A DNA stretch of 64,000 nucleotides. It comes from a virus (Duplodnaviria > Caudoviricetes). Shown in pieces: positions 1-64,000 of the stretch. The stretch lies in IMG/VR virus record IMGVR_UViG_3300050821_001527, positions 1-64,000 of that record; one strand, 5' to 3'. The position numbers and the translations under genes are program-made. The stretch's first letter is position 1. Every line of letters starts with the position of its first letter. Below the pieces are notes generated by a model, which was given only the letters and a program-made list of their open reading frames with translations, was not told the origin of the DNA and ran no database searches.

Positions 1-18
1 CCGTCAGACTACTTTTAT

Positions 19-25
19 GTGTAAT
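19..25 (+). promoter_or_regulatory. putative phage late promoter motif GTGTAAT upstream of HNH gene
   Basis: GTGTAAT 7 nt before ATG at 33; same motif and spacing as upstream of the structural genes. Confidence 0.5.
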
Positions 26-32
26 TGATGTT

Positions 33-584
33 ATGACACATCAAGGATACAGAGTAGATTTGACGGGGAAAAAGTTCAACCATTTGACCGTGCTAGGGTA
101 TGCGGGACAGATGGCAAACGGTAGAAAGAATAGCGTCTGGAATACCCGTTGCGATTGCGGGCGAGAGAAAATAATCGAAGGCAGAAGCCTTACGTCGGGC
201 AATACCAAAAGCTGTGGATGCGCGGAGTTTAAGCGCGAGTTTATGAAGGCAGCGTTGGGCAAGGGCATAGGGCAGTTGACGGGTGCAACGTGGAGCAGGC
301 TCAAGGGTAATGCAAGGGCCAGAGGCATTAAGGTAACTGTCACTAAACAACAGGTGGCAGACCTGTTTGAAAAGCAGCAAGGTAAGTGCGCTTTGTCAGG
401 TTTGTTATTGGTGCTGGACGCGCCGGTTGGTCAGGTCACGGCCTCGCTTGACAGGATAGACAGCGATAAGGGCTATGAGCCGGGTAACGTGCAATGGTTG
501 CATAAAGAAATCAACTGGATGAAAAATACGTTTAGTCAGACTCGATTTATTGAACTGTGTAAAGCAGTTTCAAACACTGTGTAG
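33..584 (+). CDS. HNH-type homing endonuclease (N-terminal CDCG/SCGC Zn module plus C-terminal HNH-like domain)
   Basis: DLTGKKFNHLTVL..RCDCG..TKSCGC N-terminus; ASLDRIDSDKGYEPGNVQWLHKEINWMK nuclease motif. Confidence 0.8.
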   Translation: MTHQGYRVDLTGKKFNHLTVLGYAGQMANGRKNSVWNTRCDCGREKIIEGRSLTSGNTKSCGCAEFKREFMKAALGKGIGQLTGATWSRLKGNARARGIKVTVTKQQVADLFEKQQGKCALSGLLLVLDAPVGQVTASLDRIDSDKGYEPGNVQWLHKEINWMKNTFSQTRFIELCKAVSNTV

Positions 585-668
585 TCATAACCCCAGTTGG
601 CGGACTGGGCAACAGAAACCGCCCTCGATTTTCCTTGACAATAGGTGAGAAGTCTATAGGATAGATAC

Positions 669-839
669 ATGAACAGTGATTACCTTAATGGCCGTTTGGG
701 TGTTTACCACCTGATTAATACCAAGACCGGCAAGAAGATTGGCCGCTCGGTTGAACTGCGTTCCCGCGAGGCCAGCGCCAAGAACGAAGCTTTCGGAATG
801 AACAAGGTCAGCAAGAAATACGTCCTCTACGTCGAATAA
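669..839 (+). CDS. hypothetical protein (56 aa, not in ORF track)
   Basis: MNSDYLNGRLGVYHLINTKTGKK...; ATG 6 nt after the -10 box TAGGAT. Confidence 0.7.
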   Translation: MNSDYLNGRLGVYHLINTKTGKKIGRSVELRSREASAKNEAFGMNKVSKKYVLYVE

Positions 840-851
840 CCTAATCCAACA

Positions 852-1202
852 ATGAAACCCCATAACGGAACCCGCACCATCACCACCCTCGTCCCCACCA
901 TTGTCCCCGTCATCGTCTTTACCGAGCAGGAAGTCAAGCTCGAACTGCGCCCTTGGAAAATCAGTGAAGTCCCTGTCGGGGCGTTCATCAAGTGCCACGG
1001 CGACCGCATTCAGCGCATCATCGGGGTTGACCCGAAGCATTCCAATATTCAGGAGCCTGCCGTGCTTCTGAGCAATGCCAAGTATCGTGGCGGCGACGAC
1101 CATTACTTCCTCTGCGACTTGGTAACGCGCATCTTCGACCACACCTATTCGCTGGATGGCGTCAACTGGCACCGCTGCGGCGTGTGGGAAATCGTCAAGT
1201 AA
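852..1202 (+). CDS. hypothetical protein
   Basis: 116-aa ORF in + early operon, codon style like neighbours. Confidence 0.7.
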   Translation: MKPHNGTRTITTLVPTIVPVIVFTEQEVKLELRPWKISEVPVGAFIKCHGDRIQRIIGVDPKHSNIQEPAVLLSNAKYRGGDDHYFLCDLVTRIFDHTYSLDGVNWHRCGVWEIVK

Positions 1203-1268
1203 TTCCTTGACACGAAACGAAAGTTACCCTAAGATTTAGTAACGTCAAAAACAAACAACCCAAATCAA

Positions 1269-1475
1269 ATGAATAAACTACTCTGGTTCCTGTTCAACTG
1301 TTTCATCGCCCTCTGCGCGTGGACGATTCATGCCGCCGATGGTTACGGCCCCGTCGGAAACTTCCTGTGGTGCATCGTGGACTGGCTGTTCTCGCCCATC
1401 GTGTTCCTCTACTGGCTCTGCACCCACCAGTTGACCCTGCCCGTCATCAAGGCCACCTTCGCGTGGTTCTGGTAA
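1269..1475 (+). CDS. small membrane protein
   Basis: 68 aa, two hydrophobic Trp/Phe-rich segments; follows promoter at 1207. Confidence 0.7.
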   Translation: MNKLLWFLFNCFIALCAWTIHAADGYGPVGNFLWCIVDWLFSPIVFLYWLCTHQLTLPVIKATFAWFW

Positions 1476-1478
1476 GCC

Positions 1479-1631
1479 ATGCGCTTCAATAAATCCAAGA
1501 GGGGCTATACCCTTATCGAGTTGATTGTCACAATCGGCATCGGTATAGTCCTTCTGAGCCTGCTGGTCGAAGCAATCATCGTGATTGGCGGGTTGTGTGT
1601 CGGTGCCCATTTCATCCACAAATATTGGTAA
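1479..1631 (+). CDS. mini prepilin-like protein (type IV pilin N-terminal cleavage/methylation motif), 50 aa, not in ORF track
   Basis: MRFNKSKRG|YTLIELIVTIGIGIVLLSLLVEAIIVIGGLCVGAHFIHKYW: basic leader, G at -1, aromatic at +1, E at +5, hydrophobic helix. Confidence 0.8.
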   Translation: MRFNKSKRGYTLIELIVTIGIGIVLLSLLVEAIIVIGGLCVGAHFIHKYW

Positions 1632-1641
1632 AGCGACCATT

Positions 1642-1839
1642 ATGGAATTGACCAAACAAGACGCCTTAAAAGCGATTCAGGACGACAAGGCAAAGTTCAT
1701 CGAGGAAGCCCATATCGCCAAAGACTGTTGGGAGCTAACATACGAGTTCAATGGATACCGTATTTTTGTTGGGGCGTTTGGGTATGACCGTTGGCTGGAC
1801 GATGACGCCAATAATGTTCGTATTGAAAAGATTTCTTGA
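1642..1839 (+). CDS. hypothetical protein
   Basis: MELTKQDALKAIQ...; start moved from the track's 1585 to the ATG after the upstream stop. Confidence 0.6.
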   Translation: MELTKQDALKAIQDDKAKFIEEAHIAKDCWELTYEFNGYRIFVGAFGYDRWLDDDANNVRIEKIS

Positions 1840-1870
1840 CAACAACCGCGTAACCTGATAGTTTAATGCC

Positions 1871-2077
1871 ATGAACAATAATACCAAGTCCCGCAATGCC
1901 CGCCGTCACAAGGAACTCCGCAAGTCGGGGTTCGCCAAGCCGGTTTACCGCAAGAAAGCCAAGCCGTTCCCCCTCGTCAACAAGGGCGAGAAGGCCGAAG
2001 CCTTGGTCACTCTGCGCCACCAGCGCCACGTCTTTCACGGGACGCCCTGTGACTGCGCCGTCCTCCAACCCAAGTAA
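1871..2077 (+). CDS. small basic hypothetical protein
   Basis: K/R-rich 68 aa; own promoter at 1836. Confidence 0.65.
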   Translation: MNNNTKSRNARRHKELRKSGFAKPVYRKKAKPFPLVNKGEKAEALVTLRHQRHVFHGTPCDCAVLQPK

Positions 2078-2080
2078 CCC

Positions 2081-2371
2081 ATGAACAAGATTGCATTGAT
2101 ACTGGGGGTTGTGGTTGTTGGTTTGCTGGTTGGCTGCTCCCCACCGGACTTCATCGGCGGCGAAGTCGTCACGACTAAGAGCCAAATCAATTCGGACGTA
2201 TCAAGGGAGTCTTTGATTCGCACGGATGGGGCGGTTTATTCGTTCCTTCACACCGGGAACCTCAACAGTCCCACGGTCATCCTGCCCGCTCGTTTCGCGG
2301 AAGTCGGGGACACCATCAAGTTCACCAACGGGGTGCTGTCCGCATTCCCGCCCAGCCGAAACAGGGAATAA
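2081..2371 (+). CDS. putative lipoprotein
   Basis: MNKIALILGVVVVGLLVG|C lipobox-type signal peptide. Confidence 0.65.
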   Translation: MNKIALILGVVVVGLLVGCSPPDFIGGEVVTTKSQINSDVSRESLIRTDGAVYSFLHTGNLNSPTVILPARFAEVGDTIKFTNGVLSAFPPSRNRE

Positions 2372-2377
2372 CCAAAT

Positions 2378-2560
2378 ATGAGCAAAAAGAACACCAGTCC
2401 CACACCCGAGAAACCCACCCGCATTGATGGTCTGTGCCGCTGCTGCGGACGCGGATTCCTGTTGGAGAGGGGTTTGACGCCCGAACACACGATTCGCAAG
2501 GCCACGTCCCCGGCCACCGTCCTGTGTAGGGGTTCGCACACCAAGGCCGAAGGGGTGTAA
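2378..2560 (+). CDS. small Cys-containing hypothetical protein
   Basis: CRCCG...CRGSH, 60 aa. Confidence 0.55.
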   Translation: MSKKNTSPTPEKPTRIDGLCRCCGRGFLLERGLTPEHTIRKATSPATVLCRGSHTKAEGV

Positions 2561-2612
2561 ATACCCGCCAAAATAAATTGACTTTGGCAGAAATACAGCG
2601 TAGAATATTATT

Positions 2613-2987
2613 ATGTTAATCTCCATCAATCCCGCGTTGCTGCGAAAGCTCAACGCAATTCGTCGTCAGAACGGTGAGCCTGAAATCGCCCGCCAATTCG
2701 TCGCCCAACTCGTTGTCGAGAACCTGATTCAATCGGCTTTCGAGGCGTCCGGCGCACCAACCGACCCGTGGGGCAACCCGATTGACCCATCGGCCATCAT
2801 CAAGACCGTCTCGTTTGTCTATGACAAGTCCGCGAATGCGTGGGACAAGAACCTCAAGTGGCGCACCGTCCAAGTCACCGAGGACACCCGAGAATATATT
2901 CAGGGCTATGACGTGGATGACGGCTTCAAGTTCAAGAAGTTCCTCAAGTCCAAGATTTTCGGCGGCAAGATTATTGTGTTGTCGTAA
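2613..2987 (+). CDS. hypothetical protein with WYL-like C-terminal domain
   Basis: VSFVYDK..KWRTVQV..EYIQGYDVDDGFKFKKFLKSKI follows the WYL pattern (FxY..R.V..Yl.a.d..R.F..rI). Confidence 0.5.
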   Translation: MLISINPALLRKLNAIRRQNGEPEIARQFVAQLVVENLIQSAFEASGAPTDPWGNPIDPSAIIKTVSFVYDKSANAWDKNLKWRTVQVTEDTREYIQGYDVDDGFKFKKFLKSKIFGGKIIVLS

Positions 2988-3029
2988 TCGGCCTCCGACC
3001 CTGAGAAAGCAAAAACTCACATGAGAGTT

Positions 3030-3066
3030 CCCCCGGTGCTGAAAGGTGCCGGGGGTTTGCTTTTTT
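3030..3066 (+). terminator. intrinsic terminator
   Basis: CCCCCGGTGC-TGAAAG-GTGCCGGGGG hairpin followed by TTTGCTTTTTT. Confidence 0.75.
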
Positions 3067-3105
3067 ACCCTTGACAACCATTAGCTTCCTTGGTAATCTC
3101 TGACC

Positions 3106-3303
3106 ATGAAAATCGTATGGTCAAAACCTGATGAAGCGGACGATGGTTCGTTCGACCTGTGTGGGAAGTTCAATGGCAAATACGTTGATGTAGTTCAGCG
3201 CCACGACAGCACTTGGTCAATAAGTTTTAATGGCCAGCGTATCGAGTCAGGCATTCCCACCCGCGAAGAAGCTAAAAACAAAATCATTCAATTCCTTCAA
3301 TAA
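3106..3303 (+). CDS. hypothetical protein
   Basis: 65 aa, own promoter at 3071. Confidence 0.7.
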   Translation: MKIVWSKPDEADDGSFDLCGKFNGKYVDVVQRHDSTWSISFNGQRIESGIPTREEAKNKIIQFLQ

Positions 3304-3306
3304 CTT

Positions 3307-3720
3307 ATGATTACTTGGCTGCAAGTCCGAAACGAAATCCACCGCCCCAAAGACTCCTATGACCTTGCTTTCGGCGAGCGTCAAACCATCTGGATGCGCG
3401 GGGAGTGGTCAATCGTTGAACAGATGGGACAATACAACTGCTCCTACATTCTCATGCGTAATTTCGTGCCCCTGATGCACACCGCCCTGCCCGCCGACCT
3501 CGTTCATTACATCAACGCCTTTTGGGATACCCCGGCCATCACGCCCGAAGTCCACGAAGACAACATCGAACGCATAATGCAGACCGCCTGCACCGTTGAA
3601 TGCCCTGTCAGCCGCAAGGAGCAAATCATTCATGTGGTTGGTTTCTATACGGGGTTTTGTTCGGGGCGTGGCTGGACAATCAACTGGCAGAAACTCAACG
3701 CTTGGAAGGACAGGATTTAA
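3307..3720 (+). CDS. hypothetical protein
   Basis: 137-aa ORF coupled to upstream gene. Confidence 0.7.
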   Translation: MITWLQVRNEIHRPKDSYDLAFGERQTIWMRGEWSIVEQMGQYNCSYILMRNFVPLMHTALPADLVHYINAFWDTPAITPEVHEDNIERIMQTACTVECPVSRKEQIIHVVGFYTGFCSGRGWTINWQKLNAWKDRI

Positions 3721-3761
3721 TTTCCCTTGACAATCACAATCAACCCTGATAATCTCACACC

Positions 3762-4181
3762 ATGAACAAAGTCAAAATCACCTATCAAAGCTACGGCTCC
3801 GCGATTCTGTTGTATATCGAAGGAGCGACACCCCAAGACGCCAACGGTCAATACCTGTCCATGTGGAACTGGAATTGCACGTCCAGCAACCCCGACTGGA
3901 TTACCAAGAATGTTCTCGCGGTTTGGTCGAGCGTCGAACGCCTCAAGAAATACCTGCTCACCATGCGCCAGAACGAGCTTGAGGACACCAAGGCCCAAGT
4001 GCCCAACCGCCCGCTGGAAGCCAAGCGTCTCGCTGAACTGGACTTCGCCGGGATTGGCCGTGAGTCCTATCGCTCCGTGAACAACAACACGGAAGTCGCT
4101 GAGTTCGGAACCCCTAACGCCGAGAGGGAAGATTTGGACTTTAAGGATGAGTGTTACAAGGCTGCGTTCGCGTCCACGTAA
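3762..4181 (+). CDS. hypothetical protein
   Basis: 139 aa, own promoter at 3727. Confidence 0.7.
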   Translation: MNKVKITYQSYGSAILLYIEGATPQDANGQYLSMWNWNCTSSNPDWITKNVLAVWSSVERLKKYLLTMRQNELEDTKAQVPNRPLEAKRLAELDFAGIGRESYRSVNNNTEVAEFGTPNAEREDLDFKDECYKAAFAST

Positions 4182-4767
4182 GACTGTCGTTCTTCGACAG
4201 GTTATCTTTCTCCCACAGCGGTTGGAGATTGCTGAAATGAAAGCACTCCTTCTGCTGTCGGGGGTCAGATAAGTCGAACGAGGCACAGGGTTTTACGTGG
4301 TCAACATGCCAGTCGCCGTAATTTTCCCATGTCATTCCGAGCTGAAACTGGCCACTAATATGAGCCTTCAACTCAGAAATAGAACAACCAACCAAAGCAA
4401 AGGTTCTGTCGGTCTTACGGGTATTTTGGTCTTTAATCAAACCCCACAGCCTTCGTCGTAAATTCAGGGCGAGTCTATTATGGGGAATGCTTCTATACTT
4501 ACGTTGGTATAATAGATTTTCAAGCTTGATTTGTGGGGCGTGGGATTTTCTGTATTTCTTCCTGTGGGTTTTGATACGTTCGGGGTGGAGCGCGGCGAAT
4601 CGTTTCCAATTTGCGTTGAGTTGCTGTCTGTGGTTCGAGCCATACTCCTTTAAATAAGCAGCATTACAGGATAGGCACTGGGCACCGTAGCCAGATTTAG
4701 TCTTCTTAGTCTTGACGAACTCGTTTTCTTCTTTTAGTGTGTGGCATTTTGTGCAAATCTTCTGCAT
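4141..4767 (-). CDS. HNH homing endonuclease (paralog of 23748..24344)
   Basis: N-terminal CxxC..CxxC; GMTWENYGDWHVDHVKPCASFDL..HFSNLQPLWEKDNLSK. Confidence 0.85.
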   Translation of the reverse strand: MQKICTKCHTLKEENEFVKTKKTKSGYGAQCLSCNAAYLKEYGSNHRQQLNANWKRFAALHPERIKTHRKKYRKSHAPQIKLENLLYQRKYRSIPHNRLALNLRRRLWGLIKDQNTRKTDRTFALVGCSISELKAHISGQFQLGMTWENYGDWHVDHVKPCASFDLSDPRQQKECFHFSNLQPLWEKDNLSKNDSLTWTRTQPCNTHP

Positions 4768-4774
4768 ACCTTAT

Positions 4775-4781
4775 ATTACAC
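4775..4781 (-). promoter_or_regulatory. putative late promoter motif GTGTAAT
   Basis: GTGTAATATAAGGT-ATG on the minus strand upstream of the HNH gene. Confidence 0.5.
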
Positions 4782-4888
4782 ACGAAAACTGCATAAGGGG
4801 CAAATAATAACAAATGAAAACGCAAATATACCCAAATATGGGATGGGGTGTTTTACGGGGTTGGATAGGGGTCTAATGGGAGGGTGTG

Positions 4889-4954
4889 TAAGTGCCTGAG
4901 TATCAACGACTTGCGCGGGACGCCCCGCGTAAACCCCTGATTATCAAGGGCTTA
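4889..4954. repeat. double-dyad intergenic element, copy 1
   Basis: TAAGTGCCTGAGTATCAACGACTTG-cgcgggacgccccgcg-TAAACCCCTGATTATCAAGGGCTTA (25+16+25); its last TTA is the stop of 4952..5125. Confidence 0.92.
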
Positions 4955-5125
4955 CAGAAGACATTCGGGAATATCGTCCTCCCCGTAGTGTTTTTTCCAG
5001 TATGCCCACATTAAACGCATGGTCATTTCCGTCATCCAATAGCCATCGTTCATTGCATACCAGACTTTCATGCGTTCCAAACGCTTGAAGTCTTCCGGGT
5101 CGCCGATAAGGTTGGGGTTTACCAT
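4952..5125 (-). CDS. hypothetical protein (57 aa, not in track)
   Basis: MVNPNLIGDPEDFKRLERMKVWY...PECLL; stop lies inside element 1. Confidence 0.6.
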   Translation of the reverse strand: MVNPNLIGDPEDFKRLERMKVWYAMNDGYWMTEMTMRLMWAYWKKHYGEDDIPECLL

Positions 5126-5322
5126 TTGATTAGGCGGTAGGTTTCAGCAAGGTAGGGGCGGGCACCGCTCGCACCAAGCAAGACGCATACCAGATGAGTG
5201 GGCAAAACCATGTGGACTCTCGCCTTGACGGATTTCCATTCCTGCCCGAAACGGCCCCGGCCATTGGGGATTTGGATTTCCACGATACTGCGGACGCGGG
5301 CTTCTTTATTGGATGTGGACAT
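5119..5322 (-). CDS. hypothetical protein
   Basis: 67 aa, overlaps both neighbours in operon fashion. Confidence 0.6.
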   Translation of the reverse strand: MSTSNKEARVRSIVEIQIPNGRGRFGQEWKSVKARVHMVLPTHLVCVLLGASGARPYLAETYRLIKW

Positions 5323-5455
5323 AAACGATGTTGCTGTCTTTGCTGATTTTGTAGTTGACGCCGTAGTCCTGCAATTCCTTCACCAGAATAGCAAACCAGC
5401 GGGCTTGCTCAGGCTTGGCAATGTTGAACTCCATTGATTCGTCGCTCTTATTCAT
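5306..5455 (-). CDS. hypothetical protein (49 aa, not in track)
   Basis: MNKSDESMEFNIAKPEQARWFAILVKELQ... Confidence 0.55.
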   Translation of the reverse strand: MNKSDESMEFNIAKPEQARWFAILVKELQDYGVNYKISKDSNIVYVHIQ

Positions 5456-5467
5456 GGGCAAAGAATA

Positions 5468-5845
5468 TCAGATGTGAATAGCCATGTCAAGCCCCAATTC
5501 CACCAGTTTGCGCTGCCACATGATTTCATTCAGGGCCGACCATGCGCTATGCAGGCGGGAATGGGGGTGCTGAATGACTTCGCGGTGCAAGTCGTGGACG
5601 TAATCATTCGTGACTGGCTTCCAGCCCACGGACATGCACTGATACCATTGCCCGTCCACTTTCACGCAGTCATTGACCGACAGTGAGCGCATACGATTAC
5701 CGAGGAAGTAATCACACTCGACTTGGGAACCCGCGTTGAACCATGCGAAGACCGCTTCAAGCACTTCCGACGCGGGGCCGGTCAGTGAACAGGTCAGCGT
5801 ATGGTATTTATCGCCGGGATAGCAGACGGTGAAGGTGCGAATCAT
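5468..5845 (-). CDS. YodL-like domain protein
   Basis: LEAVFAWFN..MRSLSVNDCVKVDGQWYQCMSVGW (RSLSVxDxV motif); start set at the ATGA overlap with the upstream gene. Confidence 0.6.
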   Translation of the reverse strand: MIRTFTVCYPGDKYHTLTCSLTGPASEVLEAVFAWFNAGSQVECDYFLGNRMRSLSVNDCVKVDGQWYQCMSVGWKPVTNDYVHDLHREVIQHPHSRLHSAWSALNEIMWQRKLVELGLDMAIHI

Positions 5846-6132
5846 AGGGTGGGGGCGTTCAGACGTTGTTTGAGGAAAATTTGCCAGTTGTAAACCTGCT
5901 TGTGGCATTCGTCAACCTGACAGACATGGAAGGAGATGCCTTCCGCGCCACTGGAACCGTCGCGGACGCGGACATACCAGCGGTTCATTCCATCTTCGGG
6001 CTTTTCCAGTTTGCCATGCAGACGGATATGGATGCCGTTTCCATCTTCGCAGTCATCGCCAGCGGCGACTTCGACTTCTTGACCGACCAGTTCATTCAGC
6101 TTGGCCAGTATTGCTTCGGGGGTGTTAATCAT
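5842..6132 (-). CDS. hypothetical protein
   Basis: 96 aa; promoter TTGACA(6167-6162)-N17-TACTCT, 6 nt to ATG. Confidence 0.7.
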   Translation of the reverse strand: MINTPEAILAKLNELVGQEVEVAAGDDCEDGNGIHIRLHGKLEKPEDGMNRWYVRVRDGSSGAEGISFHVCQVDECHKQVYNWQIFLKQRLNAPTL

Positions 6133-6169
6133 GGGTAGAGAGTATCGGGATTAGTTGTGATTGTCAAGA

Positions 6170-6367
6170 CTAATTGTGTGCGGGAGAAACTTTCAGGCGG
6201 ATACAGAGCAGCACGTCACCGGGGGAGAGGATGCGCCCGCAGGCCAGTGTCACGAAACTAACCGGATACCATTCGTTGTCACTCAGTCTGGTTTCCAGTT
6301 GCGTGAATGCAGGGTCATACCGAAAAGTCATTGACTCGCCCGCAAGGTTCAAAGTGATTTCTTTCAT
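6170..6367 (-). CDS. hypothetical protein
   Basis: 65 aa, own promoter. Confidence 0.65.
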   Translation of the reverse strand: MKEITLNLAGESMTFRYDPAFTQLETRLSDNEWYPVSFVTLACGRILSPGDVLLCIRLKVSPAHN

Positions 6368-6428
6368 GGGGTAATAATAGCAGAACCGGGGAGCGTGTCA
6401 AGATATTTATTGAATTAAATTAACGACG

Positions 6429-6495
6429 CAAGTGACTCTCCATTAACGACTTAGGCGGGACGGCTCCGCGTAACCCCTTGAGCCTCAACGGGTTA
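6429..6495. repeat. double-dyad element, copy 2
   Basis: CAAGTGACTCTCCATTAACGACTTA-ggcgggacggctccgcg-TAACCCCTTGAGCCTCAACGGGTTA (25+17+25); supplies the stop of 6493..6867. Confidence 0.9.
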
Positions 6496-6867
6496 GCGGT
6501 AGAACGTGGTGTGGTCAATCGTCATCACCGGCTTTTTGTGCAGCTTGCCCTCGAAGTAGGCTTTATCCATCGGGCCACCCCAATATTTGCAGCCGCCCGT
6601 GGGGTCATGCTTGTCCGATTCATACCAAGCGTTCCACGTCTGGACGAAAACCCAGTCGGGTTCGCTTTTGATATGCTTGGCCGTGCCACCATAGACGCCC
6701 TTGAGGTTGCCGCGTGTTCGGATGACGGCGCAAATGGCAATCTTGCACTTGTAGGACTCACCCGCCGCCTCACCCACGACAGCGTTGACGACTTTATGAG
6801 AGTCCAGTTCGGCGAAGGCGGAATTGACCGCCAACGCCATCAGGATTATGAGCGCGATGCGTTTCAT
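6493..6867 (-). CDS. SleB-like cell wall hydrolase (Hydrolase_2) with signal peptide
   Basis: MKRIALIILMALAVNSAFA signal; VVGEAAGES..AICAVIRTR with catalytic GEA; DPTGGCKYW..IDHTTFY. Confidence 0.8.
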   Translation of the reverse strand: MKRIALIILMALAVNSAFAELDSHKVVNAVVGEAAGESYKCKIAICAVIRTRGNLKGVYGGTAKHIKSEPDWVFVQTWNAWYESDKHDPTGGCKYWGGPMDKAYFEGKLHKKPVMTIDHTTFYR

Positions 6868-7133
6868 CGGGCAACGTAGTGTTCACCAAACACTTGCTTG
6901 AGCGTTTCGGCGGGGCCAAAGGTGCTGAACGCATTGAACTTCTGACTGCCCTTGTAATCCCAAACGCCACAGCGAACGCCGTCCACGGTGAAGCCCCATG
7001 AGTTCTTAACCTTGTCCGGGTCATCTTCGCAGTTGGCCTTGAAACCGAGTCGCTTGACGATTTCGGCAACGGTGATGTTTTGCAGACCGCCCGTTCGGGA
7101 GTCTCCGGTTTGATTGACTGGTTTGATAATCAT
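6864..7133 (-). CDS. hypothetical protein
   Basis: 89 aa, own promoter. Confidence 0.7.
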   Translation of the reverse strand: MIIKPVNQTGDSRTGGLQNITVAEIVKRLGFKANCEDDPDKVKNSWGFTVDGVRCGVWDYKGSQKFNAFSTFGPAETLKQVFGEHYVAR

Positions 7134-7151
7134 GGGAATAGAATAGCGGGA

Positions 7152-7706
7152 TTAAACCGGCTTGTCAAGCACAATTTTCAATTCATCCACGCAGCACAAC
7201 AACTGCGCTCGCACGTATTTGAACAAGTCCGGGTCGCCGTCCACCAAGTTGGGCAACACGCGGGCCTTTTCCTTGATATACGTGACGGCAAAACCGGGGT
7301 CATGCTGCACGATGGAATTGGTGTTGTTATACAAGTCGGCCAGCTTGATTTTCTTGGCCGATTTGCCGATGGTGGCCAAGCGAGCCGCTTCCAAGACTTT
7401 TCTCTCCATGCGGTTCAAGTCCGGGTAATTCTGCGGCGTGTATAAGTCGGTCAACTCATGCACAATCAGAGCAATTTCGGTGCCAAACTCGCGCTCCAAC
7501 TGCCCGAAAGTCGTTTCGGTATCTTCCAAGGTATCGTGCAAGTGCGCGGCGGCGATTTCGGTTTCGGTGCCACCGTAAGCAGCAACTATGCCAGCCACCG
7601 CATCAGTATGCGTCCAGTATGGGGTGCCGTCATACTTGCGGACTTGTTTAACCGCGTCATGGGCGGCGTGTGCGAAGGCTTGCGCTCTGGTAATCAAATC
7701 AGTCAT
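7152..7706 (-). CDS. HD-domain small alarmone hydrolase (RelA/SpoT HD, Mesh1-like)
   Basis: AFAHAAH..QVRKYDGTPYWTH..AAAHLHDTLEDT..IKLADLYNN. Confidence 0.88.
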   Translation of the reverse strand: MTDLITRAQAFAHAAHDAVKQVRKYDGTPYWTHTDAVAGIVAAYGGTETEIAAAHLHDTLEDTETTFGQLEREFGTEIALIVHELTDLYTPQNYPDLNRMERKVLEAARLATIGKSAKKIKLADLYNNTNSIVQHDPGFAVTYIKEKARVLPNLVDGDPDLFKYVRAQLLCCVDELKIVLDKPV

Positions 7707-7758
7707 ATTGATATACTAGCCTGTTAGACGGCTGGCGTCAAGGATTATTTTGCATCCA

Positions 7759-7824
7759 TAACCTGTTGATTACCAGCCACTTGCGCGGGACACCCCGCGT
7801 AAGTCCCTCTCCGAAAGGAACTTA
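7759..7824. repeat. double-dyad element, copy 3
   Basis: TAACCTGTTGATTACCAGCCACTTG-cgcgggacaccccgcg-TAAGTCCCTCTCCGAAAGGAACTTA (25+16+25). Confidence 0.9.
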
Positions 7825-7833
7825 CGTTGGCTG

Positions 7834-8049
7834 TTAAATGAAGCGCGAGAGGAACGCCCCCACCCACGCGGGCCAGCTAAAGGCCACAAAGAAGAACACC
7901 GCAACCAGAGCGATGAACCTGACAACGCGGGAACGGTTGCCGAAGTCGCGTTTTTCGAGGGAGTTGATTGCCGTGAATCCGACCACCGCGCCGATGAGCA
8001 GGTAAAACAGGGCGAAGGCGAACAGGATGGGGAATAGGTATTGTGTCAT
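7834..8049 (-). CDS. small membrane protein
   Basis: two hydrophobic helices, 71 aa. Confidence 0.65.
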   Translation of the reverse strand: MTQYLFPILFAFALFYLLIGAVVGFTAINSLEKRDFGNRSRVVRFIALVAVFFFVAFSWPAWVGAFLSRFI

Positions 8050-8243
8050 AAGGTTTCGAGGTTAAGGTTCCAATTTTGTTTGGCGAATCTGCGTAGCGGG
8101 TGCAATCCACGTTCGCCGACATGGAAAGAGTAAAACGGTTGCTTGGTATCGGGCGGGTAGATTTTGACCGTGGACGCCTTTGTATAGTCCAAACGGAATC
8201 CCTGCCGTGCGAGTGCTTTTAGTAACTGCGGAACGTCTTTCAT
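8046..8243 (-). CDS. HicA-like fold small protein
   Basis: QLLKALARQGFRL..TVKIYPP..SFH.GERGLHPLRR resembles the HicA alpha-beta-beta-beta-alpha pattern; canonical GSH replaced by KAS. Confidence 0.45.
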   Translation of the reverse strand: MKDVPQLLKALARQGFRLDYTKASTVKIYPPDTKQPFYSFHVGERGLHPLRRFAKQNWNLNLETL

Positions 8244-8282
8244 GGTGTAAGAGTATAGGGCTATTGCCCGGTTGTCAAGGGA

Positions 8283-8792
8283 TTAAATGTCCAGATAGAG
8301 GCAATCGTAATCCACGACAATCGGCAACAGCGAGCCATCCAGAATCAACAGATTCTCGCGGTGCAAATCCCAGACGGTAATGCCCGCCTCCTCACACCTT
8401 TTGACGATTTCGCTTTTCATGGCGTAAAAGAATGTGTCATGTTCGCAACTCCAACCAAGCTGGATTGCCTTGACGAAACGGCAGACCAGCGCATACCCCT
8501 TGGAATGAATCCAGTAAACCTTGGGCGTCAGTGTGCGGTAAACGGGATTGTCCAACAGGGGCTTGACTTTCTCGTTAAACGCCGTGCTGCTGATTTTGAT
8601 GACGAAACGGCCAATGCGGTAGCAGTAGCTATAGGCACCGCTGGCAAAGAATTTCAACCCCTGACTTTCCAGCCATGCGCGGGCAGTGTCTTTGAAGTTG
8701 TATGTGTCCTCGATTTGAATGGATTCGAGATGCGCGATGATGCGCTTAATCCGAAGGCGGGTGCTGGTTCCGGGCGTAGTGTTGTTATTCAT
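8283..8792 (-). CDS. small protein-kinase-like (ePK/APH fold) protein
   Basis: FFASGAYSYCY (Gly loop), FVIKI, WDLHRENL (catalytic loop), VVDYD (DFG-like). Confidence 0.8.
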   Translation of the reverse strand: MNNNTTPGTSTRLRIKRIIAHLESIQIEDTYNFKDTARAWLESQGLKFFASGAYSYCYRIGRFVIKISSTAFNEKVKPLLDNPVYRTLTPKVYWIHSKGYALVCRFVKAIQLGWSCEHDTFFYAMKSEIVKRCEEAGITVWDLHRENLLILDGSLLPIVVDYDCLYLDI

Positions 8793-8859
8793 GTGAAGAT
8801 ATTAGTTGAATAATCGCACCGTGTCAAGGGAATATTTTGCATAAATGAATCAATCTTCA

Positions 8860-8925
8860 TAAGTGTTTGAGGCGCAGGCACTTGCGGCGGGCCACCCGCG
8901 TAACCCCCTGAGTTGCAGAGAGTTA
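8860..8925. repeat. double-dyad element, copy 4
   Basis: TAAGTGTTTGAGGCGCAGGCACTTG-cggcgggccacccgcg-TAACCCCCTGAGTTGCAGAGAGTTA (25+16+25). Confidence 0.9.
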
Positions 8926-8954
8926 CGAAACTAGCGCCGTCACGACCTACGCCG

Positions 8955-9120
8955 TCCCCTCCGGTGTTATCCAGAGGACGGGAGTTGCACCCGTCTTATC
9001 ACGACAATTTCTTTAAATTGGTGGAGACTATCGCGCCCCGCTACGCCGGATTTTTACCGGAAGGTGCTACATTTTGGCTACAGTCTTGAAACATTTTGCC
9101 TACAGTCCGCACTCTCAACA
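8955..9120 (-). ncRNA. candidate tRNA-like / degenerate tRNA RNA
   Basis: own promoter; GCGGACUGUAG...UAGUCUCCACCA (9110-9019) and a separate T-arm-like hairpin GACGGG-UGCAACU-CCCGUC (8995-8977); not an intact cloverleaf. Confidence 0.4.
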
Positions 9121-9270
9121 TCTATACTCTAGCAGATTATTTTAATCTGTCAAGAAAAATCATGCCGTATTATCGTTTAATGTCGCCCCGGCTGGGGATT
9201 GTCCTAGCGCATTATGTATAAGGGGACAGCCCATGCTCGCTTCAAAGTCCCGCCACATTCTCTAGGTCAG

Positions 9271-9388
9271 ACAGTTGGTTTTTGTGACCGCGTTTAACCG
9301 CCTGTATCGAGTCCCTACTGACCGATTACCACGCCACGCGAGGCATCATTGTTCATCTACTTACCCGATACCACCCATAACCAACTAT
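9271..9388 (-). ncRNA. candidate structured rod-like ncRNA
   Basis: promoter TTGACG-N16-TAGTAT with no ORF behind it; nested stems AUAGUUGGUU/AACCAACUGU and GUAUCGGGU/ACUCGAUAC. Confidence 0.5.
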
Positions 9389-9428
9389 AAAGATACTAAC
9401 AGATTTGCCCGGAACGTCAAGAACTATT

Positions 9429-10118
9429 TTAAACTTTCTCAACTGTCGGCTTGAGCCATATCCCGCGCTCACCCAACAGGCCGAACAAATCAAATTCATC
9501 CAGCAAGCGCAGAGCCTTGCCCGTGTCAGCGGCGAACATCTTCAAGGATTCTTCGCGGATACGCTCGGTTGAGACGTTCGCAAAGTGCTTGTAATTACAG
9601 CAGAACCCGTGCATGGCATTGGCCGTATTGCGCTCAATCCTGAATCCCTTGGTAATGGCGAAACGGATTGCACGAATCACGCGCAACGCATCTTCCCCGA
9701 AACGCACACGCGGGTCGCCTACACAGCGAATCAGTCTGTCCGTAATGTCTTCAATCCCCTTGTGCGGGTCGAGAACATCGAACTCGTTCGCGGCGTTTAC
9801 GGCAATCGCGTTCATCGTGAAGTCACGACGGGCGAGGTCATCAAAGATTGTGCCAATCGTGACGCTCTCAGGGCGGCGACCGTCGGTATAACAGCCATCC
9901 TTACGACAAAGGACGTAATCTGCCGAGCCGAGTGCGGGGACGTTGGCACGTATAGTGAAAAATTCGGGTGTTTCGAGGAAAATCTTTCCCCCGAGCGCAA
10001 TAATCGTTTCGCGCATGGAATCAAACGAAGGGGCTTCAACGGCGAAATCCATATCCTTGGACTTGACGCCCAAGAATGTATCTCTCACACTTCCGCCCAC
10101 TCTGAAAATCTTATTCAT
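9429..10118 (-). CDS. cca: tRNA nucleotidyltransferase (CCA-adding enzyme, class II), C-terminally short
   Basis: VGGSVRDTFLG..KDMDF, RKDGCYTDGRRP loop, DLARRDFTMNAIA, EDALRVIRAIRF; lacks the poly(A) polymerase GRRF signature. Confidence 0.88.
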   Translation of the reverse strand: MNKIFRVGGSVRDTFLGVKSKDMDFAVEAPSFDSMRETIIALGGKIFLETPEFFTIRANVPALGSADYVLCRKDGCYTDGRRPESVTIGTIFDDLARRDFTMNAIAVNAANEFDVLDPHKGIEDITDRLIRCVGDPRVRFGEDALRVIRAIRFAITKGFRIERNTANAMHGFCCNYKHFANVSTERIREESLKMFAADTGKALRLLDEFDLFGLLGERGIWLKPTVEKV

Positions 10119-10150
10119 TCCACTTATCCTATGGGATTAGGCCCGAACTG

Positions 10151-10378
10151 TCAAGGATTTATTCGCTTGGTGTAGGATTTGATATAGGGTTTCAGGTCAG
10201 AGGCAATAGACGCGGCAATCGCGTCAACTTCACCTTGACCGGCAGAATGGCCGCGTTCGTAGGCAGCGAATTCAATGTATTGAATGAATTCGGGCGGCAA
10301 GTCGTGATATTCAGCCTGCTTCCGTGCTGCGGCGTCCGCGTCCGCTTTGTCAACCATCGCTTGTAATTCTTTAGTCAT
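10151..10378 (-). CDS. hypothetical protein
   Basis: 75 aa, own promoter. Confidence 0.65.
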   Translation of the reverse strand: MTKELQAMVDKADADAAARKQAEYHDLPPEFIQYIEFAAYERGHSAGQGEVDAIAASIASDLKPYIKSYTKRINP

Positions 10379-10418
10379 GCTTAGAAGATAGCAGAATTTG
10401 CACCATTGTCAAGAACTA

Positions 10419-10484
10419 TATCTCGTTGTCCATCAAGGACTTGCGCGGGTGCCCCTGCGTAACCCGTTGTGGCTCAGTGGGTTA
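10419..10484. repeat. double-dyad element, copy 5
   Basis: TATCTCGTTGTCCATCAAGGACTTG-cgcgggtgcccctgcg-TAACCCGTTGTGGCTCAGTGGGTTA (25+16+25). Confidence 0.88.
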
Positions 10485-10497
10485 CGAGGTTTGCCGC

Positions 10498-10830
10498 TTA
10501 CAGCGAGAACCAGTAGCGTTTGCTGTGGCCGGTGCCGGTGAACTTGATTGCGCCGGAATTGCGGAGTTGCTTGACAGTTTGGGTGAGGGTATGGCGGGTG
10601 TAGGTGGTATAGCCGGATTCCTGAATTGCCGTTTCGATTTGCGTGACCGTCATCCCTTGGGCCTTGCGGGTGGGGAGGACATTAACGACGAGCTTTTGCA
10701 GCGGGAACGGATTGCGGGGCAACTGGCAGTTGGTCGCCCCCACCGTCCGATAGTTGGCGCGGAGATTGTCGGCGATGGTGAGGATTGCGGAGATGACGTT
10801 GGAATTCAGACCGAGCGTGTTGTTTTTCAT
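10498..10830 (-). CDS. winged-helix DNA-binding protein (putative)
   Basis: GMTVTQIETAIQESG..RHTLTQTVKQLRNSGAIKFTGTGHSKRYW follows a wHTH helix-helix-wing pattern. Confidence 0.55.
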   Translation of the reverse strand: MKNNTLGLNSNVISAILTIADNLRANYRTVGATNCQLPRNPFPLQKLVVNVLPTRKAQGMTVTQIETAIQESGYTTYTRHTLTQTVKQLRNSGAIKFTGTGHSKRYWFSL

Positions 10831-10942
10831 ATTCGTTATTTTTCTTCTGTCAGGCGTGATTGCCTTTGATGTAGAAAGAATAACAGAATTTTGTTTTGAG
10901 TCAAGGTATTTATCGAATTTTATTGAAGTATTTTTCGAGACA

Positions 10943-11008
10943 CAAGTTGTTGACTATCAAGGGTTTGCACGGGACGCCCCGCGTAACCTCCTCTGTGGCA
11001 AGGGGTTA
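10943..11008. repeat. double-dyad element, copy 6
   Basis: CAAGTTGTTGACTATCAAGGGTTTG-cacgggacgccccgcg-TAACCTCCTCTGTGGCAAGGGGTTA (25+16+25). Confidence 0.9.
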
Positions 11009-11029
11009 CGGGGTTTGTTTCAGCAGGTT

Positions 11030-11257
11030 CTATGCCACCTTGCGGGCCACGCTCTTGATGTCAGCAAGGTAGGTGTCGCCATATTCCCCGTCCGGGCACA
11101 TGGGGGACGTGACGAAACAAAAGACGCGGGCGAAGGGATTCGCGGCCTCTTTGTCAGGGGCTTGATAGTGTTTCAGGACTTTCCACGTCCACGAACCGTT
11201 AGACCACGTTTCGTAAGGATTGGAAACCGGGCGGGTTTTGGCACATTCGTTTTTCAT
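11030..11257 (-). CDS. hypothetical phage protein
   Basis: 75 aa, WTWKVLKHYQ..FCFVTSP..EYGDTY; own promoter. Confidence 0.7.
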   Translation of the reverse strand: MKNECAKTRPVSNPYETWSNGSWTWKVLKHYQAPDKEAANPFARVFCFVTSPMCPDGEYGDTYLADIKSVARKVA

Positions 11258-11295
11258 GGTGAGAGGATAGCTGTTTAGTTACGGGTTGTCAAGGT

Positions 11296-11724
11296 TTATT
11301 TCACACTCCAAAGCGGGACGGTGAAGTCATCAGCGAATTTGTGTTTGTTAGACCACGATTCACGCGACAGGAAAACGCCGACACATTGAGCCGTGGCGAT
11401 GCGTTTGGTGACTTCCTCACGGATGATTCGCAGCGTGTTACCGGAGCAAATCAGGTCATCAATGATGATATATCGCTCGCTGGATTCAACCCCTTCAAGA
11501 TTGGAGCCGAAATGGTTGCCGTCATCCTTGCGAACCATGAGCATATTCTTTTTGAGCTTCATGGCGATGATGGGGGCAATCAACGCCCCGGACATTCCAC
11601 GAAAGGCGATTGCATCAAACTCAACTTCGGAATCCTTAATGAGCTTGACCAGTTTGGTTACGGTTTCCGGCAACCGGGCAACGTCAACCAGATGTTTCAG
11701 ATAGTCAGAACGAATGGCGGGCAT
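11296..11724 (-). CDS. type I phosphoribosyltransferase-domain protein
   Basis: IAFRGMSGALIAPIIA..VRK..YIIIDDLICSGNT PRPP-binding loop; start set at MPAIRSD. Confidence 0.8.
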   Translation of the reverse strand: MPAIRSDYLKHLVDVARLPETVTKLVKLIKDSEVEFDAIAFRGMSGALIAPIIAMKLKKNMLMVRKDDGNHFGSNLEGVESSERYIIIDDLICSGNTLRIIREEVTKRIATAQCVGVFLSRESWSNKHKFADDFTVPLWSVK

Positions 11725-11728
11725 AGTA

Positions 11729-11899
11729 TTAGGAGAGTTGGTTTTCGATTTCGACAATCACGTTGCGGTGCTGGGAAATGCCAACGTGTTTTTCCATCAC
11801 CAGAAAACGCTCGATGGAACCATAGGACACGCGGCCAGTGAAGACCTTGCGGTATTTTACGCCGCCCAATTTGTAAACCAGAATGGTGTTTTTATTCAT
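11729..11899 (-). CDS. hypothetical protein (56 aa, not in track)
   Basis: MNKNTILVYKLGGVKYRKVFTG...; promoter 6 nt upstream. Confidence 0.6.
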   Translation of the reverse strand: MNKNTILVYKLGGVKYRKVFTGRVSYGSIERFLVMEKHVGISQHRNVIVEIENQLS

Positions 11900-11942
11900 G
11901 TGTAAAGAGTATCGGAATTGTTTGCGGTTGTCAAGGAAAATT

Positions 11943-12293
11943 TCAGCCGTAAATTACTTCACCAAAGGCGGCGAGTTGGGCAAAGGCGTCGAAGTCGAAG
12001 GCGTCAGACTGACAAAGCCAGTTGTCCCAATCTTCCCAGTTGGCACTGAAAGGCGGTTGCGTCAAACCCTTGGGCCATTTGGTAGGGTCGAACAGCAGCG
12101 GGAACGCGGCAATCAGTTTGGCCTTGTCCAAGTCATAGGTTTTGCCGTCCTCCGTGTCCACAAATTCAAATTCCATCTTCTTATAATCCCAGCCACGGCA
12201 TTTCAGCGTCATACCGGCTTCGGGGTGGTTGTCCATGATGGCGCGGACAATCTTTTCAACGGTTTCGTCAGGGATGACTAAGGTAATATTCAT
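11943..12293 (-). CDS. hypothetical protein
   Basis: 116 aa, acidic, own promoter. Confidence 0.7.
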   Translation of the reverse strand: MNITLVIPDETVEKIVRAIMDNHPEAGMTLKCRGWDYKKMEFEFVDTEDGKTYDLDKAKLIAAFPLLFDPTKWPKGLTQPPFSANWEDWDNWLCQSDAFDFDAFAQLAAFGEVIYG

Positions 12294-12329
12294 GTGTAGA
12301 GATTAGCGGATTGATTACCGCTTGTCAAG

Positions 12330-12641
12330 TTAAAAATCTTGGTTAATTGTGTTCAAATCGGCTTGCCAGCGGGCTAACCTGTCGCCTGCTTTTCTCAGGG
12401 CAATGCAAGCGGCCATGTGGGGATGTTTATGGGTCGCCTGAAATGATATGGCTTCGCCCAAGCTAACCGAAAAATGAAAATCAGTATCGTCATACAAACT
12501 GCATGAGATATGACACTTGCCCCTTGTCCAAGTCGCGTTGACGTTGCTGTCATCGGGCAATTTAATGCAGTTCATTTGCCACCCGTCGCCCAAAGTGGCA
12601 CGAATGCGGCTATCACGTTTCATGGCAGTTTCCAATGTCAT
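12330..12641 (-). CDS. hypothetical protein
   Basis: 103 aa, own promoter. Confidence 0.65.
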   Translation of the reverse strand: MTLETAMKRDSRIRATLGDGWQMNCIKLPDDSNVNATWTRGKCHISCSLYDDTDFHFSVSLGEAISFQATHKHPHMAACIALRKAGDRLARWQADLNTINQDF

Positions 12642-12681
12642 AGGGATAGAGTATCAGAGTTTAAGGGATTGTCAAGCTTTC

Positions 12682-12747
12682 TAAGTCGTTGACTATCAGG
12701 CACTTGCGCGGGGCGTCCCGCGTAAACAGTTGACTATCAACAGGTTA
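12682..12747. repeat. double-dyad element, copy 7
   Basis: TAAGTCGTTGACTATCAGGCACTTG-cgcggggcgtcccgcg-TAAACAGTTGACTATCAACAGGTTA (25+16+25); supplies the stop of 12745..13029. Confidence 0.92.
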
Positions 12748-13029
12748 CGCTCTCAACTGCGCCCAAACTTCGTGGGCAATCTTGATGGACTTGGCATAGA
12801 TTTTACTCTTGTGGGCCGCACCGGAGCAATTTTCATTCACCCATTGAATATCCTGCGCGTCAAGCATCAGGCAAACTTCATCCATGATTGCCGCCTCAAT
12901 CGTGCTTTCAATCCACAGGGCGAAGTTGTCAACGTGATTGACCAGCGCACGGAGTTTGGCTTCGGGATGTTTCAGAGCAGCTTTCTTGCCAATCTGCATC
13001 AACTGGGCTTCGTATCTTTCAGCGTTCAT
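12745..13029 (-). CDS. hypothetical protein
   Basis: 94 aa, helical. Confidence 0.65.
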   Translation of the reverse strand: MNAERYEAQLMQIGKKAALKHPEAKLRALVNHVDNFALWIESTIEAAIMDEVCLMLDAQDIQWVNENCSGAAHKSKIYAKSIKIAHEVWAQLRA

Positions 13030-13147
13030 TTTGACCTTTGTGTTTGGGGTGGCGGGTGTAAGCCTTTTTGCTTTTGACGATACGGGAAGCGGGATTGAAG
13101 TCCCATTGTTTCCGAACCGATTTTATGATTGAGATTTGCTTACTCAT
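13019..13147 (-). CDS. small basic peptide resembling alternative ribosome-rescue factors (ArfA/BrfA-like), 42 aa, not in track
   Basis: MSKQISIIKSVRKQWDFNPASRIVKSKKAYTRHPKHKGQNER; promoter TTGACA-N16-TACACT 6 nt upstream. Confidence 0.45.
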   Translation of the reverse strand: MSKQISIIKSVRKQWDFNPASRIVKSKKAYTRHPKHKGQNER

Positions 13148-13184
13148 AGGCAAAGTGTATCAGGTTTCGTCAGGTTGTCAAGGG

Positions 13185-13220
13185 AAAAGAAAAAACCCGT
13201 CACGCTCCGAACGCGACGGG
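13185..13220 (-). terminator. intrinsic terminator
   Basis: CCCGTCGCG-TTCGGAG-CGTGACGGG followed by TTTTTTCTTTT on the minus strand. Confidence 0.75.
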
Positions 13221-13241
13221 TCAACTACGGCCTAATTTCGC

Positions 13242-13610
13242 TTAGGCGGCGGCAGGTTGTGCGGTGAGTGTTTTGGCGTGGGTCTTGTAGCCTTCCGGCG
13301 ACAGAACCGCGAAACCGGAGAAACGAACCTTGCGGACGCGGGAAAAGCGGAACGTCAGATATTCCTTGTCGCGGCTCGTATCAATCGCGGTAAACACCGC
13401 ATTGCCCGCCGCCGAAGTCCACTTGTGGGTAACGGGGTGGCCGATGACGTTGTAACGCTGGACGGGAAGATTCGGGTGGCGGGAATCAGCCGGGGCGTAG
13501 GTCACGCGGTAGGTGGGAATGAAACGGTAGCCATTGGCGAGCATGGTGCCGAGAACGGCGAGGCCGATGATGAGCAGGAGGATGGAACTGATTAGGAGGT
13601 TTGGATTCAT
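13242..13610 (-). CDS. membrane-anchored protein with WYL-like motif
   Basis: N-terminal TM helix; FTAIDTSRDKEYLTFRFSRV resembles the WYL C-terminal motif. Confidence 0.5.
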   Translation of the reverse strand: MNPNLLISSILLLIIGLAVLGTMLANGYRFIPTYRVTYAPADSRHPNLPVQRYNVIGHPVTHKWTSAAGNAVFTAIDTSRDKEYLTFRFSRVRKVRFSGFAVLSPEGYKTHAKTLTAQPAAA

Positions 13611-13687
13611 GTTATTTTATTGTCTTTCGTTTGTTGTTTAACTTATGTGAAAAGATTATCAGGTTTGGCAACCGTTGTCAAGGGATT

Positions 13688-13897
13688 TCAGTAAGAACCA
13701 TACCCGAAAACAGTAACCACTTCGCCCACACGGTTTTCACAGTCCGCGCCGTTTGCGGCGTTTTCCTTGGTGATTCTTCGATTGGTCTGGAAATTGATTG
13801 TGCGTGGTTCACCGCCGCCATTCCAACCGTCCAAAATCATTACGTCACGGTCAGCGGGGAGTTTTTGTAAAAGTTCGATAAGGATTGATGCTTTCAT
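13688..13897 (-). CDS. hypothetical protein
   Basis: MKASILIELLQKLPADRDVMI, common phage small-protein N-terminus. Confidence 0.65.
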   Translation of the reverse strand: MKASILIELLQKLPADRDVMILDGWNGGGEPRTINFQTNRRITKENAANGADCENRVGEVVTVFGYGSY

Positions 13898-13971
13898 GCG
13901 TTAAAGATAGTCGAAACGCCACGACCAAACAAGGAAACAATCTCGCTATAGTTATTCACATTCCCTCCACT

Positions 13972-14005
13972 TGGCACGGCTCCCGCTAAAGCACAATCCA
14001 TGCCA
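13972..14005. promoter_or_regulatory. head-to-head pair of sigma54-type -24/-12 motifs
   Basis: TGGCACGGCTCCCGCT (+, 13972-13987) and TGGCATGGATTGTGCT (-, 14005-13990), 2 bp apart. Confidence 0.7.
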
Positions 14006-14009
14006 TCCA

Positions 14010-14074
14010 TAAGCCCTTGACTATCAACGACTTGCGGGGTTCCCCCGCGTAACCCATTGGTAATCAACGAGTTA
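14010..14074. repeat. double-dyad element, copy 8
   Basis: TAAGCCCTTGACTATCAACGACTTG-cggggttcccccgcg-TAACCCATTGGTAATCAACGAGTTA (25+15+25). Confidence 0.92.
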
Positions 14075-14083
14075 CGGGGATGA

Positions 14084-14320
14084 TTAAGTTTGCTGAATGC
14101 GCCTGATTAGGGCGGCTAAGGCGCGTCCCTCAAAGTTCTCAATCGGTTCGCGCAGACTACGCCCGTCAGTTGTCGAATGATTGCACTTGTCGGCGAAGTC
14201 GGCGAACAGCAGGGGCTTTGCCCAGTCTTCGGCAAAGTTTTTTCTGTCCCATCCGTCCGGGTCAAGAATGTGAATGCCGAGCAACTCACACCACGTTTCA
14301 GGCTGTAGGTAGATTTTCAT
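14084..14320 (-). CDS. hypothetical phage protein
   Basis: WCELLGIHILDPDGWDRKNF..W motif. Confidence 0.7.
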   Translation of the reverse strand: MKIYLQPETWCELLGIHILDPDGWDRKNFAEDWAKPLLFADFADKCNHSTTDGRSLREPIENFEGRALAALIRRIQQT

Positions 14321-14401
14321 TTGTGTTTCCTCAGTTCGTAAAGGAAGATTGCGCCAAAGATTAGCGCAACCCCTAGCGACAGGTAAAAGTAAAGCATACG
14401 T

Positions 14402-15079
14402 TTAGGCGACTACAAACCCAGTCGCATCAGCTTTCGCCTTGCCCTTCATAGACAGGCCGACAATGACACCGCGAGCGTCCAGAAAACGCAAATCGTTTTC
14501 GTCCCCGGAAACAACCGGCTTGCCCAAGTAAGACGCGGGCAATTCATTTCGGAAAACAACCGCGATGTTTACATTTTGCGCGGCCAGCTTTTCAACGTCA
14601 GCCTGATTGCTTTCCGAACGGGAAAAGGTCAGGTTATAGTTTGCGGGCAACTTGCCAGCGGCGAACATGCCAGCACGAAACGGATTTTTCGTGTAATCGT
14701 AAAAGTTGACCGTGGGGAATTTGTCCATGAATCCGAACCTTTCCCAAGCAACATCAGAGAGGACATTAAGGCGGATTGCCAGCTTTTTACCAAGCTTGCC
14801 AGCCTTGCGGACACCCGCCGCAATTTCCTTTTCCAGCATGGCGAGAAATTCCGCTTGGCGCTCGTTAAAGAATTTGGCTTTCGCAATACGAGCCGCTTGC
14901 ACGTTGGGGAATACGCCCATGCCGGAAGTATTCAGGCAGGCAGCAGCGCAACCCGCAGAGGCATGGGGGCAAAGATTGCGCCCGGACAAATTGAACGGCG
15001 CAAGCGACAAGCCAAGCGTAAAGTAGCCTAGCGACTCGCCTTTAAGCAGTTTGGTGTTATTGGGGGATAGTAATTTCAT
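14402..15079 (-). CDS. Gp88-family phage protein (radical SAM-like Cys motif)
   Basis: LSLAP..NLCPHASAGCAAACLNTSG..IRLNVLSDV..FYDYTK..NYNLTFSRSE..GDENDLRFLD..GLSMKG. Confidence 0.8.
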   Translation of the reverse strand: MKLLSPNNTKLLKGESLGYFTLGLSLAPFNLSGRNLCPHASAGCAAACLNTSGMGVFPNVQAARIAKAKFFNERQAEFLAMLEKEIAAGVRKAGKLGKKLAIRLNVLSDVAWERFGFMDKFPTVNFYDYTKNPFRAGMFAAGKLPANYNLTFSRSESNQADVEKLAAQNVNIAVVFRNELPASYLGKPVVSGDENDLRFLDARGVIVGLSMKGKAKADATGFVVA

Positions 15080-15112
15080 GTGGGGAGAGTGTAGGGGATT
15101 GCGCGGCCAATG

Positions 15113-15325
15113 TCAAGAGTAAATTACCGCATTGTGCTTTTCCAGAGCCGGGGCAATTTCGGCGTGAATGGTGGCTTGCAATTCCGCCATTGCCAACCGA
15201 CGGCGAACGACTTCACAGCGCAGGCGGATACGGTCAGAAACCGACTGGCGGTAATTCATGGGGATGCTCAAATTTGCCTTGACAAGCTTGGCGATGTTCG
15301 CGGGAGAGTTGATTTCAGTTTGCAT
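15113..15325 (-). CDS. hypothetical protein
   Basis: 70 aa. Confidence 0.55.
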   Translation of the reverse strand: MQTEINSPANIAKLVKANLSIPMNYRQSVSDRIRLRCEVVRRRLAMAELQATIHAEIAPALEKHNAVIYS

Positions 15326-15422
15326 ATATTGTTATACTGTTATTGTTTTATTGACTGCGTAAGTATGGGGCGAAAATGTTAGACGGTCAAGGGTTTTTTG
15401 AATTATTTTTTCAGGCAAATAT

Positions 15423-15481
15423 TGGCATGGCTCCTGCTAGAGCAATTCGTGTGCCAACCAGCCGCAGCATTTATCGTGCCA
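15423..15481. promoter_or_regulatory. three sigma54-type -24/-12 motifs
   Basis: TGGCATGGCTCCTGCT (+, 15423-15438), TGGCACACGAATTGCT (-, 15456-15441), TGGCACGATAAATGCT (-, 15481-15466). Confidence 0.72.
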
Positions 15482-15485
15482 TGCG

Positions 15486-15550
15486 TAAGTCGTTGTGGCT
15501 CAGGCACTTGCGCGGGGGCACCGCGTAACTCGTTGATAATCAACAGGTTA
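15486..15550. repeat. double-dyad element, copy 9
   Basis: TAAGTCGTTGTGGCTCAGGCACTTG-cgcgggggcaccgcg-TAACTCGTTGATAATCAACAGGTTA (25+15+25); supplies the stop of 15548..15715. Confidence 0.92.
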
Positions 15551-15715
15551 CAGATTACAGAAGTGTTCGGGGAACTGGCTTTCAATTTGAAACCTCGCCG
15601 CATCCCTAGCCAAGAAACCGGGGCGGGCCTGAGCGCGGGGATGTTGCATGTAGTAGTTGATTTCACGGCGCACACGGCGCACGAAACGAATTTGCGATGA
15701 TGTTGGGCGGTTCAT
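15548..15715 (-). CDS. hypothetical protein (55 aa, not in track)
   Basis: MNRPTSSQIRFVRRVRREINYY...HFCNL. Confidence 0.55.
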   Translation of the reverse strand: MNRPTSSQIRFVRRVRREINYYMQHPRAQARPGFLARDAARFQIESQFPEHFCNL

Positions 15716-15719
15716 AGGA

Positions 15720-15962
15720 TTACGCGGCGAAGGGATTGGGGATTGCCTGCAATTTCTGTTCCAGTTTCCAGATGGTTTTGCGGGTCTTGTTTATCTTCTT
15801 GCGGTTGGGCTTGTCGTCACCCAACATCCAGCGCAGATTGTTTTGCGCCCATGTGATTGCGAAACCCAGTTTCTTGCGGGCTTCCGTCAATTCCAGTATC
15901 CGCATGGTTGCGGGGCTTGGCGCGTAGTGAAAGGTCGAATCGGTAAAGGGGTCGCGTTTCAT
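15720..15962 (-). CDS. hypothetical basic protein
   Basis: 80 aa. Confidence 0.6.
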   Translation of the reverse strand: MKRDPFTDSTFHYAPSPATMRILELTEARKKLGFAITWAQNNLRWMLGDDKPNRKKINKTRKTIWKLEQKLQAIPNPFAA

Positions 15963-15970
15963 GTGATTGA

Positions 15971-16180
15971 TTAGTTGAGTCCGCAGGCCGCGAAAAAACG
16001 AGCTTTGTTAAAACGGGGGTTGTCGGCAAGGGCGACTTTCGCAACCATTTCGGCGGCGAATCGGGCGTTGTCGTCCGCAATGTTCATGTCAATGGTTTTG
16101 ATGCCACCGGGAGCGGGTTGGGCCGCGTCAACTTGCGCTTTGATAATCCGGGCGAATTCGATGAAATGTTTCTTTGTCAT
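15971..16180 (-). CDS. conserved phage hypothetical protein
   Basis: MTKKHFIEFARII...DNPRFNKARFFAACG; start set by the promoter 6 nt upstream. Confidence 0.7.
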   Translation of the reverse strand: MTKKHFIEFARIIKAQVDAAQPAPGGIKTIDMNIADDNARFAAEMVAKVALADNPRFNKARFFAACGLN

Positions 16181-16211
16181 GGTGATAATGTAGTTGATTA
16201 TTGGTTGCGTG

Positions 16212-16424
16212 TCAAGGTTTATTTTCTTCGATTTTTTCAACCATTACCCAGCTTGTGTTTTCCAGCGCGGCGTTAATGTCGTTCAAGCGCGATTGGTGCA
16301 GGGTAGCAAGGATATTGAGATTAGAAGCCTTGCAATCGTTCACTACCCCTTCGCACTCGCATTGCGCGATGATTAGGGCGGAACGGATTTGCCGGAACTG
16401 GTCTTCTGTCATCTGAATTTTCAT
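16212..16424 (-). CDS. hypothetical protein
   Basis: 70 aa, own promoter. Confidence 0.6.
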   Translation of the reverse strand: MKIQMTEDQFRQIRSALIIAQCECEGVVNDCKASNLNILATLHQSRLNDINAALENTSWVMVEKIEENKP

Positions 16425-16462
16425 GCCTCAAGTATCGGTTAAAAAAATGCGGTTGTCAAGGT

Positions 16463-16657
16463 TTATTTCACGTAGTATTCGCTAATGAATTCCCCGTCGC
16501 ATTCAACGCGGGAACCACAGCCCCAGCCCAAAAGCTTATAGGCCATTCCCAGCGCGGCATTCAAAGCACTCCGCACGGGGCAAGCGGTTTCGGCGAACTC
16601 GGAAGCGGAAAACTCGAAAACTTGGCTTTTGCTTATTACTTTGTAAGTCTTATTCAT
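16463..16657 (-). CDS. hypothetical protein
   Basis: 64 aa, own promoter. Confidence 0.6.
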   Translation of the reverse strand: MNKTYKVISKSQVFEFSASEFAETACPVRSALNAALGMAYKLLGWGCGSRVECDGEFISEYYVK

Positions 16658-16725
16658 GGTCTAAATCTAGTCCTTTTTGGGATAATGTCAAGGATTATTT
16701 TTGCGATTTATTACGATTTTTGCGT

Positions 16726-16741
16726 AGCAAGTTACGTGCCA
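16726..16741 (-). promoter_or_regulatory. sigma54-type -24/-12 motif
   Basis: TGGCACGTAACTTGCT, full consensus, 4 bp from element 10. Confidence 0.75.
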
Positions 16742-16745
16742 TGCG

Positions 16746-16810
16746 TAAGTGCCTGATTATCAACGGGTTGCGCGGGCCGTCCGCGTAAGTGCCTCTGTCA
16801 CAAGCACTTA
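16746..16810. repeat. double-dyad element, copy 10
   Basis: TAAGTGCCTGATTATCAACGGGTTG-cgcgggccgtccgcg-TAAGTGCCTCTGTCACAAGCACTTA (25+15+25). Confidence 0.92.
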
Positions 16811-16820
16811 CACTGGCGAT

Positions 16821-17084
16821 TTACCAGATGCCATCCAAGGCGCGTTCCTGCGCGGAAACCCCGTAGTAATCCCCATCACCCTGCGGGCCACAGCACCCAC
16901 AGCAGGGCGCGTCCTCACAGCGGCCAGTCCTGCGCTTATGCTCCGTGCGCCAGTCGTCGGCCTTGGCGGGCTTGGGTATGCCTGTAACACAGGTCTTGCA
17001 GCGGCCACCATGCTGGCGGGCATAGGTGCGTGATGTGAGTGCGCCACAGGCGCAACGTATGGTGAATTGACGATAATTACTCAT
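16821..17084 (-). CDS. Cys-rich hypothetical protein (CEDAPCCGCC motif)
   Basis: MSNYRQFTIRCACG..CKTC..RCEDAPCCGCCG; start reassigned from the track's 17168. Confidence 0.7.
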   Translation of the reverse strand: MSNYRQFTIRCACGALTSRTYARQHGGRCKTCVTGIPKPAKADDWRTEHKRRTGRCEDAPCCGCCGPQGDGDYYGVSAQERALDGIW

Positions 17085-17244
17085 TGCAGTAGTCGTTGGC
17101 TTCGTTCTGGTTGTAATCGGCGAGGTCATCCGAACCGTCACCACAGCCGGGGAAGCCAGCGCCATCATAGGGCTGTTCTTCGGGCGTGACGTGTGCGAGC
17201 CGGTGTTCGGGGTTCTGCGGGTCTAAGTCAGAGTTATTGTTCAT
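17077..17244 (-). CDS. highly acidic 55-aa peptide (not in track)
   Basis: MNNNSDLDPQNPEHRLAHVTPEEQPYDGAGFPGCGDGSDDLADYNQNEANDYCNE, 13 D/E versus 1 R; own promoter. Confidence 0.65.
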   Translation of the reverse strand: MNNNSDLDPQNPEHRLAHVTPEEQPYDGAGFPGCGDGSDDLADYNQNEANDYCNE

Positions 17245-17307
17245 GGGTATAGAGTAGCACGTATGGCTAACGTGTCAACAAGTATATTTGCATCCCAATC
17301 ATCACAT

Positions 17308-17469
17308 TGGCACGATGTATGCTATGCGTATTGGCGTGTGTAAGTCGTTGTGTATCAACGGGTTGCGCGGGGGAGCCGCGTAAGTGCTTGGTAATCAACG
17401 ACTTATGACTCGTATCACAGCAGGATGTATGCCAACCACGCTCCGAACGCGATTGGCACACTATATGCT
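17308..17469. promoter_or_regulatory. three sigma54-type -24/-12 motifs flanking element 11
   Basis: TGGCACGATGTATGCT (+, 17308-17323), TGGCATACATCCTGCT (-, 17434-17419), TGGCACACTATATGCT (+, 17454-17469). Confidence 0.68.
17341..17405. repeat. double-dyad element, copy 11
   Basis: TAAGTCGTTGTGTATCAACGGGTTG-cgcgggggagccgcg-TAAGTGCTTGGTAATCAACGACTTA (25+15+25). Confidence 0.92.
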
Positions 17470-17636
17470 TACTCAACCATCGTCAGGTTGGACGTTGCAA
17501 CGCGCTTCTGTTGTCCGTCAGGCAGTAAGATGGTAGATTGACCGTTGCGCGAATGGGCAACCACGACAACCAAGATTTCAACGGCCAGCTTGCCCGCCTT
17601 GTAGTTCGCCATTCCTTGTATGTGGTTCATGGTCAT
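17469..17636 (-). CDS. hypothetical protein (55 aa, not in track)
   Basis: MTMNHIQGMANYKAGKLAVEILVV... Confidence 0.5.
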   Translation of the reverse strand: MTMNHIQGMANYKAGKLAVEILVVVVAHSRNGQSTILLPDGQQKRVATSNLTMVE

Positions 17637-17640
17637 GGTG

Positions 17641-18075
17641 TTAGTCCAGTGAACGGCCAGCTTTGCCGTCCGTCACATAGAACGGCTCGCCAGTCATGGG
17701 TTTAATGTCAATCCTGTCCGCATTGTGGAAAGCCGCGAACGTCAACGCCGCTTGGCGATGCTCGAAAGACTGCATTGTCTGGACGGGATTGGGCAAACCG
17801 TATTCCGTCCATTGGCTCAGGTTCGCATAACGATTAACGCACACATGCCACACGTTGCCGATGCACTCGGTAACGTTCGCACGGGTTTGACCAGCAACGC
17901 CCGCTTGGGGATTGCTCCAAACATACTCACCCGTTGCGGTGGTGATGACAACCGCCACGCCCCGCTTGTCGCACTTCTCCGCAAACTTCATGGCCGCGTT
18001 CAAGCTCTCGCGGGGAGTGGGGGCGATAAACTCCAATTCAATCCCTTTCGTGGTTGCAATGTAATTCTTATTCAT
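17641..18075 (-). CDS. hypothetical protein (first gene of the leftward early block)
   Basis: MNKNYIATTKG...; promoter TTGCCA-N16-TATCTT 6 nt upstream. Confidence 0.65.
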   Translation of the reverse strand: MNKNYIATTKGIELEFIAPTPRESLNAAMKFAEKCDKRGVAVVITTATGEYVWSNPQAGVAGQTRANVTECIGNVWHVCVNRYANLSQWTEYGLPNPVQTMQSFEHRQAALTFAAFHNADRIDIKPMTGEPFYVTDGKAGRSLD

Positions 18076-18125
18076 GGATACAAGATAGCACACGCAAGGG
18101 GCATGGCAAGGGATTTCTTCAACTA

Positions 18126-18150
18126 TCTTCTGTTGATAATCAACGATTTA
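18126..18150. repeat. single arm (half copy) of the double-dyad element
   Basis: TCTTCTGTTGATAATCAACGATTTA. Confidence 0.6.
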
Positions 18151-18576
18151 CAGACCCCCTACCCTATTAACGGAAAAAAAACCATTTCGGGACGCGCAAA
18201 AGGGCTGGGGGGTGGTTAATACATAACGTCACCCCTTAAAATAACCAACCCTTTCTGAAATCTACCCCCTCCAATCCTCTCCCCTAATCATCTTGCCTCC
18301 CTGATGCTTCTCTTGACCCCTGAAAAATACGGGCGGGTATGTTTTCTCCGGGTAATTTGTTGAAATCGCGGGCTTCCGGCAGTTTCCGGCAATGAATTTC
18401 ACCCAAAACCCCAACAATATTGGCTTTCCATCACTCTTTCCGGCAGAATCCGGCAAGTCGAATGAGCGCCGGATGTTTCCAGATGGTGCCGGATACTATA
18501 AAATTCGATTTATTGATTAAAATATCACCCTCCCGAACAAAAACTTGTTGAAATCAGTCTCCCTCCTAGTATAAGT

Positions 18577-18831
18577 ATGGCCGAAGTCACGAAAACTTGC
18601 AACTCTTGTTTCCAACCCAAGCCCCTTTCCGAGTTCAGTCATCAAAAGGGAACGCCTGACGGTTTGAAATATCGCTGCAAGACGTGCGACAAACGCTACT
18701 ACGACTCTTACTACGCAAAACAATCGGCCCATATCATGTCAACCGTTCGAGCGTGGCAGCAAAAGAATCCCGATGATGTCTCAAGGCACAAAGCCAACTA
18801 TCGTCGCAAGCAATCCCAGAAAAAAGTGTAA
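18577..18831 (+). CDS. Zn-finger fragment of HNH endonuclease type (no nuclease domain)
   Basis: KTCNSCFQPKPLSEF..DGLKYRCKTC, like the N-terminus of 4141..4767. Confidence 0.6.
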   Translation: MAEVTKTCNSCFQPKPLSEFSHQKGTPDGLKYRCKTCDKRYYDSYYAKQSAHIMSTVRAWQQKNPDDVSRHKANYRRKQSQKKV

Positions 18832-18832
18832 T
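18826..18832 (+). promoter_or_regulatory. putative late promoter motif GTGTAAT
   Basis: 8 nt before ATG 18841. Confidence 0.6.
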
Positions 18833-18840
18833 TATCGAAT

Positions 18841-21800
18841 ATGAGGCTCTTAGCAAATTTCGGCAAAAAGGTTTTTAGTGTTCTGGCAATGGTTATGTTG
18901 CTGGCTATCTCCGTTCAAGCTGGCCCTTGGTCTTCTTATCCAACTTACAGCAACCCTGATGGGTCTGACACCTTCTTGGTGCAAGGCTCAGGGACAATGA
19001 AGCAGATAACGGCTGCGAATATGGCCGCTTGGTTTGGGACTCAACTCATCGGCGTTGACCCAAGCAATGTTAAAAACGGCACCCATAACTCGATTACCGG
19101 GGGCTATGGCAACACCACTTACAACGACAATACGGTCATTGCGGCTGGTTTGAACAATACCGCCAATGGTGCGGGTGACTTTATTGGCGGCGGCTATAAC
19201 AATACCACAACCGGAGACAATGCCTCAGTTGTAGGCGGCACTCAAAATACAGCAAGCAATCCGGGTTCCGTGGTTGGCGGGGGATGGCTCAACGTTGTCG
19301 TAGGAAACAATGGCGGTGTATTTGCCGGTTACAACAACCAAACAGCGAATAATTCTGACGCTTCCGTGATTGTTGGTGGGGCCGGAAACTACATTTACGG
19401 TTCGGTCAATTCTGCGATTTTGGCCGGTTTTGAGAATGAAGTGGATACCTTGGGAAGCGTCATCCTCGGAGGCGATGGGAATTTTGTTGCTGGAAACAAC
19501 GCTGGGATTGGAATTGGGTTTGACAACTCAACCCGTGGAGATTCTTCCTTCGTTGCCGGTGGCGAACAGAATATTATTGACGGCAGTTCTCCGTCAGCTT
19601 TCATCGGAGGGGGCGTCGGGAATCAGATTACCGACGATGGGATAGATTCTTTCGTTGGGGGCGGCTATCAAAATACCGTTAAATCAGTCGCCAGCAGTAT
19701 CGTAAATGGGTCGCAGAACACCATTGATGTATCTTCTATCAATTCGTTCATTGGCGGCGGGCAAGGCAATGATATTCGTGGCAACCACGCGGGCGACTCT
19801 ATCGTCGGCGGCTTAAACAATTATATCCAGCAAAACTCGGGTAGTTCCCCCGACAATGCCTTCATCGGGGGCGGCGATAACAATGGTGCGGAAAATCAAA
19901 ACGTCGGTATTGTCGCGGGTATTAATAATACGGCGTCGGGTGTCAGTTCAATCATCGGGGGCGGAACAGTCAATACCATCAACACTTCTTCCGATAACGC
20001 AGGCATCTTGGCTGGATATAGCAATGAAATTGGGGATTCCAGTGCTAATTCAGACTCGTCCTTCATCGGCTCTGGTTCGCAAAACACCATTCGTTCTCAA
20101 AACGCCGGTATAGGTTCCGGCGTCCAAAACGAAGTATATCCCAACGCCGATGGTTCTTTCATTGGAGCCGGTAATGTCAACTCCATCCAAAACGGCGTCA
20201 ATCAATTCATCGGCGGCGGCTCAGGCAATTTGGCTCATAATGATGATGCCACCGTGGTTGCGGGTCTTAACAACTCAACCTATGGAAAAAGCAGCTTCAT
20301 CGGTGGCGGCGTCCAGAACCAAATTCAAAACGACTCTGAAAATGCCGTTATCGTCGGAGGATATGGAAACACTCTTGGTCAGGATGGGGCATGTGATAGT
20401 TCAATCATTGGAGCCGGAACAGCCAACAACCTTTCCAGCGGTTCTATCAACAGTGCAATTATGGCTGGATGGAACAATACCCTTTCCGGCGTCGGAGCTT
20501 TCATTGGAGCCGGAGGAAGCCACTCTATCTATGGTAATGGTAGTTTTGTCGGTGCCGGATGGGACAACGTTGTCGAAGCCGATAACAGCAGCATTGTGGC
20601 GGGTTACGGCAACCTGATTACTACTGGTGTGAATGGTGCCATCTTAGCTGGTAAGCAGAATAACATCTACAGCGGAGACAACGACATTATCGCAGGCGGC
20701 TTCGCCAACCAGATTAATAGCTCGTCCCCAAATGCGGGTATTTTCGTCGGCACCAATAACGTAATCAACAGTGGCTATAACGAAGCCATTTTGGGCGGAC
20801 ATGATAACACGGCGGCTGACGATTCAAGCTCGGTAGTTGGCGGAAGCTTTAACGTCGCGGAAGGCAATGCCGCCACAGTCTGCGGCGTATCCAACAGTGT
20901 CTATGGAGGAAGCTCCTTCGCCTCTGGTTACGGCAACGTTATTTCGAGCGACCATGTTCCGGGTTTTGGAAGTTCAAGTTCCATTTCGGGTAGCTCAAAC
21001 GTAATTGACGGAGCAAACTGCGTGGTAGAAGGAGCATTAAACTATGCAGGCGTCAACAACAACATTCACGTCGGCGGTTTGAACAGCGCAGGTTTTGGCG
21101 ACACTTCATTTGTGTTCGGCTATCAATCTTATTCTGATTTGGGCGCGACCAACGCTTTCGCCTTGGGAGTCCAAGCCTCGGCCTACAAGACCAATTCCTT
21201 TATTTGGGCTTCCCAGCCGGAAGAAAACTGGGACGAAAAATCGTTCAGAATCAACGCGAGCGTGGCTGATGTCGTCCTTAACAACGACTATCCCAGCCAT
21301 TCATCTTCAAGCCCCGAGTTTGATATTATGAGTGTGGGAAGGGCTAATGCCCAACCGACCTTAACCATTGGTCAGGGCGCTTCTCTAATGACCAGCTTCA
21401 CCATTTCAGGACTTGCTAACAGCTTGGCGGCTTACAACGGTGTTTATACGAACAATCAGTTGAGTGAATTTTCCCTTGTTGCTGATATGTCCTTCAATAT
21501 CTATTATCTAACCACGGATAGTTCCAAGACAATTAGTTGGACTGGCTCTGCTTGGATAGTGGGCGACGGAAGCTGTTTTGCGACATCTGGTTCGACTACT
21601 TTAAGCACCGTCAGAAACACGACGGATGATGGAGCGCATTGGGTTGACGATTGCAGCGGGGCGAATGGAGAAATTGTTCTGACTCCGGGCAGCTTCCACA
21701 CTTATCTATTAAGAAACTCAGACGGTTTGAATACTTCCATGTCGTTCAATTCTTCCACTCATTCCATTACGGCTAAGAACGGCGGTTCGGATACGGCGGT

Positions 21801-22101
21801 TAATTTCCCTTATGGGCAAATTAATTTGAATGGCTCGCCCTTTAAGGGATTCAATTCCGGTTCCGTTACTCACACAATCGCACCTGTATCCGCAAATTCC
21901 TGTAACGAATTTACCATGACGGTGACAGGAGTTGCCGCTGGCGACCCGGTAATGTTGGGACTCCCACCGGGTATTGAAAACGGTCTTTCTGTAACGGCCT
22001 ATGCTTCTGCAACGGATACTGTGACAATTAGAGCGTGTAACGTCACGCTGTTGACGATTACCCCCGCATCCCACGGTTTCACCGTCAAGAGCATTAAATA
22101 A
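18841..22101 (+). CDS. large Gly/Asn-repeat (adhesin-head / beta-helix-like) fibre protein with N-terminal signal peptide
   Basis: signal ...LLAISVQA|GP; about 45 GGxxN repeats; C-terminal TVTGVAAGDPV..TVTIRACNVT fibre-type domain. Confidence 0.7.
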   Translation: MRLLANFGKKVFSVLAMVMLLAISVQAGPWSSYPTYSNPDGSDTFLVQGSGTMKQITAANMAAWFGTQLIGVDPSNVKNGTHNSITGGYGNTTYNDNTVIAAGLNNTANGAGDFIGGGYNNTTTGDNASVVGGTQNTASNPGSVVGGGWLNVVVGNNGGVFAGYNNQTANNSDASVIVGGAGNYIYGSVNSAILAGFENEVDTLGSVILGGDGNFVAGNNAGIGIGFDNSTRGDSSFVAGGEQNIIDGSSPSAFIGGGVGNQITDDGIDSFVGGGYQNTVKSVASSIVNGSQNTIDVSSINSFIGGGQGNDIRGNHAGDSIVGGLNNYIQQNSGSSPDNAFIGGGDNNGAENQNVGIVAGINNTASGVSSIIGGGTVNTINTSSDNAGILAGYSNEIGDSSANSDSSFIGSGSQNTIRSQNAGIGSGVQNEVYPNADGSFIGAGNVNSIQNGVNQFIGGGSGNLAHNDDATVVAGLNNSTYGKSSFIGGGVQNQIQNDSENAVIVGGYGNTLGQDGACDSSIIGAGTANNLSSGSINSAIMAGWNNTLSGVGAFIGAGGSHSIYGNGSFVGAGWDNVVEADNSSIVAGYGNLITTGVNGAILAGKQNNIYSGDNDIIAGGFANQINSSSPNAGIFVGTNNVINSGYNEAILGGHDNTAADDSSSVVGGSFNVAEGNAATVCGVSNSVYGGSSFASGYGNVISSDHVPGFGSSSSISGSSNVIDGANCVVEGALNYAGVNNNIHVGGLNSAGFGDTSFVFGYQSYSDLGATNAFALGVQASAYKTNSFIWASQPEENWDEKSFRINASVADVVLNNDYPSHSSSSPEFDIMSVGRANAQPTLTIGQGASLMTSFTISGLANSLAAYNGVYTNNQLSEFSLVADMSFNIYYLTTDSSKTISWTGSAWIVGDGSCFATSGSTTLSTVRNTTDDGAHWVDDCSGANGEIVLTPGSFHTYLLRNSDGLNTSMSFNSSTHSITAKNGGSDTAVNFPYGQINLNGSPFKGFNSGSVTHTIAPVSANSCNEFTMTVTGVAAGDPVMLGLPPGIENGLSVTAYASATDTVTIRACNVTLLTITPASHGFTVKSIK

Positions 22102-22103
22102 TT

Positions 22104-22604
22104 ATGAAATACATCAAATGTCTCATTCTGTCCTTGCTTATCTGTCTGTCCGCTTCAGCGCAAAGCATTCGTGTGGATGCTGGTGCATGGAAGCCCCACA
22201 CCAATAGCCTCGGCCAAGTTTGGGTCAAGGATTCTGGTTTCGGCGGCGGCTCGGGCATGTATCGCGGCAAGATTTCCATTGCGGGCACCACTGACCCCAT
22301 CATCTACCGCACCGAACACTATAGCATGACCAACTGGATTGGCCATCTTCCAAATGGTAGCTATACGGCCCATCTCTACTTCGCGGAAACTTTTGAGGGC
22401 ATTACTAACTCCGGTATGCGCGTTTTCAGTGTAAATGTTAATGGAAGAACGTTGTCGCACTTGGATATTTATGCTTTGGCCGGTGGCCGAAACATTGCCC
22501 ATGTCGAAACGGTTCCGGTGACAGTTACTAACGGAGAGGTCAATATCCAGTTCGTTAAGGAAACTGAAAACCCGGAAATCAACGGAATCGAAATCACTAA
22601 ATAA
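22104..22604 (+). CDS. secreted malectin-domain (carbohydrate-binding) protein
   Basis: signal peptide; IRVDAG..DPIIYRTEHY..LPNGSYTAHLYFAET..RVFSVNVNG..LDIYALAGG..INGIEI. Confidence 0.85.
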   Translation: MKYIKCLILSLLICLSASAQSIRVDAGAWKPHTNSLGQVWVKDSGFGGGSGMYRGKISIAGTTDPIIYRTEHYSMTNWIGHLPNGSYTAHLYFAETFEGITNSGMRVFSVNVNGRTLSHLDIYALAGGRNIAHVETVPVTVTNGEVNIQFVKETENPEINGIEITK

Positions 22605-22606
22605 AT

Positions 22607-22984
22607 ATGAAACTAGCCAAAATTGTAATCGGTGTAGCTCTGGCGGCGGGCATTGCTGCCTCCCCATTGCTAATTGACAAGGCGGGTGGGCAGAACCTAA
22701 CGCCTGTGCCAAGCGGCCCTATTACGTGCGCCACGGTTCTTCCTACGCAAGAAGCCCAATCCATTCTGTCGAATGCGTCCATCCAAAATGGAACCATTCG
22801 CGTGGTTGGGACAAACGTTTGGATTGAAGGCCGCGCAAGAATCATCGTTCCACTGAGCCAGATTGGTTCATTGGCAAACATCAGCACTTGCACGGGAGCC
22901 TACACCACGAACCTAACGGGCGGCACCTTCACCCAAGTCACTAATGGCTGGGCGGTAACCGTTTCGTTCAATCCTGCTCATTAA
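22607..22984 (+). CDS. exported hypothetical protein
   Basis: MKLAKIVIGVALAAGIAA hydrophobic N-terminus; Thr/Asn-rich beta-type body. Confidence 0.7.
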   Translation: MKLAKIVIGVALAAGIAASPLLIDKAGGQNLTPVPSGPITCATVLPTQEAQSILSNASIQNGTIRVVGTNVWIEGRARIIVPLSQIGSLANISTCTGAYTTNLTGGTFTQVTNGWAVTVSFNPAH

Positions 22985-23023
22985 CCGGACATAGTGTGTA
23001 TTTGGGGATTATATCCCCTCCCT

Positions 23024-23743
23024 ATGAAACAAAAACGCCGCGACGACTCACCATACGTTTATCAGGGCAAAAAATTCGGGGGTTCCCTTCAATTCAGGGA
23101 TAAAATAAAGTGGACTGACAAACAAAAAAAATTCATAGACCTAGCCACAGACAAGAACACCAAGATTCTTTTTGTCAAAGGGCCAGCAGGTTCCAGCAAG
23201 TCCATTCTCTCCGTTTATACCGCACTCAAGCTATTGGACGAGAAACGTATCTCTGAAATCATGTATGTTCGTTCCGCCGTCGAAAGTTCTGAGTCGAGCA
23301 TGGGATTCTTACCCGGTTCGGCAGACATGAAAATGGCGTTTTACAACATGCCGTTCTTGGACAAACTTAACGAGCTTCTGATTTCTTCTGACGTATCCGC
23401 ATTACAAAAACAGGGCAGCATATCCTGCTTCTCCCCAAATTTTGCAAGGGGGGTGAGTTGGAACGCCAAGGCTATCATCATGGACGAAGCTCAAAATTCC
23501 ACGCGTAAGGAAATCGTCACAATTTTGACCCGTTTGGGACAATTTTCCCGTGGATTCATATTAGCCGACCCGTTACAAACAGACTTAAACGGTAGGGCGG
23601 GTGGATTTGAAGACCTATATTCAATTTTTGATAACGAGGAAAGTCGTATGCAGGGTATCCATGTATTCGAGTTCGATGAAAACGATATTATGCGTTCAGA
23701 ATTAGTCAAGTTTATCGTGCGTAAATTGACCCACCACACTTAA
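23024..23743 (+). CDS. phoH: PhoH-family ATPase
   Basis: KGPAGSSKS, VRSAVES..MGFLPG, ARG..IIMDEAQN..ILTRLG..LADPLQTDL; GTGTATT motif at 22996. Confidence 0.9.
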   Translation: MKQKRRDDSPYVYQGKKFGGSLQFRDKIKWTDKQKKFIDLATDKNTKILFVKGPAGSSKSILSVYTALKLLDEKRISEIMYVRSAVESSESSMGFLPGSADMKMAFYNMPFLDKLNELLISSDVSALQKQGSISCFSPNFARGVSWNAKAIIMDEAQNSTRKEIVTILTRLGQFSRGFILADPLQTDLNGRAGGFEDLYSIFDNEESRMQGIHVFEFDENDIMRSELVKFIVRKLTHHT

Positions 23744-23747
23744 TCGT

Positions 23748-24344
23748 ATGGAGCTTCGACATATTTTAATAGCTATTCTAAGCAAGAAATATCGAGACAG
23801 GCTCGCTTCCGATAAACAAAGGCTTGCTGATTGGAGACTCAAAAATCCACAACGCTTAAAGCAAGTCAGCAAAGTCAATGCGGCGAAATGGAGAAAATCC
23901 AATCCCGGCGATTATCTTGAGCAAACCGGCCAATGGAGAAAAGAGAATCGAGAAAAATGTATCCAATCTACGAAGACGTGGCAGGAGAATCATCCTGATT
24001 ACATCCAAAGTAAAAGGTCTTCAAATCCAAATTTTAAAATGGCGGGGAACCTGAGAAATAGAATCCGTAGGGCTTTGGAAGGCGGCTATAAATCAGGAAG
24101 CGCGGTTACGGACTTGGGATGCTCTATCGTAGAGTTCAGAGAATACATTACCGCCCAGTTCGCCGAAGGAATGACGTGGGAAAATTACGGACAATGGCAC
24201 TTAGACCATAGAAAACCCTTGGCTGCATTTGATTTAACTAATAGAGGGCAATTTCTACAGGCCGCTCATTATACCAATTATCAACCATTATGGGCCGTGG
24301 ATAATATCAGAAAAGGGGCTAAAATTTCTCCGCAAGCCTATTAA
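23748..24344 (+). CDS. HNH homing endonuclease
   Basis: GMTWENYGQWHLDHRKPLAAFDL..HYTNYQPLWAVDNIRK. Confidence 0.85.
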   Translation: MELRHILIAILSKKYRDRLASDKQRLADWRLKNPQRLKQVSKVNAAKWRKSNPGDYLEQTGQWRKENREKCIQSTKTWQENHPDYIQSKRSSNPNFKMAGNLRNRIRRALEGGYKSGSAVTDLGCSIVEFREYITAQFAEGMTWENYGQWHLDHRKPLAAFDLTNRGQFLQAAHYTNYQPLWAVDNIRKGAKISPQAY

Positions 24345-24765
24345 GGTCGTAAATTTTGAATTTCCCACGTCGGGAGAAGGATATTTTTTGGATTTCTCCT
24401 TGAAGCTCCTGTTGAATGAGGCTTTTTATGTCTGTCTTTTGGCTATCGAAGGTAGCAAAAACAATGAGAATTGTATTGCCAACACCGTCCGATGGTTTAT
24501 CATATTTCGCGTAGATTTCTTCTATTCCCTTCTGAATATCAAGAATTTTAAAGAAAATCAGTGTATCTTCCTTTAGAAGAACGCTACCATTAAAATTACG
24601 GTAGAGTTTTACCAATGTTTCCAAGGTCTTGGGAGGTGTTTTAGAAAGGAAGCTACGACGGACGACGAACTCGCTTTCCGGGTTATATCTCAGGAGAAGC
24701 TCTTGGCACCTCTGGAAAATCCTGATTTTCTCGGCTTGGGAGAGCGATTGGTAAATGTAGGTCAT
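24319..24765 (-). CDS. hypothetical protein (AT-rich, opposite strand)
   Basis: 148-aa ORF diverging from 24808. Confidence 0.65.
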   Translation of the reverse strand: MTYIYQSLSQAEKIRIFQRCQELLLRYNPESEFVVRRSFLSKTPPKTLETLVKLYRNFNGSVLLKEDTLIFFKILDIQKGIEEIYAKYDKPSDGVGNTILIVFATFDSQKTDIKSLIQQELQGEIQKISFSRRGKFKIYDLNRLAEKF

Positions 24766-24807
24766 TCTGAATTATTTTAGTTAGAACATGAGGGTTCTAT
24801 AATAATT

Positions 24808-25284
24808 ATGCAAATGCAATTCTGTCATCAGTGTGGTAAACAAACGCCACAAGTTTCCGTCAAGTTCTGTCCGCATTGCGGAACGAACCTAACTTCGTTG
24901 GCTTCGGTTGCCCCCGTGGAGGAAACGCCGCAGCAGCAATTCCATCAGGAACGACCACAAAGATTTACGGTCAGACCTCCTACCCGAAGGCCGGTGGGAC
25001 AAACCCCCATCGCTGATGACGAGGAAAACGACGACGACCCATATTTACACGCACAGTCCCTTGACGTTACCATTGACGGACTGGACATTGAAATCGCCAA
25101 GCCAAGAGCCTTTAGGGAAACCATCGGCGGGCTGGTCGCCAGTGGCCCGAACGACAGCCCGGATATTAGAACTCCGACAAAGCTTACCAAAAAGGCGCAA
25201 AAAGAGCAAGTCAAGGCTCTGTTAAGTGAAGGCTCCGCGCTAAGGCCCGAAACGAAACAGAGAAAGACCGTCAAGAATGGTTAA
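24808..25284 (+). CDS. zinc-ribbon protein
   Basis: FCHQCG..FCPHCG, then low-complexity and acidic tail. Confidence 0.75.
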   Translation: MQMQFCHQCGKQTPQVSVKFCPHCGTNLTSLASVAPVEETPQQQFHQERPQRFTVRPPTRRPVGQTPIADDEENDDDPYLHAQSLDVTIDGLDIEIAKPRAFRETIGGLVASGPNDSPDIRTPTKLTKKAQKEQVKALLSEGSALRPETKQRKTVKNG

Positions 25285-25960
25285 GCCAAAACTGACCTTT
25301 GAGGACTGCTACGAAACGATTAGCAGGGAGATTAACAAGAAGAAGTATAAGTGGACTCTGAGTTCACTTAGCTGGCTTGGCTGGGAAGATATTTCCCAGA
25401 TACTTCTTATTCATATCAACGAGAAATGGGCGCTCTATGACCAAAGCAGGCCGTTGCAGCCTTGGTTGGCGACTGTAATTTCTAGTCAGATAAAGAACAT
25501 CATTCGCAATAACTACTCCAATTTCACGCGCCCCTGCTTGAAGTGCAAGGCGGCTGAACCGGGGGATGGGTGTTCTATTTACAAGACCCAATGCGCGGAT
25601 TGCCCCGCTTTCGCGGTGTGGGAGAAGCGTAGGAAGCCAGCGTATAACGTCAAGGTGCCGGTATCCATCGAAAGCCACACCAACGAAGTCCATAATATGT
25701 CCGAATCAGATTTTACGTTGGAACGAAACGTGGAATCGGTTCACAGGAAGATGAAGGAAGTTTTGAAGCCCCTCGAATACAAGGTTTACGAGGGGTTGTT
25801 CATTAGAAACGAATCCGAGGAAGCTTTAGCCAAACGTCTGGGCTATATATCCAACGAGCGTAATCGAACACCCGGATACAAGCAGTTAAAAAACATCCGA
25901 AAGATAATCATTACCAAGGTCAAGAAATGCTTGGCCAACGAAGAACTGGACATCTACTAA
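25277..25960 (+). CDS. ECF-like RNA polymerase sigma factor with Cys-rich insert
   Basis: region 2 EDISQ..KWALYDQSRPLQPWLATVISSQIKNIIR; CLKC..C..CADC insert; region 4 LKPLEYKVY..EEALAKRLGY. Confidence 0.75.
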   Translation: MVKPKLTFEDCYETISREINKKKYKWTLSSLSWLGWEDISQILLIHINEKWALYDQSRPLQPWLATVISSQIKNIIRNNYSNFTRPCLKCKAAEPGDGCSIYKTQCADCPAFAVWEKRRKPAYNVKVPVSIESHTNEVHNMSESDFTLERNVESVHRKMKEVLKPLEYKVYEGLFIRNESEEALAKRLGYISNERNRTPGYKQLKNIRKIIITKVKKCLANEELDIY

Positions 25961-27049
25961 ATGGAAGAAGTTACTCAACTTACCGACGCTCAGAAAGCCC
26001 AAATACTTGAACTTTGGAGGGCCAACCCGCAAGCCCCGCCATTTCTCAAGGATTTGTCCAAGGCTGTTTTCAACAAGGAGGTTGACGGGCGCAGTAACGA
26101 GGGAAAGGCCATCAAGAAGTTCCTCGCCGAACAAAATTTGGTCGCAAAACCAGCCAAGGCCGAACCGCTTGAGGAATTAGTTCTCACTGACCCACAAAAG
26201 GAGTTCATTACCAATAATGCGGCCATGATGAATGCCCTTGACATGGCCAAGGAACTGTTTCATAACCCGATGCTGTCCAACCTGCACAGGGAAACCCGTG
26301 CAGTCAATGATTTTATCAAGACCTTGGACAAGAAGGTCATTTACGGGGATACCGCCGACGTTCCAGACGAGGAATCTTACAAACCGCCGCGCACGTTCGA
26401 CAGAATGCTGTTGAAAGTCAACAAGTTCATCCATGAGGGTATTGATAAGGACAGGATGACGGGTCGCCAGAGGAAGGAAATCAACGCCCTAATCGGATAC
26501 GTCAATACTTACCGCTTCATCCACCAAATCAATACTTACACGACGAAGACCAATAGGGATTTGTTCGAGAGTAGCTTCATCCGTTACACCTATGACAAGT
26601 CCGACCTTTCTCAAGAGGAAGTTGACCAGTTCCTTACCCTGAGCGTCGAAGTTGTTATCTCGTCCGATATTCAGGCGGTCATCGTGCGCCTGCAAGACCT
26701 GTTGAATAGTGCCACGGACAACCCCGAGAGCGTCAAGATTTCCATGAGCTTGGTGGAGGCCATCAACACGGCTCGAACGGAATACAACCAGTCCGTCACC
26801 CGTCAACAGAAACTCTTGAACGACTTGAAAGAAAAGCGTTCTGACCGTCTCAAGAATCAAATCAGGGAAAACGCCAGTATCCTCAACCTTGTCCAGTTAT
26901 TCAAGGAGGAGGAGAGTCGTAAGAAGCTTATTAAGCTGGCCAACCTACGCAGGGAGGTCGTCAAGGGCGAGGTCGAGAGACTTTCATCTATGGATGAAGT
27001 CAAGTGCCGCATCATGGGTATCAGCCCGGAGGAGGTTCTCAATGGTTAA
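25961..27049 (+). CDS. helical/coiled-coil protein in packaging operon (possible terminase small-subunit role)
   Basis: 362 aa; position between sigma and terminase; function by context only. Confidence 0.5.
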   Translation: MEEVTQLTDAQKAQILELWRANPQAPPFLKDLSKAVFNKEVDGRSNEGKAIKKFLAEQNLVAKPAKAEPLEELVLTDPQKEFITNNAAMMNALDMAKELFHNPMLSNLHRETRAVNDFIKTLDKKVIYGDTADVPDEESYKPPRTFDRMLLKVNKFIHEGIDKDRMTGRQRKEINALIGYVNTYRFIHQINTYTTKTNRDLFESSFIRYTYDKSDLSQEEVDQFLTLSVEVVISSDIQAVIVRLQDLLNSATDNPESVKISMSLVEAINTARTEYNQSVTRQQKLLNDLKEKRSDRLKNQIRENASILNLVQLFKEEESRKKLIKLANLRREVVKGEVERLSSMDEVKCRIMGISPEEVLNG

Positions 27050-27977
27050 GTGTTTGGTATGCAATGCTGAATTCGCGGACGACAAATCCTTGCATCGTCA
27101 TGTCAAGGCTCATGGCTTTCACGTCTTTGAATACTACCAGCACGTAACTCCGCGAAGGGATTTGCACGATGGGAGTTTAATACTGTTCAAAAACAAAGAG
27201 CAGTATTTCAAAACCGACTTCAATTCGATAACGAACATGCGCTTGTGGCTCGACGCGCAGACGCCCGAGAAAAGGGCGGAATACATGAAGGCTCTCCTTT
27301 CCAAAAGGCAGACGGAAAAGCATCTGGAATTCGCTCCGACGCAGGTTGAACTTCGTTCCTTGAAAATGCCGGGGATGTTCTACTACAATCAGGTGTTTGT
27401 GGACTATTACGCCCTGACGGACTCAATGGGGTTTCGTAGCCGATATGAATTCGTGGAAAAGTTGGACTGCCATGACTTGTTCAGGGATGCCGGTGCCAAA
27501 ATCTTTATTGACACGCGAGAGCAGTTGCCTTTGGAGTTCGATTGTCCGACGGAAACAGTAACGTTGAAGTTCGGAGACTACTCTTTTAGCAAGCCCGACC
27601 CGAGCGGGGCTGTCCACGTTGAACGAAAGTCCATAGGAGATTTTATTGGAACTTTGTCGGGTGGCAGGGAAAGATTTGAACGAGAAATCGTTCGCGCCAA
27701 GGAAGCCGGGGCATACTTGGTGGTGTTGGTTGAGGAAAACTTGGCCAACGCCATCAAGTTCAATACCTTGGAGTCGGTGTATCATAAGAATACCAAGGCA
27801 ACGCCGGAATTTGTGTTCCATAACGTTCGTGAACTGATTCAGCGATACGAACATATCCAGTTCTTGTTCGTAAAAGACAGGAAGCAGGCATCCAGCATGG
27901 TTAAGAGGCTTTTTTGCTGTGGCAACCAGATACGCAAGATTGATTTGCAGTATCATTATGATATAGGGCTACTCTAA
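27042..27977 (+). CDS. C2H2 Zn finger plus ERCC4/XPF-type nuclease
   Basis: CLVC..HRHVKAH; IFIDTREQ..GDYSF..VERKSIGDF..RERFERE; true start MVKCLV at 27042. Confidence 0.82.
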   Translation: MVKCLVCNAEFADDKSLHRHVKAHGFHVFEYYQHVTPRRDLHDGSLILFKNKEQYFKTDFNSITNMRLWLDAQTPEKRAEYMKALLSKRQTEKHLEFAPTQVELRSLKMPGMFYYNQVFVDYYALTDSMGFRSRYEFVEKLDCHDLFRDAGAKIFIDTREQLPLEFDCPTETVTLKFGDYSFSKPDPSGAVHVERKSIGDFIGTLSGGRERFEREIVRAKEAGAYLVVLVEENLANAIKFNTLESVYHKNTKATPEFVFHNVRELIQRYEHIQFLFVKDRKQASSMVKRLFCCGNQIRKIDLQYHYDIGLL

Positions 27978-29806
27978 TGTGGTATTCGGCTGAGAAGTAT
28001 ATAAAAGGCGATTTAGTTGACGTAAACGCCGAACTGGAACAGATAGCTGGCGAGATGGAGGACAAGGAAGCTAAAATCGCCCTAGCTAGGTTCCTTCGCG
28101 CCAACATCGGATTCACAGTTGAACTGATTTCCGGCATAAAACTGGCCCCTTATCAGGAAATCATCCTCAAGGCCATGTTGCAAAGAAATTTCAGCATGAA
28201 CGTCTGGGGCCGTGGTTGCGCCAAGACTTTCGTGGCGAGTGTATTTTGCTTTCTGCAATGTATCTTTGAACCTAATTCCAAAATCCTGATTGCTGGCCCT
28301 ACTTTCAGAACGGCCCGATTCATATTCAGTAACTTGGAGAAGATGGTGTCGTCTCCCGGCGCACAGCTTTTGCAACAGGCTTTTTCCACGAAGCCGTCCA
28401 AGCGTGGTGACCAGTTTGAATGGTTGGTGAATGGAGGTTCCATTACGGCCATTCCGTTGAACGGAGAAAAGATTCGTGGTTTCCGTGCAAACATCCTTGT
28501 CTTGGACGAATACCTTCTTCTGCCGGAAGAAATCATCAAGAACGTCCTGATGCCGTTCTTGGTGGCTCCACAGGACATGACCGAGCGTTTGAGGATTCGT
28601 GAAGCCGAAGACGCCGCGATTAAGGACGGGCTGATGGGAGAGGCTGATAGGCAAATTTTCGAGAACAACTCGAAGATGATAGCCCTGTCCTCTGCTTCGT
28701 TCACATTCGAGAACCTTTATAAGACTTATCTGGAATGGACGGAACAGATAATGAGAAAGGAAAATGGGGACGCCACCTATTTCATCAGCCAGTTTGGGTA
28801 TGAAGCCTTACCGCCCGACATGATTGATAAAACAATCATCGAAGAAGCCCAAGCCGGTGGACAGTCCAATTCCTCGTTCCAGCGAGAATACTGCGCTCAG
28901 TTTACGGACGGTTCCGACTCTTATTTCAGCGCGAAAAAGATGCACGAATGCACGGTTCCCGATGGGCAGGAACCCACCCTAAGACTTACGGGCATTCCCG
29001 ACGGAAAATACCTGATTTCCATTGACCCAAGTTTCAGCAACGCTCCAAACTCCGACGATTTCGCCATGTCGGTATTTGAAATGGGCGAGGAAGAAAAAGA
29101 TGCCGTGCTGGTTCATAATTATGCCGTGGCCGGGGCCGACTTGAAAGAACATATCCAGTATTTCAAGTATCTGATGGATTCGTTCAAGCCTGAAATGATT
29201 ATTATTGATAATGCCGGGTTCCAGTTTATTGATTCCTGTAATGAGTCTGATTATTTCAGGAGCCAGCAGTATCCCATGACCTTCTTCGATTTCGACAGCG
29301 ATTTGGAAGGCGTGGACTATGAGTTGATGGTCAAGCAGGCCAGAAACCAATACAATAAGGAGAAAAACTGCATTTGCTTCAAGCAGAATTTCAGCAGTGA
29401 TTTCATCCGAAAGGGGAATGAGCATCTACAGGCTTGTATTGACTATAAGAAGATTTGGTTTGGCTCCCGCATCTCTCCCAACGGAGCGGCTTTCGACAGG
29501 GCCACCAACTCTACCCTTCGCATCCCGTTAAAGCCGGAAGAAACCATCATTGATGCCATTGACACGCAGGACGACCGAATTTATCAGGTTAAAAAGCAAT
29601 GCGCCCTTATCGAAGTCAAGTCAACGGTCAAGGGCACCCAGTCTTTCGACCTACCTCAACATCTAAAAAGAAACACGTCTGCCAACCGAGCGCGTAAAGA
29701 CAGTTACACGGCCCTGATGCTTGGAAACTGGCTGTTCCGTTGCTACAAAGACATCAAAACCGCCCCAATCGAACAGGTTGGGACTTTCACCCCGTTCTTT
29801 GTATAA
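27977..29806 (+). CDS. terminase large subunit: terminase large subunit
   Basis: WGRGCAKT Walker A, RGFRANILVLDE Walker B, FQREYCAQF, ISIDPS nuclease Asp, KDSYTA. Confidence 0.9.
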   Translation: MWYSAEKYIKGDLVDVNAELEQIAGEMEDKEAKIALARFLRANIGFTVELISGIKLAPYQEIILKAMLQRNFSMNVWGRGCAKTFVASVFCFLQCIFEPNSKILIAGPTFRTARFIFSNLEKMVSSPGAQLLQQAFSTKPSKRGDQFEWLVNGGSITAIPLNGEKIRGFRANILVLDEYLLLPEEIIKNVLMPFLVAPQDMTERLRIREAEDAAIKDGLMGEADRQIFENNSKMIALSSASFTFENLYKTYLEWTEQIMRKENGDATYFISQFGYEALPPDMIDKTIIEEAQAGGQSNSSFQREYCAQFTDGSDSYFSAKKMHECTVPDGQEPTLRLTGIPDGKYLISIDPSFSNAPNSDDFAMSVFEMGEEEKDAVLVHNYAVAGADLKEHIQYFKYLMDSFKPEMIIIDNAGFQFIDSCNESDYFRSQQYPMTFFDFDSDLEGVDYELMVKQARNQYNKEKNCICFKQNFSSDFIRKGNEHLQACIDYKKIWFGSRISPNGAAFDRATNSTLRIPLKPEETIIDAIDTQDDRIYQVKKQCALIEVKSTVKGTQSFDLPQHLKRNTSANRARKDSYTALMLGNWLFRCYKDIKTAPIEQVGTFTPFFV

Positions 29807-29809
29807 AAA

Positions 29810-29816
29810 GTGTAAT
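29810..29816 (+). promoter_or_regulatory. putative late promoter motif GTGTAAT
   Basis: upstream of 29841. Confidence 0.6.
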
Positions 29817-29840
29817 ATATGGAGAATAGCGGGCTAAGGT

Positions 29841-32390
29841 ATGGCATCAAGTCTCATAAAATTAAGGCAGATTGACACTACGGAACTGGCAGCGTGGTTG
29901 CAGCAGTATTTGGCTGGAACTCCCACGCCTTCCGGCTATACCTTTGACGAAGACATCATCCCGTTGCAGTCGGGACTACAAAGTCTCGGCGACACCTCTG
30001 GATACTGGGCGAATCTCTACGCCAATAGCATTACCCTTCCTTCCGGCTCTGGAATCAATTTCGGAAATCAGTTTTTCACCACTAGCGGCAATTCTTTGAT
30101 TATTAGGGATGGCCTTGGCGGGACTACCATCATTTCTTCAACCACCCAGTATGTCACCTACATCGGGCCGTCGGGTGCCCCCGGCCCTACAGGGGCTACC
30201 GGCGCGGTTATCACGGGCGCGGTTCCGAGCGGAGACAATTCCGTAGTTTTCTATCTAAGTGATGGCTCAAATACAAACCCAGTTGCCCTTCCTTCCGGTT
30301 CCATTGGCCCATCTGGTAACATGGGGCCGTCGGGAGCCTCTGTAACAGGAGCGGTCACTGGAAGCGACATAACCGGGGAATATTTTCAATTCCTATTCTC
30401 CAATGGCAACACGGGTAAGGTCATTTATATTCCAAGCGGTCTTCCGGGCAGGGACGGTGAAATCGGAGGAGTGACAATTAGCTTCTATGGGATGACTGGT
30501 TTGTTCACGGGAGAACAAATGCCGTATGTCCACGTTAATGGAATAGCTGATGCTGCTTTGGGTGGGCCTACCATCAACCTTCTGAAAGGTTTCAGTTACA
30601 GGTTCGGTTTTAGTGGCATCAATTCCCTTTACTACAACGCCGACTCCGTTACCCAGCAAACCAACTTCATTGCGTATGGCTCGAACGACACTATTCGTTC
30701 CATGTTTGTCGGTTCGGAATTCCAAAACGGAAACGGGAACCCTCTCACTGACGTTTCCAATTCCGGGGTATTGCTGTTCACTTTATTTACGGCGGATACT
30801 CAGACCGGAAGATATTTGTGGAATGATGGTAACGCTCCCGCCTTATCAACCGTCCAAGGCAACGTAGTTGACATCAATACGGTATTCGAGGACTATGCCT
30901 ACATCCCCGAAACGCTCCAAATCGCGGGCAGCGGGTATGACTTCTACTGGAAGACGAACGGAGCGGTCAGGTTCTCCGACTCCATAGCAACGGGATACAA
31001 ATACGGATTTGCCCTCTATAACCCCGACCCATCCAACCCGCCCGTATTGGCTGATTCTCCTGCTTTCTACGTTCTTGGGGACATTGCCCTTTCTTACGCG
31101 CCCTTGGCTGGCCCACAGGGTTTGCAGGGCATCCAAGGTATTCCGGGGCCGGGAGGGGGTCTAGGGCCGTCAGGAGGGCAAGGGCCGACGGGAATCGGTG
31201 TTTCCGGGCTGGATACCATCGTTACAGATGGAATCCTCAATGGTTTTCGATTTGTATTGACCGATGGCAGCATTGTGGGGCCATATTTCATCCCTACTGG
31301 TGGAGCTATGGGGCCGTCGGGTGGAATTGGGCCTTCTGGAAACACCGGGGCTACGGGAGTCAGTGTAACCGGGGTTATCCAAGACAACCCTTCTGGAATT
31401 CGATTCTCTTTGTCGAACGGCAATACTACCTCCGAAGTATCCCTACCAGTTGGGCCAATGGGCCTAGCGGATAGGTATTCAACCTCGTTCTACAATTCAA
31501 TTTCAAAGGTTTCTGGACAGATAAGCTACCCAACTGGGTTCTATACGGGAAGCGATGGTGTTAATTGGACAGTGGCTTCGGGTGCGGGCAGGGTTCTCAA
31601 GACCGGCATCTACATGAAAATCTATGACCAGCCGACTGACTTCTTCGCTGGCATGTCTTATACCCCGGCTCAGAAATTGGTTTTCGCCAAGGTCGGTGCA
31701 TACGATTCTTACTTTCAAGGGGATGTGGTTTCCTTTGATGGACATGCCTTGACGGTTTATATTGACACGCAACTTGGGGCTTATACAACTCCGGGGCTTT
31801 CCATACTGAACGATGATACTGTTGCTGGGCTGATTTCGGTCAACCTCTCTAGTGCTGCGGCTGTTGGGCCTACCGGAATATCTGTGACCGGCATCGAAAG
31901 TTATACCAGCGGTGGTGCCGCTACTGGGATTCAATTTCAGTTCAGTAACTCTACCACTTCCCCGGTTTTCGCCCTTCCAGTTGGCCCGCGTGGGCCTGCG
32001 GGAACGAATCAGGTCTTCAACACCGTCCAGTCGGGGGTTGATACTTCGATGGTTCCGAACCAACTGCTCCGTTTCGACACCTATGACATGTATGACCTCA
32101 ATGTCACGGGGGATGGAACAGCTTTACAGGTTTCCTTCCATTCGGGAACGGTTTCCGTGGGACAGGTATTCTCTGTCCTGCTTAGAAACAGCGGAATTGG
32201 GACAACGAACGTCTCTTTTTACCCAAACAACCAGATTTACTACGTCAACGGGGTGCCTCCTGCATTCCCGGCCACCCCTATGATGTTCAACATTTATACA
32301 TTTCAGAGGGGAAATGACTATAATAATGGTGTGGAAACACATCCGGTGTATTATTGCACATACGCGGCGAATTACCCCGCGCTAAACTAA
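29841..32390 (+). CDS. collagen-repeat virion fibre protein
   Basis: several G-X-Y runs (GPSGAPGPTGATG, GPQGLQGIQGIPGP) alternating with a repeated VTG..F.LSxG..T..LP.G module. Confidence 0.75.
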   Translation: MASSLIKLRQIDTTELAAWLQQYLAGTPTPSGYTFDEDIIPLQSGLQSLGDTSGYWANLYANSITLPSGSGINFGNQFFTTSGNSLIIRDGLGGTTIISSTTQYVTYIGPSGAPGPTGATGAVITGAVPSGDNSVVFYLSDGSNTNPVALPSGSIGPSGNMGPSGASVTGAVTGSDITGEYFQFLFSNGNTGKVIYIPSGLPGRDGEIGGVTISFYGMTGLFTGEQMPYVHVNGIADAALGGPTINLLKGFSYRFGFSGINSLYYNADSVTQQTNFIAYGSNDTIRSMFVGSEFQNGNGNPLTDVSNSGVLLFTLFTADTQTGRYLWNDGNAPALSTVQGNVVDINTVFEDYAYIPETLQIAGSGYDFYWKTNGAVRFSDSIATGYKYGFALYNPDPSNPPVLADSPAFYVLGDIALSYAPLAGPQGLQGIQGIPGPGGGLGPSGGQGPTGIGVSGLDTIVTDGILNGFRFVLTDGSIVGPYFIPTGGAMGPSGGIGPSGNTGATGVSVTGVIQDNPSGIRFSLSNGNTTSEVSLPVGPMGLADRYSTSFYNSISKVSGQISYPTGFYTGSDGVNWTVASGAGRVLKTGIYMKIYDQPTDFFAGMSYTPAQKLVFAKVGAYDSYFQGDVVSFDGHALTVYIDTQLGAYTTPGLSILNDDTVAGLISVNLSSAAAVGPTGISVTGIESYTSGGAATGIQFQFSNSTTSPVFALPVGPRGPAGTNQVFNTVQSGVDTSMVPNQLLRFDTYDMYDLNVTGDGTALQVSFHSGTVSVGQVFSVLLRNSGIGTTNVSFYPNNQIYYVNGVPPAFPATPMMFNIYTFQRGNDYNNGVETHPVYYCTYAANYPALN

Positions 32391-32391
32391 C

Positions 32392-34389
32392 ATGAAGAAG
32401 AAGACAATACTCAAAACCGCCAAAGCCAGCGCAGCAAAGAAGCAAATCATCGTGGAATCCACGCCATTGATGGTTTCTGAGGCGTCCTCGGAATCTAGGA
32501 CTAGCACCAGAGGCAACGCTGCCGGTCTTATCGAGCGCACGGCCAGATATAAGAACATTGATGATGGATTGGTGCCCTTCAAGATTAACACGGGATATGG
32601 CAGCGGAGAATCCACGGTTGACATTAAGGATGCAATCATTCTATGTCAAAAAGCCTACTACAATTTTTCCCAGTTCCGTAACGTCATTGACATGATGACG
32701 GAATTCTCGGTTTCAAACATCTACCTTCGCGGTGGAACGGCGAAGGCGAGAACGTTTTTTGATGCGTTGCTCAAGAAGCTGAATATCCTCTCCTTCCAAG
32801 ACAGGTATTTCAGGGAATATTACCGTTCTGGCAACGTGTTCACTTACCGTTTCGACTCCCTTGTCGAGCCGGAAGATATAGCGAAAATCACCCAGTTGTT
32901 CGGGGCGGTTCCTCCGTTGCAGAAAACCCCCATCGCCCAGCCTCCTGCTAGACCGGCTGCTGCTCCAAAGGGCGGTAAGAGAACGATTGCTTTGCCGGGG
33001 CAAGAAGACAGTGGATTGAAATTGCCGGTTCGTTACGTTATTCTGAACCCTGCCGACGTTCGCCTATTGGGAACAGCTAACTTCGGTATCGCCATCTACC
33101 AGAAGATTCTTACTGAATACGAACTGATGCGCCTGCGTTATCCGCAGACCCCGGAAGACGAAGAACTTTACCAATCTCTGCCGGACGACACCAAGAAACT
33201 CATCGAAAACAAGAAGATGACTTTCGTTCCCCTGTTCCTGCAACCGGGCAAGATGTATATTACGTTCTATAAGAAGCAGGACTACGAACCGTTTGCCGTG
33301 CCGATGGGCTTCCCTGTTCTTGAAGACCTCAACTACAAGTATGAGTTGAAAAAGATGGACATGGCCATCAGCCGCACGATGCAGCAGATGATTCTGCTCG
33401 TTACAGCCGGTGCCAAGCCCGACGAAGGCGGAATCAACCAGAAGAACCTTGACGCTCTCAAGAAGCTGTTTGAAAATGCCTCGGTGGGACGTGTTTTGGT
33501 CGCGGACTATACAACCAAGGCTCAATTTGTCATCCCTGAAATTGCGGACATTCTCGACCCGAAGAAATACGAGGTCGTTGACCGCGACATTAACAACGGG
33601 CTGAACAACATCTTGTTGGGCGGTGAGAAGTTTGCCAATCAGGTGCAAAAGACCGACGTGTTTTTGGCTCGTTTGAACCAAGCCCGTCAGACGTTCTTGA
33701 ACGACTTCCTATTCCCTGAAATCAAGAGAATTTCTCAGGAGTTGGGCTTCAAAAATTACCCGACGCCGTATTTCGAGGACTTCGTTCTCAAGGATAATGA
33801 CGTGCGCTCAAAGATTTACACCCGCTTGATTGAATTGGGTATTTTGACCCCGGAAGACGGTATTCGTGCCATCGAAACCAACGTCTTGCCGTCCAAGGAA
33901 GAAAATGATGTTTCTCAGCAGGCTTATAGAGAAGCCCGCGACAAGGGATATTATCTTCCTCTCGTTGGAGCGTCTGTCCAAGACCCAGCGGGGGCTGGTG
34001 CAGGAAGACCGACTGGAACGCCTGCTCCTAAGATGACCAATACCATTGGGCCAATGGGAGGCAAGGCTTCCGTGGACGATTCCTATAGCCTACTCAGGTT
34101 GAAAGAGAATATGGTCTTGGCTCAAACCTTGGACGAGGGCGTCCAGAGTCATCTCAAGAAGAAATTCAAAATCAAGAAGCTAAACAAGCAGCAAGCCGAA
34201 GTAGCGGAATGTATTTCCAGCACCATCATGGTCAACGAGGAGCCAGCAAAATGGATTGAAGCCGTTGCGTCATATTGCGACAAACCGGATGGCTCGAACC
34301 CCGAAAGAGCCAAGAAGGTTGATGAAATCGCCGCGCAACACGGAGTCAATCTTTACATTGCCAGTCTGCTTATGGCCAGCAAGCAGTAA
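32392..34389 (+). CDS. portal protein
   Basis: 665 aa near terminase; AYYNFSQFRNVIDMMTEF, EYYRSGNVF, helical portal-like layout. Confidence 0.75.
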   Translation: MKKKTILKTAKASAAKKQIIVESTPLMVSEASSESRTSTRGNAAGLIERTARYKNIDDGLVPFKINTGYGSGESTVDIKDAIILCQKAYYNFSQFRNVIDMMTEFSVSNIYLRGGTAKARTFFDALLKKLNILSFQDRYFREYYRSGNVFTYRFDSLVEPEDIAKITQLFGAVPPLQKTPIAQPPARPAAAPKGGKRTIALPGQEDSGLKLPVRYVILNPADVRLLGTANFGIAIYQKILTEYELMRLRYPQTPEDEELYQSLPDDTKKLIENKKMTFVPLFLQPGKMYITFYKKQDYEPFAVPMGFPVLEDLNYKYELKKMDMAISRTMQQMILLVTAGAKPDEGGINQKNLDALKKLFENASVGRVLVADYTTKAQFVIPEIADILDPKKYEVVDRDINNGLNNILLGGEKFANQVQKTDVFLARLNQARQTFLNDFLFPEIKRISQELGFKNYPTPYFEDFVLKDNDVRSKIYTRLIELGILTPEDGIRAIETNVLPSKEENDVSQQAYREARDKGYYLPLVGASVQDPAGAGAGRPTGTPAPKMTNTIGPMGGKASVDDSYSLLRLKENMVLAQTLDEGVQSHLKKKFKIKKLNKQQAEVAECISSTIMVNEEPAKWIEAVASYCDKPDGSNPERAKKVDEIAAQHGVNLYIASLLMASKQ

Positions 34390-35093
34390 TGCTCCAATTT
34401 CTGTTCTTGGGTCAGGATACGGGGAGCCTGTTCTCGTCCTATTCTGGTATCCTGTTCAATGCTGCCATCAATTTCAGCAACGAACTGTTCTACCCAAATT
34501 ACGTCATCCTCCGAGACGCTTTCGGGGACGTGATTTTGGATTTCCCGTCCACCGGCATTACGTTTCTGCCCGCGCCGGTAGTTGACGAAACCAATTACAG
34601 CATTGTATTTGCTGGGGATTTCTTTGGTTTTGGGGATTCTGGAAGATTTACGACTAGGTTTTCGGGTGACGCGTATGGGGGTTTGAAAGACTTTTACCAG
34701 ATTTCATATTCGCTGGCTGGCTACCCATCAGGGATACTCTATGACCGACCGAATTACTCGATACTGGTAAACGGGATTATCGAGTCGGGTCTGACAGACA
34801 GGCCCACTTATTCGACGTTTGTGAACTATGGACAGGTTTCCGGCATTCTGACCGACCGACCTGTTTTCTCCTTTTCTGTGGCCTATGGACAGGCAACAGG
34901 AATCCTTGTGGACGCCCCGAAATACGAGGTAGATTTGTTTGGGAAAACAGACTCGATTCGCTACGATAAGCAGACTGTCGGGATGTTGTTTTTCGACGGA
35001 TTTATCAGCAGGGGTGCGCTGGTAGTGAACTTCGCAACGGGCGATAACATGAATCTCAGCCTTTCTTTCGTGCATGGAAGCATATCAAGATAA
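34389..35093 (+). CDS. virion structural protein with about five 18-19-aa repeats
   Basis: repeats SGILYDRP / SGLTDRP / SGILTDRP / TGILVDAP. Confidence 0.6.
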   Translation: MLQFLFLGQDTGSLFSSYSGILFNAAINFSNELFYPNYVILRDAFGDVILDFPSTGITFLPAPVVDETNYSIVFAGDFFGFGDSGRFTTRFSGDAYGGLKDFYQISYSLAGYPSGILYDRPNYSILVNGIIESGLTDRPTYSTFVNYGQVSGILTDRPVFSFSVAYGQATGILVDAPKYEVDLFGKTDSIRYDKQTVGMLFFDGFISRGALVVNFATGDNMNLSLSFVHGSISR

Positions 35094-35102
35094 GGCTAAA
35101 AA

Positions 35103-35109
35103 GTGTAAG
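35103..35109 (+). promoter_or_regulatory. putative late promoter motif GTGTAAG
   Basis: 8 nt before ATG 35118. Confidence 0.55.
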
Positions 35110-35117
35110 ATAATAGT

Positions 35118-36794
35118 ATGGACATTAAACAGAACGTGAAATACGCTCTTGAAGGGAAGTTCAAGGTTGATATTTACAATAAGGAAGGGAAGTTGATTGA
35201 ATCAACCGACTGGTTCAACAATTTCATCACTCCTACTGGGCTGTCCTACATCTACAAATACAATTTTGCCGACTGTTTCAGGTTTCTGTCCTTGGGTAAT
35301 GGAACCGCGCAAAACTCGGGCAATAAAGACGGAACCGGGCCGGGAACTACTGGCCTTTCTTCTCCAATCCCTTTCGTCCTCACAAATCTTGGATACGACA
35401 CGTCAATCACGGGATACCCCGGCGTCGTGAATCCGAATTCTTGGAGCGGGGCTTTGAGCCTGCAATATATCGGGCCTTGGGGCTACGCGGTTGGGGCCGG
35501 AATCACGGAAGAACTTACCGGCCCTCGTTTCTATCGAGCATGGAGAATTCCTTACTACCAGCAAGAGGGTTCGCCGACCTTGATTACTGGCGGGGACTTG
35601 CAAGTCCAAGAATTTTCTGTATTCCCTTCCAGCGGAGAAGACCCTACTGGCCGTTACGCTTTCAGCCGTGTCAGAAAACCAGTTACCATCCCAAACGGCA
35701 CCTATGCTTACGTCTCATACCAACTGGCCATCAATTTGACCAGCAATATCATCCAGCCGCTTACGGGTGGGACTTTCAATACGGGCAACGCCGATGTTTC
35801 CTTCGAGAGTTTGCAGGTAGGGGAATGGGCGAAACTAAGCGGAAACTACCGACAGGTGTATCATGGTTTGGCTTGGATTGATGCAAATGGTGCCTCTCTG
35901 GTTCCTCAATACGGGGCAATTATGGAGCCTTCCTGCACGGGTTTGCACGAAGCCAGATTCTACCTTTCCCCGGACAATGGGCAATTTGACGTTTCTACCA
36001 CCGGGGGGGCGCAGTCTGACGAATCCTCGGCTTATGCCGCCGATGGGCTTTATGGTTTCTCCCACCAAACTCCGGTTTGGAGAGGACAGGCCAATAACAC
36101 CTACGAGATTGATTACACTTTCACCAATACGATTGTCCCTACAGTATATAACAACACCATCCCGACTCTTACCGCCAAGACGTTAAAGGCCAACATCAGG
36201 ATGGGACACGTAGGAAACATTCAGGACGTGATACCGTTTGCAATATACGATTACGATGTTTCGCCAAGCTTGGCTAGAAACATGTCCCCTATCGTTGACC
36301 CTATTGACTACGAGTATCAGACATATTCCAATGCGACTCCGGGCGTGAATGCGGACGCTACAGGAATAAACCCGGCCTATCCAGCGCACGGAAACCAAGC
36401 CCTGATTTCGACCAGAGGTTTCAATTTACCAATCACGGGATACCCGACTACCGGACGCAGCCGTCAGTTGATAAGAAGGCATTCATTCATGCCAGCCCAA
36501 TCGCTAGGAAAAAACACTAGATTTGGCTCTCTGGTTTATGCTTTCGTAGCCAACGGGAATTTCACGAATGACTTTTTCCCGACTCTCGACTGTCTATTCT
36601 ACGACTCTTCCGGTCAATATCTCATGTCTCACTATCGAGAGATTACGGGCTTATACTTCACCAACAGGGGCAGCGGAATCGTGGACGCCGCCACATATAC
36701 TGTTCCAGCGTTGAGTTTACCGTTCACACACAGGACATTTCAAGGGCCGGGAACCGGCGACCTGTATGGACACCCTGCGGAGCTAGGAGGCTAA
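35118..36794 (+). CDS. tail fibre/baseplate-like structural protein (paralog of 38514..40088)
   Basis: KFKVDIYNKEGKLIESTDWFNNFITPTG..FADCFRFLSLGNGT. Confidence 0.6.
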   Translation: MDIKQNVKYALEGKFKVDIYNKEGKLIESTDWFNNFITPTGLSYIYKYNFADCFRFLSLGNGTAQNSGNKDGTGPGTTGLSSPIPFVLTNLGYDTSITGYPGVVNPNSWSGALSLQYIGPWGYAVGAGITEELTGPRFYRAWRIPYYQQEGSPTLITGGDLQVQEFSVFPSSGEDPTGRYAFSRVRKPVTIPNGTYAYVSYQLAINLTSNIIQPLTGGTFNTGNADVSFESLQVGEWAKLSGNYRQVYHGLAWIDANGASLVPQYGAIMEPSCTGLHEARFYLSPDNGQFDVSTTGGAQSDESSAYAADGLYGFSHQTPVWRGQANNTYEIDYTFTNTIVPTVYNNTIPTLTAKTLKANIRMGHVGNIQDVIPFAIYDYDVSPSLARNMSPIVDPIDYEYQTYSNATPGVNADATGINPAYPAHGNQALISTRGFNLPITGYPTTGRSRQLIRRHSFMPAQSLGKNTRFGSLVYAFVANGNFTNDFFPTLDCLFYDSSGQYLMSHYREITGLYFTNRGSGIVDAATYTVPALSLPFTHRTFQGPGTGDLYGHPAELGG

Positions 36795-36795
36795 C

Positions 36796-37422
36796 ATGTA
36801 TTATTACGCTTCTGAACTAACAGGATTTGCAATGCCGGGTGTATCGTTGAACGCCAACGACGCGCTTGGGCAAACTGGAAGCTTGCCGTCGCTTACCAAT
36901 TCCGGGGTGGGAGAAATCTATGGAATCTTCATCAGCACGGGGTTCCCGTCCATTGGATTGATTCCTCATATCCCAAGCGGGGTAAAGCCTTCCGTTTCGG
37001 CCAATGTTTACTACCCACAGGTTCCGCCATTTGAAACTGGGGCAGTTGCTCTCTACTTTTTTATCATGGGGATTACCGGGCTTCCTTCTTGGTTGGCTCC
37101 GGGCGGATATGCCGACCTGACTCATCCGTTACTTTCGGGAACTGGAAACACCAGTTTGAACTGTGAAGTCCTAACGAACGGGCAAGTCAAATATGCCGGG
37201 ACAAGCGGCTACTTGCGCCCAAGCGGATATTTGCTCCATAAGGAAGTTTACGCCCTCCTGCCGAATTATGCCCTGCCCGACATTGGGATTACTGGGGCTA
37301 CCGGGGTCAATTATCCAACTAGCGTAGGTGGAGTATATCCTGCTATGTTGCAGGACAACATCCTGAGTATCAATGTCGAAATGACATGGTGGGCCGATTC
37401 GGGTGACGCCATCAACTGTTAA
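36796..37422 (+). CDS. structural protein
   Basis: Gly/Thr-rich; C-terminus GGVYPAM..NVEMTWWADS shared with the next gene. Confidence 0.55.
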   Translation: MYYYASELTGFAMPGVSLNANDALGQTGSLPSLTNSGVGEIYGIFISTGFPSIGLIPHIPSGVKPSVSANVYYPQVPPFETGAVALYFFIMGITGLPSWLAPGGYADLTHPLLSGTGNTSLNCEVLTNGQVKYAGTSGYLRPSGYLLHKEVYALLPNYALPDIGITGATGVNYPTSVGGVYPAMLQDNILSINVEMTWWADSGDAINC

Positions 37423-37431
37423 AATGCAAAA

Positions 37432-38514
37432 ATGCCTATTTACAATGAGCCTGTCGGAATCCCGTTCTCAGGTGTCCCGTTAAATCCAGACATAACGGGT
37501 TCGTTGGATACTGGCGTTTACCCGCACGGCTTCGGACAAGTTTTTGGAATCTACTGGAATCAAATAGCCTATCCTTCCGTCGCCTTGGCGAAGCACTCCC
37601 TTGATAGTCTGTCCCCACCCGGAGAAAGCGGGGATGTTTATTGGCCAGCCCCGTGTCCATTTGGGCAAAAAGTCATTCTTGGATTCAATCAAATTGAATA
37701 CTACGACCCTGTATTGGGTGTGTATCTCTACGATGAGTCGGGGGTGTTGAGGCAGAATAACCAACCAGTCGTTGACTTCAATTTCTCCTCAATCTTGCCC
37801 ATGCCGTCTGTAACCGGGCAAACACTGGGTTCAAACAACGGGTATTTTCTAACTACAGCTAGAGTCGGGAGAACCGGGGACGGAAGCTGGTCTAACTTCG
37901 CCTCTTTATCCATAGCCTCACCCAACTTCACGGGATATATCGCTTACAAAAGTGGAACGGGGATGCAGGCATTTGATGGCGGCGGGAACTTTGGAGATTA
38001 TACTGACAGCGGGGTGCTGAAAATCAAAATTGAGAACTCAACCCTCTACTTCAAGCCATTTACCCCCATGCTTTACCATGACGAAGTTCCACATGGAACA
38101 GGACTTGTCCCTTGTTGGAGGGTGACCGGACTTTTCGAGACATTGGCCGATATGACGGGAGATTTCAACAGAAGAATCTCTTTTACCCAACCGGGGAATC
38201 AATATTGTGTTTTCTTTTCCGGTTACGATGGCTCAACGCCTTTGTTTATAACCTACTTAAATGGAGGGTCTGGAATCGGGTATTTCAATGCCCAGCCCGT
38301 GATTCCGGCGTTCCAGCCACCCGAAGCCGTCCTTTTACACGTTGAAAACTCGGGGCTTTTGCCCAACTATGGACAGCCGACAAGCGATACTTTTCCTGAA
38401 TACGCGATTGTCAGGGGCGGATATTATCCAGCCATGCCGGTGTCGGTTGGTGTAAATATTTACATGACGATGGCGTGGGAAGCGGATTGCAGCGATGCGG
38501 AGAATTGCAGATAA
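37432..38514 (+). CDS. structural protein
   Basis: C-terminus GGYYPAM..IYMTMAWEADC. Confidence 0.55.
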   Translation: MPIYNEPVGIPFSGVPLNPDITGSLDTGVYPHGFGQVFGIYWNQIAYPSVALAKHSLDSLSPPGESGDVYWPAPCPFGQKVILGFNQIEYYDPVLGVYLYDESGVLRQNNQPVVDFNFSSILPMPSVTGQTLGSNNGYFLTTARVGRTGDGSWSNFASLSIASPNFTGYIAYKSGTGMQAFDGGGNFGDYTDSGVLKIKIENSTLYFKPFTPMLYHDEVPHGTGLVPCWRVTGLFETLADMTGDFNRRISFTQPGNQYCVFFSGYDGSTPLFITYLNGGSGIGYFNAQPVIPAFQPPEAVLLHVENSGLLPNYGQPTSDTFPEYAIVRGGYYPAMPVSVGVNIYMTMAWEADCSDAENCR

Positions 38515-40088
38515 TGATTACAAAGGCTAAACTTAACCTCAAGGGCCAATACAGGATAAAGGTCTTCGGTTCCGGGGACGTTCTGAAGTCGGATACAGAT
38601 TTCATTGATAATCTGATTACCGATTCGGGAATCCTGTTCCCATTCGACATGGCCTTCGCTGACACGTTTCGTTATCTCAATCTCGGAACAAGCACGACCC
38701 CGCCCTCCAATAGCGACACGGGGGTTTTCAGCCCTATTTCAGAATATTCGTATTTGGGAGCTTACGCAGCAGTTACAGCCGGAATATCCAATCCAGCAAG
38801 CCCAATGCAGATTCCCGATGACGCCTCTTATTCGCCCGAAGGCTGTGGAACTACATACCAGTTTGACTCAATTTCTCTATTCAGGACGTGGAGGGTTCCG
38901 TCCGGCGTTGGTTCGGCTACCGATGGAAATATCATTACCGAGTTTGCGGTTTCCCCCTCTGCTCCAATCGAGCTTGGAATCGCTACTTCTGGATATGCCG
39001 ATACCATTCCTTTTACCGTAAAGCCAGAGCATTCTTTGGCGTTTTCGAGAACTACTGGCAGAGTCGTATTGGACGCGGGAGACTATGCTTTGGTGACTTA
39101 CCGACTCAACGTGTATCCTTCCACCGGAGCGGCCCCTATCAGCGTCAACTTGAATACTGCTGGATTCGACCACGGGGCTTCCGATACATGCACGGGATGG
39201 TTGGGTCAGTTGACGGGGGTTCAGGGCATCGTTCATGCCGGAATCAAGGTTATCTCTGGCCCAATTCCGGTGGACACATCAACAGAACTTTCCACTCATT
39301 TTGTTCCACAAAGCCCTCATTACGGAAACAATTACTTCGGGGTGAGTTATACTCCCAGAGTTGGGGCATTGCTTGAGCCTTCCCATTCGACTTTGAATGA
39401 TGCTTTTGACTATGTTGCGTATTCGTCGAACGACCTTACTCAATTTGTGGCCACTCCCAGCGGCGGGCATATTGACCCGGCTATTCAAAGCCGTTTCTTT
39501 CCGTTTAACCCTGCTGGAATTAAGACAAGTGGAATTTGCGGGTATATCTACAACGTCCTTGGTCAATCGTCGCCAGTTCTCCCGAATAATATCCGCATAG
39601 GGTCTTCGCCCTCGGTTGTAGGGTATTCGGTTGCCCCAAACCAGTCCACGGATTTCCCTTCTTCTACCGACATTACGGTTGCGGCGAGTCCGGTGCCTTC
39701 TACCACAAACATTTTCAATGCTTCTCTGAACTTCGGCGTTGTCAATCGAGTTTATGGCTCGGATACTCAGTCACGCGCCCTGAATTTCACTTGGCTGGCC
39801 GGGGTTACAATTCCGGGCAGTCCAGATTTCATATCCTCCGTGGTAATTGCCCATCCAGACATTTACCCGCCTTCTCCAAGTCCGTCAGTCAGGAATACCC
39901 CGGCTACATTGTTCCCAGTGTTTGAAATGATGCTGAACACTATTGACGGAAGATGTATTCCTCCGTTGGTCGTAGATGGTTCCGCTACGGGATTCAATCA
40001 GTGGGCCGACGATACGGCGATAAAGCTGTTCTTCGATGGGACGCACAACTTGGGTCTAAGCTTTAACATAAGCTGGTCGAGGGTTTAA
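38514..40088 (+). CDS. tail fibre/baseplate-like structural protein
   Basis: MITKAKLNLKGQYRIKVF..DFIDNLITDSG..FADTFRYLNLGTST; start at the TAATG overlap. Confidence 0.6.
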   Translation: MITKAKLNLKGQYRIKVFGSGDVLKSDTDFIDNLITDSGILFPFDMAFADTFRYLNLGTSTTPPSNSDTGVFSPISEYSYLGAYAAVTAGISNPASPMQIPDDASYSPEGCGTTYQFDSISLFRTWRVPSGVGSATDGNIITEFAVSPSAPIELGIATSGYADTIPFTVKPEHSLAFSRTTGRVVLDAGDYALVTYRLNVYPSTGAAPISVNLNTAGFDHGASDTCTGWLGQLTGVQGIVHAGIKVISGPIPVDTSTELSTHFVPQSPHYGNNYFGVSYTPRVGALLEPSHSTLNDAFDYVAYSSNDLTQFVATPSGGHIDPAIQSRFFPFNPAGIKTSGICGYIYNVLGQSSPVLPNNIRIGSSPSVVGYSVAPNQSTDFPSSTDITVAASPVPSTTNIFNASLNFGVVNRVYGSDTQSRALNFTWLAGVTIPGSPDFISSVVIAHPDIYPPSPSPSVRNTPATLFPVFEMMLNTIDGRCIPPLVVDGSATGFNQWADDTAIKLFFDGTHNLGLSFNISWSRV

Positions 40089-40095
40089 GTGTAAT
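40089..40095 (+). promoter_or_regulatory. putative late promoter motif GTGTAAT
   Basis: 7 nt before ATG 40103; another copy at 40649 precedes the protease. Confidence 0.6.
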
Positions 40096-40102
40096 TCATA
40101 GT

Positions 40103-40654
40103 ATGCAGACCGTCGCTGATACCATCAAAAAAGCCCTAGAAACGAAAGCCGATGAACAGGTTTACGTGGATGGCATTGGTGGCAAGACAACCAAGAAGCC
40201 TGATACCAAATGGCGTAGTTTGGATTGGGTTAAGGAATTTCCGGGCATGGCCCCAAAAACCACGGAATCCAAACCCAAGAATGTCGAGAAGAAATTCGCA
40301 GAAAAGCAGAAAGAGCAGAGCGTTCAGACCCCTCAAAAGCCGGGGGGCGGTATGCCGGTGGCTACAGCGGAACCGGAACATTACGTGGATTTAACCAAGT
40401 ATGGCAACTCCGACTTCTACATTGATGAATACCCCGGTTTAGGCGGGTTTGCGAAAGCGGAAGAAATCACGCACTACGATGGACTCTACCAAGACGAGGC
40501 TACTAAACAGACCAAGCCAAAAAATGTCCCCAAAAAGTTCAAGTATAAGCTGGGAGAGCGTAAGAATTACACAAATCAATACCGTGTCCTGATTGAAGCT
40601 CCAATGAAGCTTTACAAGGATTTTATGGTCGCAAAAGCAGTAGTTACCGTGTAA
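40103..40654 (+). CDS. hypothetical protein (head module)
   Basis: 183 aa, Lys-rich. Confidence 0.65.
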   Translation: MQTVADTIKKALETKADEQVYVDGIGGKTTKKPDTKWRSLDWVKEFPGMAPKTTESKPKNVEKKFAEKQKEQSVQTPQKPGGGMPVATAEPEHYVDLTKYGNSDFYIDEYPGLGGFAKAEEITHYDGLYQDEATKQTKPKNVPKKFKYKLGERKNYTNQYRVLIEAPMKLYKDFMVAKAVVTV

Positions 40655-40667
40655 TAGATGGGGAGAT

Positions 40668-42329
40668 ATGGAATTTAAGTTCAAAACGTGCTTTAGCTCG
40701 ACAGTAAAACCACTTGTCACCGAAGAAAGGGATAAATACCTTTCGCTCGCAAGCATTTCCAATCTTAGCTCCTTCATCCCGAACATTGATACGGCCAGAA
40801 ACATTGATTTATTGCCAGCCGCCTTCAATGCCTGCGTAATCAACCGAGTCAATCTAAACGGGGACATCGTTGATACCGCTACAGCGATGGACATGGCCGA
40901 CTATTTCATCAACAAGCCGATTGACGTAGAGCATAACAGGCAGCACCTTATCGGCGTTATTTTGACGGTTGGATTCAGCAAATTTGGAACGGACGAACCG
41001 CTTTCCCGCGCAGAAGCCAGCCAGATGACTACTCCGTTCAACCTTACTTTGGGGTGCGTATTCTGGAAGGTCGTAAACCCTGAATTGACTGACAGGATTG
41101 AGGAATCCAATGACCCATCAAGCCCGTATTACTTGACTGTTTCTGCAAGTTGGGAACTTGGTTTTAGTGAATTTGATGTAGCCGTAGCTTCTGCGGGTGG
41201 TAAGAATTTGGAAGACTGCGCGATTGTTTCCGACGCTAAATCCATCTCCGTGATTGAGAAGTATCTCAAGTGTAATGGTGGGACAGGCAAGCTCCAAGAC
41301 GGAAAACTTATATATCGTAAAGTGGTTGGGCAGGTTGTTCCTTTGGGTGTTGGTATTACTGGAAACCCAGCCGCAGATGTTGTAGGAATCGCTGTAAATA
41401 CGGCCACTCCATCGAAGGATATTACCATTTGTGATTCTGCGGAATCGCACGGGCACAGCATAGATAAATGCAGTTGCGGTAAAATCATTCGTCAATGCAG
41501 ATGTTCTTTCGCTGGCAAGCCAGTCAACGTTATTGAAAACGGTTGTAAAGATTGCCAAGAAAGTTCAAAAAAGATTTCACAATCATCGAATTTGGTTGTA
41601 AATACAGATAGCAAGAAACTTATGAAGCTCAATTCTCTGTCAGACATTAACGAAACGAACTGGAAGGAGCTTACTGCTTCTGTCGTTACCGAGTTCGTCG
41701 CTCAGGAAATGAAGAAGGCGAACGAGCAATTCATTGCTGACAAGAACAAGGATGCGGAAAACTTGAAGGCGTCCCAAGCGGCACAAAAGCAGCTTGAAGC
41801 CGACCACGCAACCATGAAGGCTTCTCTGGAACTCGTTCAGACCGAACTCGGAACTCTCAAGACTGAGAAGACCGAAAGGGAAAAGGTTGACAAGTTCAAT
41901 CACCGCATGAGCGACATCCACGCGTCTTACACTCTGTCGGATGACGTTTCCAAGGTTATCGCCTCCCAAATCAAGGACTTGGGCACAGCCGACGAAGCTT
42001 TCGCAAAGTATAAGGAAAGCATGGCCGTTTTCTTGACCCCGTTCAAGAAGAAGACCGAGGCTGAAATCGCCGCCGAAGCTAAGGCTTCCGCCGATGCCAA
42101 AATCGCCTTGGAAGCTAAGGCCACAGCCGATGCCGCAACTGCCGAAGCGAAGAAACTTTCCGAAGCCCAAGCTCAAAAGGTCATTGATGACGCAATCGAG
42201 AAGGGCAAGAAGGACAAGGGCGGTCTGCCGAACACAGCAGCAGGGCAGAAGCCGACTCTGATTGAGAAATACGCCGTAGCGTTCTCTCTCGAAGAAGGAT
42301 TTGAATTCCGCAACACCAGCAGGAGATAA
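40668..42329 (+). CDS. prohead protease-scaffold fusion
   Basis: NKPIDVEHN (His), VSASWEL (Ser); C-terminal Ala/Lys/Glu coiled coil; directly upstream of the capsid genes. Confidence 0.8.
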   Translation: MEFKFKTCFSSTVKPLVTEERDKYLSLASISNLSSFIPNIDTARNIDLLPAAFNACVINRVNLNGDIVDTATAMDMADYFINKPIDVEHNRQHLIGVILTVGFSKFGTDEPLSRAEASQMTTPFNLTLGCVFWKVVNPELTDRIEESNDPSSPYYLTVSASWELGFSEFDVAVASAGGKNLEDCAIVSDAKSISVIEKYLKCNGGTGKLQDGKLIYRKVVGQVVPLGVGITGNPAADVVGIAVNTATPSKDITICDSAESHGHSIDKCSCGKIIRQCRCSFAGKPVNVIENGCKDCQESSKKISQSSNLVVNTDSKKLMKLNSLSDINETNWKELTASVVTEFVAQEMKKANEQFIADKNKDAENLKASQAAQKQLEADHATMKASLELVQTELGTLKTEKTEREKVDKFNHRMSDIHASYTLSDDVSKVIASQIKDLGTADEAFAKYKESMAVFLTPFKKKTEAEIAAEAKASADAKIALEAKATADAATAEAKKLSEAQAQKVIDDAIEKGKKDKGGLPNTAAGQKPTLIEKYAVAFSLEEGFEFRNTSRR

Positions 42330-42337
42330 ATAAATTT

Positions 42338-42916
42338 ATGTCACAGAAACTACTACAACTCAGAACTTACGACGAACGCGACGTTATCAACGTCTATGCT
42401 CTGTCCGGCTATGTAGCCGACACTACCACTGTCATCTACAGGGGGCTGGTAGTCAAGGTCGCCGGAAACGGCTGGATGGCCGACGCTCAGAACCCAATCG
42501 AATTCCTCGGTGGGCCAAGCGCGTTCCAGCCAAGCAACGTTGTCTCGCAGCGTTACGGTGTGGGGCCGAAGATGGTTCCGACCAACGCGGGCGATGTCGC
42601 CCTCGGTATGACGCTTTACGATATTCGTGAAACCGACGAAAACGGCGAACTCTTGAAGTTCCGCCCGCGCAAGGCTGCTGAAATGGAAGCCTGCATCAGC
42701 GGTCAAGCTGTTCCGGTTGTTCGCAAGGGTATGTTCCATATCTCCGGTCTGACGACTGGAAATGGTATCACCGGCGCGATTACGGCTGGTTCCCAGCTTT
42801 ATGTCGGAGCGAACGGAACTTTGAGTTCCCTCGCCTCTGGTGCTGCGGTTGGTATCGCTCTGGGAAGCACTGATTCCCACGGTGGAACCATCGTGTATTT
42901 CGATGTTGGTGTCTAA
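42338..42916 (+). CDS. capsid decoration/cement protein
   Basis: small beta-rich Gly-rich protein between scaffold and MCP; AITAGSQLYVGANG..GIALG. Confidence 0.65.
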   Translation: MSQKLLQLRTYDERDVINVYALSGYVADTTTVIYRGLVVKVAGNGWMADAQNPIEFLGGPSAFQPSNVVSQRYGVGPKMVPTNAGDVALGMTLYDIRETDENGELLKFRPRKAAEMEACISGQAVPVVRKGMFHISGLTTGNGITGAITAGSQLYVGANGTLSSLASGAAVGIALGSTDSHGGTIVYFDVGV

Positions 42917-42949
42917 TACGGTCACTAAATCACACAAGGACAAAAATTT

Positions 42950-44092
42950 ATGTCATTCATCAAACTAAAAGAAACGCCGGAACAAATCGAGCTTATCAAG
43001 GCTATGGGGTCTAAGAACCTCGGCATCTCCCGCGAGGCCACGGAAGCGGTTGCCGCGTTCCTTGGGCCTGTCATTAAGAAGGTCTTGATGACCCTCGGCA
43101 CGTCTTCGGCCATTTACCGCGATGCGGAATTCGACGAAGATTCTGACCCGTCCCTGCCACTCGACTTGTTCTATGATGCTGCCGAAGGCTACATCACGAC
43201 TTGGGCGCAGTCTCAGGCCGGTGGTCTTCCGACCAGCCAAGTCAACGGTGTCGCTGAACTGAAGTTCCAGACCTATCGCCTCGACAGCGCGGTCAGCTTC
43301 AACAAGCGTTACGCCCGCAAGAACCGCCTCGACGTTGTTTCCAAGGCTATCGAACGCTTGGTCAACGAAGTGCTTATCAAGCAGGAACGCAATGCGTGGT
43401 CTGTCATCTTGATGGCTCTCGCGCAAGCGTCCACGACTGTTCCGACTGGAAGCTCCAACACCCTGTCGCACACCATCGCGTCCGCGACTGGTGGGACATT
43501 CCTGTTGCAAGACTTGAACAAGCTGTTCACTCGCATCAAGAGAATCAACGAATCCTACGCGGCTATGACGCCGACGAGCGTGTTCTCCAACGGCCCGACG
43601 GACTTGTATGTCTCGCCGGAAATCAAGGAGCAAATCCGCGCCTTCGCCTTCAACCCTATCCGCACGGATGCGGCTGCGACGAACTCCAACTCCCAGTTCC
43701 TCACGGACAGTCAGCGTGAAGAAATCTGGCGCAACGGTGGTATGCAGTCCATCTTCGGTGTCGTTATCAACGAACTCGTCGAATTGGGCTTGAGCCAGAA
43801 GTATAACACTCTGTTCGACCAGTTCACTGGTGGTCAGTCCGTCGCCGGTCACAGCACTGGCGCTTGGGCTGGAACCGCCTCCGACCAGATTGCGATTGCG
43901 ATTGACAACTCCCGTGGGTCGTTCATTCGCCCAGTCTCTCGTCAGGCTGAATCCGGTGGAACGTTCTCCGTCCTCCCTGACGGTCAGTGGGATGGATACG
44001 GTGCCCGCGTCGAGAAGGTCGGCTTCTACGGCTTCGTCGAAGAAGGTCGCCTCTGTATTGATGCCCGTGCAATCACCGGTATCGTAGTCTAA
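42950..44092 (+). CDS. major capsid protein
   Basis: 380 aa, strongly biased codons, position, followed by a strong terminator. Confidence 0.85.
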   Translation: MSFIKLKETPEQIELIKAMGSKNLGISREATEAVAAFLGPVIKKVLMTLGTSSAIYRDAEFDEDSDPSLPLDLFYDAAEGYITTWAQSQAGGLPTSQVNGVAELKFQTYRLDSAVSFNKRYARKNRLDVVSKAIERLVNEVLIKQERNAWSVILMALAQASTTVPTGSSNTLSHTIASATGGTFLLQDLNKLFTRIKRINESYAAMTPTSVFSNGPTDLYVSPEIKEQIRAFAFNPIRTDAAATNSNSQFLTDSQREEIWRNGGMQSIFGVVINELVELGLSQKYNTLFDQFTGGQSVAGHSTGAWAGTASDQIAIAIDNSRGSFIRPVSRQAESGGTFSVLPDGQWDGYGARVEKVGFYGFVEEGRLCIDARAITGIVV

Positions 44093-44114
44093 CTCATAAC
44101 CCCAAGTTTCAGAA

Positions 44115-44149
44115 AGAGGGGCGGGATTTCCCGCCTCTCTTTTTTTTTT
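44115..44149 (+). terminator. intrinsic terminator after MCP
   Basis: AGAGGGGCGGG-ATTT-CCCGCCTCTCT plus T9. Confidence 0.9.
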
Positions 44150-44178
44150 GTTTTGGAGAGGGTTTTATTACAATAAAT

Positions 44179-44526
44179 ATGGCCGCTAAAAAGAAACTAT
44201 CAGAATTGAAGCAGACGGACGGAAAAGTCGAAACCTTCCGCCCAACGACCCTCGAACAAGTTTGGGGAGAGTCGGGCAGAAGCAAATACGGAACCGACAG
44301 TCTGGAAGAATACGAATCCACCCTCAAGGGGATGAACAAGTCCGACTTACACGCCCATGCCCGCAAGCTGGGATTCCGCCCGGACGACAACTACGACCTT
44401 CTCCGACGCAAGTTGAAGCAGGAGTTTATTACCCACACGAATGGCTTCAAGGCTCCTCTGGCCCCACCGAAGCCACCGACCAAGATTTCCCCTGCTGTTG
44501 CCAAAATCCTCGCCGAAGGGCGATAA
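44179..44526 (+). CDS. hypothetical protein
   Basis: 115 aa. Confidence 0.7.
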   Translation: MAAKKKLSELKQTDGKVETFRPTTLEQVWGESGRSKYGTDSLEEYESTLKGMNKSDLHAHARKLGFRPDDNYDLLRRKLKQEFITHTNGFKAPLAPPKPPTKISPAVAKILAEGR

Positions 44527-44549
44527 GCCCATCTCCTTTTAGGAGAATA

Positions 44550-44556
44550 GTGTAAT
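44550..44556 (+). promoter_or_regulatory. putative late promoter motif GTGTAAT
   Basis: 7 nt before ATG 44564; GTGTAAA at 46394 similarly precedes 46408. Confidence 0.6.
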
Positions 44557-44563
44557 ATCATGT

Positions 44564-44899
44564 ATGGCTAACCGATATGATATTTGCATTGAACAAGGGT
44601 CGAACCTCAGTTTCCAAATCACCGTTGCTGACGCGACAGGTGCCCCTCTAAATCTTTCCGGTTACGCCGCATCCGGTCAAATTCGATATGGATATGGATG
44701 CACTGGAATGCTTGTTGCTTTAACCGTGGGAGTTGATAGCTCCTACGTCAGCGGACTTTTGAACGTCTCTCTGACCCCGGAACAGACTTCTGCGCTGCCG
44801 GTCACAAAAGCGGTTTACGATATTGAAGTGTCGCAAGGAGACTCTACCTTCAAGGCGGTCAAAGGATACGCAGAAATCTATCCCGAGGTAACGCAATAA
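44564..44899 (+). CDS. beta-sandwich virion protein (fibre adaptor-like)
   Basis: YDICIEQGSNL..LNLSGYAASGQIR..LTPEQTSAL..VYDIEV, a common phage Ig-like adaptor pattern. Confidence 0.65.
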   Translation: MANRYDICIEQGSNLSFQITVADATGAPLNLSGYAASGQIRYGYGCTGMLVALTVGVDSSYVSGLLNVSLTPEQTSALPVTKAVYDIEVSQGDSTFKAVKGYAEIYPEVTQ

Positions 44900-46389
44900 T
44901 GAATGATTTCCAAGTCACGGTCAACACGAATCCGGTAAATGTCACGGTTATTAAACAACCGATAGACGTAACTGTTTCTGTTGTCGGTGTGCAAGGCCCG
45001 TCGGGGTCTAGTGACGGCGGGGGAGGAATTCAGAAAGTTTTCGAGGTCTATCTACACGCTGATTACATCGTTGACCCTGCGGTTGGCATTCAACCCGCTT
45101 TGACTTCGGGGTATAACGTCCTTCTTACACAGCCTACCAGTGGGGACAGGGGCATCTATTCTGTCAATGGAGATAACTCTTTATCGTTAAGGACGAGTCT
45201 TGAAACTACGAGTTACGATGGCTCTATTGTATGGGCCTATCTAAAGCAATCAGAGGATAATGGAACCCAAACTGGCCCGTTTACTTATGGAGTTTATTTC
45301 AGCGAATTTTGCTTTCTTGTTCCATTGATGACTCCAAATTTCCTTCCTATAAACGGTGGGAATATGGTTGGCCCCATTTTCTTTGGTAACTATGGGCAAA
45401 ACATCAATGTAGGTTCTTTCGATAACGGGCTTGGGGGTGGGAGTGGTATTAGTTTAAACTGCGCTGTCAATTACGAACTGAACTGGCAAGCTGGGCATTT
45501 AAAAAGTTGGTATAACGGAGCTACTCAGCCACTCATGCTGGACTCCTCGCTCATTATTGACATTGGCGGCGGGGCTTCTCTTGGCTCTGCCACGAAATAT
45601 AGAAATAATGGATTCAGCCATTATACCGCAGGAGTCTCGGGTAATAGTTTCATAGTCGCAGATACCAGCGATTACGGAGGGTCGCCTTGGGGAAATAGTC
45701 CTCTAGTCAAATTTATAATTTCTACAGGAGAAGTCCAAGTTCCCGTTAATTTCAAGAACAACTCAATGAGTAGTCTTGACGTGAGTGGGAATAATTCCGT
45801 CGGGCCTTACATCCTAATCAACGCTTATAACTCAGCAGAGAATTCTGGGGACATTTCGTTTCCTAACCATTTCTTACAGCAACCAAGTTTCAATCCTGAC
45901 CTATTGGGCATAGCTGTTCTTGATGAACCGCAGCCTACTGGCGGGGCGTATCCTCTTTATATCAATATTCTTGATGCTTCTGGCGTTGATAATACGAGCG
46001 TGTTAAACGCATTAACGGGGGTAGTGACTTATTTTAGTCTTACTCAGAATGGGAAGACGGCGATTTATCAAACGGCCACGGGTTCCTTTACATTGGCTCA
46101 GGGACAGGCGGCTTATGACCCCTACTATATCGGAAGCCAGCCAGTCACGTTGATTCAACCGGCTGGCGTGTCGTTTAATACGACCGACCCGATTTACTTT
46201 GGCGTTGGGCCAATGGAAGCATTCTGTATCGTAAGCGGCTCCGGTAACTTTTTTGGCCTGTCTGTTCAGGGAAATCCGGTGGCTGTTACGTCAGACTTGC
46301 TTAACCAAGTCTCAATTTTACAGGCTCAAATTGACCTTTTGAGCGGAATGCTCAACACATTGAGTGGTCTAGCAATTTTAGGACAGTAA
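44899..46389 (+). CDS. fibre/receptor-binding-like structural protein
   Basis: N-terminal V-T-V..GVQGPSG, C-terminal short coiled coil. Confidence 0.55.
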   Translation: MNDFQVTVNTNPVNVTVIKQPIDVTVSVVGVQGPSGSSDGGGGIQKVFEVYLHADYIVDPAVGIQPALTSGYNVLLTQPTSGDRGIYSVNGDNSLSLRTSLETTSYDGSIVWAYLKQSEDNGTQTGPFTYGVYFSEFCFLVPLMTPNFLPINGGNMVGPIFFGNYGQNINVGSFDNGLGGGSGISLNCAVNYELNWQAGHLKSWYNGATQPLMLDSSLIIDIGGGASLGSATKYRNNGFSHYTAGVSGNSFIVADTSDYGGSPWGNSPLVKFIISTGEVQVPVNFKNNSMSSLDVSGNNSVGPYILINAYNSAENSGDISFPNHFLQQPSFNPDLLGIAVLDEPQPTGGAYPLYINILDASGVDNTSVLNALTGVVTYFSLTQNGKTAIYQTATGSFTLAQGQAAYDPYYIGSQPVTLIQPAGVSFNTTDPIYFGVGPMEAFCIVSGSGNFFGLSVQGNPVAVTSDLLNQVSILQAQIDLLSGMLNTLSGLAILGQ

Positions 46390-46407
46390 TAAAGTGTAAA
46401 CAATAGT

Positions 46408-46923
46408 ATGAAAGTAGTAGATATTGCCAACGAAATTTATCTGGAAAACGCGTCTCCAAGCGATACGGGCCTTGCCGCCATTGCGTTTTGGGTTCGCTCG
46501 AACGTTGGCAGGTTGAACACCCTTTTGTATGAAGACTTCTACGTGGACGAAAACACGTATGAAATATTCAAGGGAGACAGGAACAACCCATGTCGTATTC
46601 ACCCGCTTGCGGTGGCGATTGTGAAAACGATGTATAAGCTTTACAGGGCGGAACTAGATATTCGCGCCTTGCTTACGACTCTGCAAACAGATACAATTTT
46701 GGAAGCCTCGGATGAAGGCTTTACGGTCAAGAAAGTCAATCGCAGCGAAATCCTTAAAACGCTGACCGCGTTGAAAAAGGATGCCATGAAGGAATTGACC
46801 GACATGGTTCATTATTACCGCAGCTATCACGCTGAACCGTCTCAGGTTGCGGGTAACGACACCGTTCCGGGCAGGTTCCCTCCCTACGATAACGCGATTG
46901 CTTTTCAAAGGTGGTATTACTAA
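46408..46923 (+). CDS. head-tail adaptor (putative)
   Basis: helical 171 aa; position in neck module. Confidence 0.5.
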   Translation: MKVVDIANEIYLENASPSDTGLAAIAFWVRSNVGRLNTLLYEDFYVDENTYEIFKGDRNNPCRIHPLAVAIVKTMYKLYRAELDIRALLTTLQTDTILEASDEGFTVKKVNRSEILKTLTALKKDAMKELTDMVHYYRSYHAEPSQVAGNDTVPGRFPPYDNAIAFQRWYY

Positions 46924-47382
46924 ATGTCATTGGTATCAGATGCAGAAGCGGCAATTTTGTCCGGTAATTTTCTTGAGGTTTTTCAAGCCTTCTCGAAAAA
47001 CAGGACGATTACTGTCCATAAGGAGCCGCTAAAGACCTTCGTTTCAACACCCGACCCGAACACAGCCCTGTTTGGATTCGGAGAAACGCAGCAACAGGCC
47101 GTCTATAACTATACCCCTCAAAATCAATCCTTCAATGCCATCGTTCGTTACGGGGCGAGTTACCGCACGAACATGTCCTCAGAACCAACCGAAGCGGACA
47201 TCTTCTTCTCCAAGGGGATGGTTCAAATCATGGTTCAGAGAGACTGTCACGATTACATCGTGCAGGACAAAACTTTGAAGATTGAACTGGACGGCAGGGC
47301 TTGGATGGTGGTCGGGGAACCAAGAGCCAAGAAATTTTTGCTGAATGATTACTATGTTTTCTACCTGCAAAACCTACAATAA
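46924..47382 (+). CDS. head closure protein (putative)
   Basis: beta-rich; ..IELDGRAWMVVGEP..YVFYLQ, typical of stopper proteins. Confidence 0.5.
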   Translation: MSLVSDAEAAILSGNFLEVFQAFSKNRTITVHKEPLKTFVSTPDPNTALFGFGETQQQAVYNYTPQNQSFNAIVRYGASYRTNMSSEPTEADIFFSKGMVQIMVQRDCHDYIVQDKTLKIELDGRAWMVVGEPRAKKFLLNDYYVFYLQNLQ

Positions 47383-47384
47383 TC

Positions 47385-47990
47385 ATGCTGACGGTTACAG
47401 TAAAGGCAGACAGGAACGCCATACTTCAGAAGATTCTGAGCAGCAGAGCCTTCGTGGAGAAGGGATGGGTCGCGGCAGAGAAAGTAGCCCGCAAGAGGTT
47501 TAATCAGCAGAAGGAGTTGTTCTTTAGAGATTTTGACGAGCATCCGGTCACTCAGGAAATCAAGGCGGGGCCGGAAATCGAAGGGAATCCAAGCGGGCTG
47601 TTGGGCGGGGAAGGGAACCTGTTCAGCTTCTTCGGATTCAATGAAGGTGAAGACCCCATTGGGGACGTAAAGTTGTTTATGGAGTCCTTGTTCGACATAG
47701 AACGCGGCTCATACCGCTCAAAACAATGGACGTTCAGAGTCAAAATGCCGGACGAGGAACAGGTAGCGGCATACGTGGTCGGAAAATACGGCGCGGACTA
47801 TACAAGCGAAAGCTGGATAGACGGGGTGGAAAAGGGATACTCCGGTTTGAACTATTATCTCAGGTTCAGGGACAAGGGACGCTCTGGCGGTGGTATTGAA
47901 GTGTCGTCGCCGGTAAGAGAACTGAATTTCTCGACTACGCCGTATCTGTCGGAAATGGTGAAGAATTTTAGACGTAACATACAAACATGA
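47385..47990 (+). CDS. neck/tail completion protein (putative)
   Basis: position and size. Confidence 0.45.
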   Translation: MLTVTVKADRNAILQKILSSRAFVEKGWVAAEKVARKRFNQQKELFFRDFDEHPVTQEIKAGPEIEGNPSGLLGGEGNLFSFFGFNEGEDPIGDVKLFMESLFDIERGSYRSKQWTFRVKMPDEEQVAAYVVGKYGADYTSESWIDGVEKGYSGLNYYLRFRDKGRSGGGIEVSSPVRELNFSTTPYLSEMVKNFRRNIQT

Positions 47991-48823
47991 ATGCCCAATT
48001 AGATGCAAGAATTTTAAGCAGCCTCGCTCTCTATCTTGATTACAAGTTATTGAAGCAGGCACAGGCTTACACCAATACATCGGGGGCATTGTATTCCATC
48101 ACTTCGGAGATTGTCGGGATGTATGCGTATTCCACTCCCCACAAGCAGTTGGTCAATGACACATCCATAACTGGCGCAAACGTGATGACCGGGGTATGGC
48201 TGGACGGAAATTTCATTGTCCCCGGACAGAGCGGCCTGTATGGAATCAATCATTACGAGGGCACCGTTTATTTCAACCACAAGATTACCAGCCCGGAAAC
48301 GAGGCTATCGGGAGTCTATGCCTTCAAGGACTTCTCTGTCAAAATCACCGACCAAACGGATTACAAGCTCATTTTCGGAAACAAATACATGAGCAACGAC
48401 CTCTACGCCCAAACCCCAACCGGCTTGGAGGAAGATGTTGAAATTTACCCGATTATCTACATCCGTCCAACGACCATTGAAAACAAGCCGTTCGGACTGG
48501 CCGGACTGGACGACAATACGATGCTTGCCCGCGCTGTTATCATTTCTGATGATATGTATGACGCTATCGGGGCGGCAAATGTAATGAAAAACCTGAATTT
48601 GAAGGTTTTGCCGGTATATTCCAGCCTACCGTTCAACCAAATGGGGCTATACACCGGGGGTGCGCCTTACAACTTTGAGCAACTGCCCCAGCACGGGGAA
48701 ACCCCGATTATCTGGAAGGTTAAGACCAGTTCCCTGACTCCAAAGGGGGACGAACTCAATTTGCTGAACATTAAGACCATGTTTGCTGATTTTGAGGTCA
48801 GAACATTGGCCACCCATCCTTAA
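47987..48823 (+). CDS. tail terminator-like protein (putative)
   Basis: precedes the tube gene; IYPIIYI..RAVIISDD pattern. Confidence 0.45.
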   Translation: MNAQLDARILSSLALYLDYKLLKQAQAYTNTSGALYSITSEIVGMYAYSTPHKQLVNDTSITGANVMTGVWLDGNFIVPGQSGLYGINHYEGTVYFNHKITSPETRLSGVYAFKDFSVKITDQTDYKLIFGNKYMSNDLYAQTPTGLEEDVEIYPIIYIRPTTIENKPFGLAGLDDNTMLARAVIISDDMYDAIGAANVMKNLNLKVLPVYSSLPFNQMGLYTGGAPYNFEQLPQHGETPIIWKVKTSSLTPKGDELNLLNIKTMFADFEVRTLATHP

Positions 48824-48886
48824 TTTTGCTGTTCACATTTCCGTCTAACAGTTGTAATATAGAATGAATAAGGAACACATCATTTT

Positions 48887-49834
48887 ATGTCAAAACCGAC
48901 AAGAACACTTTACGCAACGCAGAACGCGGTCATTTTCCCTTCTGGAAGCAATGTTGACCCGGCGTTCTATTGTCTGCCCATCAACAGCGTTAGCTTGGAT
49001 GTCACGAATCCAATCGAAAACGTTCTGGTATTCGGCACATTGGGCGCTGCCGCCCGTGTTCAGAAGGAGCCTTCCAAGACGAGAATGTCAATCAAGTCTT
49101 ACCTCGTCGCCGGAAGCGTTTCTGGCGGTTTGGGAGCATCTTTGCCGTTCGACGCTACCGCTGTCGGAGTCCTTACCGGAAATTCCATTACGGCGCAGGC
49201 TGCGGAAGTTCGCCTCGAACCTTACGGTTTCACGGGTTACGGCATCTTGACGAAGCTCGACCTTGACGCTTCCACGAACAATTTCGTTACCCTCGACCTG
49301 ACGTTTGAAGGACTTGGAACCCCGAACTACGGCGGAATCAATACCGCTGGCGTTGGCAACACAAGCTATGCCGGTCAGATTCCTGTTATTACGGGTGTCC
49401 AGCCGGTCACTTCCGACCTCGTTGCTGCCGGTGTTATCTCCACGGATTCCTTGTTCACGGGAGCCATCGGAACCAACATTACTGGTTTGGGCAATGCTGC
49501 CTGCGTCAATTCCGCCAAGTTCTCCTTGGACATTCCTACGGACACAATCATGTGTCTCGGTTCTCAGATTACCGGCAACCAGCTTGCGGTTCAGTCTGGA
49601 AACGTTATGATTGCCAAGCCTCCGTTCAAGGCAACCCTTGTCGTCGAAGGAACTGCGGCCACGGCCTGTGACGCGGTTGACTTCGGAACCATCGTTGTTT
49701 CGCTCCCGACCCCTCGCCTTATCTCGAACACTGTCAACCAGTCTGTCGGTGCGGCTGGCGTTACTTACAACTACACTGTCGAAGACATCACGGCTACCTT
49801 CAGTCCTTCGACCATCACCGGAGTCGCAATCTAA
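48887..49834 (+). CDS. major tail (tube) protein
   Basis: Thr/Gly/Ser-rich beta protein with biased codons; terminator follows; two internal repeats (SVSLDV / SAKFSLDI). Confidence 0.7.
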   Translation: MSKPTRTLYATQNAVIFPSGSNVDPAFYCLPINSVSLDVTNPIENVLVFGTLGAAARVQKEPSKTRMSIKSYLVAGSVSGGLGASLPFDATAVGVLTGNSITAQAAEVRLEPYGFTGYGILTKLDLDASTNNFVTLDLTFEGLGTPNYGGINTAGVGNTSYAGQIPVITGVQPVTSDLVAAGVISTDSLFTGAIGTNITGLGNAACVNSAKFSLDIPTDTIMCLGSQITGNQLAVQSGNVMIAKPPFKATLVVEGTAATACDAVDFGTIVVSLPTPRLISNTVNQSVGAAGVTYNYTVEDITATFSPSTITGVAI

Positions 49835-49855
49835 CCCTCCTAATCGTGTTTCAAG

Positions 49856-49888
49856 GGGAAGCTCCCAATCCGGGGGCTTCCCTTTTTT
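49856..49888 (+). terminator. intrinsic terminator after tail tube
   Basis: GGGAAGCTCCC-AATCC-GGGGGCTTCCC plus T6. Confidence 0.85.
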
Positions 49889-49924
49889 GTTTTTCAGGTG
49901 TATTTCCTTTTAGGAATAAGGCGT

Positions 49925-50281
49925 ATGGTTTCACCTGAGAACAACATTATCTATCTGCAAACATCCAAGGAGATAACCTCCTTGTTCAAAAGCTTCTTGG
50001 AAGACCTCGAAAACCAGAAGAAAGACCACGACTTGATGATGGCCAAGGTCGCTGAGAAATGCGGCCAAGACTACGCCAACTCCATCAACTTCTTCTCGGA
50101 CGAGAAATACAACCACATACGCAAGAGAGTCCTAGACCACGGAAACGAAACCTCCCGCCAACTATCCGCGTTCCTAGACTACTTCGATTTCCAGATTAAC
50201 ACCCAAAAGCTTGATGAAGCCGTCAAGAACAAGGTGACCCACAAAAAAATCATCATTGCCGGACAGATTGGCGTAGAATAA
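49925..50281 (+). CDS. hypothetical protein
   Basis: start MVSPENN after the GTGTATT motif at 49898. Confidence 0.65.
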   Translation: MVSPENNIIYLQTSKEITSLFKSFLEDLENQKKDHDLMMAKVAEKCGQDYANSINFFSDEKYNHIRKRVLDHGNETSRQLSAFLDYFDFQINTQKLDEAVKNKVTHKKIIIAGQIGVE

Positions 50282-50297
50282 TCAGGCGTAAGGCACT

Positions 50298-51065
50298 ATG
50301 AGCAAGAAATTTATCTACGAATTTACCGTTGACAAGATTGTCGAAAAAGACGTTCCCGTCGAACGCAAGCCGGAAGACGACCCTAGCGTTACCGCAACGC
50401 GCAAGGAGAAAGTCGCGGAGCCTGTCAAATTCCGCATCCTCAAGCCGACCCGCAAACTTTACGACTTGGCCGAAATCTTCTTGGCCAAAACAATTTCCGA
50501 TTACGTCCGTGAAGGCATTATGCCCATCACTTTGGTCGCCAAACGATTCGGTGATGACGGCGGCGTCCTTACTACCAAGGAGCAGGAATACATCGTTGAA
50601 CTGCAAAAACGCATTGACGAAAATCAGAAGAAACTGATTGCCCTTTCCGCACCGAAGAAGGAAGGAGAACCGGAACCCGAAACCATTTCCCCGCAGCAAC
50701 GCGCCGACCTGTTCGTGGATATGATGAAGACTCAGGTGGAGATTGACAACATCCGAAATTCCTACCTGTCTCTTTACGAAAATACAGCCGAAATGAAGGC
50801 TCGTAAGAAGACGATTGAATGGTGGATTACGCAATTAAGCTACCACGGCGAGGGTGAGAAGGAATATTTCCCGCAGACCTCCTTCTTCGAGCGTTACAAG
50901 GCATACGTTGATACCTTGGACGGAGACAGTGATTTCGATAAGAAAGTCGTGTCGAAGTTTTCCTACCTGATAAGCACTTGGTTCTCCAACATCAACACCG
51001 CGCTTACCGAAGAAGACTTCAAAGCCGCCGACAAGCACTTTGAAGAAAATGTAGCCGATGAGTGA
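50298..51065 (+). CDS. tail assembly chaperone (putative)
   Basis: position between tube and TMP; acidic, helical. Confidence 0.5.
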   Translation: MSKKFIYEFTVDKIVEKDVPVERKPEDDPSVTATRKEKVAEPVKFRILKPTRKLYDLAEIFLAKTISDYVREGIMPITLVAKRFGDDGGVLTTKEQEYIVELQKRIDENQKKLIALSAPKKEGEPEPETISPQQRADLFVDMMKTQVEIDNIRNSYLSLYENTAEMKARKKTIEWWITQLSYHGEGEKEYFPQTSFFERYKAYVDTLDGDSDFDKKVVSKFSYLISTWFSNINTALTEEDFKAADKHFEENVADE

Positions 51066-51949
51066 AACCATTTTCCCCATTAACCGAGATAGAGAATCTC
51101 AAGCTGATATATCACGATATTCTCAATGGTTATTCGCTTGACGACAGCGGTGTTTATGTCAAGCACTTCTCCGAACAGTCCTACGCCCGAGTCCTAGAAA
51201 GAAAGAGGACGCTCGCCCTGTCCTTTAGGGTCGAAGGGCTTCCGACCAATGACGAGCGCGAGAAGGAAATGCTCGAACAGGGTCTATGGACTCAGGATAA
51301 GGAGGACAGGATTGAGCAGTTGAAGGTGAACATCGCCGACAACGAGAAATATTCCCAAGGCATCATCCCCTCCCAAAAGGGCGCGATTACAGCCATACTG
51401 GACAACCTCAAAACAGAACTCGCTTCCTTGGTAAATGACAAGCATGATATTGTCGGCCCCACATGCGAGAAATTCGCAGACCGTGAAGTTGAGAACTTTT
51501 TCCTGTTAGAACTGTTTTACAGGGACAGCGGACTGGCTCATAAATATTTCTCCGAGGACGAGTTTGCGGACTTGGACTATCAAGAGCTTGCCAAGTATAA
51601 GAAAATCCTCAATGCCGCCCTGACTAAGATAGGCGAGGAACATATCAGGCAGCTAAGTTGCCTGCCATTCTTTCTTAACTCCCTTCAAGTTGTAAAAGAA
51701 CGCCCGGAAAAATTCTTCGGCAAGCCGATTTCCGAGTTGACATTCCACCAGCATAACTTGCTCATGGGAGGACTCAGAAGCCACAACATCCACTCCCAAG
51801 CCGAAGGCTCGCCGCCTAGTTTGGCCGATTCCACGATTCAAGGGCTGGTGGAGTGGTATGACAAGCAGCACTCCATTATCCTCGGCAAGAACAGCAAGGG
51901 AGTCGCCACCAGCGGCCTTAGCATCACCAATACTGACGTGGTGCGATAA
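51062..51949 (+). CDS. tail assembly chaperone-like protein (putative)
   Basis: directly upstream of TMP; FFGKPISELTFHQ motif. Confidence 0.45.
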   Translation: MKPFSPLTEIENLKLIYHDILNGYSLDDSGVYVKHFSEQSYARVLERKRTLALSFRVEGLPTNDEREKEMLEQGLWTQDKEDRIEQLKVNIADNEKYSQGIIPSQKGAITAILDNLKTELASLVNDKHDIVGPTCEKFADREVENFFLLELFYRDSGLAHKYFSEDEFADLDYQELAKYKKILNAALTKIGEEHIRQLSCLPFFLNSLQVVKERPEKFFGKPISELTFHQHNLLMGGLRSHNIHSQAEGSPPSLADSTIQGLVEWYDKQHSIILGKNSKGVATSGLSITNTDVVR

Positions 51950-51963
51950 CCGACCACAAAAAA

Positions 51964-51970
51964 GTGTAAT
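51964..51970 (+). promoter_or_regulatory. putative late promoter motif GTGTAAT
   Basis: upstream of TMP; another copy at 62765. Confidence 0.6.
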
Positions 51971-51991
51971 ATACCATAGTAAAAGGTTACT

Positions 51992-54900
51992 ATGGCAGCA
52001 CCCGAGATTCTATTGGCGGTAGGTGGGGATTTAACAGCGTTGAACAACGCTATTGATTCCGCATTGAGTCGTCCAAGGAACTTCAGGGGCATCAACGCCA
52101 ATTCCTTTACCGAACCTCTCGGTAGAATCACTGGAAAAGCCTCCGAATTCTCCAAGTCTATGGAGGCGTCCAACGCCCGTGTTTTGGCGTTCGGTGCTTC
52201 TGCCGGTGCGATTTACGCCGTTCACAAGTCCTTCGAGACTCTCCTGTCCTCGACGATTGAAGTCCAGAAGTCAATGAACCTTTTGGGCACGTTGTTCAAC
52301 GCGAGCAACGCCACGCTCAAGAACTTCTCCAATAGCCTGTTCGACGTGGCCAATCTGACCGGGCAGAGTTTCAGGTCTGCCACGGAAGCCGCCAACACGT
52401 TCGCCCGTCAGGGCTTGAGCGCGGCGGAAACGCTTCGCAGAACCAGAGACGCCCTGATTCTTGCTCGTATCGCCGGTATGGACTTCGGAGATTCGGCGAG
52501 GGTCATTACCACGGCCATTAACTCGTTCAACAAGGAAGCCCTAACAAGCACCGAAATCATCAACGCCTTGAGCGCGGCGGAAACTCACTTCTCCGTCAAC
52601 TCGTCCGACTTGGCTCAAGCCATTTCCCGTGTAGGAACGTCTGCTGAAAACGCGAACGTCACCCTGAACGAAACCATTTCCTTAATTACTAGCGCGGCCC
52701 AAATCACTGGCCGTTCCGGTTCGGTAATCGGTAACTCGTTCAAATCCATCTTCACCCGTCTCGAACGCCCGAAGGTTTTGGAAGACTTACAGCAAATCGG
52801 TGTTACAACCAGAGACGCATCTGGTAATGTTCTTCCGTTGGTTCAGGTTCTCAAGAACTTGGCATCTACCTACGACTTGCTGACCCCAAGCCAGAAGTCA
52901 TTCATCACGGAAGCTGTTGGTGGTGTCTATCAAATTAACACGTTGAAAGCCGTCCTTGGTGACTTGGGAAGCGGCTTTAGTGTCTATGACCGCGTTCTCA
53001 AGACGGTTGAAGGTTCGACTTCATCCGTCATTGACCGTAACAACCAACTCAACGAAACAATTTCCGCGAAGCTCAATGCCACCCTCAACAACCTAATCCA
53101 AGCCGGTTCCAAGGTTGGAAACTTGGTTATTGCACCTTCGCTCGGCAAGGGAGCCGATTTGGGCGCGAACTGGATGAAGGGTATTTCGGAAGCCATTGAT
53201 TCAAAGTCCTTGGGCGGAGATTTGGCGCGTGGGCTGCTCAAGGGTCTTGGAGACGTTATCAGCGGGCCGGGAGTCCAGTTTATTACGTTTGCCATGCTCA
53301 AGTTGTTCCAGAACCTTGCGACGTTCGCGGCCAAGTCTGTTGGAGAATTCACCGGGGTTTCCACAAAGGCGAAGGAACTTGAACTTACTCAGGTTCAGGT
53401 CTTGCAGCAGTTGCTCCAACAGCCAAAGGTCTTGGAGTCCATCAAGACTGGGACGATGACGGTTGACCAAGCCGCCAAGCAAGTTTTCAGAGATATTCAG
53501 GCGCAGAATTCCGCCTTGGAAGCCCAGTTGGGACTTGCGCGTTTGATTGCCAAAACGGGCATGACTGGCGGCGTGTCTGTTCAGGGAACCAAGTATAGGG
53601 CCGCTTCGGGTTATGTTCCGAGTTTCTTTGACGAGTTCGCTATGGAAGAAGCCCACGCCAAGTCCTTGGGTGCGGCGGCTCCTAGAGCGCACTTCGGCAA
53701 GGGAACCATTGGTGGCCGCAAATTTATTATGAACTCTCAGGAGACTGAGATTCCTAATTTTGGCTCCAACGGAGACTCGGCGGTTATACCGAACTACTCG
53801 AAGGGCTTTGTTCCTAATCTCGCTGTTGGCCGCGAAGACATCTTGACATCCAGAGATAAGCTTAGAAAGCACACCGGCAGAGTCGCCAGCTTGTTTGTCG
53901 CTGAAAAGGGTGCGAGGGAATACGGCGAATTCTACAACGTATTCCGCTACTCCGATAAGGAAAAGGTCAACTTCCTGCCGGAAATCGAAAAGTTCGTATC
54001 AGAAAGAACGGACAAGGCACCAATTCCTACCGGGGGAAGGGGAGCTATGTCTGCTTTGGCGGGCGTCATCTTTGAAGCTCTAATCAGAAAAAAGGCCCAA
54101 ATCGGAAACGTCGAAGACGCTAACTTCGACATTCCAAGTGTTAGGGCTGTCAAGAAAAACCTGACTCCATTTTTCGGAGATTCCGTTGATGGCGGGTTGC
54201 TGGATGCCGGTGACTTCAAAATTTCCGACTCGGTTCGCGCCAGAAAGAGCCTAGAAAAGAAAATCATCAACAGACTCGATTCCATGCCTAACATGAAGGC
54301 GGAAGGTCACTACCCTGATTCCGCTTACGGGCCATACGGAAAGACAATCACCAACGCTTCTTCCCAAGGTCTTCCGGGTATGCTCGAAGGCGCGGAATTC
54401 ATCGGCAGCGGAGTCCAAGGGGTTGTATATAAATACACTCTGCCAAGCGGCAAACAGAAGATTGTCAAAATTCCTAGAAAGCAGGAAGATGTTGGCCGTC
54501 TGCATGACGATGTAAGAAAGCAGAGGGCGTTCTATGGCTCCTCCCCTGACCTTGGAGGATATGTTAATCCGAACAAGCCATCCCTTTACCTAAACTACGG
54601 AGACTACAAAGAAGGCAGAGGAGCCGGTATTTCCGAATTGGAAATGCTGACAGGTGAAAAAAGGGTCAACGGCCTGCACAATCAGCAGGAGAGCAGCCTA
54701 CATCAGTCGTTCATGGGACGCCTAAAGGGTAATCCTAACGCGGAAGCCATCGCAAGTAGGGCTACCCGCATGACTCTATCAGATGTGAAGCGTAACTTCT
54801 CCAAGTATAACAAGGTTTACAGCAAACAGGGCAGGGGATTTTACTATGGCCGTAATGGGGCGGTAGGAAACTATACCCTCAATAATCTTCATCCAGCCAT

Positions 54901-57900
54901 CACTCCAAGCGGATTGATTTTCAAGGACTATGTTGAATCCAACGGCCAGAATTTAATTAAGGGACACTTGCTTGATGGGGTCGCCAAGGCGTATTCAAAC
55001 GTAGGTGGATACCCGGACATGATTCGCGGTATCAGGGAGAGTTACGTCAACCCGAACAATGGTCAAGTTTCCGTTTACGACTTTGCTGACGGATATATTC
55101 CAAGGTCTGACCTTTACAGTCTGCCTTGGAGACAGCGTGTGCGCGGCCATGACCGCCCGGTTCCTCCTACTGAAACCGCCGACAGATTCAGGGAGTATGA
55201 AACATATCTCTTGCAGGCCGGTTTGCCGAAACTGGGCTTTGAAGGAGTCCACGACCTAAACTCGGTTTTGGGAACAAATTCCAGAGCGGACTTCTTTGCC
55301 CGCCGAAGCGGAGTCCCTCACATCGTTGACGCCAAGGGTGGCTACAATGACGCCCAGCCTAGCGACATTGCTGCCAAGGAAGAAAGCTTCGCCATGCTCA
55401 AGCAGAATCCGAAGTTCTTGTCATTTCTCCGCAGCCAAGGCATCGTAAACCCGGACGAAGTTCGTGAAGCCATCGTGTTCGGAAACATGGGACACGGGCA
55501 GCGCAAGAAGCTGGCGGAAACTGGCAAGTTGATGATGGCCAATGGCTTCATGCCGAATCTTGCGGGTCTTTCATTCCAGCAATCCTTCGATAAGGAGTTC
55601 GGCATCACTAAACTCACCGGGACAATGGGTGGGAAAACAGTCGGTGACATTGAATACAGCGGCAACGATGAAAAGGAAATCGAAGGCTTTGAAATCAACA
55701 AGGCATTTCGTGGAAAGGGACTGGCCAAGAAGTTCTACAAGGCTTTGGGCAGAGGTCGCGTATCGGGAACCCTTCTTCCTCAATTCGGCAATAATGGAAA
55801 TGCGTTCTTCCCTCAGTTGTCCCGCGCTAGAATGGCAAAGTCTGCAACGGTGCAGGGGTTTGACGGCTCGGAAATGACTGTTGCCCAATTCGAGAAGCTT
55901 GTCCAGATGAACTCTGGTAATCAGGGCTTCTGGAATGATAACTCTTTTAACTTAATCTCTCACCACGCTCAGGGGTTCGTCCCGAACTTGGTTGACCCCG
56001 GATATATTTCCTCCACCTTGGAAAGAATCAAGAATGGAACCAGTGGTTTCTCTGACGCGGAGAAGGCGATGTTCCTAAAGAAGTTCGCTGGAAAAACCGG
56101 AGCCTTGGGTTCTCCGTTTGGTGTGGATATTTTGGGAATTGATGATTTGCCGCCGATGGTTCCTTTCTGGATTCAGAACGCAGCACGTAAGAAGTATGGG
56201 AAGGATGCCTATGTCAGTGTCCAGCCGCATTTGGCTGAAAAACTTCGTGCCGCCATAAAGCAAGACCCAAGCATTGTTCATAATTTCAGTGCATTGGAGG
56301 GGTTGTTCAGCGGCGGCATCGCGGCGACCTCGTTCGCGCAAGGATTCGTTCCGAACTTCTCCAACCCGCTCACTTCCGCCATCAATAGGGAAAGAGCGGC
56401 TGGATACAGTTCTTCCCAAATCCGCGTTGGGCATGATTCCGCATTGGTTAGCGCGATGAACCCGGATGGAGTTGGTGTTTATAACTCTACAGAAGGCTCT
56501 CTCTCGAACGGTATTGGCCTTGCTCGTCGCGCCGGTATTGACCCTAAGACAAAGGGCATGGCCAAGGGTAACATCCCTAACTTCGCCGATGTTGGAACTT
56601 CGATGGCTTTGGGAGGAATGCAGTTCTTGTTGGCTATTCCTCTTATCAGCGGTGCATTGCAGAAAATGACTTCTCCGTCGAAGCAGGCTGCGGAAGCTAT
56701 GGAGAAGCTTGAGGGAAGAATCACGAAGCTTACAAAGGTAAGTGCCCAATACGACAGTCGCTTGGAAAAGACCAATCAGTCTTACGAAATCACGATGAAG
56801 GCTATTGATGGTCTTTATCAGAAAGCGGCTAAGACGGGATACCTGAGTGGGGCCGAAGTATCCGCGCTAACAATGCTCGAAGGTAAGGCGGCGAAGGAAG
56901 AAGGGGCCATGAAGTTGTATGCCTCTGGAAAATCCAGAGCGGAATTGCAAAAGACCACTTCCCTAAGCGAGTTAATCTCAGAGCAGAAGAAAACTACGTT
57001 CGGACAAAAACTCTTTGGTGGAGAAAATTACGAAAAGACCTTCGCTGGCAAAGCCCAAGGATTCGGCTTGGTAGCGGGCATGGGTGCGGGAATAGGGATG
57101 AATGTCGCTGGTGAAATGATTGGCGGCGACAAGGGTAAGGCTCTTGGCGAATTTGGTTCAACCATTCAGACGGCAGGGCAAGTTATGGCTACAATCCCCG
57201 GCCCAGCAGGGCTTGTAGCGGGTGCCCTTGTGGTGATGAAAGGAGCGATTGATTTCGCTGATAAGGCCGCATGGGGATTCGCAGAGAAGATTAAGGACGC
57301 CGCGCAGGAGAAATTGACCGGCATTGATAACATGGATGCTGCGTCAAACGGACTTGCCCAAGCGATGTCGAATTACCAAACTTTACTTGACGACTCCCAC
57401 GCCACGAATACCGCATTATTGAAGGCTCAAGAGAAATACAAGACAGCCTTGAATAATTTCGTCGCAAGCGGATTTTCCAAAGACGACATTACGAAGGTCA
57501 CCGGTGCTGGAACAATGTCCGAACGACAAGCCGCGCTCCAAGAGCTTAACGAAAAAAATGCCAGAGAGAAGGAGAAGCAGACGACGATTTCCCAATCTGC
57601 GGATTTGGCAGAATCCATTGCAATCAATACTAAGAAGGATAACGTATTCAATCAATCTCTTTTTTCTTGGGGAGGAATGGGGAATTTTATATCGGGAAGG
57701 AAGGATATAGACGGCATTGAATCTTTGTGGAGCGGCAAAGCCGGGAAAAGTATCTTTGATGAGAAGTTCTCCAAAGAAGGTGGTGGCAATAACCTCCTCA
57801 CGAAGATGACTCAAGAGGCTATGGATAGCGGGGATTCCAAAGGATATATCGCGGATATGAAGGAGAAGGGCGTCCTTGATGACCAATCCGCTGGAATTCT

Positions 57901-59467
57901 ATCCAGAAACATACAAGCAACCAAAAAATATGTCACCGCTGCCGAAGAAATGGGCAAAATTATAGACCAGAACGTCGGGCAGCAGAGGGCGCAGCAACAG
58001 TCAATGGAACGCTACGCCCAAGGTCTAAAGCAACTCCAAAACGAATTGAGGACATTCGCGGGTGACGCGTTCTTCAAGCAGATGGACAATATTTCCGAGA
58101 GAATGAAAAGCGGAGCGAACGCTCGTCACGGTGATGCGGAAATTGCCGGGGCTTTGGCTTTAAGCTTGACAAAGGGCGGTGGGGTAAACAGAAACGGCAT
58201 CATTATGAACTCGGACGAGAAGGCTCTGACCGAGATTGATAACACGATGGCTAAAATTGGGGCCGACATGGATGTCGCGCTATCTGGCGTCAACGCCAAT
58301 TTCACCAAGGGTTTGACGGACTTGGTTAAGGGGGAATTCGCGGGGGCCAAGGGTGGGGCTAATGGAAACAATCAAGCTACATTCACAAACGAGCAATACA
58401 ACACTTCCGCTCAAATCATCAATCAGATTACCCAAGACCTTTTCAAGAATGGAAAGCTTAACGGCAGCGCGGAACAGACTCGCGGAACAATCGCCAACGC
58501 CATAGATGCAAGAGGCAGGGTGCTTCAAGGTGCTGACCCCGGCATCAGCGCGTTGTTGAGACAGTCCGCGAACTCATTGGTTGGTTCCAAGGGGCAAGAG
58601 CTAATCCAACAGCAGTTGCTCGAAACACAGAAGGTATCCACCGAATATTTGGAGCAGACTGCCAAGGCTACAATCGAGTCCAAGGACAAGTTGCAGCAGA
58701 TGATTAACCAGAGAATCCTTGCTGCGGGCGGGGGTGTAAGCTCGTTCACTCAGGATTTCGGAGCTTCCTATAGGAGAAGCCTCAGACAAGACATCAGCGA
58801 GTCTCGCTCTGGTGTCCCAGAAATGGCCGGTGTCGGCGCAATCAACTTCCTCAAGAAAGCCAAAAACGACTTGGGTATTGGCGAAGGGGACGCTTTGTTC
58901 ACGGACATGAAGGCCAAGGCTATTACCGGAGTCGAATCCGAACTCAAGAAAACCTATGGGGTTTACGCAAGACAGGGCTATAATACTCCGTCGGATGCAG
59001 GCATCCATGATATTGCCAGCAGACAAGTAGAGAACGAAGTCGGCGGGGCGTCGGTGAACGAACTGATGCAAAAGGGCAACGACTTGCAGGATAAGGCGAA
59101 TGGCTACTTGGTTCAGATTTTGGAAAGAAACGGCATGGCTAGTGACCAAACCAGTCGCATAAAGCTTCAAAATGACTTGTTCACCGGCAAGGGTATCACG
59201 TCGTTCCAGAACCAGTCGAACGTGGCGATAGACTCTCAGGTTACGAGGTCTATTGATTACGCATCCATGCAAATGATGATGGTGGCTGGCAAGATTGAAA
59301 AGGCGTCGGAAAATCTCAAGTCTCTCAAGGGAGAAATTGACATTACGATTACGCAAATTAAAGAAAACGACCCAGCGGGCAAGCGCACGACAAGACAGAG
59401 CGCGATTCTCGAATCGGTAAAATCCGCTCAGACTAAGGCACCGTCTGACGTATATCAGAACATGTAA
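51992..59467 (+). CDS. tape measure protein (TP901-like N-terminus) with internal enzyme-like cargo cassette
   Basis: LGRITGKASEFSKSMEASNARVLAFGAS; A..FARQGL..SGSVIGNSFKSIFTRL; TM helices; 2491 aa. Confidence 0.9.
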   Translation: MAAPEILLAVGGDLTALNNAIDSALSRPRNFRGINANSFTEPLGRITGKASEFSKSMEASNARVLAFGASAGAIYAVHKSFETLLSSTIEVQKSMNLLGTLFNASNATLKNFSNSLFDVANLTGQSFRSATEAANTFARQGLSAAETLRRTRDALILARIAGMDFGDSARVITTAINSFNKEALTSTEIINALSAAETHFSVNSSDLAQAISRVGTSAENANVTLNETISLITSAAQITGRSGSVIGNSFKSIFTRLERPKVLEDLQQIGVTTRDASGNVLPLVQVLKNLASTYDLLTPSQKSFITEAVGGVYQINTLKAVLGDLGSGFSVYDRVLKTVEGSTSSVIDRNNQLNETISAKLNATLNNLIQAGSKVGNLVIAPSLGKGADLGANWMKGISEAIDSKSLGGDLARGLLKGLGDVISGPGVQFITFAMLKLFQNLATFAAKSVGEFTGVSTKAKELELTQVQVLQQLLQQPKVLESIKTGTMTVDQAAKQVFRDIQAQNSALEAQLGLARLIAKTGMTGGVSVQGTKYRAASGYVPSFFDEFAMEEAHAKSLGAAAPRAHFGKGTIGGRKFIMNSQETEIPNFGSNGDSAVIPNYSKGFVPNLAVGREDILTSRDKLRKHTGRVASLFVAEKGAREYGEFYNVFRYSDKEKVNFLPEIEKFVSERTDKAPIPTGGRGAMSALAGVIFEALIRKKAQIGNVEDANFDIPSVRAVKKNLTPFFGDSVDGGLLDAGDFKISDSVRARKSLEKKIINRLDSMPNMKAEGHYPDSAYGPYGKTITNASSQGLPGMLEGAEFIGSGVQGVVYKYTLPSGKQKIVKIPRKQEDVGRLHDDVRKQRAFYGSSPDLGGYVNPNKPSLYLNYGDYKEGRGAGISELEMLTGEKRVNGLHNQQESSLHQSFMGRLKGNPNAEAIASRATRMTLSDVKRNFSKYNKVYSKQGRGFYYGRNGAVGNYTLNNLHPAITPSGLIFKDYVESNGQNLIKGHLLDGVAKAYSNVGGYPDMIRGIRESYVNPNNGQVSVYDFADGYIPRSDLYSLPWRQRVRGHDRPVPPTETADRFREYETYLLQAGLPKLGFEGVHDLNSVLGTNSRADFFARRSGVPHIVDAKGGYNDAQPSDIAAKEESFAMLKQNPKFLSFLRSQGIVNPDEVREAIVFGNMGHGQRKKLAETGKLMMANGFMPNLAGLSFQQSFDKEFGITKLTGTMGGKTVGDIEYSGNDEKEIEGFEINKAFRGKGLAKKFYKALGRGRVSGTLLPQFGNNGNAFFPQLSRARMAKSATVQGFDGSEMTVAQFEKLVQMNSGNQGFWNDNSFNLISHHAQGFVPNLVDPGYISSTLERIKNGTSGFSDAEKAMFLKKFAGKTGALGSPFGVDILGIDDLPPMVPFWIQNAARKKYGKDAYVSVQPHLAEKLRAAIKQDPSIVHNFSALEGLFSGGIAATSFAQGFVPNFSNPLTSAINRERAAGYSSSQIRVGHDSALVSAMNPDGVGVYNSTEGSLSNGIGLARRAGIDPKTKGMAKGNIPNFADVGTSMALGGMQFLLAIPLISGALQKMTSPSKQAAEAMEKLEGRITKLTKVSAQYDSRLEKTNQSYEITMKAIDGLYQKAAKTGYLSGAEVSALTMLEGKAAKEEGAMKLYASGKSRAELQKTTSLSELISEQKKTTFGQKLFGGENYEKTFAGKAQGFGLVAGMGAGIGMNVAGEMIGGDKGKALGEFGSTIQTAGQVMATIPGPAGLVAGALVVMKGAIDFADKAAWGFAEKIKDAAQEKLTGIDNMDAASNGLAQAMSNYQTLLDDSHATNTALLKAQEKYKTALNNFVASGFSKDDITKVTGAGTMSERQAALQELNEKNAREKEKQTTISQSADLAESIAINTKKDNVFNQSLFSWGGMGNFISGRKDIDGIESLWSGKAGKSIFDEKFSKEGGGNNLLTKMTQEAMDSGDSKGYIADMKEKGVLDDQSAGILSRNIQATKKYVTAAEEMGKIIDQNVGQQRAQQQSMERYAQGLKQLQNELRTFAGDAFFKQMDNISERMKSGANARHGDAEIAGALALSLTKGGGVNRNGIIMNSDEKALTEIDNTMAKIGADMDVALSGVNANFTKGLTDLVKGEFAGAKGGANGNNQATFTNEQYNTSAQIINQITQDLFKNGKLNGSAEQTRGTIANAIDARGRVLQGADPGISALLRQSANSLVGSKGQELIQQQLLETQKVSTEYLEQTAKATIESKDKLQQMINQRILAAGGGVSSFTQDFGASYRRSLRQDISESRSGVPEMAGVGAINFLKKAKNDLGIGEGDALFTDMKAKAITGVESELKKTYGVYARQGYNTPSDAGIHDIASRQVENEVGGASVNELMQKGNDLQDKANGYLVQILERNGMASDQTSRIKLQNDLFTGKGITSFQNQSNVAIDSQVTRSIDYASMQMMMVAGKIEKASENLKSLKGEIDITITQIKENDPAGKRTTRQSAILESVKSAQTKAPSDVYQNM

Positions 59468-59469
59468 TT

Positions 59470-61131
59470 ATGTCGAACGTAGTAAATAGGGAAGGTTTAA
59501 ACCTAGAACTACTCGGATACACTTCAAAAAGGGAGTATTTCGGGGGCGAATCCGTCGTGTTCAGAAGGGTCGAAGCCTACGTATATGATTACGTCACCAC
59601 TGACCTTGCCAATTACGCCAGCGGACTAAGCCCGTTGATAGCTTCCGGTATCAGCGGACAGATAGCCAATTTCTCGGGTGATGTAACTATTCGCGGACTG
59701 GATATTCCAAATTCCTATGACTCATTGGAAGAACAAATCCGCACAGCCCGATATAAGATTACTGTTGAAGTCAGAACGTCCATCGGCTCGGGGGACTCGA
59801 ATTATTACACTGGGCTGAATTACATCACTCAATCCGGGTTTGCGGCTCTTGATGGGTTTAGCGAAAGTTTCGATTTCGAGAATGCGGAAGACGCCCAAAA
59901 GCTCAACCACTCCATCAGCTTCTCCCTAAGAACCGGGGACATGGGATTCGCGCAAGCCTTGGCTTCTGGACTCATGCAGGAATCTGAGCCGCAGAATCTC
60001 GGAATCGGAGTTTTGTCTGGATACCTTGGGCAATACAATGATGCTAGTTCAGAGAACTACTACACGGAAGCTTATGATACTTTCAAGAACACGTATTCCT
60101 TCAAGAAGACCAAAAACCTTTACAAGATTACCGGGGTTGGTTTTACCTTCGATACCAACACCCGATACGAGTTCAATGATGGCATCAGCACCGTCATAGA
60201 CGAAATCAAAGTCAGGGGGAAACAGAATTTTACTCAGGCTTCTGACGGACTTAATGCCCTCATTGGTTCTTCCGAGTCAAGATGCGCTGATGTCTATGGG
60301 GCGTATCAGGGATTCTCCAATCTGGATGGAGCCGGGACTCTATTCTCTACGCCTTTGAAAAAGGTTCTCAAGTATAACCAGCAGGCTCTCGCTGCCGAAG
60401 CCTCGTTGACCTTTACGGACAATCCTCTCTACGCCAACGACTACAAACTAGACGAGGTTATGAATTTGACGGTTGACCAAAACGGTATTGTCAAGGTCAC
60501 TGATGACTATACCATGACCCTGCTGGATTTCGTGGACTCGGACATGGCTTCCACACATAAGGACGAGTTTAATAACGCCACGAGGTCTGACTTCAGCCAA
60601 ACCCAGTCTAATAAATTTTACGCAAGCTTTCTATATGGGCGTTCCCTGTATCCTGTCGGGCTGACCAAGAAACTGCCTTTGAGAAAAAGGGTTTTCACAG
60701 CGAATTACGAATATTCTGATGACCCGAGATATGGAGTAACTTTGACTTCCATTAGCGGGGCCACGAAAACGTTCCCGAACGTGGATATGAAGTTGACGGA
60801 AACTGCACCGAAGGATTCTCTGACTGAATACAAGGTCATCAACAAGCCTGAAACTTTGGTGAACTATGCCTATCAGCAGGTTCCCGGTTCCAAAACAATG
60901 TCAATCACCGCCATACGCACAAGGCCGGATGGCAACCAGTTAGTGTCACTGGATGTCCCGGTCACGGAAGTCCAGTGCTTGTATGCCACGGCGTTAAACA
61001 AAATCAGTCAGACTTTTGAGAACTTTAATGGCCTGAACTATTTTTTATCGAACGTGGTCGTCAACCTGAATTCGGAAAATAAGTTGGAACTGAACGCGAC
61101 GGTGAGCTACACTAAGAAGAAGTATGTCTAA
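59470..61131 (+). CDS. distal tail/baseplate structural protein
   Basis: follows TMP; beta-rich, Ser/Thr/Tyr-rich. Confidence 0.55.
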   Translation: MSNVVNREGLNLELLGYTSKREYFGGESVVFRRVEAYVYDYVTTDLANYASGLSPLIASGISGQIANFSGDVTIRGLDIPNSYDSLEEQIRTARYKITVEVRTSIGSGDSNYYTGLNYITQSGFAALDGFSESFDFENAEDAQKLNHSISFSLRTGDMGFAQALASGLMQESEPQNLGIGVLSGYLGQYNDASSENYYTEAYDTFKNTYSFKKTKNLYKITGVGFTFDTNTRYEFNDGISTVIDEIKVRGKQNFTQASDGLNALIGSSESRCADVYGAYQGFSNLDGAGTLFSTPLKKVLKYNQQALAAEASLTFTDNPLYANDYKLDEVMNLTVDQNGIVKVTDDYTMTLLDFVDSDMASTHKDEFNNATRSDFSQTQSNKFYASFLYGRSLYPVGLTKKLPLRKRVFTANYEYSDDPRYGVTLTSISGATKTFPNVDMKLTETAPKDSLTEYKVINKPETLVNYAYQQVPGSKTMSITAIRTRPDGNQLVSLDVPVTEVQCLYATALNKISQTFENFNGLNYFLSNVVVNLNSENKLELNATVSYTKKKYV

Positions 61132-62752
61132 GGGAAACGTCCAAGTCATCTATAATGGCAACGTGATTTCGCCCACTCCGTTCGTGAGCAGGGTGGAAAA
61201 CGCGATTGACTATGGGCATCGCTGGGGCGTGTCGGACGCCATTACGCTCAAAGGTCTGTATCCGACCAGCGGCTTAATTAGCGGTGTGATTCCCCAATTC
61301 CTAAACCTGTTCTCAGGAGACTTCGCCAGATTCTCAGTTATAGACACGGGAGAGCATGTCACGGTCTTGGACTACCCGCACGTCATTCTTGAGGAAATTT
61401 CTTTTGACTCGAACCATTTCTTTCCAAACACCTATGTCCCATACACGGTGAAGCTGAAGAATATCAATGTCCCAAGCGGTGTTACCGAACCCGTAAACGA
61501 ATATTCGTTCGTTCAAAACGAAGACGGAACCGTTACTGTAAACCACAGGGTTTCCGCCAAAGGTGTTGTAACGAGCGACTCTTTTGATTCGGCGTTACAG
61601 AATGCGGTAACATTTGTTTCGGCTTTTACGGGATTTCTACCATTCAATCCGGTGTTTGTAAGTTTTGGTTCTGGTGTTCTGCTTTCCCAGTCCGAATCTT
61701 TGGATAGACTTACATCTGTTTACTCCGTGGCGGAAGTCTTCAAGTATAATTCGGGAGAAAGCCTTCCTTATGTTTACACTCACAGTTTGGATATAGACGA
61801 ATCGCCGGATTCGGACTATGTGACTATGAGCCTGAAATACAATCGCCAAGGTTCGTCAATCACGTCAAATTTGGAAGCCTTGAGGGTCGGGCTTGAGGGG
61901 TTTGATGTTGTTGGATTTCTTTCGTCACAATACGGAATCGGGAACGCCGACTGCTATATCAACAACCTGAATGTTGTTGAATCTTCCGGCAAAAACAACA
62001 TCCAGATTAACGCGAGCATCGTATCCGGGGTCGGCGATGAATTCAACGGGTTTTTCGATTTCGACTTGGATATGAGATGGGATAGGGTGATGGATGTAAA
62101 GCAGTTTTCTTTAAATGGAAAATTCATCAGCAAGGCTCCAATCTCTTTGAGGAAGACTTTCCTTAACACGTTCAAGACAAACGTTACCACCGCCTATGGT
62201 GATTATCGTAACTACGTCTATTCCTTGATTACGGGCGAGAGTCCTAACATGGGCGTTTCTCTGAGAAGTTTAAACCCGATTCCTACATCCCTCAGTATCA
62301 ACGAGAACACGGGACTTGCAGAATTGTCCATCACGGCCACGTTCAATGACAAGGACTTCTTGGATGGGATTGGCGAGTCGTCCTTCAACGCGAGCTTTGA
62401 TGTCCCGAAAAACATCTACGAATTTAAGCCGTCCGCGAACATCGAAGGAAACTACATCATTCAGGACTTGCAGACCAACACCCGAGAAACCTTGAAACTC
62501 ACGTCGAGCTTCAAGACCACGGGAAACATGGATTACGCGCTTTCAAATGGGCCGCAAGTTCTCACCCAAATCGGAAATCAAGTATTGAGCAATTTCTTCC
62601 TGACCGAAAGCGGGTTCAGCACGGGGGTCTTTGACTTGGACATCAATGCCTCTTACCTAAACAGCGGCAGCGTATTCGGACTTGACACCAGATACTATCT
62701 TTCCTCGAACCCTAGCTCGATTAGGCCACCGGGATACAAGTATGGTCTGTAA
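61124..62752 (+). CDS. distal tail/baseplate structural protein
   Basis: similar size and composition to the upstream gene. Confidence 0.55.
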   Translation: MSKGNVQVIYNGNVISPTPFVSRVENAIDYGHRWGVSDAITLKGLYPTSGLISGVIPQFLNLFSGDFARFSVIDTGEHVTVLDYPHVILEEISFDSNHFFPNTYVPYTVKLKNINVPSGVTEPVNEYSFVQNEDGTVTVNHRVSAKGVVTSDSFDSALQNAVTFVSAFTGFLPFNPVFVSFGSGVLLSQSESLDRLTSVYSVAEVFKYNSGESLPYVYTHSLDIDESPDSDYVTMSLKYNRQGSSITSNLEALRVGLEGFDVVGFLSSQYGIGNADCYINNLNVVESSGKNNIQINASIVSGVGDEFNGFFDFDLDMRWDRVMDVKQFSLNGKFISKAPISLRKTFLNTFKTNVTTAYGDYRNYVYSLITGESPNMGVSLRSLNPIPTSLSINENTGLAELSITATFNDKDFLDGIGESSFNASFDVPKNIYEFKPSANIEGNYIIQDLQTNTRETLKLTSSFKTTGNMDYALSNGPQVLTQIGNQVLSNFFLTESGFSTGVFDLDINASYLNSGSVFGLDTRYYLSSNPSSIRPPGYKYGL

Positions 62753-62790
62753 AGGGCCGAATGCGTGTAATATACTGAGAGGTTTGAGGC

Positions 62791-64000
62791 ATGAATTGTA
62801 GCGGTTTTCTACTTGGGATGAGCGGCAACGGTTTCCGAACAGGAAGCCTGCTGGCATATTATGATTTGACCGTGCCCGAAAGCCTGCTATATCCGAACCT
62901 CAAATTCGACCCGTCTTTCTCCTTCGTTGAGGCCGGTGAAGATGCTTTGGAAGATAATTCTGATGACGTAATCACAGATATTTCAGGGGATGCTATTGAG
63001 GTCGCGGCGGCGTTTTACATCAACCTAGATGCGGTTCCGGGCGTTATTCTCGGAACGATTCCAAATATCAGCGGCCAAATGTCCGTTCAAATCGGACGAG
63101 ACTTGGAACTCCAGAATCTTCATTGCCTTTTCGACTTTGACTTTAATGCCTGTAGCAATACCGGAGCTACCGAAGCCACCATTCTCTTGACTTCCAGACG
63201 AGAGCATAATGACACTTCCGGCTTCGTGTTCGGAATCAATTCAAGCAATCGCTTGTTCTTCGAGAATAATGGGAAAATCAGGACTCTCAACCAAGAACTC
63301 AGGGATAAAAACATTATTGGCTTGAGTATCGCCCAAAATCAATACGTCAATTTCGGGGTTTTTGACTTCACGACCAATTCGTTCGTAAGCGAAAGCCTGA
63401 CGAACCCATTATCCAAGAGTTTGGACGACCTTTTCCTGATTAGCTACCCAAGCGGCGACCATTCCGTATATTCCGGGGCAATGGGCAATCTTAACCATTT
63501 CGCCATCCTTGATGACGTGATTTTGGACAGGTATGACCTAGCCCTCTCTCTTTTCTGCACAAACGCCTCCACAATCGCCTATACGACCACGGGAAGGCTC
63601 ATCTCGGTAAATGGGGTAACGGGCGTCAACATCTATGAAAGCGGCGTGACGGGCTTCCAGACGTTTACTGGGGCCATCCTAAAAGAAGATAGCACGACGG
63701 TCACGGGTATCTACACTTTGGGGGTCAGCGGGTTGATTTTGACGGACACTCGTATTTTACCCATCGTCATTACTGGTGGAGCGGTAACTTTCACTTCATA
63801 CTCATCTGTTTTGGGGTATAATCAAAGCGAAATCAAGGGATATTCCCGCTTTGACGGTATTTTTGGTAATGATTTGAACGGTAGTCAAGTCGAAGTTTAC
63901 TACTACGACAAATTCCAGCCATATAAAAATATCAATTTATCGAATTTTATATTGCCAAACGTGGGAAATTCACTTCATCCAAATCTCTATGTAAATGGCC
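62791..64000 (+). CDS. tail structural protein, runs off the window end
   Basis: open frame from ATG 62791 (MNCSGFLLGMSG..LLAYYDLT) after the GTGTAAT motif; no stop seen before 64000. Confidence 0.7.
   Translation, partial: MNCSGFLLGMSGNGFRTGSLLAYYDLTVPESLLYPNLKFDPSFSFVEAGEDALEDNSDDVITDISGDAIEVAAAFYINLDAVPGVILGTIPNISGQMSVQIGRDLELQNLHCLFDFDFNACSNTGATEATILLTSRREHNDTSGFVFGINSSNRLFFENNGKIRTLNQELRDKNIIGLSIAQNQYVNFGVFDFTTNSFVSESLTNPLSKSLDDLFLISYPSGDHSVYSGAMGNLNHFAILDDVILDRYDLALSLFCTNASTIAYTTTGRLISVNGVTGVNIYESGVTGFQTFTGAILKEDSTTVTGIYTLGVSGLILTDTRILPIVITGGAVTFTSYSSVLGYNQSEIKGYSRFDGIFGNDLNGSQVEVYYYDKFQPYKNINLSNFILPNVGNSLHPNLYVNG

Follow-up and report, generated by a model that had tools for sequence, protein, structure and literature searches.

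The locus raises the question of why the middle third of a giant tape measure protein (TMP) is divided again and again by one short peptide, what the intervening segments are, and whether this ruler serves another function. The window, that is, the whole stretch of 64,000 nucleotides analysed, belongs to the 202,882-bp genome of an uncultured jumbo phage, with DNA from soil metagenome runs. A single uninterrupted ORF of 2491 codons (P0001) codes, by its sequence matches, for a TP901-type tape measure protein, which confirms the identity proposed in the first-pass annotation: P0001 matches PF10145 with 108.7 bits (cut-off 33.2) and TIGR01760 (tape_meas_TP901) with 133.8 bits (cut-off 28.8), and the PHROG TMP families align to residues 1-530. 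All these family matches are confined to the N-terminal module F1, which is 44-84% identical to 46 homologues. Over the C-terminal half, identity to the corresponding parts of the five closest relatives is 30-38%, and hydropathy windows place hydrophobic segments in this half at aa 1534-1558 and aa 1730-1754. Between these two parts, residues 538-1532 form a string of modules (Table 1).

Table 1. Features of the TMP gene and its upstream neighbours (nucleotide positions in the window, residues of P0001).
Feature	Residues	Position	Strand	Remark
N2, tail-chaperone position		50298-51065	+	conserved; context outside cassette
N1, tail-chaperone position		51062-51949	+	conserved; context outside cassette
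Whole TMP gene (P0001)		51992..59467	+	one ORF; PF10145, TIGR01760, PHROG matches
N-terminal module F1	1-537	51992..53602	+	kept in all relatives
Tag copy 1, AASGYVPSF	538-546	53603..53629	+	regex scan
Adaptor module F3	543-607	53618..53812	+	conserved, first
Tag copy 2, SKGFVPNLA	603-611	53798..53824	+	regex scan
Module s2	608-774	53813..54313	+	divergent short member of family-wide core module
Tag copy 3, degenerate, AEGHYPDSA	770-778	54299..54325	+	regex scan
Module s3	775-1036	54314..55099	+	orphan
Tag copy 4, degenerate, ADGYIPRSD	1032-1040	55085..55111	+	regex scan
Module s4	1037-1187	55100..55552	+	predicted PD-(D/E)xK nuclease-type domain
Tag copy 5, ANGFMPNLA	1183-1191	55538..55564	+	disordered linker; model residues 148-154 pLDDT <50
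Module s5	1188-1330	55553..55981	+	predicted GNAT-fold acyltransferase-type domain
Tag copy 6, AQGFVPNLV	1326-1334	55967..55993	+	disordered linker; model residues 292-299 pLDDT <50
Module s6	1331-1453	55982..56350	+	helical
Tag copy 7, AQGFVPNFS	1449-1457	56336..56362	+	regex scan
Adaptor module F2	1454-1528	56351..56575	+	conserved, nearly always last
Tag copy 8, AKGNIPNFA	1524-1532	56561..56587	+	regex scan
C-terminal TMP half	1529-2491	56576..59464	+	homology, hydropathy

Every module of the cassette closes with one nonapeptide, A-x-G-[FY]-[IV]-P-N-[FL]-[AS], here called the tag. A regular-expression scan places the tag glycines at aa 540, 605, 772, 1034, 1185, 1328, 1451, and 1526, exactly the eight linker positions listed earlier, and the copies span nt 53603-56587. 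Two copies are degenerate, the one at aa 772, already described as such, and the one at aa 1034, and the orphan module s3 sits between them. A chance origin of the repeats is excluded: the loose tag pattern occurs 8 times in P0001 against a mean of 0.13 and a maximum of 2 in 5000 shuffles, the strict pattern 4 times against 0.002, and a six-frame translation of the whole genome finds the strict motif in real reading frames of the TMP gene only. The tag is found in all homologous giant TMPs (46/46), with 2-13 copies per protein, and 244 copies in relatives give the consensus A-x-G-[FY]-[IV]-P-N-F-[AS] amid unconserved flanking residues. In a structure model of aa 1037-1453, tags fall in stretches with pLDDT <50 between domains with pLDDT of at least 90. 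Synonymous codons differ among the eight copies at nearly every position, with no long identical DNA word in common, so the tag is conserved as a peptide and not as DNA. Moreover, the fifth core position, compared among 92 TMPs, is N only in 66, R-dominant in 9, and mixed in 2; the replacement of N by R is concerted within one lineage, which points to one common reader of the tag. Tags also occur in tandem with no domain between them, as in the GYIPRFAK-GRIPRFAK pair of the relative L036, and the adaptor F3 holds three tag cores inside 25 residues. Tandem tags and the concerted N-to-R change are no less compatible with a docking motif than with a cleavage site.

The behaviour of the modules was followed in a non-redundant set of 92 related TMPs, each of metagenomic origin and with 1-13 tags. 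The conserved parts are the 540-aa N-terminal module and two adaptors of 65 and 75 aa, whose places are fixed, while the places of the accessory families are variable. The 327 internal modules group in 107 families, including 74 singletons, and most modules of relatives have no family match in a Pfam scan; the largest tag-to-tag pieces reach several hundred residues (95th percentile ~530 aa). Alignments of homologous modules begin and stop at the tag; the median offset is 0 at either end. Accessory modules come, go, and change order as entire units that run from one tag to the next, whereas the two adaptors and one core module belong to the fixed stock of this TMP family, its minimal four-tag architecture included. 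The first-pass annotation had proposed a modular, swappable cassette and a comparison of relatives for cargo variation: flanks and linkers are indeed kept and accessory modules exchanged, but the core module s2 is fixed.

The segments between the tags are unrelated to one another, as had been claimed, and the model of aa 1037-1453 is highly confident for two of its three segments and moderately so for the remaining one. A fold or function is assigned to two of the five large modules, s4 and s5, in both cases in agreement with the earlier reading. Specifically, s4 is predicted to be a PD-(D/E)xK nuclease-type domain with an intact active-site motif: its model (pLDDT ~94) has the element order alpha-beta-beta-beta-alpha-beta, residues E34, D64, D77, and K79 are invariant across 12 homologues, and its neighbours in ESM feature space are Tox-REase-7/2/5/3. 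Structure matches covering s4 are DUF91 and DUF559 in AFDB, and those in BFVD include restriction-endonuclease-like proteins. Likewise, s5 is a predicted GNAT acyltransferase-type domain with an intact CoA-binding motif, RGKG, which is invariant or nearly invariant across 11 homologues. Its structural matches comprise a Foldseek PDB probability of up to 1.00, GNAT-fold domains or GNAT-family proteins in 50 of 50 VIA rows (Z 7.3-8.9, model residues 151-291), and an Atlas comparison with TM 0.66-0.68 by the hit; Pfam GNAT families match s5 below their cut-offs. Since the homologues of s4 and s5 (n=11-12) are only 21-61% identical, the conservation of their active sites is hard to explain without catalysis.

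The other modules fared differently. Module s2, previously called REase-like, keeps the conserved residues G, F, E, D, [DE]xK, and K, and hence the E..D..[DE]xK pattern behind that name, but fold and profile searches and a structure model gave no support for the fold. Nor is s2 the variable cargo it was taken for, because its ~100-aa core is present in 43 TMPs (jackhmmer). The kinase-like label given to s3 is not sustained: its sole kinase-like features are a glycine-rich hairpin and a Lys, an HMM search gave no match, Kinase-PolyVal appears among its feature neighbours at rank 57 only, and the model is confident only at aa ~797-837, the hairpin itself, and otherwise poor. No relatives of s3 were found at E<=0.001 among 1.84 billion representatives, the single exception being a partial match in the TMP P0061 (32% over 120 aa). 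Module s6 is modelled entirely as helices (pLDDT 65-80) and has three homologues, each within another giant TMP. Among the adaptors, F3, found in 44 of the proteins searched, leads the module order in 39/40 clustered cases and has 13 invariant alignment columns; it holds two additional hydrophobic-P-N-[FY] cores, EIPNF and VIPNY. F2, found in 34 proteins, closes the order in 49/57 clustered cases; a search for a PDB relative of F2 returned none, and F2 and F3 show no relation beyond the tag. Immediately upstream of the TMP, the N2/N1 pair is present in 46/46 loci compared, and profile searches gave no family match for either protein. The N2 stop overlaps the N1 start, and just ahead of that start the N1 frame is closed, which rules out an N2-N1 frameshift fusion.

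Taken together, it is reasonably likely that the TMP of this phage is built of tag-delimited, independently folding modules that are carried to the host, with the tag read by a partner. Because relatives swap whole modules at the tag, the ruler probably also brings enzymes into the host. As parts of the TMP, the modules would be compacted or unfolded inside the tail lumen, and an unfolded state must be assumed for large pieces (~530 aa), which could not sit there folded. They would then exit the virion with the TMP, before the DNA, and, once in the host envelope or cytoplasm, may target nucleic acid and proteins in the service of take-over or counter-defence. The tag would be a short linear motif recognised by a protein partner (a chaperone or prolyl isomerase, an assembly factor, or a protease), marking module boundaries for handling in assembly or after ejection, and exchange at the tag may be a by-product of preserving frame and function.

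What the partner does with the tag admits other readings. It is unlikely, though a serious contender, that the tag is a protease site, cut by an endopeptidase of phage or host after tail assembly or after ejection so that each module is released as an enzyme of its own. The motif is sharp, its surroundings are flexible and unconserved, it lies exactly at domain boundaries, the domains would differ in targets, and processing into units is assumed for polyvalent proteins (PMC5512222). However, scans of the TMP and of 20 window ORFs (35118-63999, TMP flanks included; ten also against Pfam) revealed no peptidase domain, tandem tags such as the F3 cores and the L036 pair would be useless for release, and no ruler would survive eight cuts made before the tail is fully assembled. 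The presence of Arg in place of Asn throughout one lineage also speaks against this reading, and self-cleavage by Asn cyclisation cannot be general. Docking, at each module boundary, of a SurA P1-type chaperone or peptidyl-prolyl isomerase from the host periplasm, aiding the exit, solubility, and refolding of the ejected TMP, appears rather improbable. The tag core [FY]-[IV]-P-N-hydrophobic is that of WEYIPNV, a phage-display peptide with a Kd of 1-14 uM for the SurA P1 domain (PMC11401910), and HK97 offers a precedent, since its genome injection requires the periplasmic chaperone FkpA along with the HK97 TMP (Cumby 2015, as cited in PMC5099701). The disorder of the tag, its multivalent and tandem arrangement (avidity binding), and its lineage-wide concerted change (co-evolution with one reader) fit as well. 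Yet the likeness covers five residues and, given how many peptide motifs are known, might be chance; SurA prefers Ar-X-Ar-X-Pro, and the tag does not conserve the first aromatic of that pattern. The resemblance is a lead only and presupposes a diderm host with SurA.

A structural role of the modules as lumen spacers, plugs, or assembly aids seems decidedly improbable. In this reading the enzyme folds would be kept only as scaffolds, and the tag would anchor the non-helical part to the tube or tail chaperones, allowing the polymerising tube to pass over it. The fixed adaptors and core module of the four-tag architecture would suit it, as would the binding of tail assembly chaperones along the length of TMPs, known from lambda gpG/gpGT. 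It is at odds with the E, D, and DxK of s4 and the CoA motif of s5, kept despite divergence, and with the diversity of the accessory modules, mostly unique, a signature of conflict-driven turnover and not of structural spacers. Finally, the first-pass annotation had considered the linker as a recombination anchor, and the tag could be kept mainly at the DNA level for in-frame cassette exchange between phages. Homology among relatives breaks precisely at the tags, and such a role is assumed for the motifs that delimit polymorphic toxins, VENN in CdiA among them. Nevertheless, the codon divergence of the eight copies makes this reading very improbable.

The reading favoured here, tagged modules carried to the host within a TMP, has partial counterparts in known systems. 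In polymorphic toxins (VENN of CdiA, PxxxxDPxGL of Rhs) and MuF-fused phage toxins, a short conserved peptide separates the conserved delivery part from the variable toxin domains; the variable domains include restriction-endonuclease-fold toxins, echoed by the Tox-REase families nearest to s4 in feature space. Those systems have one border, one terminal toxin, and usually an immunity gene, whereas the P0001 family has up to 13 borders within a structural virion protein. [quoted passage not shown] 2017, PMC5512222). In contrast to P0001, they are not tape measure proteins (the word 'tape' is absent from PMC5512222), their description lacks the nonapeptide tag, and they usually have a zincin-like MPTase for self-processing, a peptidase not found in P0001; Pfam scans found none of their named domains here. 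The peptidoglycan-hydrolase/Rpf-like motifs of mycobacteriophage TMPs (Piuri and Hatfull 2006, as cited in PMC5099701) are also a non-ruler function embedded in a TMP and acting on the host at infection, but in that citing account they are single, small, and aimed at the cell wall, and not a tagged array of cytoplasm-type enzymes. The contractile-injection-system (CIS) effectors Tme and Sle1 (PMC11126660, PMC13277306) share with P0001 a TMP-like scaffold in a tail-like tube with an exchangeable functional domain, and one relative bears a nucleic-acid-targeting toxin domain; unlike P0001, they belong to bacterial CIS and have one variable C-terminal domain without a repeated tag. Lastly, in gp96 of Thermus phage P23-45, a 5002-aa TMP with no sequence relation to P0001 beyond TMP identity, a virion RNA polymerase forms the N-terminal part and transcribes the pre-early genes (Chaban et al. 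2024, PMC10770324). It differs from P0001 in having one N-terminal enzyme, without array, repeated tag, or module exchange; as in the proposal made here, an enzyme lies inside the TMP of a long-tailed phage, is delivered with it, and works in the host before phage gene expression.

The tape measure protein (TMP) of this phage is encoded by one uninterrupted frame of 2491 codons. No other gene in this syntenic tail module is as large, and the TMP gene lies between chaperone-position and distal-tail genes whose functions are putative, being read from position alone; the order of neighbour families around it is conserved across the 46 loci compared (45 related contigs). Profile matches identify the first 540 residues as a TP901-type tape measure domain, with PF10145 at 108.7 bits against a curated cut-off of 33.2, TIGR01760 at 133.8 bits against a cut-off of 28.8, and 23 PHROG TMP families matching aa 1-530. 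A short linker peptide, hereafter the tag, recurs eight times in the protein, and all the copies listed in the first-pass annotation are where that annotation had put them. The loose form of the pattern is observed eight times against a mean of 0.13 in the shuffled protein, and the strict form four times against 0.002; when the 203-kb genome is translated in six frames, the TMP gene is the only real reading frame to contain the strict motif. No text in the searchable literature, subscription journals excepted, contains the motif strings.

A search of 5.8 billion proteins returned homologues that are without exception giant TMPs (46/46; 1540-4018 aa), with 2-13 tag copies apiece. These were split at the tag and the pieces clustered, and the procedure was repeated with 44 IMG/VR loci. 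The comparison covers 92 non-redundant TMPs, none of them from a cultured phage. The N-terminal TMP module (F1) is present in 92/92, and the array that it precedes obeys a constant order, with a 65-aa adaptor (F3) first, 1 to about 9 modules per TMP, a 75-aa adaptor (F2) nearly always last, and then a long C-terminal half with hydrophobic segments; the commonest architecture has four tags and reads F1 / F3 / one core module / F2 / C-terminal half. The 327 internal modules of the 92 TMPs fall into 107 families, 74 of which are singletons. In alignments of homologous modules both ends coincide with the tag (median offset of 0 residues at each), accessory families take different places within the array in different phages, and the nuclease-type and GNAT-type modules stand in the opposite order in one relative (P0009). 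The early proposal of a swappable cassette, with conserved linkers and flanks around changing cargo, is borne out by the comparison of the 92 TMPs; specifically, it holds for the accessory modules and fails for module s2, a divergent and shortened version of the family core module present in 43 TMPs.

The logo built from 244 copies gives the tag as A-x-G-[FY]-[IV]-P-N-F-[AS], with neither flank conserved and the upstream one rich in G, K and S. Since both tags contained in the good AF2 model fall in stretches of pLDDT <50 between domains of at least 90, the tag is taken, on this model, as a disordered linear motif outside any fold. Moreover, the synonymous codons differ among the eight copies at almost every position, which argues that selection acts on the tag at the peptide level and that the recombination anchor suggested earlier is not, as a DNA-level element, the main reason for its conservation. 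The fifth core position is only Asn in 66 of the 92 TMPs, Arg in nearly all copies in 9 (one lineage) and mixed in 2, and this concerted N-to-R change points to one common reader of the tag. The TMP of the window is one of the 2/92 that mix N and R at this position, and the orphan module s3 lies precisely between its two most degenerate copies. Adaptor F3 holds three tag cores within 25 residues with no domain in between. In a distant relative (L036:8723-13249, TMP aa ~876-905), tandem Arg-variant tags stand in place of F2, running GYIPRFAK, GRIPRFAK and then a QRFAR remnant, with a glycine-rich hydrophobic segment directly after them.

Features of the TMP gene and its surroundings in the window
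Feature	Nucleotides	TMP residues	Remark
Large ORF, tail-fibre match	35118-36794
Large ORF, tail-fibre match	38475-40088
N2, upstream neighbour	50298-51065
N1, upstream neighbour	51062-51949
TMP gene	51992-59467 (+)
Metatranscriptome contigs, span	52007-56794
Tag copies, n=8	53603-56587		Gly at aa 540, 605, 772, 1034, 1185, 1328, 1451, 1526
Most degenerate tag copies	54299-54325, 55085-55111
Adaptor F3	53618-53812	543-607
Module s2		608-774	core-module family
Module s3		775-1036	orphan
Module s4		1037-1187	PD-(D/E)xK type (predicted)
Secondary structure of s4			H30-44, E47-52, E65-69, E72-79, H87-100, E122-127 (AF2 model)
Module s5		1188-1330	GNAT type (predicted)
Module s6		1331-1453	helical (predicted)

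Two modules are predicted to carry enzyme folds with intact motifs. The AF2 model of s4 has a pLDDT of about 94 and an alpha-beta-beta-beta-alpha-beta order. Its 12 homologues, nearly all within other giant TMPs, keep E34, D64, D77 and K79 invariant, and the model places the E on helix 1, the D on strand 2 and the DxK on strand 3. No sequence or profile match to s4 was found in PDB sequences, Pfam or NCBIfam. Among structures, the AFDB cluster rows for DUF91/NucS-like and DUF559 proteins have probabilities of 0.91-1.00 with low TM, because the model includes the GNAT domain, which fills the result lists; the BFVD rows are restriction-endonuclease-like proteins, and every ESM feature neighbour is a Tox-REase family (Tox-REase-7, -2, -5, -3). 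The PD-(D/E)xK label first given to this segment is upheld in both the modelled fold and the catalytic E, D and DxK, and s4 is accepted as a nuclease-type domain of the PD-(D/E)xK superfamily whose predicted active site is intact. A stand-alone homologue (P0060) lies on a 1.5-kb contig that offers no gene context.

The adjacent module s5 is, by its model, a divergent GNAT fold, as the first-pass annotation had proposed. Foldseek against the PDB gives probabilities of up to 1.00; every VIA row (50/50) is a GNAT-fold domain or a protein of the GNAT family (Z 7.3-8.9), aligned with an rmsd of about 3 A over ~107 residues (model 151-291), and the Atlas search gives a TM of 0.66-0.68 by the hit. 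Motif A ([RQ]-x-x-G-x-[GA]), which binds the acyl-CoA pyrophosphate, appears as R-G-K-G, with both G invariant and the R nearly so in 11 homologues, and HMM alignments to GNAT structures are centred on it. The Pfam scores all remain below the gathering cut-off (Acetyltransf_1, 17.9 vs 20.7 bits; Acetyltransf_CG, 19.2 vs 30; Acetyltransf_10, 17.1 vs 23.6), and the module therefore falls under no named family.

The remaining modules are less readily assigned. AF2 performed poorly on aa 608-1036, which hold s2 and s3 (mean pLDDT 47.7). The s2 family keeps E/D, D and [DE]xK columns in 27 aligned members, and, despite this pattern, its initial reading as REase-like is not sustained: the model is helical and of low confidence, a helix separates the D from the [DE]xK, hhalign gives a relation to the s4 family a probability of 0.3, the family profile finds nothing relevant among PDB sequences, and the feature neighbours are inconsistent. 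For s3, a search of 1.84 billion representatives returned no relative except a 120-aa stretch in one TMP (P0061). The confident part of its model comprises three strands and a helix around G-x-G-x-x-G (pLDDT 79-89; remainder <50), and the glycine-rich loop and the following Lys are kept in that single homologue. No kinase match to s3 was found in Pfam, PHROG or NCBIfam; its feature neighbours include a Kinase-PolyVal cluster only at rank 57 and a Pkinase cluster only at rank 73, and the proposed DF-A motif coincides with the linker tag itself. The kinase reading is possible, not established. Module s6 is helical in AF2 (pLDDT 65-80). The PHROG scan of all modules gave no match, and NCBIfam recognised the TMP domain only. 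The F2 profile has no match among PDB sequences, and F2 and F3 compared by hhalign have the tag alone in common. The F3 profile shows a weak, repeated likeness to the CROP-type cell-wall-binding repeats of clostridial toxin A (E 0.012 over the whole sequence, though no individual stretch reaches significance), which may reflect a beta-hairpin only. The modules of the relatives are likewise mostly without a Pfam family match, the exceptions being PcfJ-like and GHKL-ATPase-like. Specifically, a PcfJ-like domain in P0016 (aa 1495-2139) exceeds the Pfam cut-off (30.8 bits vs 25), and a GHKL-ATPase-like stretch in P0018 (aa 972-1547) comes near it and also weakly matches the C-terminal domain of phage G1 gp67 (E 0.0065).

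The phage itself belongs to a lineage far removed from all cultured phages. The full virus record measures 202,882 bp, with a CheckV estimate of 91% complete, and the window is its first 64 kb. A tblastn search of TMP aa 520-1560 against 50,697 phage records gave no match, while aa 1-612 match in cultured phages the generic TMP domain of large siphophages only, at 22-28% identity. PHROG leaves 17 of the 20 window ORFs scanned between 35118 and 63999, on both flanks of the TMP, without a match, and a Pfam scan of 10 of them gave a credible match for none (0/10). The phage DNA is present in two soil metagenome runs; an adaptor search across 185,579 prokaryote species gave a single match, on a 6.9-kb contig in a Flavobacteriales MAG, which is insufficient for naming a host. 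A different study's metatranscriptome run from soil contains six contigs (151-265 nt) that match stretches of the TMP gene without a single difference, modules s2, s4 and s5 among them; the match indicates presence in an RNA library and does not of itself prove transcription. Directly upstream of the TMP in 46/46 loci compared lie two genes in the tail-chaperone position, N2 and N1, for which a family match was sought and not found. The N2 stop and the N1 start overlap (ATGAGTGA), the N1 frame closes immediately before its GTG start and no slippery site joining N2 to N1 by frameshift was found, an arrangement that differs from the usual frameshifted G/GT chaperone pair. Lastly, two large ORFs share an N-terminal match to the PHROG tail-fibre family phrog_4176 and lie upstream of the head genes, where, given the position of the tail module, fibre genes would not usually be expected.

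Of the phage proteins, TMPs enter the cell envelope first. The modules would ride within the TMP in the tail lumen, exit ahead of the DNA and go on to act on nucleic acid and proteins of the host, while a protein partner would read the tag, either in assembly or after ejection. The tag had been proposed as a proteolytic release site; tandem tags with no domain between them, as in F3 and L036, suit multivalent docking better than release by cleavage, and neither the TMP nor the 20 window ORFs scanned around it yielded a peptidase. Self-cleavage by Asn cyclisation was rejected as a general mechanism because one lineage has, in a concerted change, Arg for Asn in nearly all copies.

As for the partner in such docking, the tag core [FY]-[IV]-P-N-hydrophobic is identical to the core of WEYIPNV, a phage-display peptide that binds the P1 parvulin domain of SurA at 1-14 uM (PMC11401910). 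Binding of the tag itself is hypothetical, and the likeness serves as a lead. HK97 injection depends on the periplasmic chaperone FkpA together with the HK97 TMP, according to a work cited in a passage of PMC5099701, and no parvulin genes (PF13616, PF00639) were found in the phage. It could be speculated, as a rather improbable scenario, that the tag mimics a SurA client motif and, shown at each module border and in tandem copies at the adaptors, recruits host periplasmic chaperones or prolyl isomerases that ratchet the ejected TMP out of the tail and keep or make the enzyme modules competent; if so, the TMP would serve to inject protein with the help of host chaperones, and its payload would be exchangeable.

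The array points to a rule-based TMP design across a whole clade of large uncultured phages, with fixed adaptors, a nine-residue tag at each border and more than 100 fast-turning module families, the majority without an assigned fold. If the modules are delivered, they would amount to a large reservoir, so far untapped, of enzymes that act early in take-over or counter-defence, as well as a natural design for putting foreign proteins into a phage tail; in addition, the tag offers an exact experimental handle on how non-helical cargo fits in the tail and is handled after ejection. To our knowledge, the sole tested enzyme built into a TMP is the virion RNA polymerase of P23-45. Enzymes in virion proteins, and once in a tested TMP, are already known, and what is new is a tag-delimited array that is exchangeable and family-wide.

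Like the polyvalent proteins (PMC5512222), this TMP joins unrelated enzyme domains in one virion-associated polypeptide, here one domain of nuclease type, one of GNAT type and three further modules without an assigned fold. In contrast, polyvalent proteins are not TMPs and rely on a peptidase (MPTase), whereas neither a peptidase nor a PolyVal Pfam domain was found in the TMP of the window, and the family matches of the relatives' 92 cargo modules (E<=0.001) include none either. The TMP is not classed with the polyvalent proteins, although it works like one. Precedents for the delivery model are provided by P23-45, in which the virion RNA polymerase is fused to the TMP (PMC10770324), and by CIS, in which TMP-related effectors have exchangeable domains (PMC13277306).
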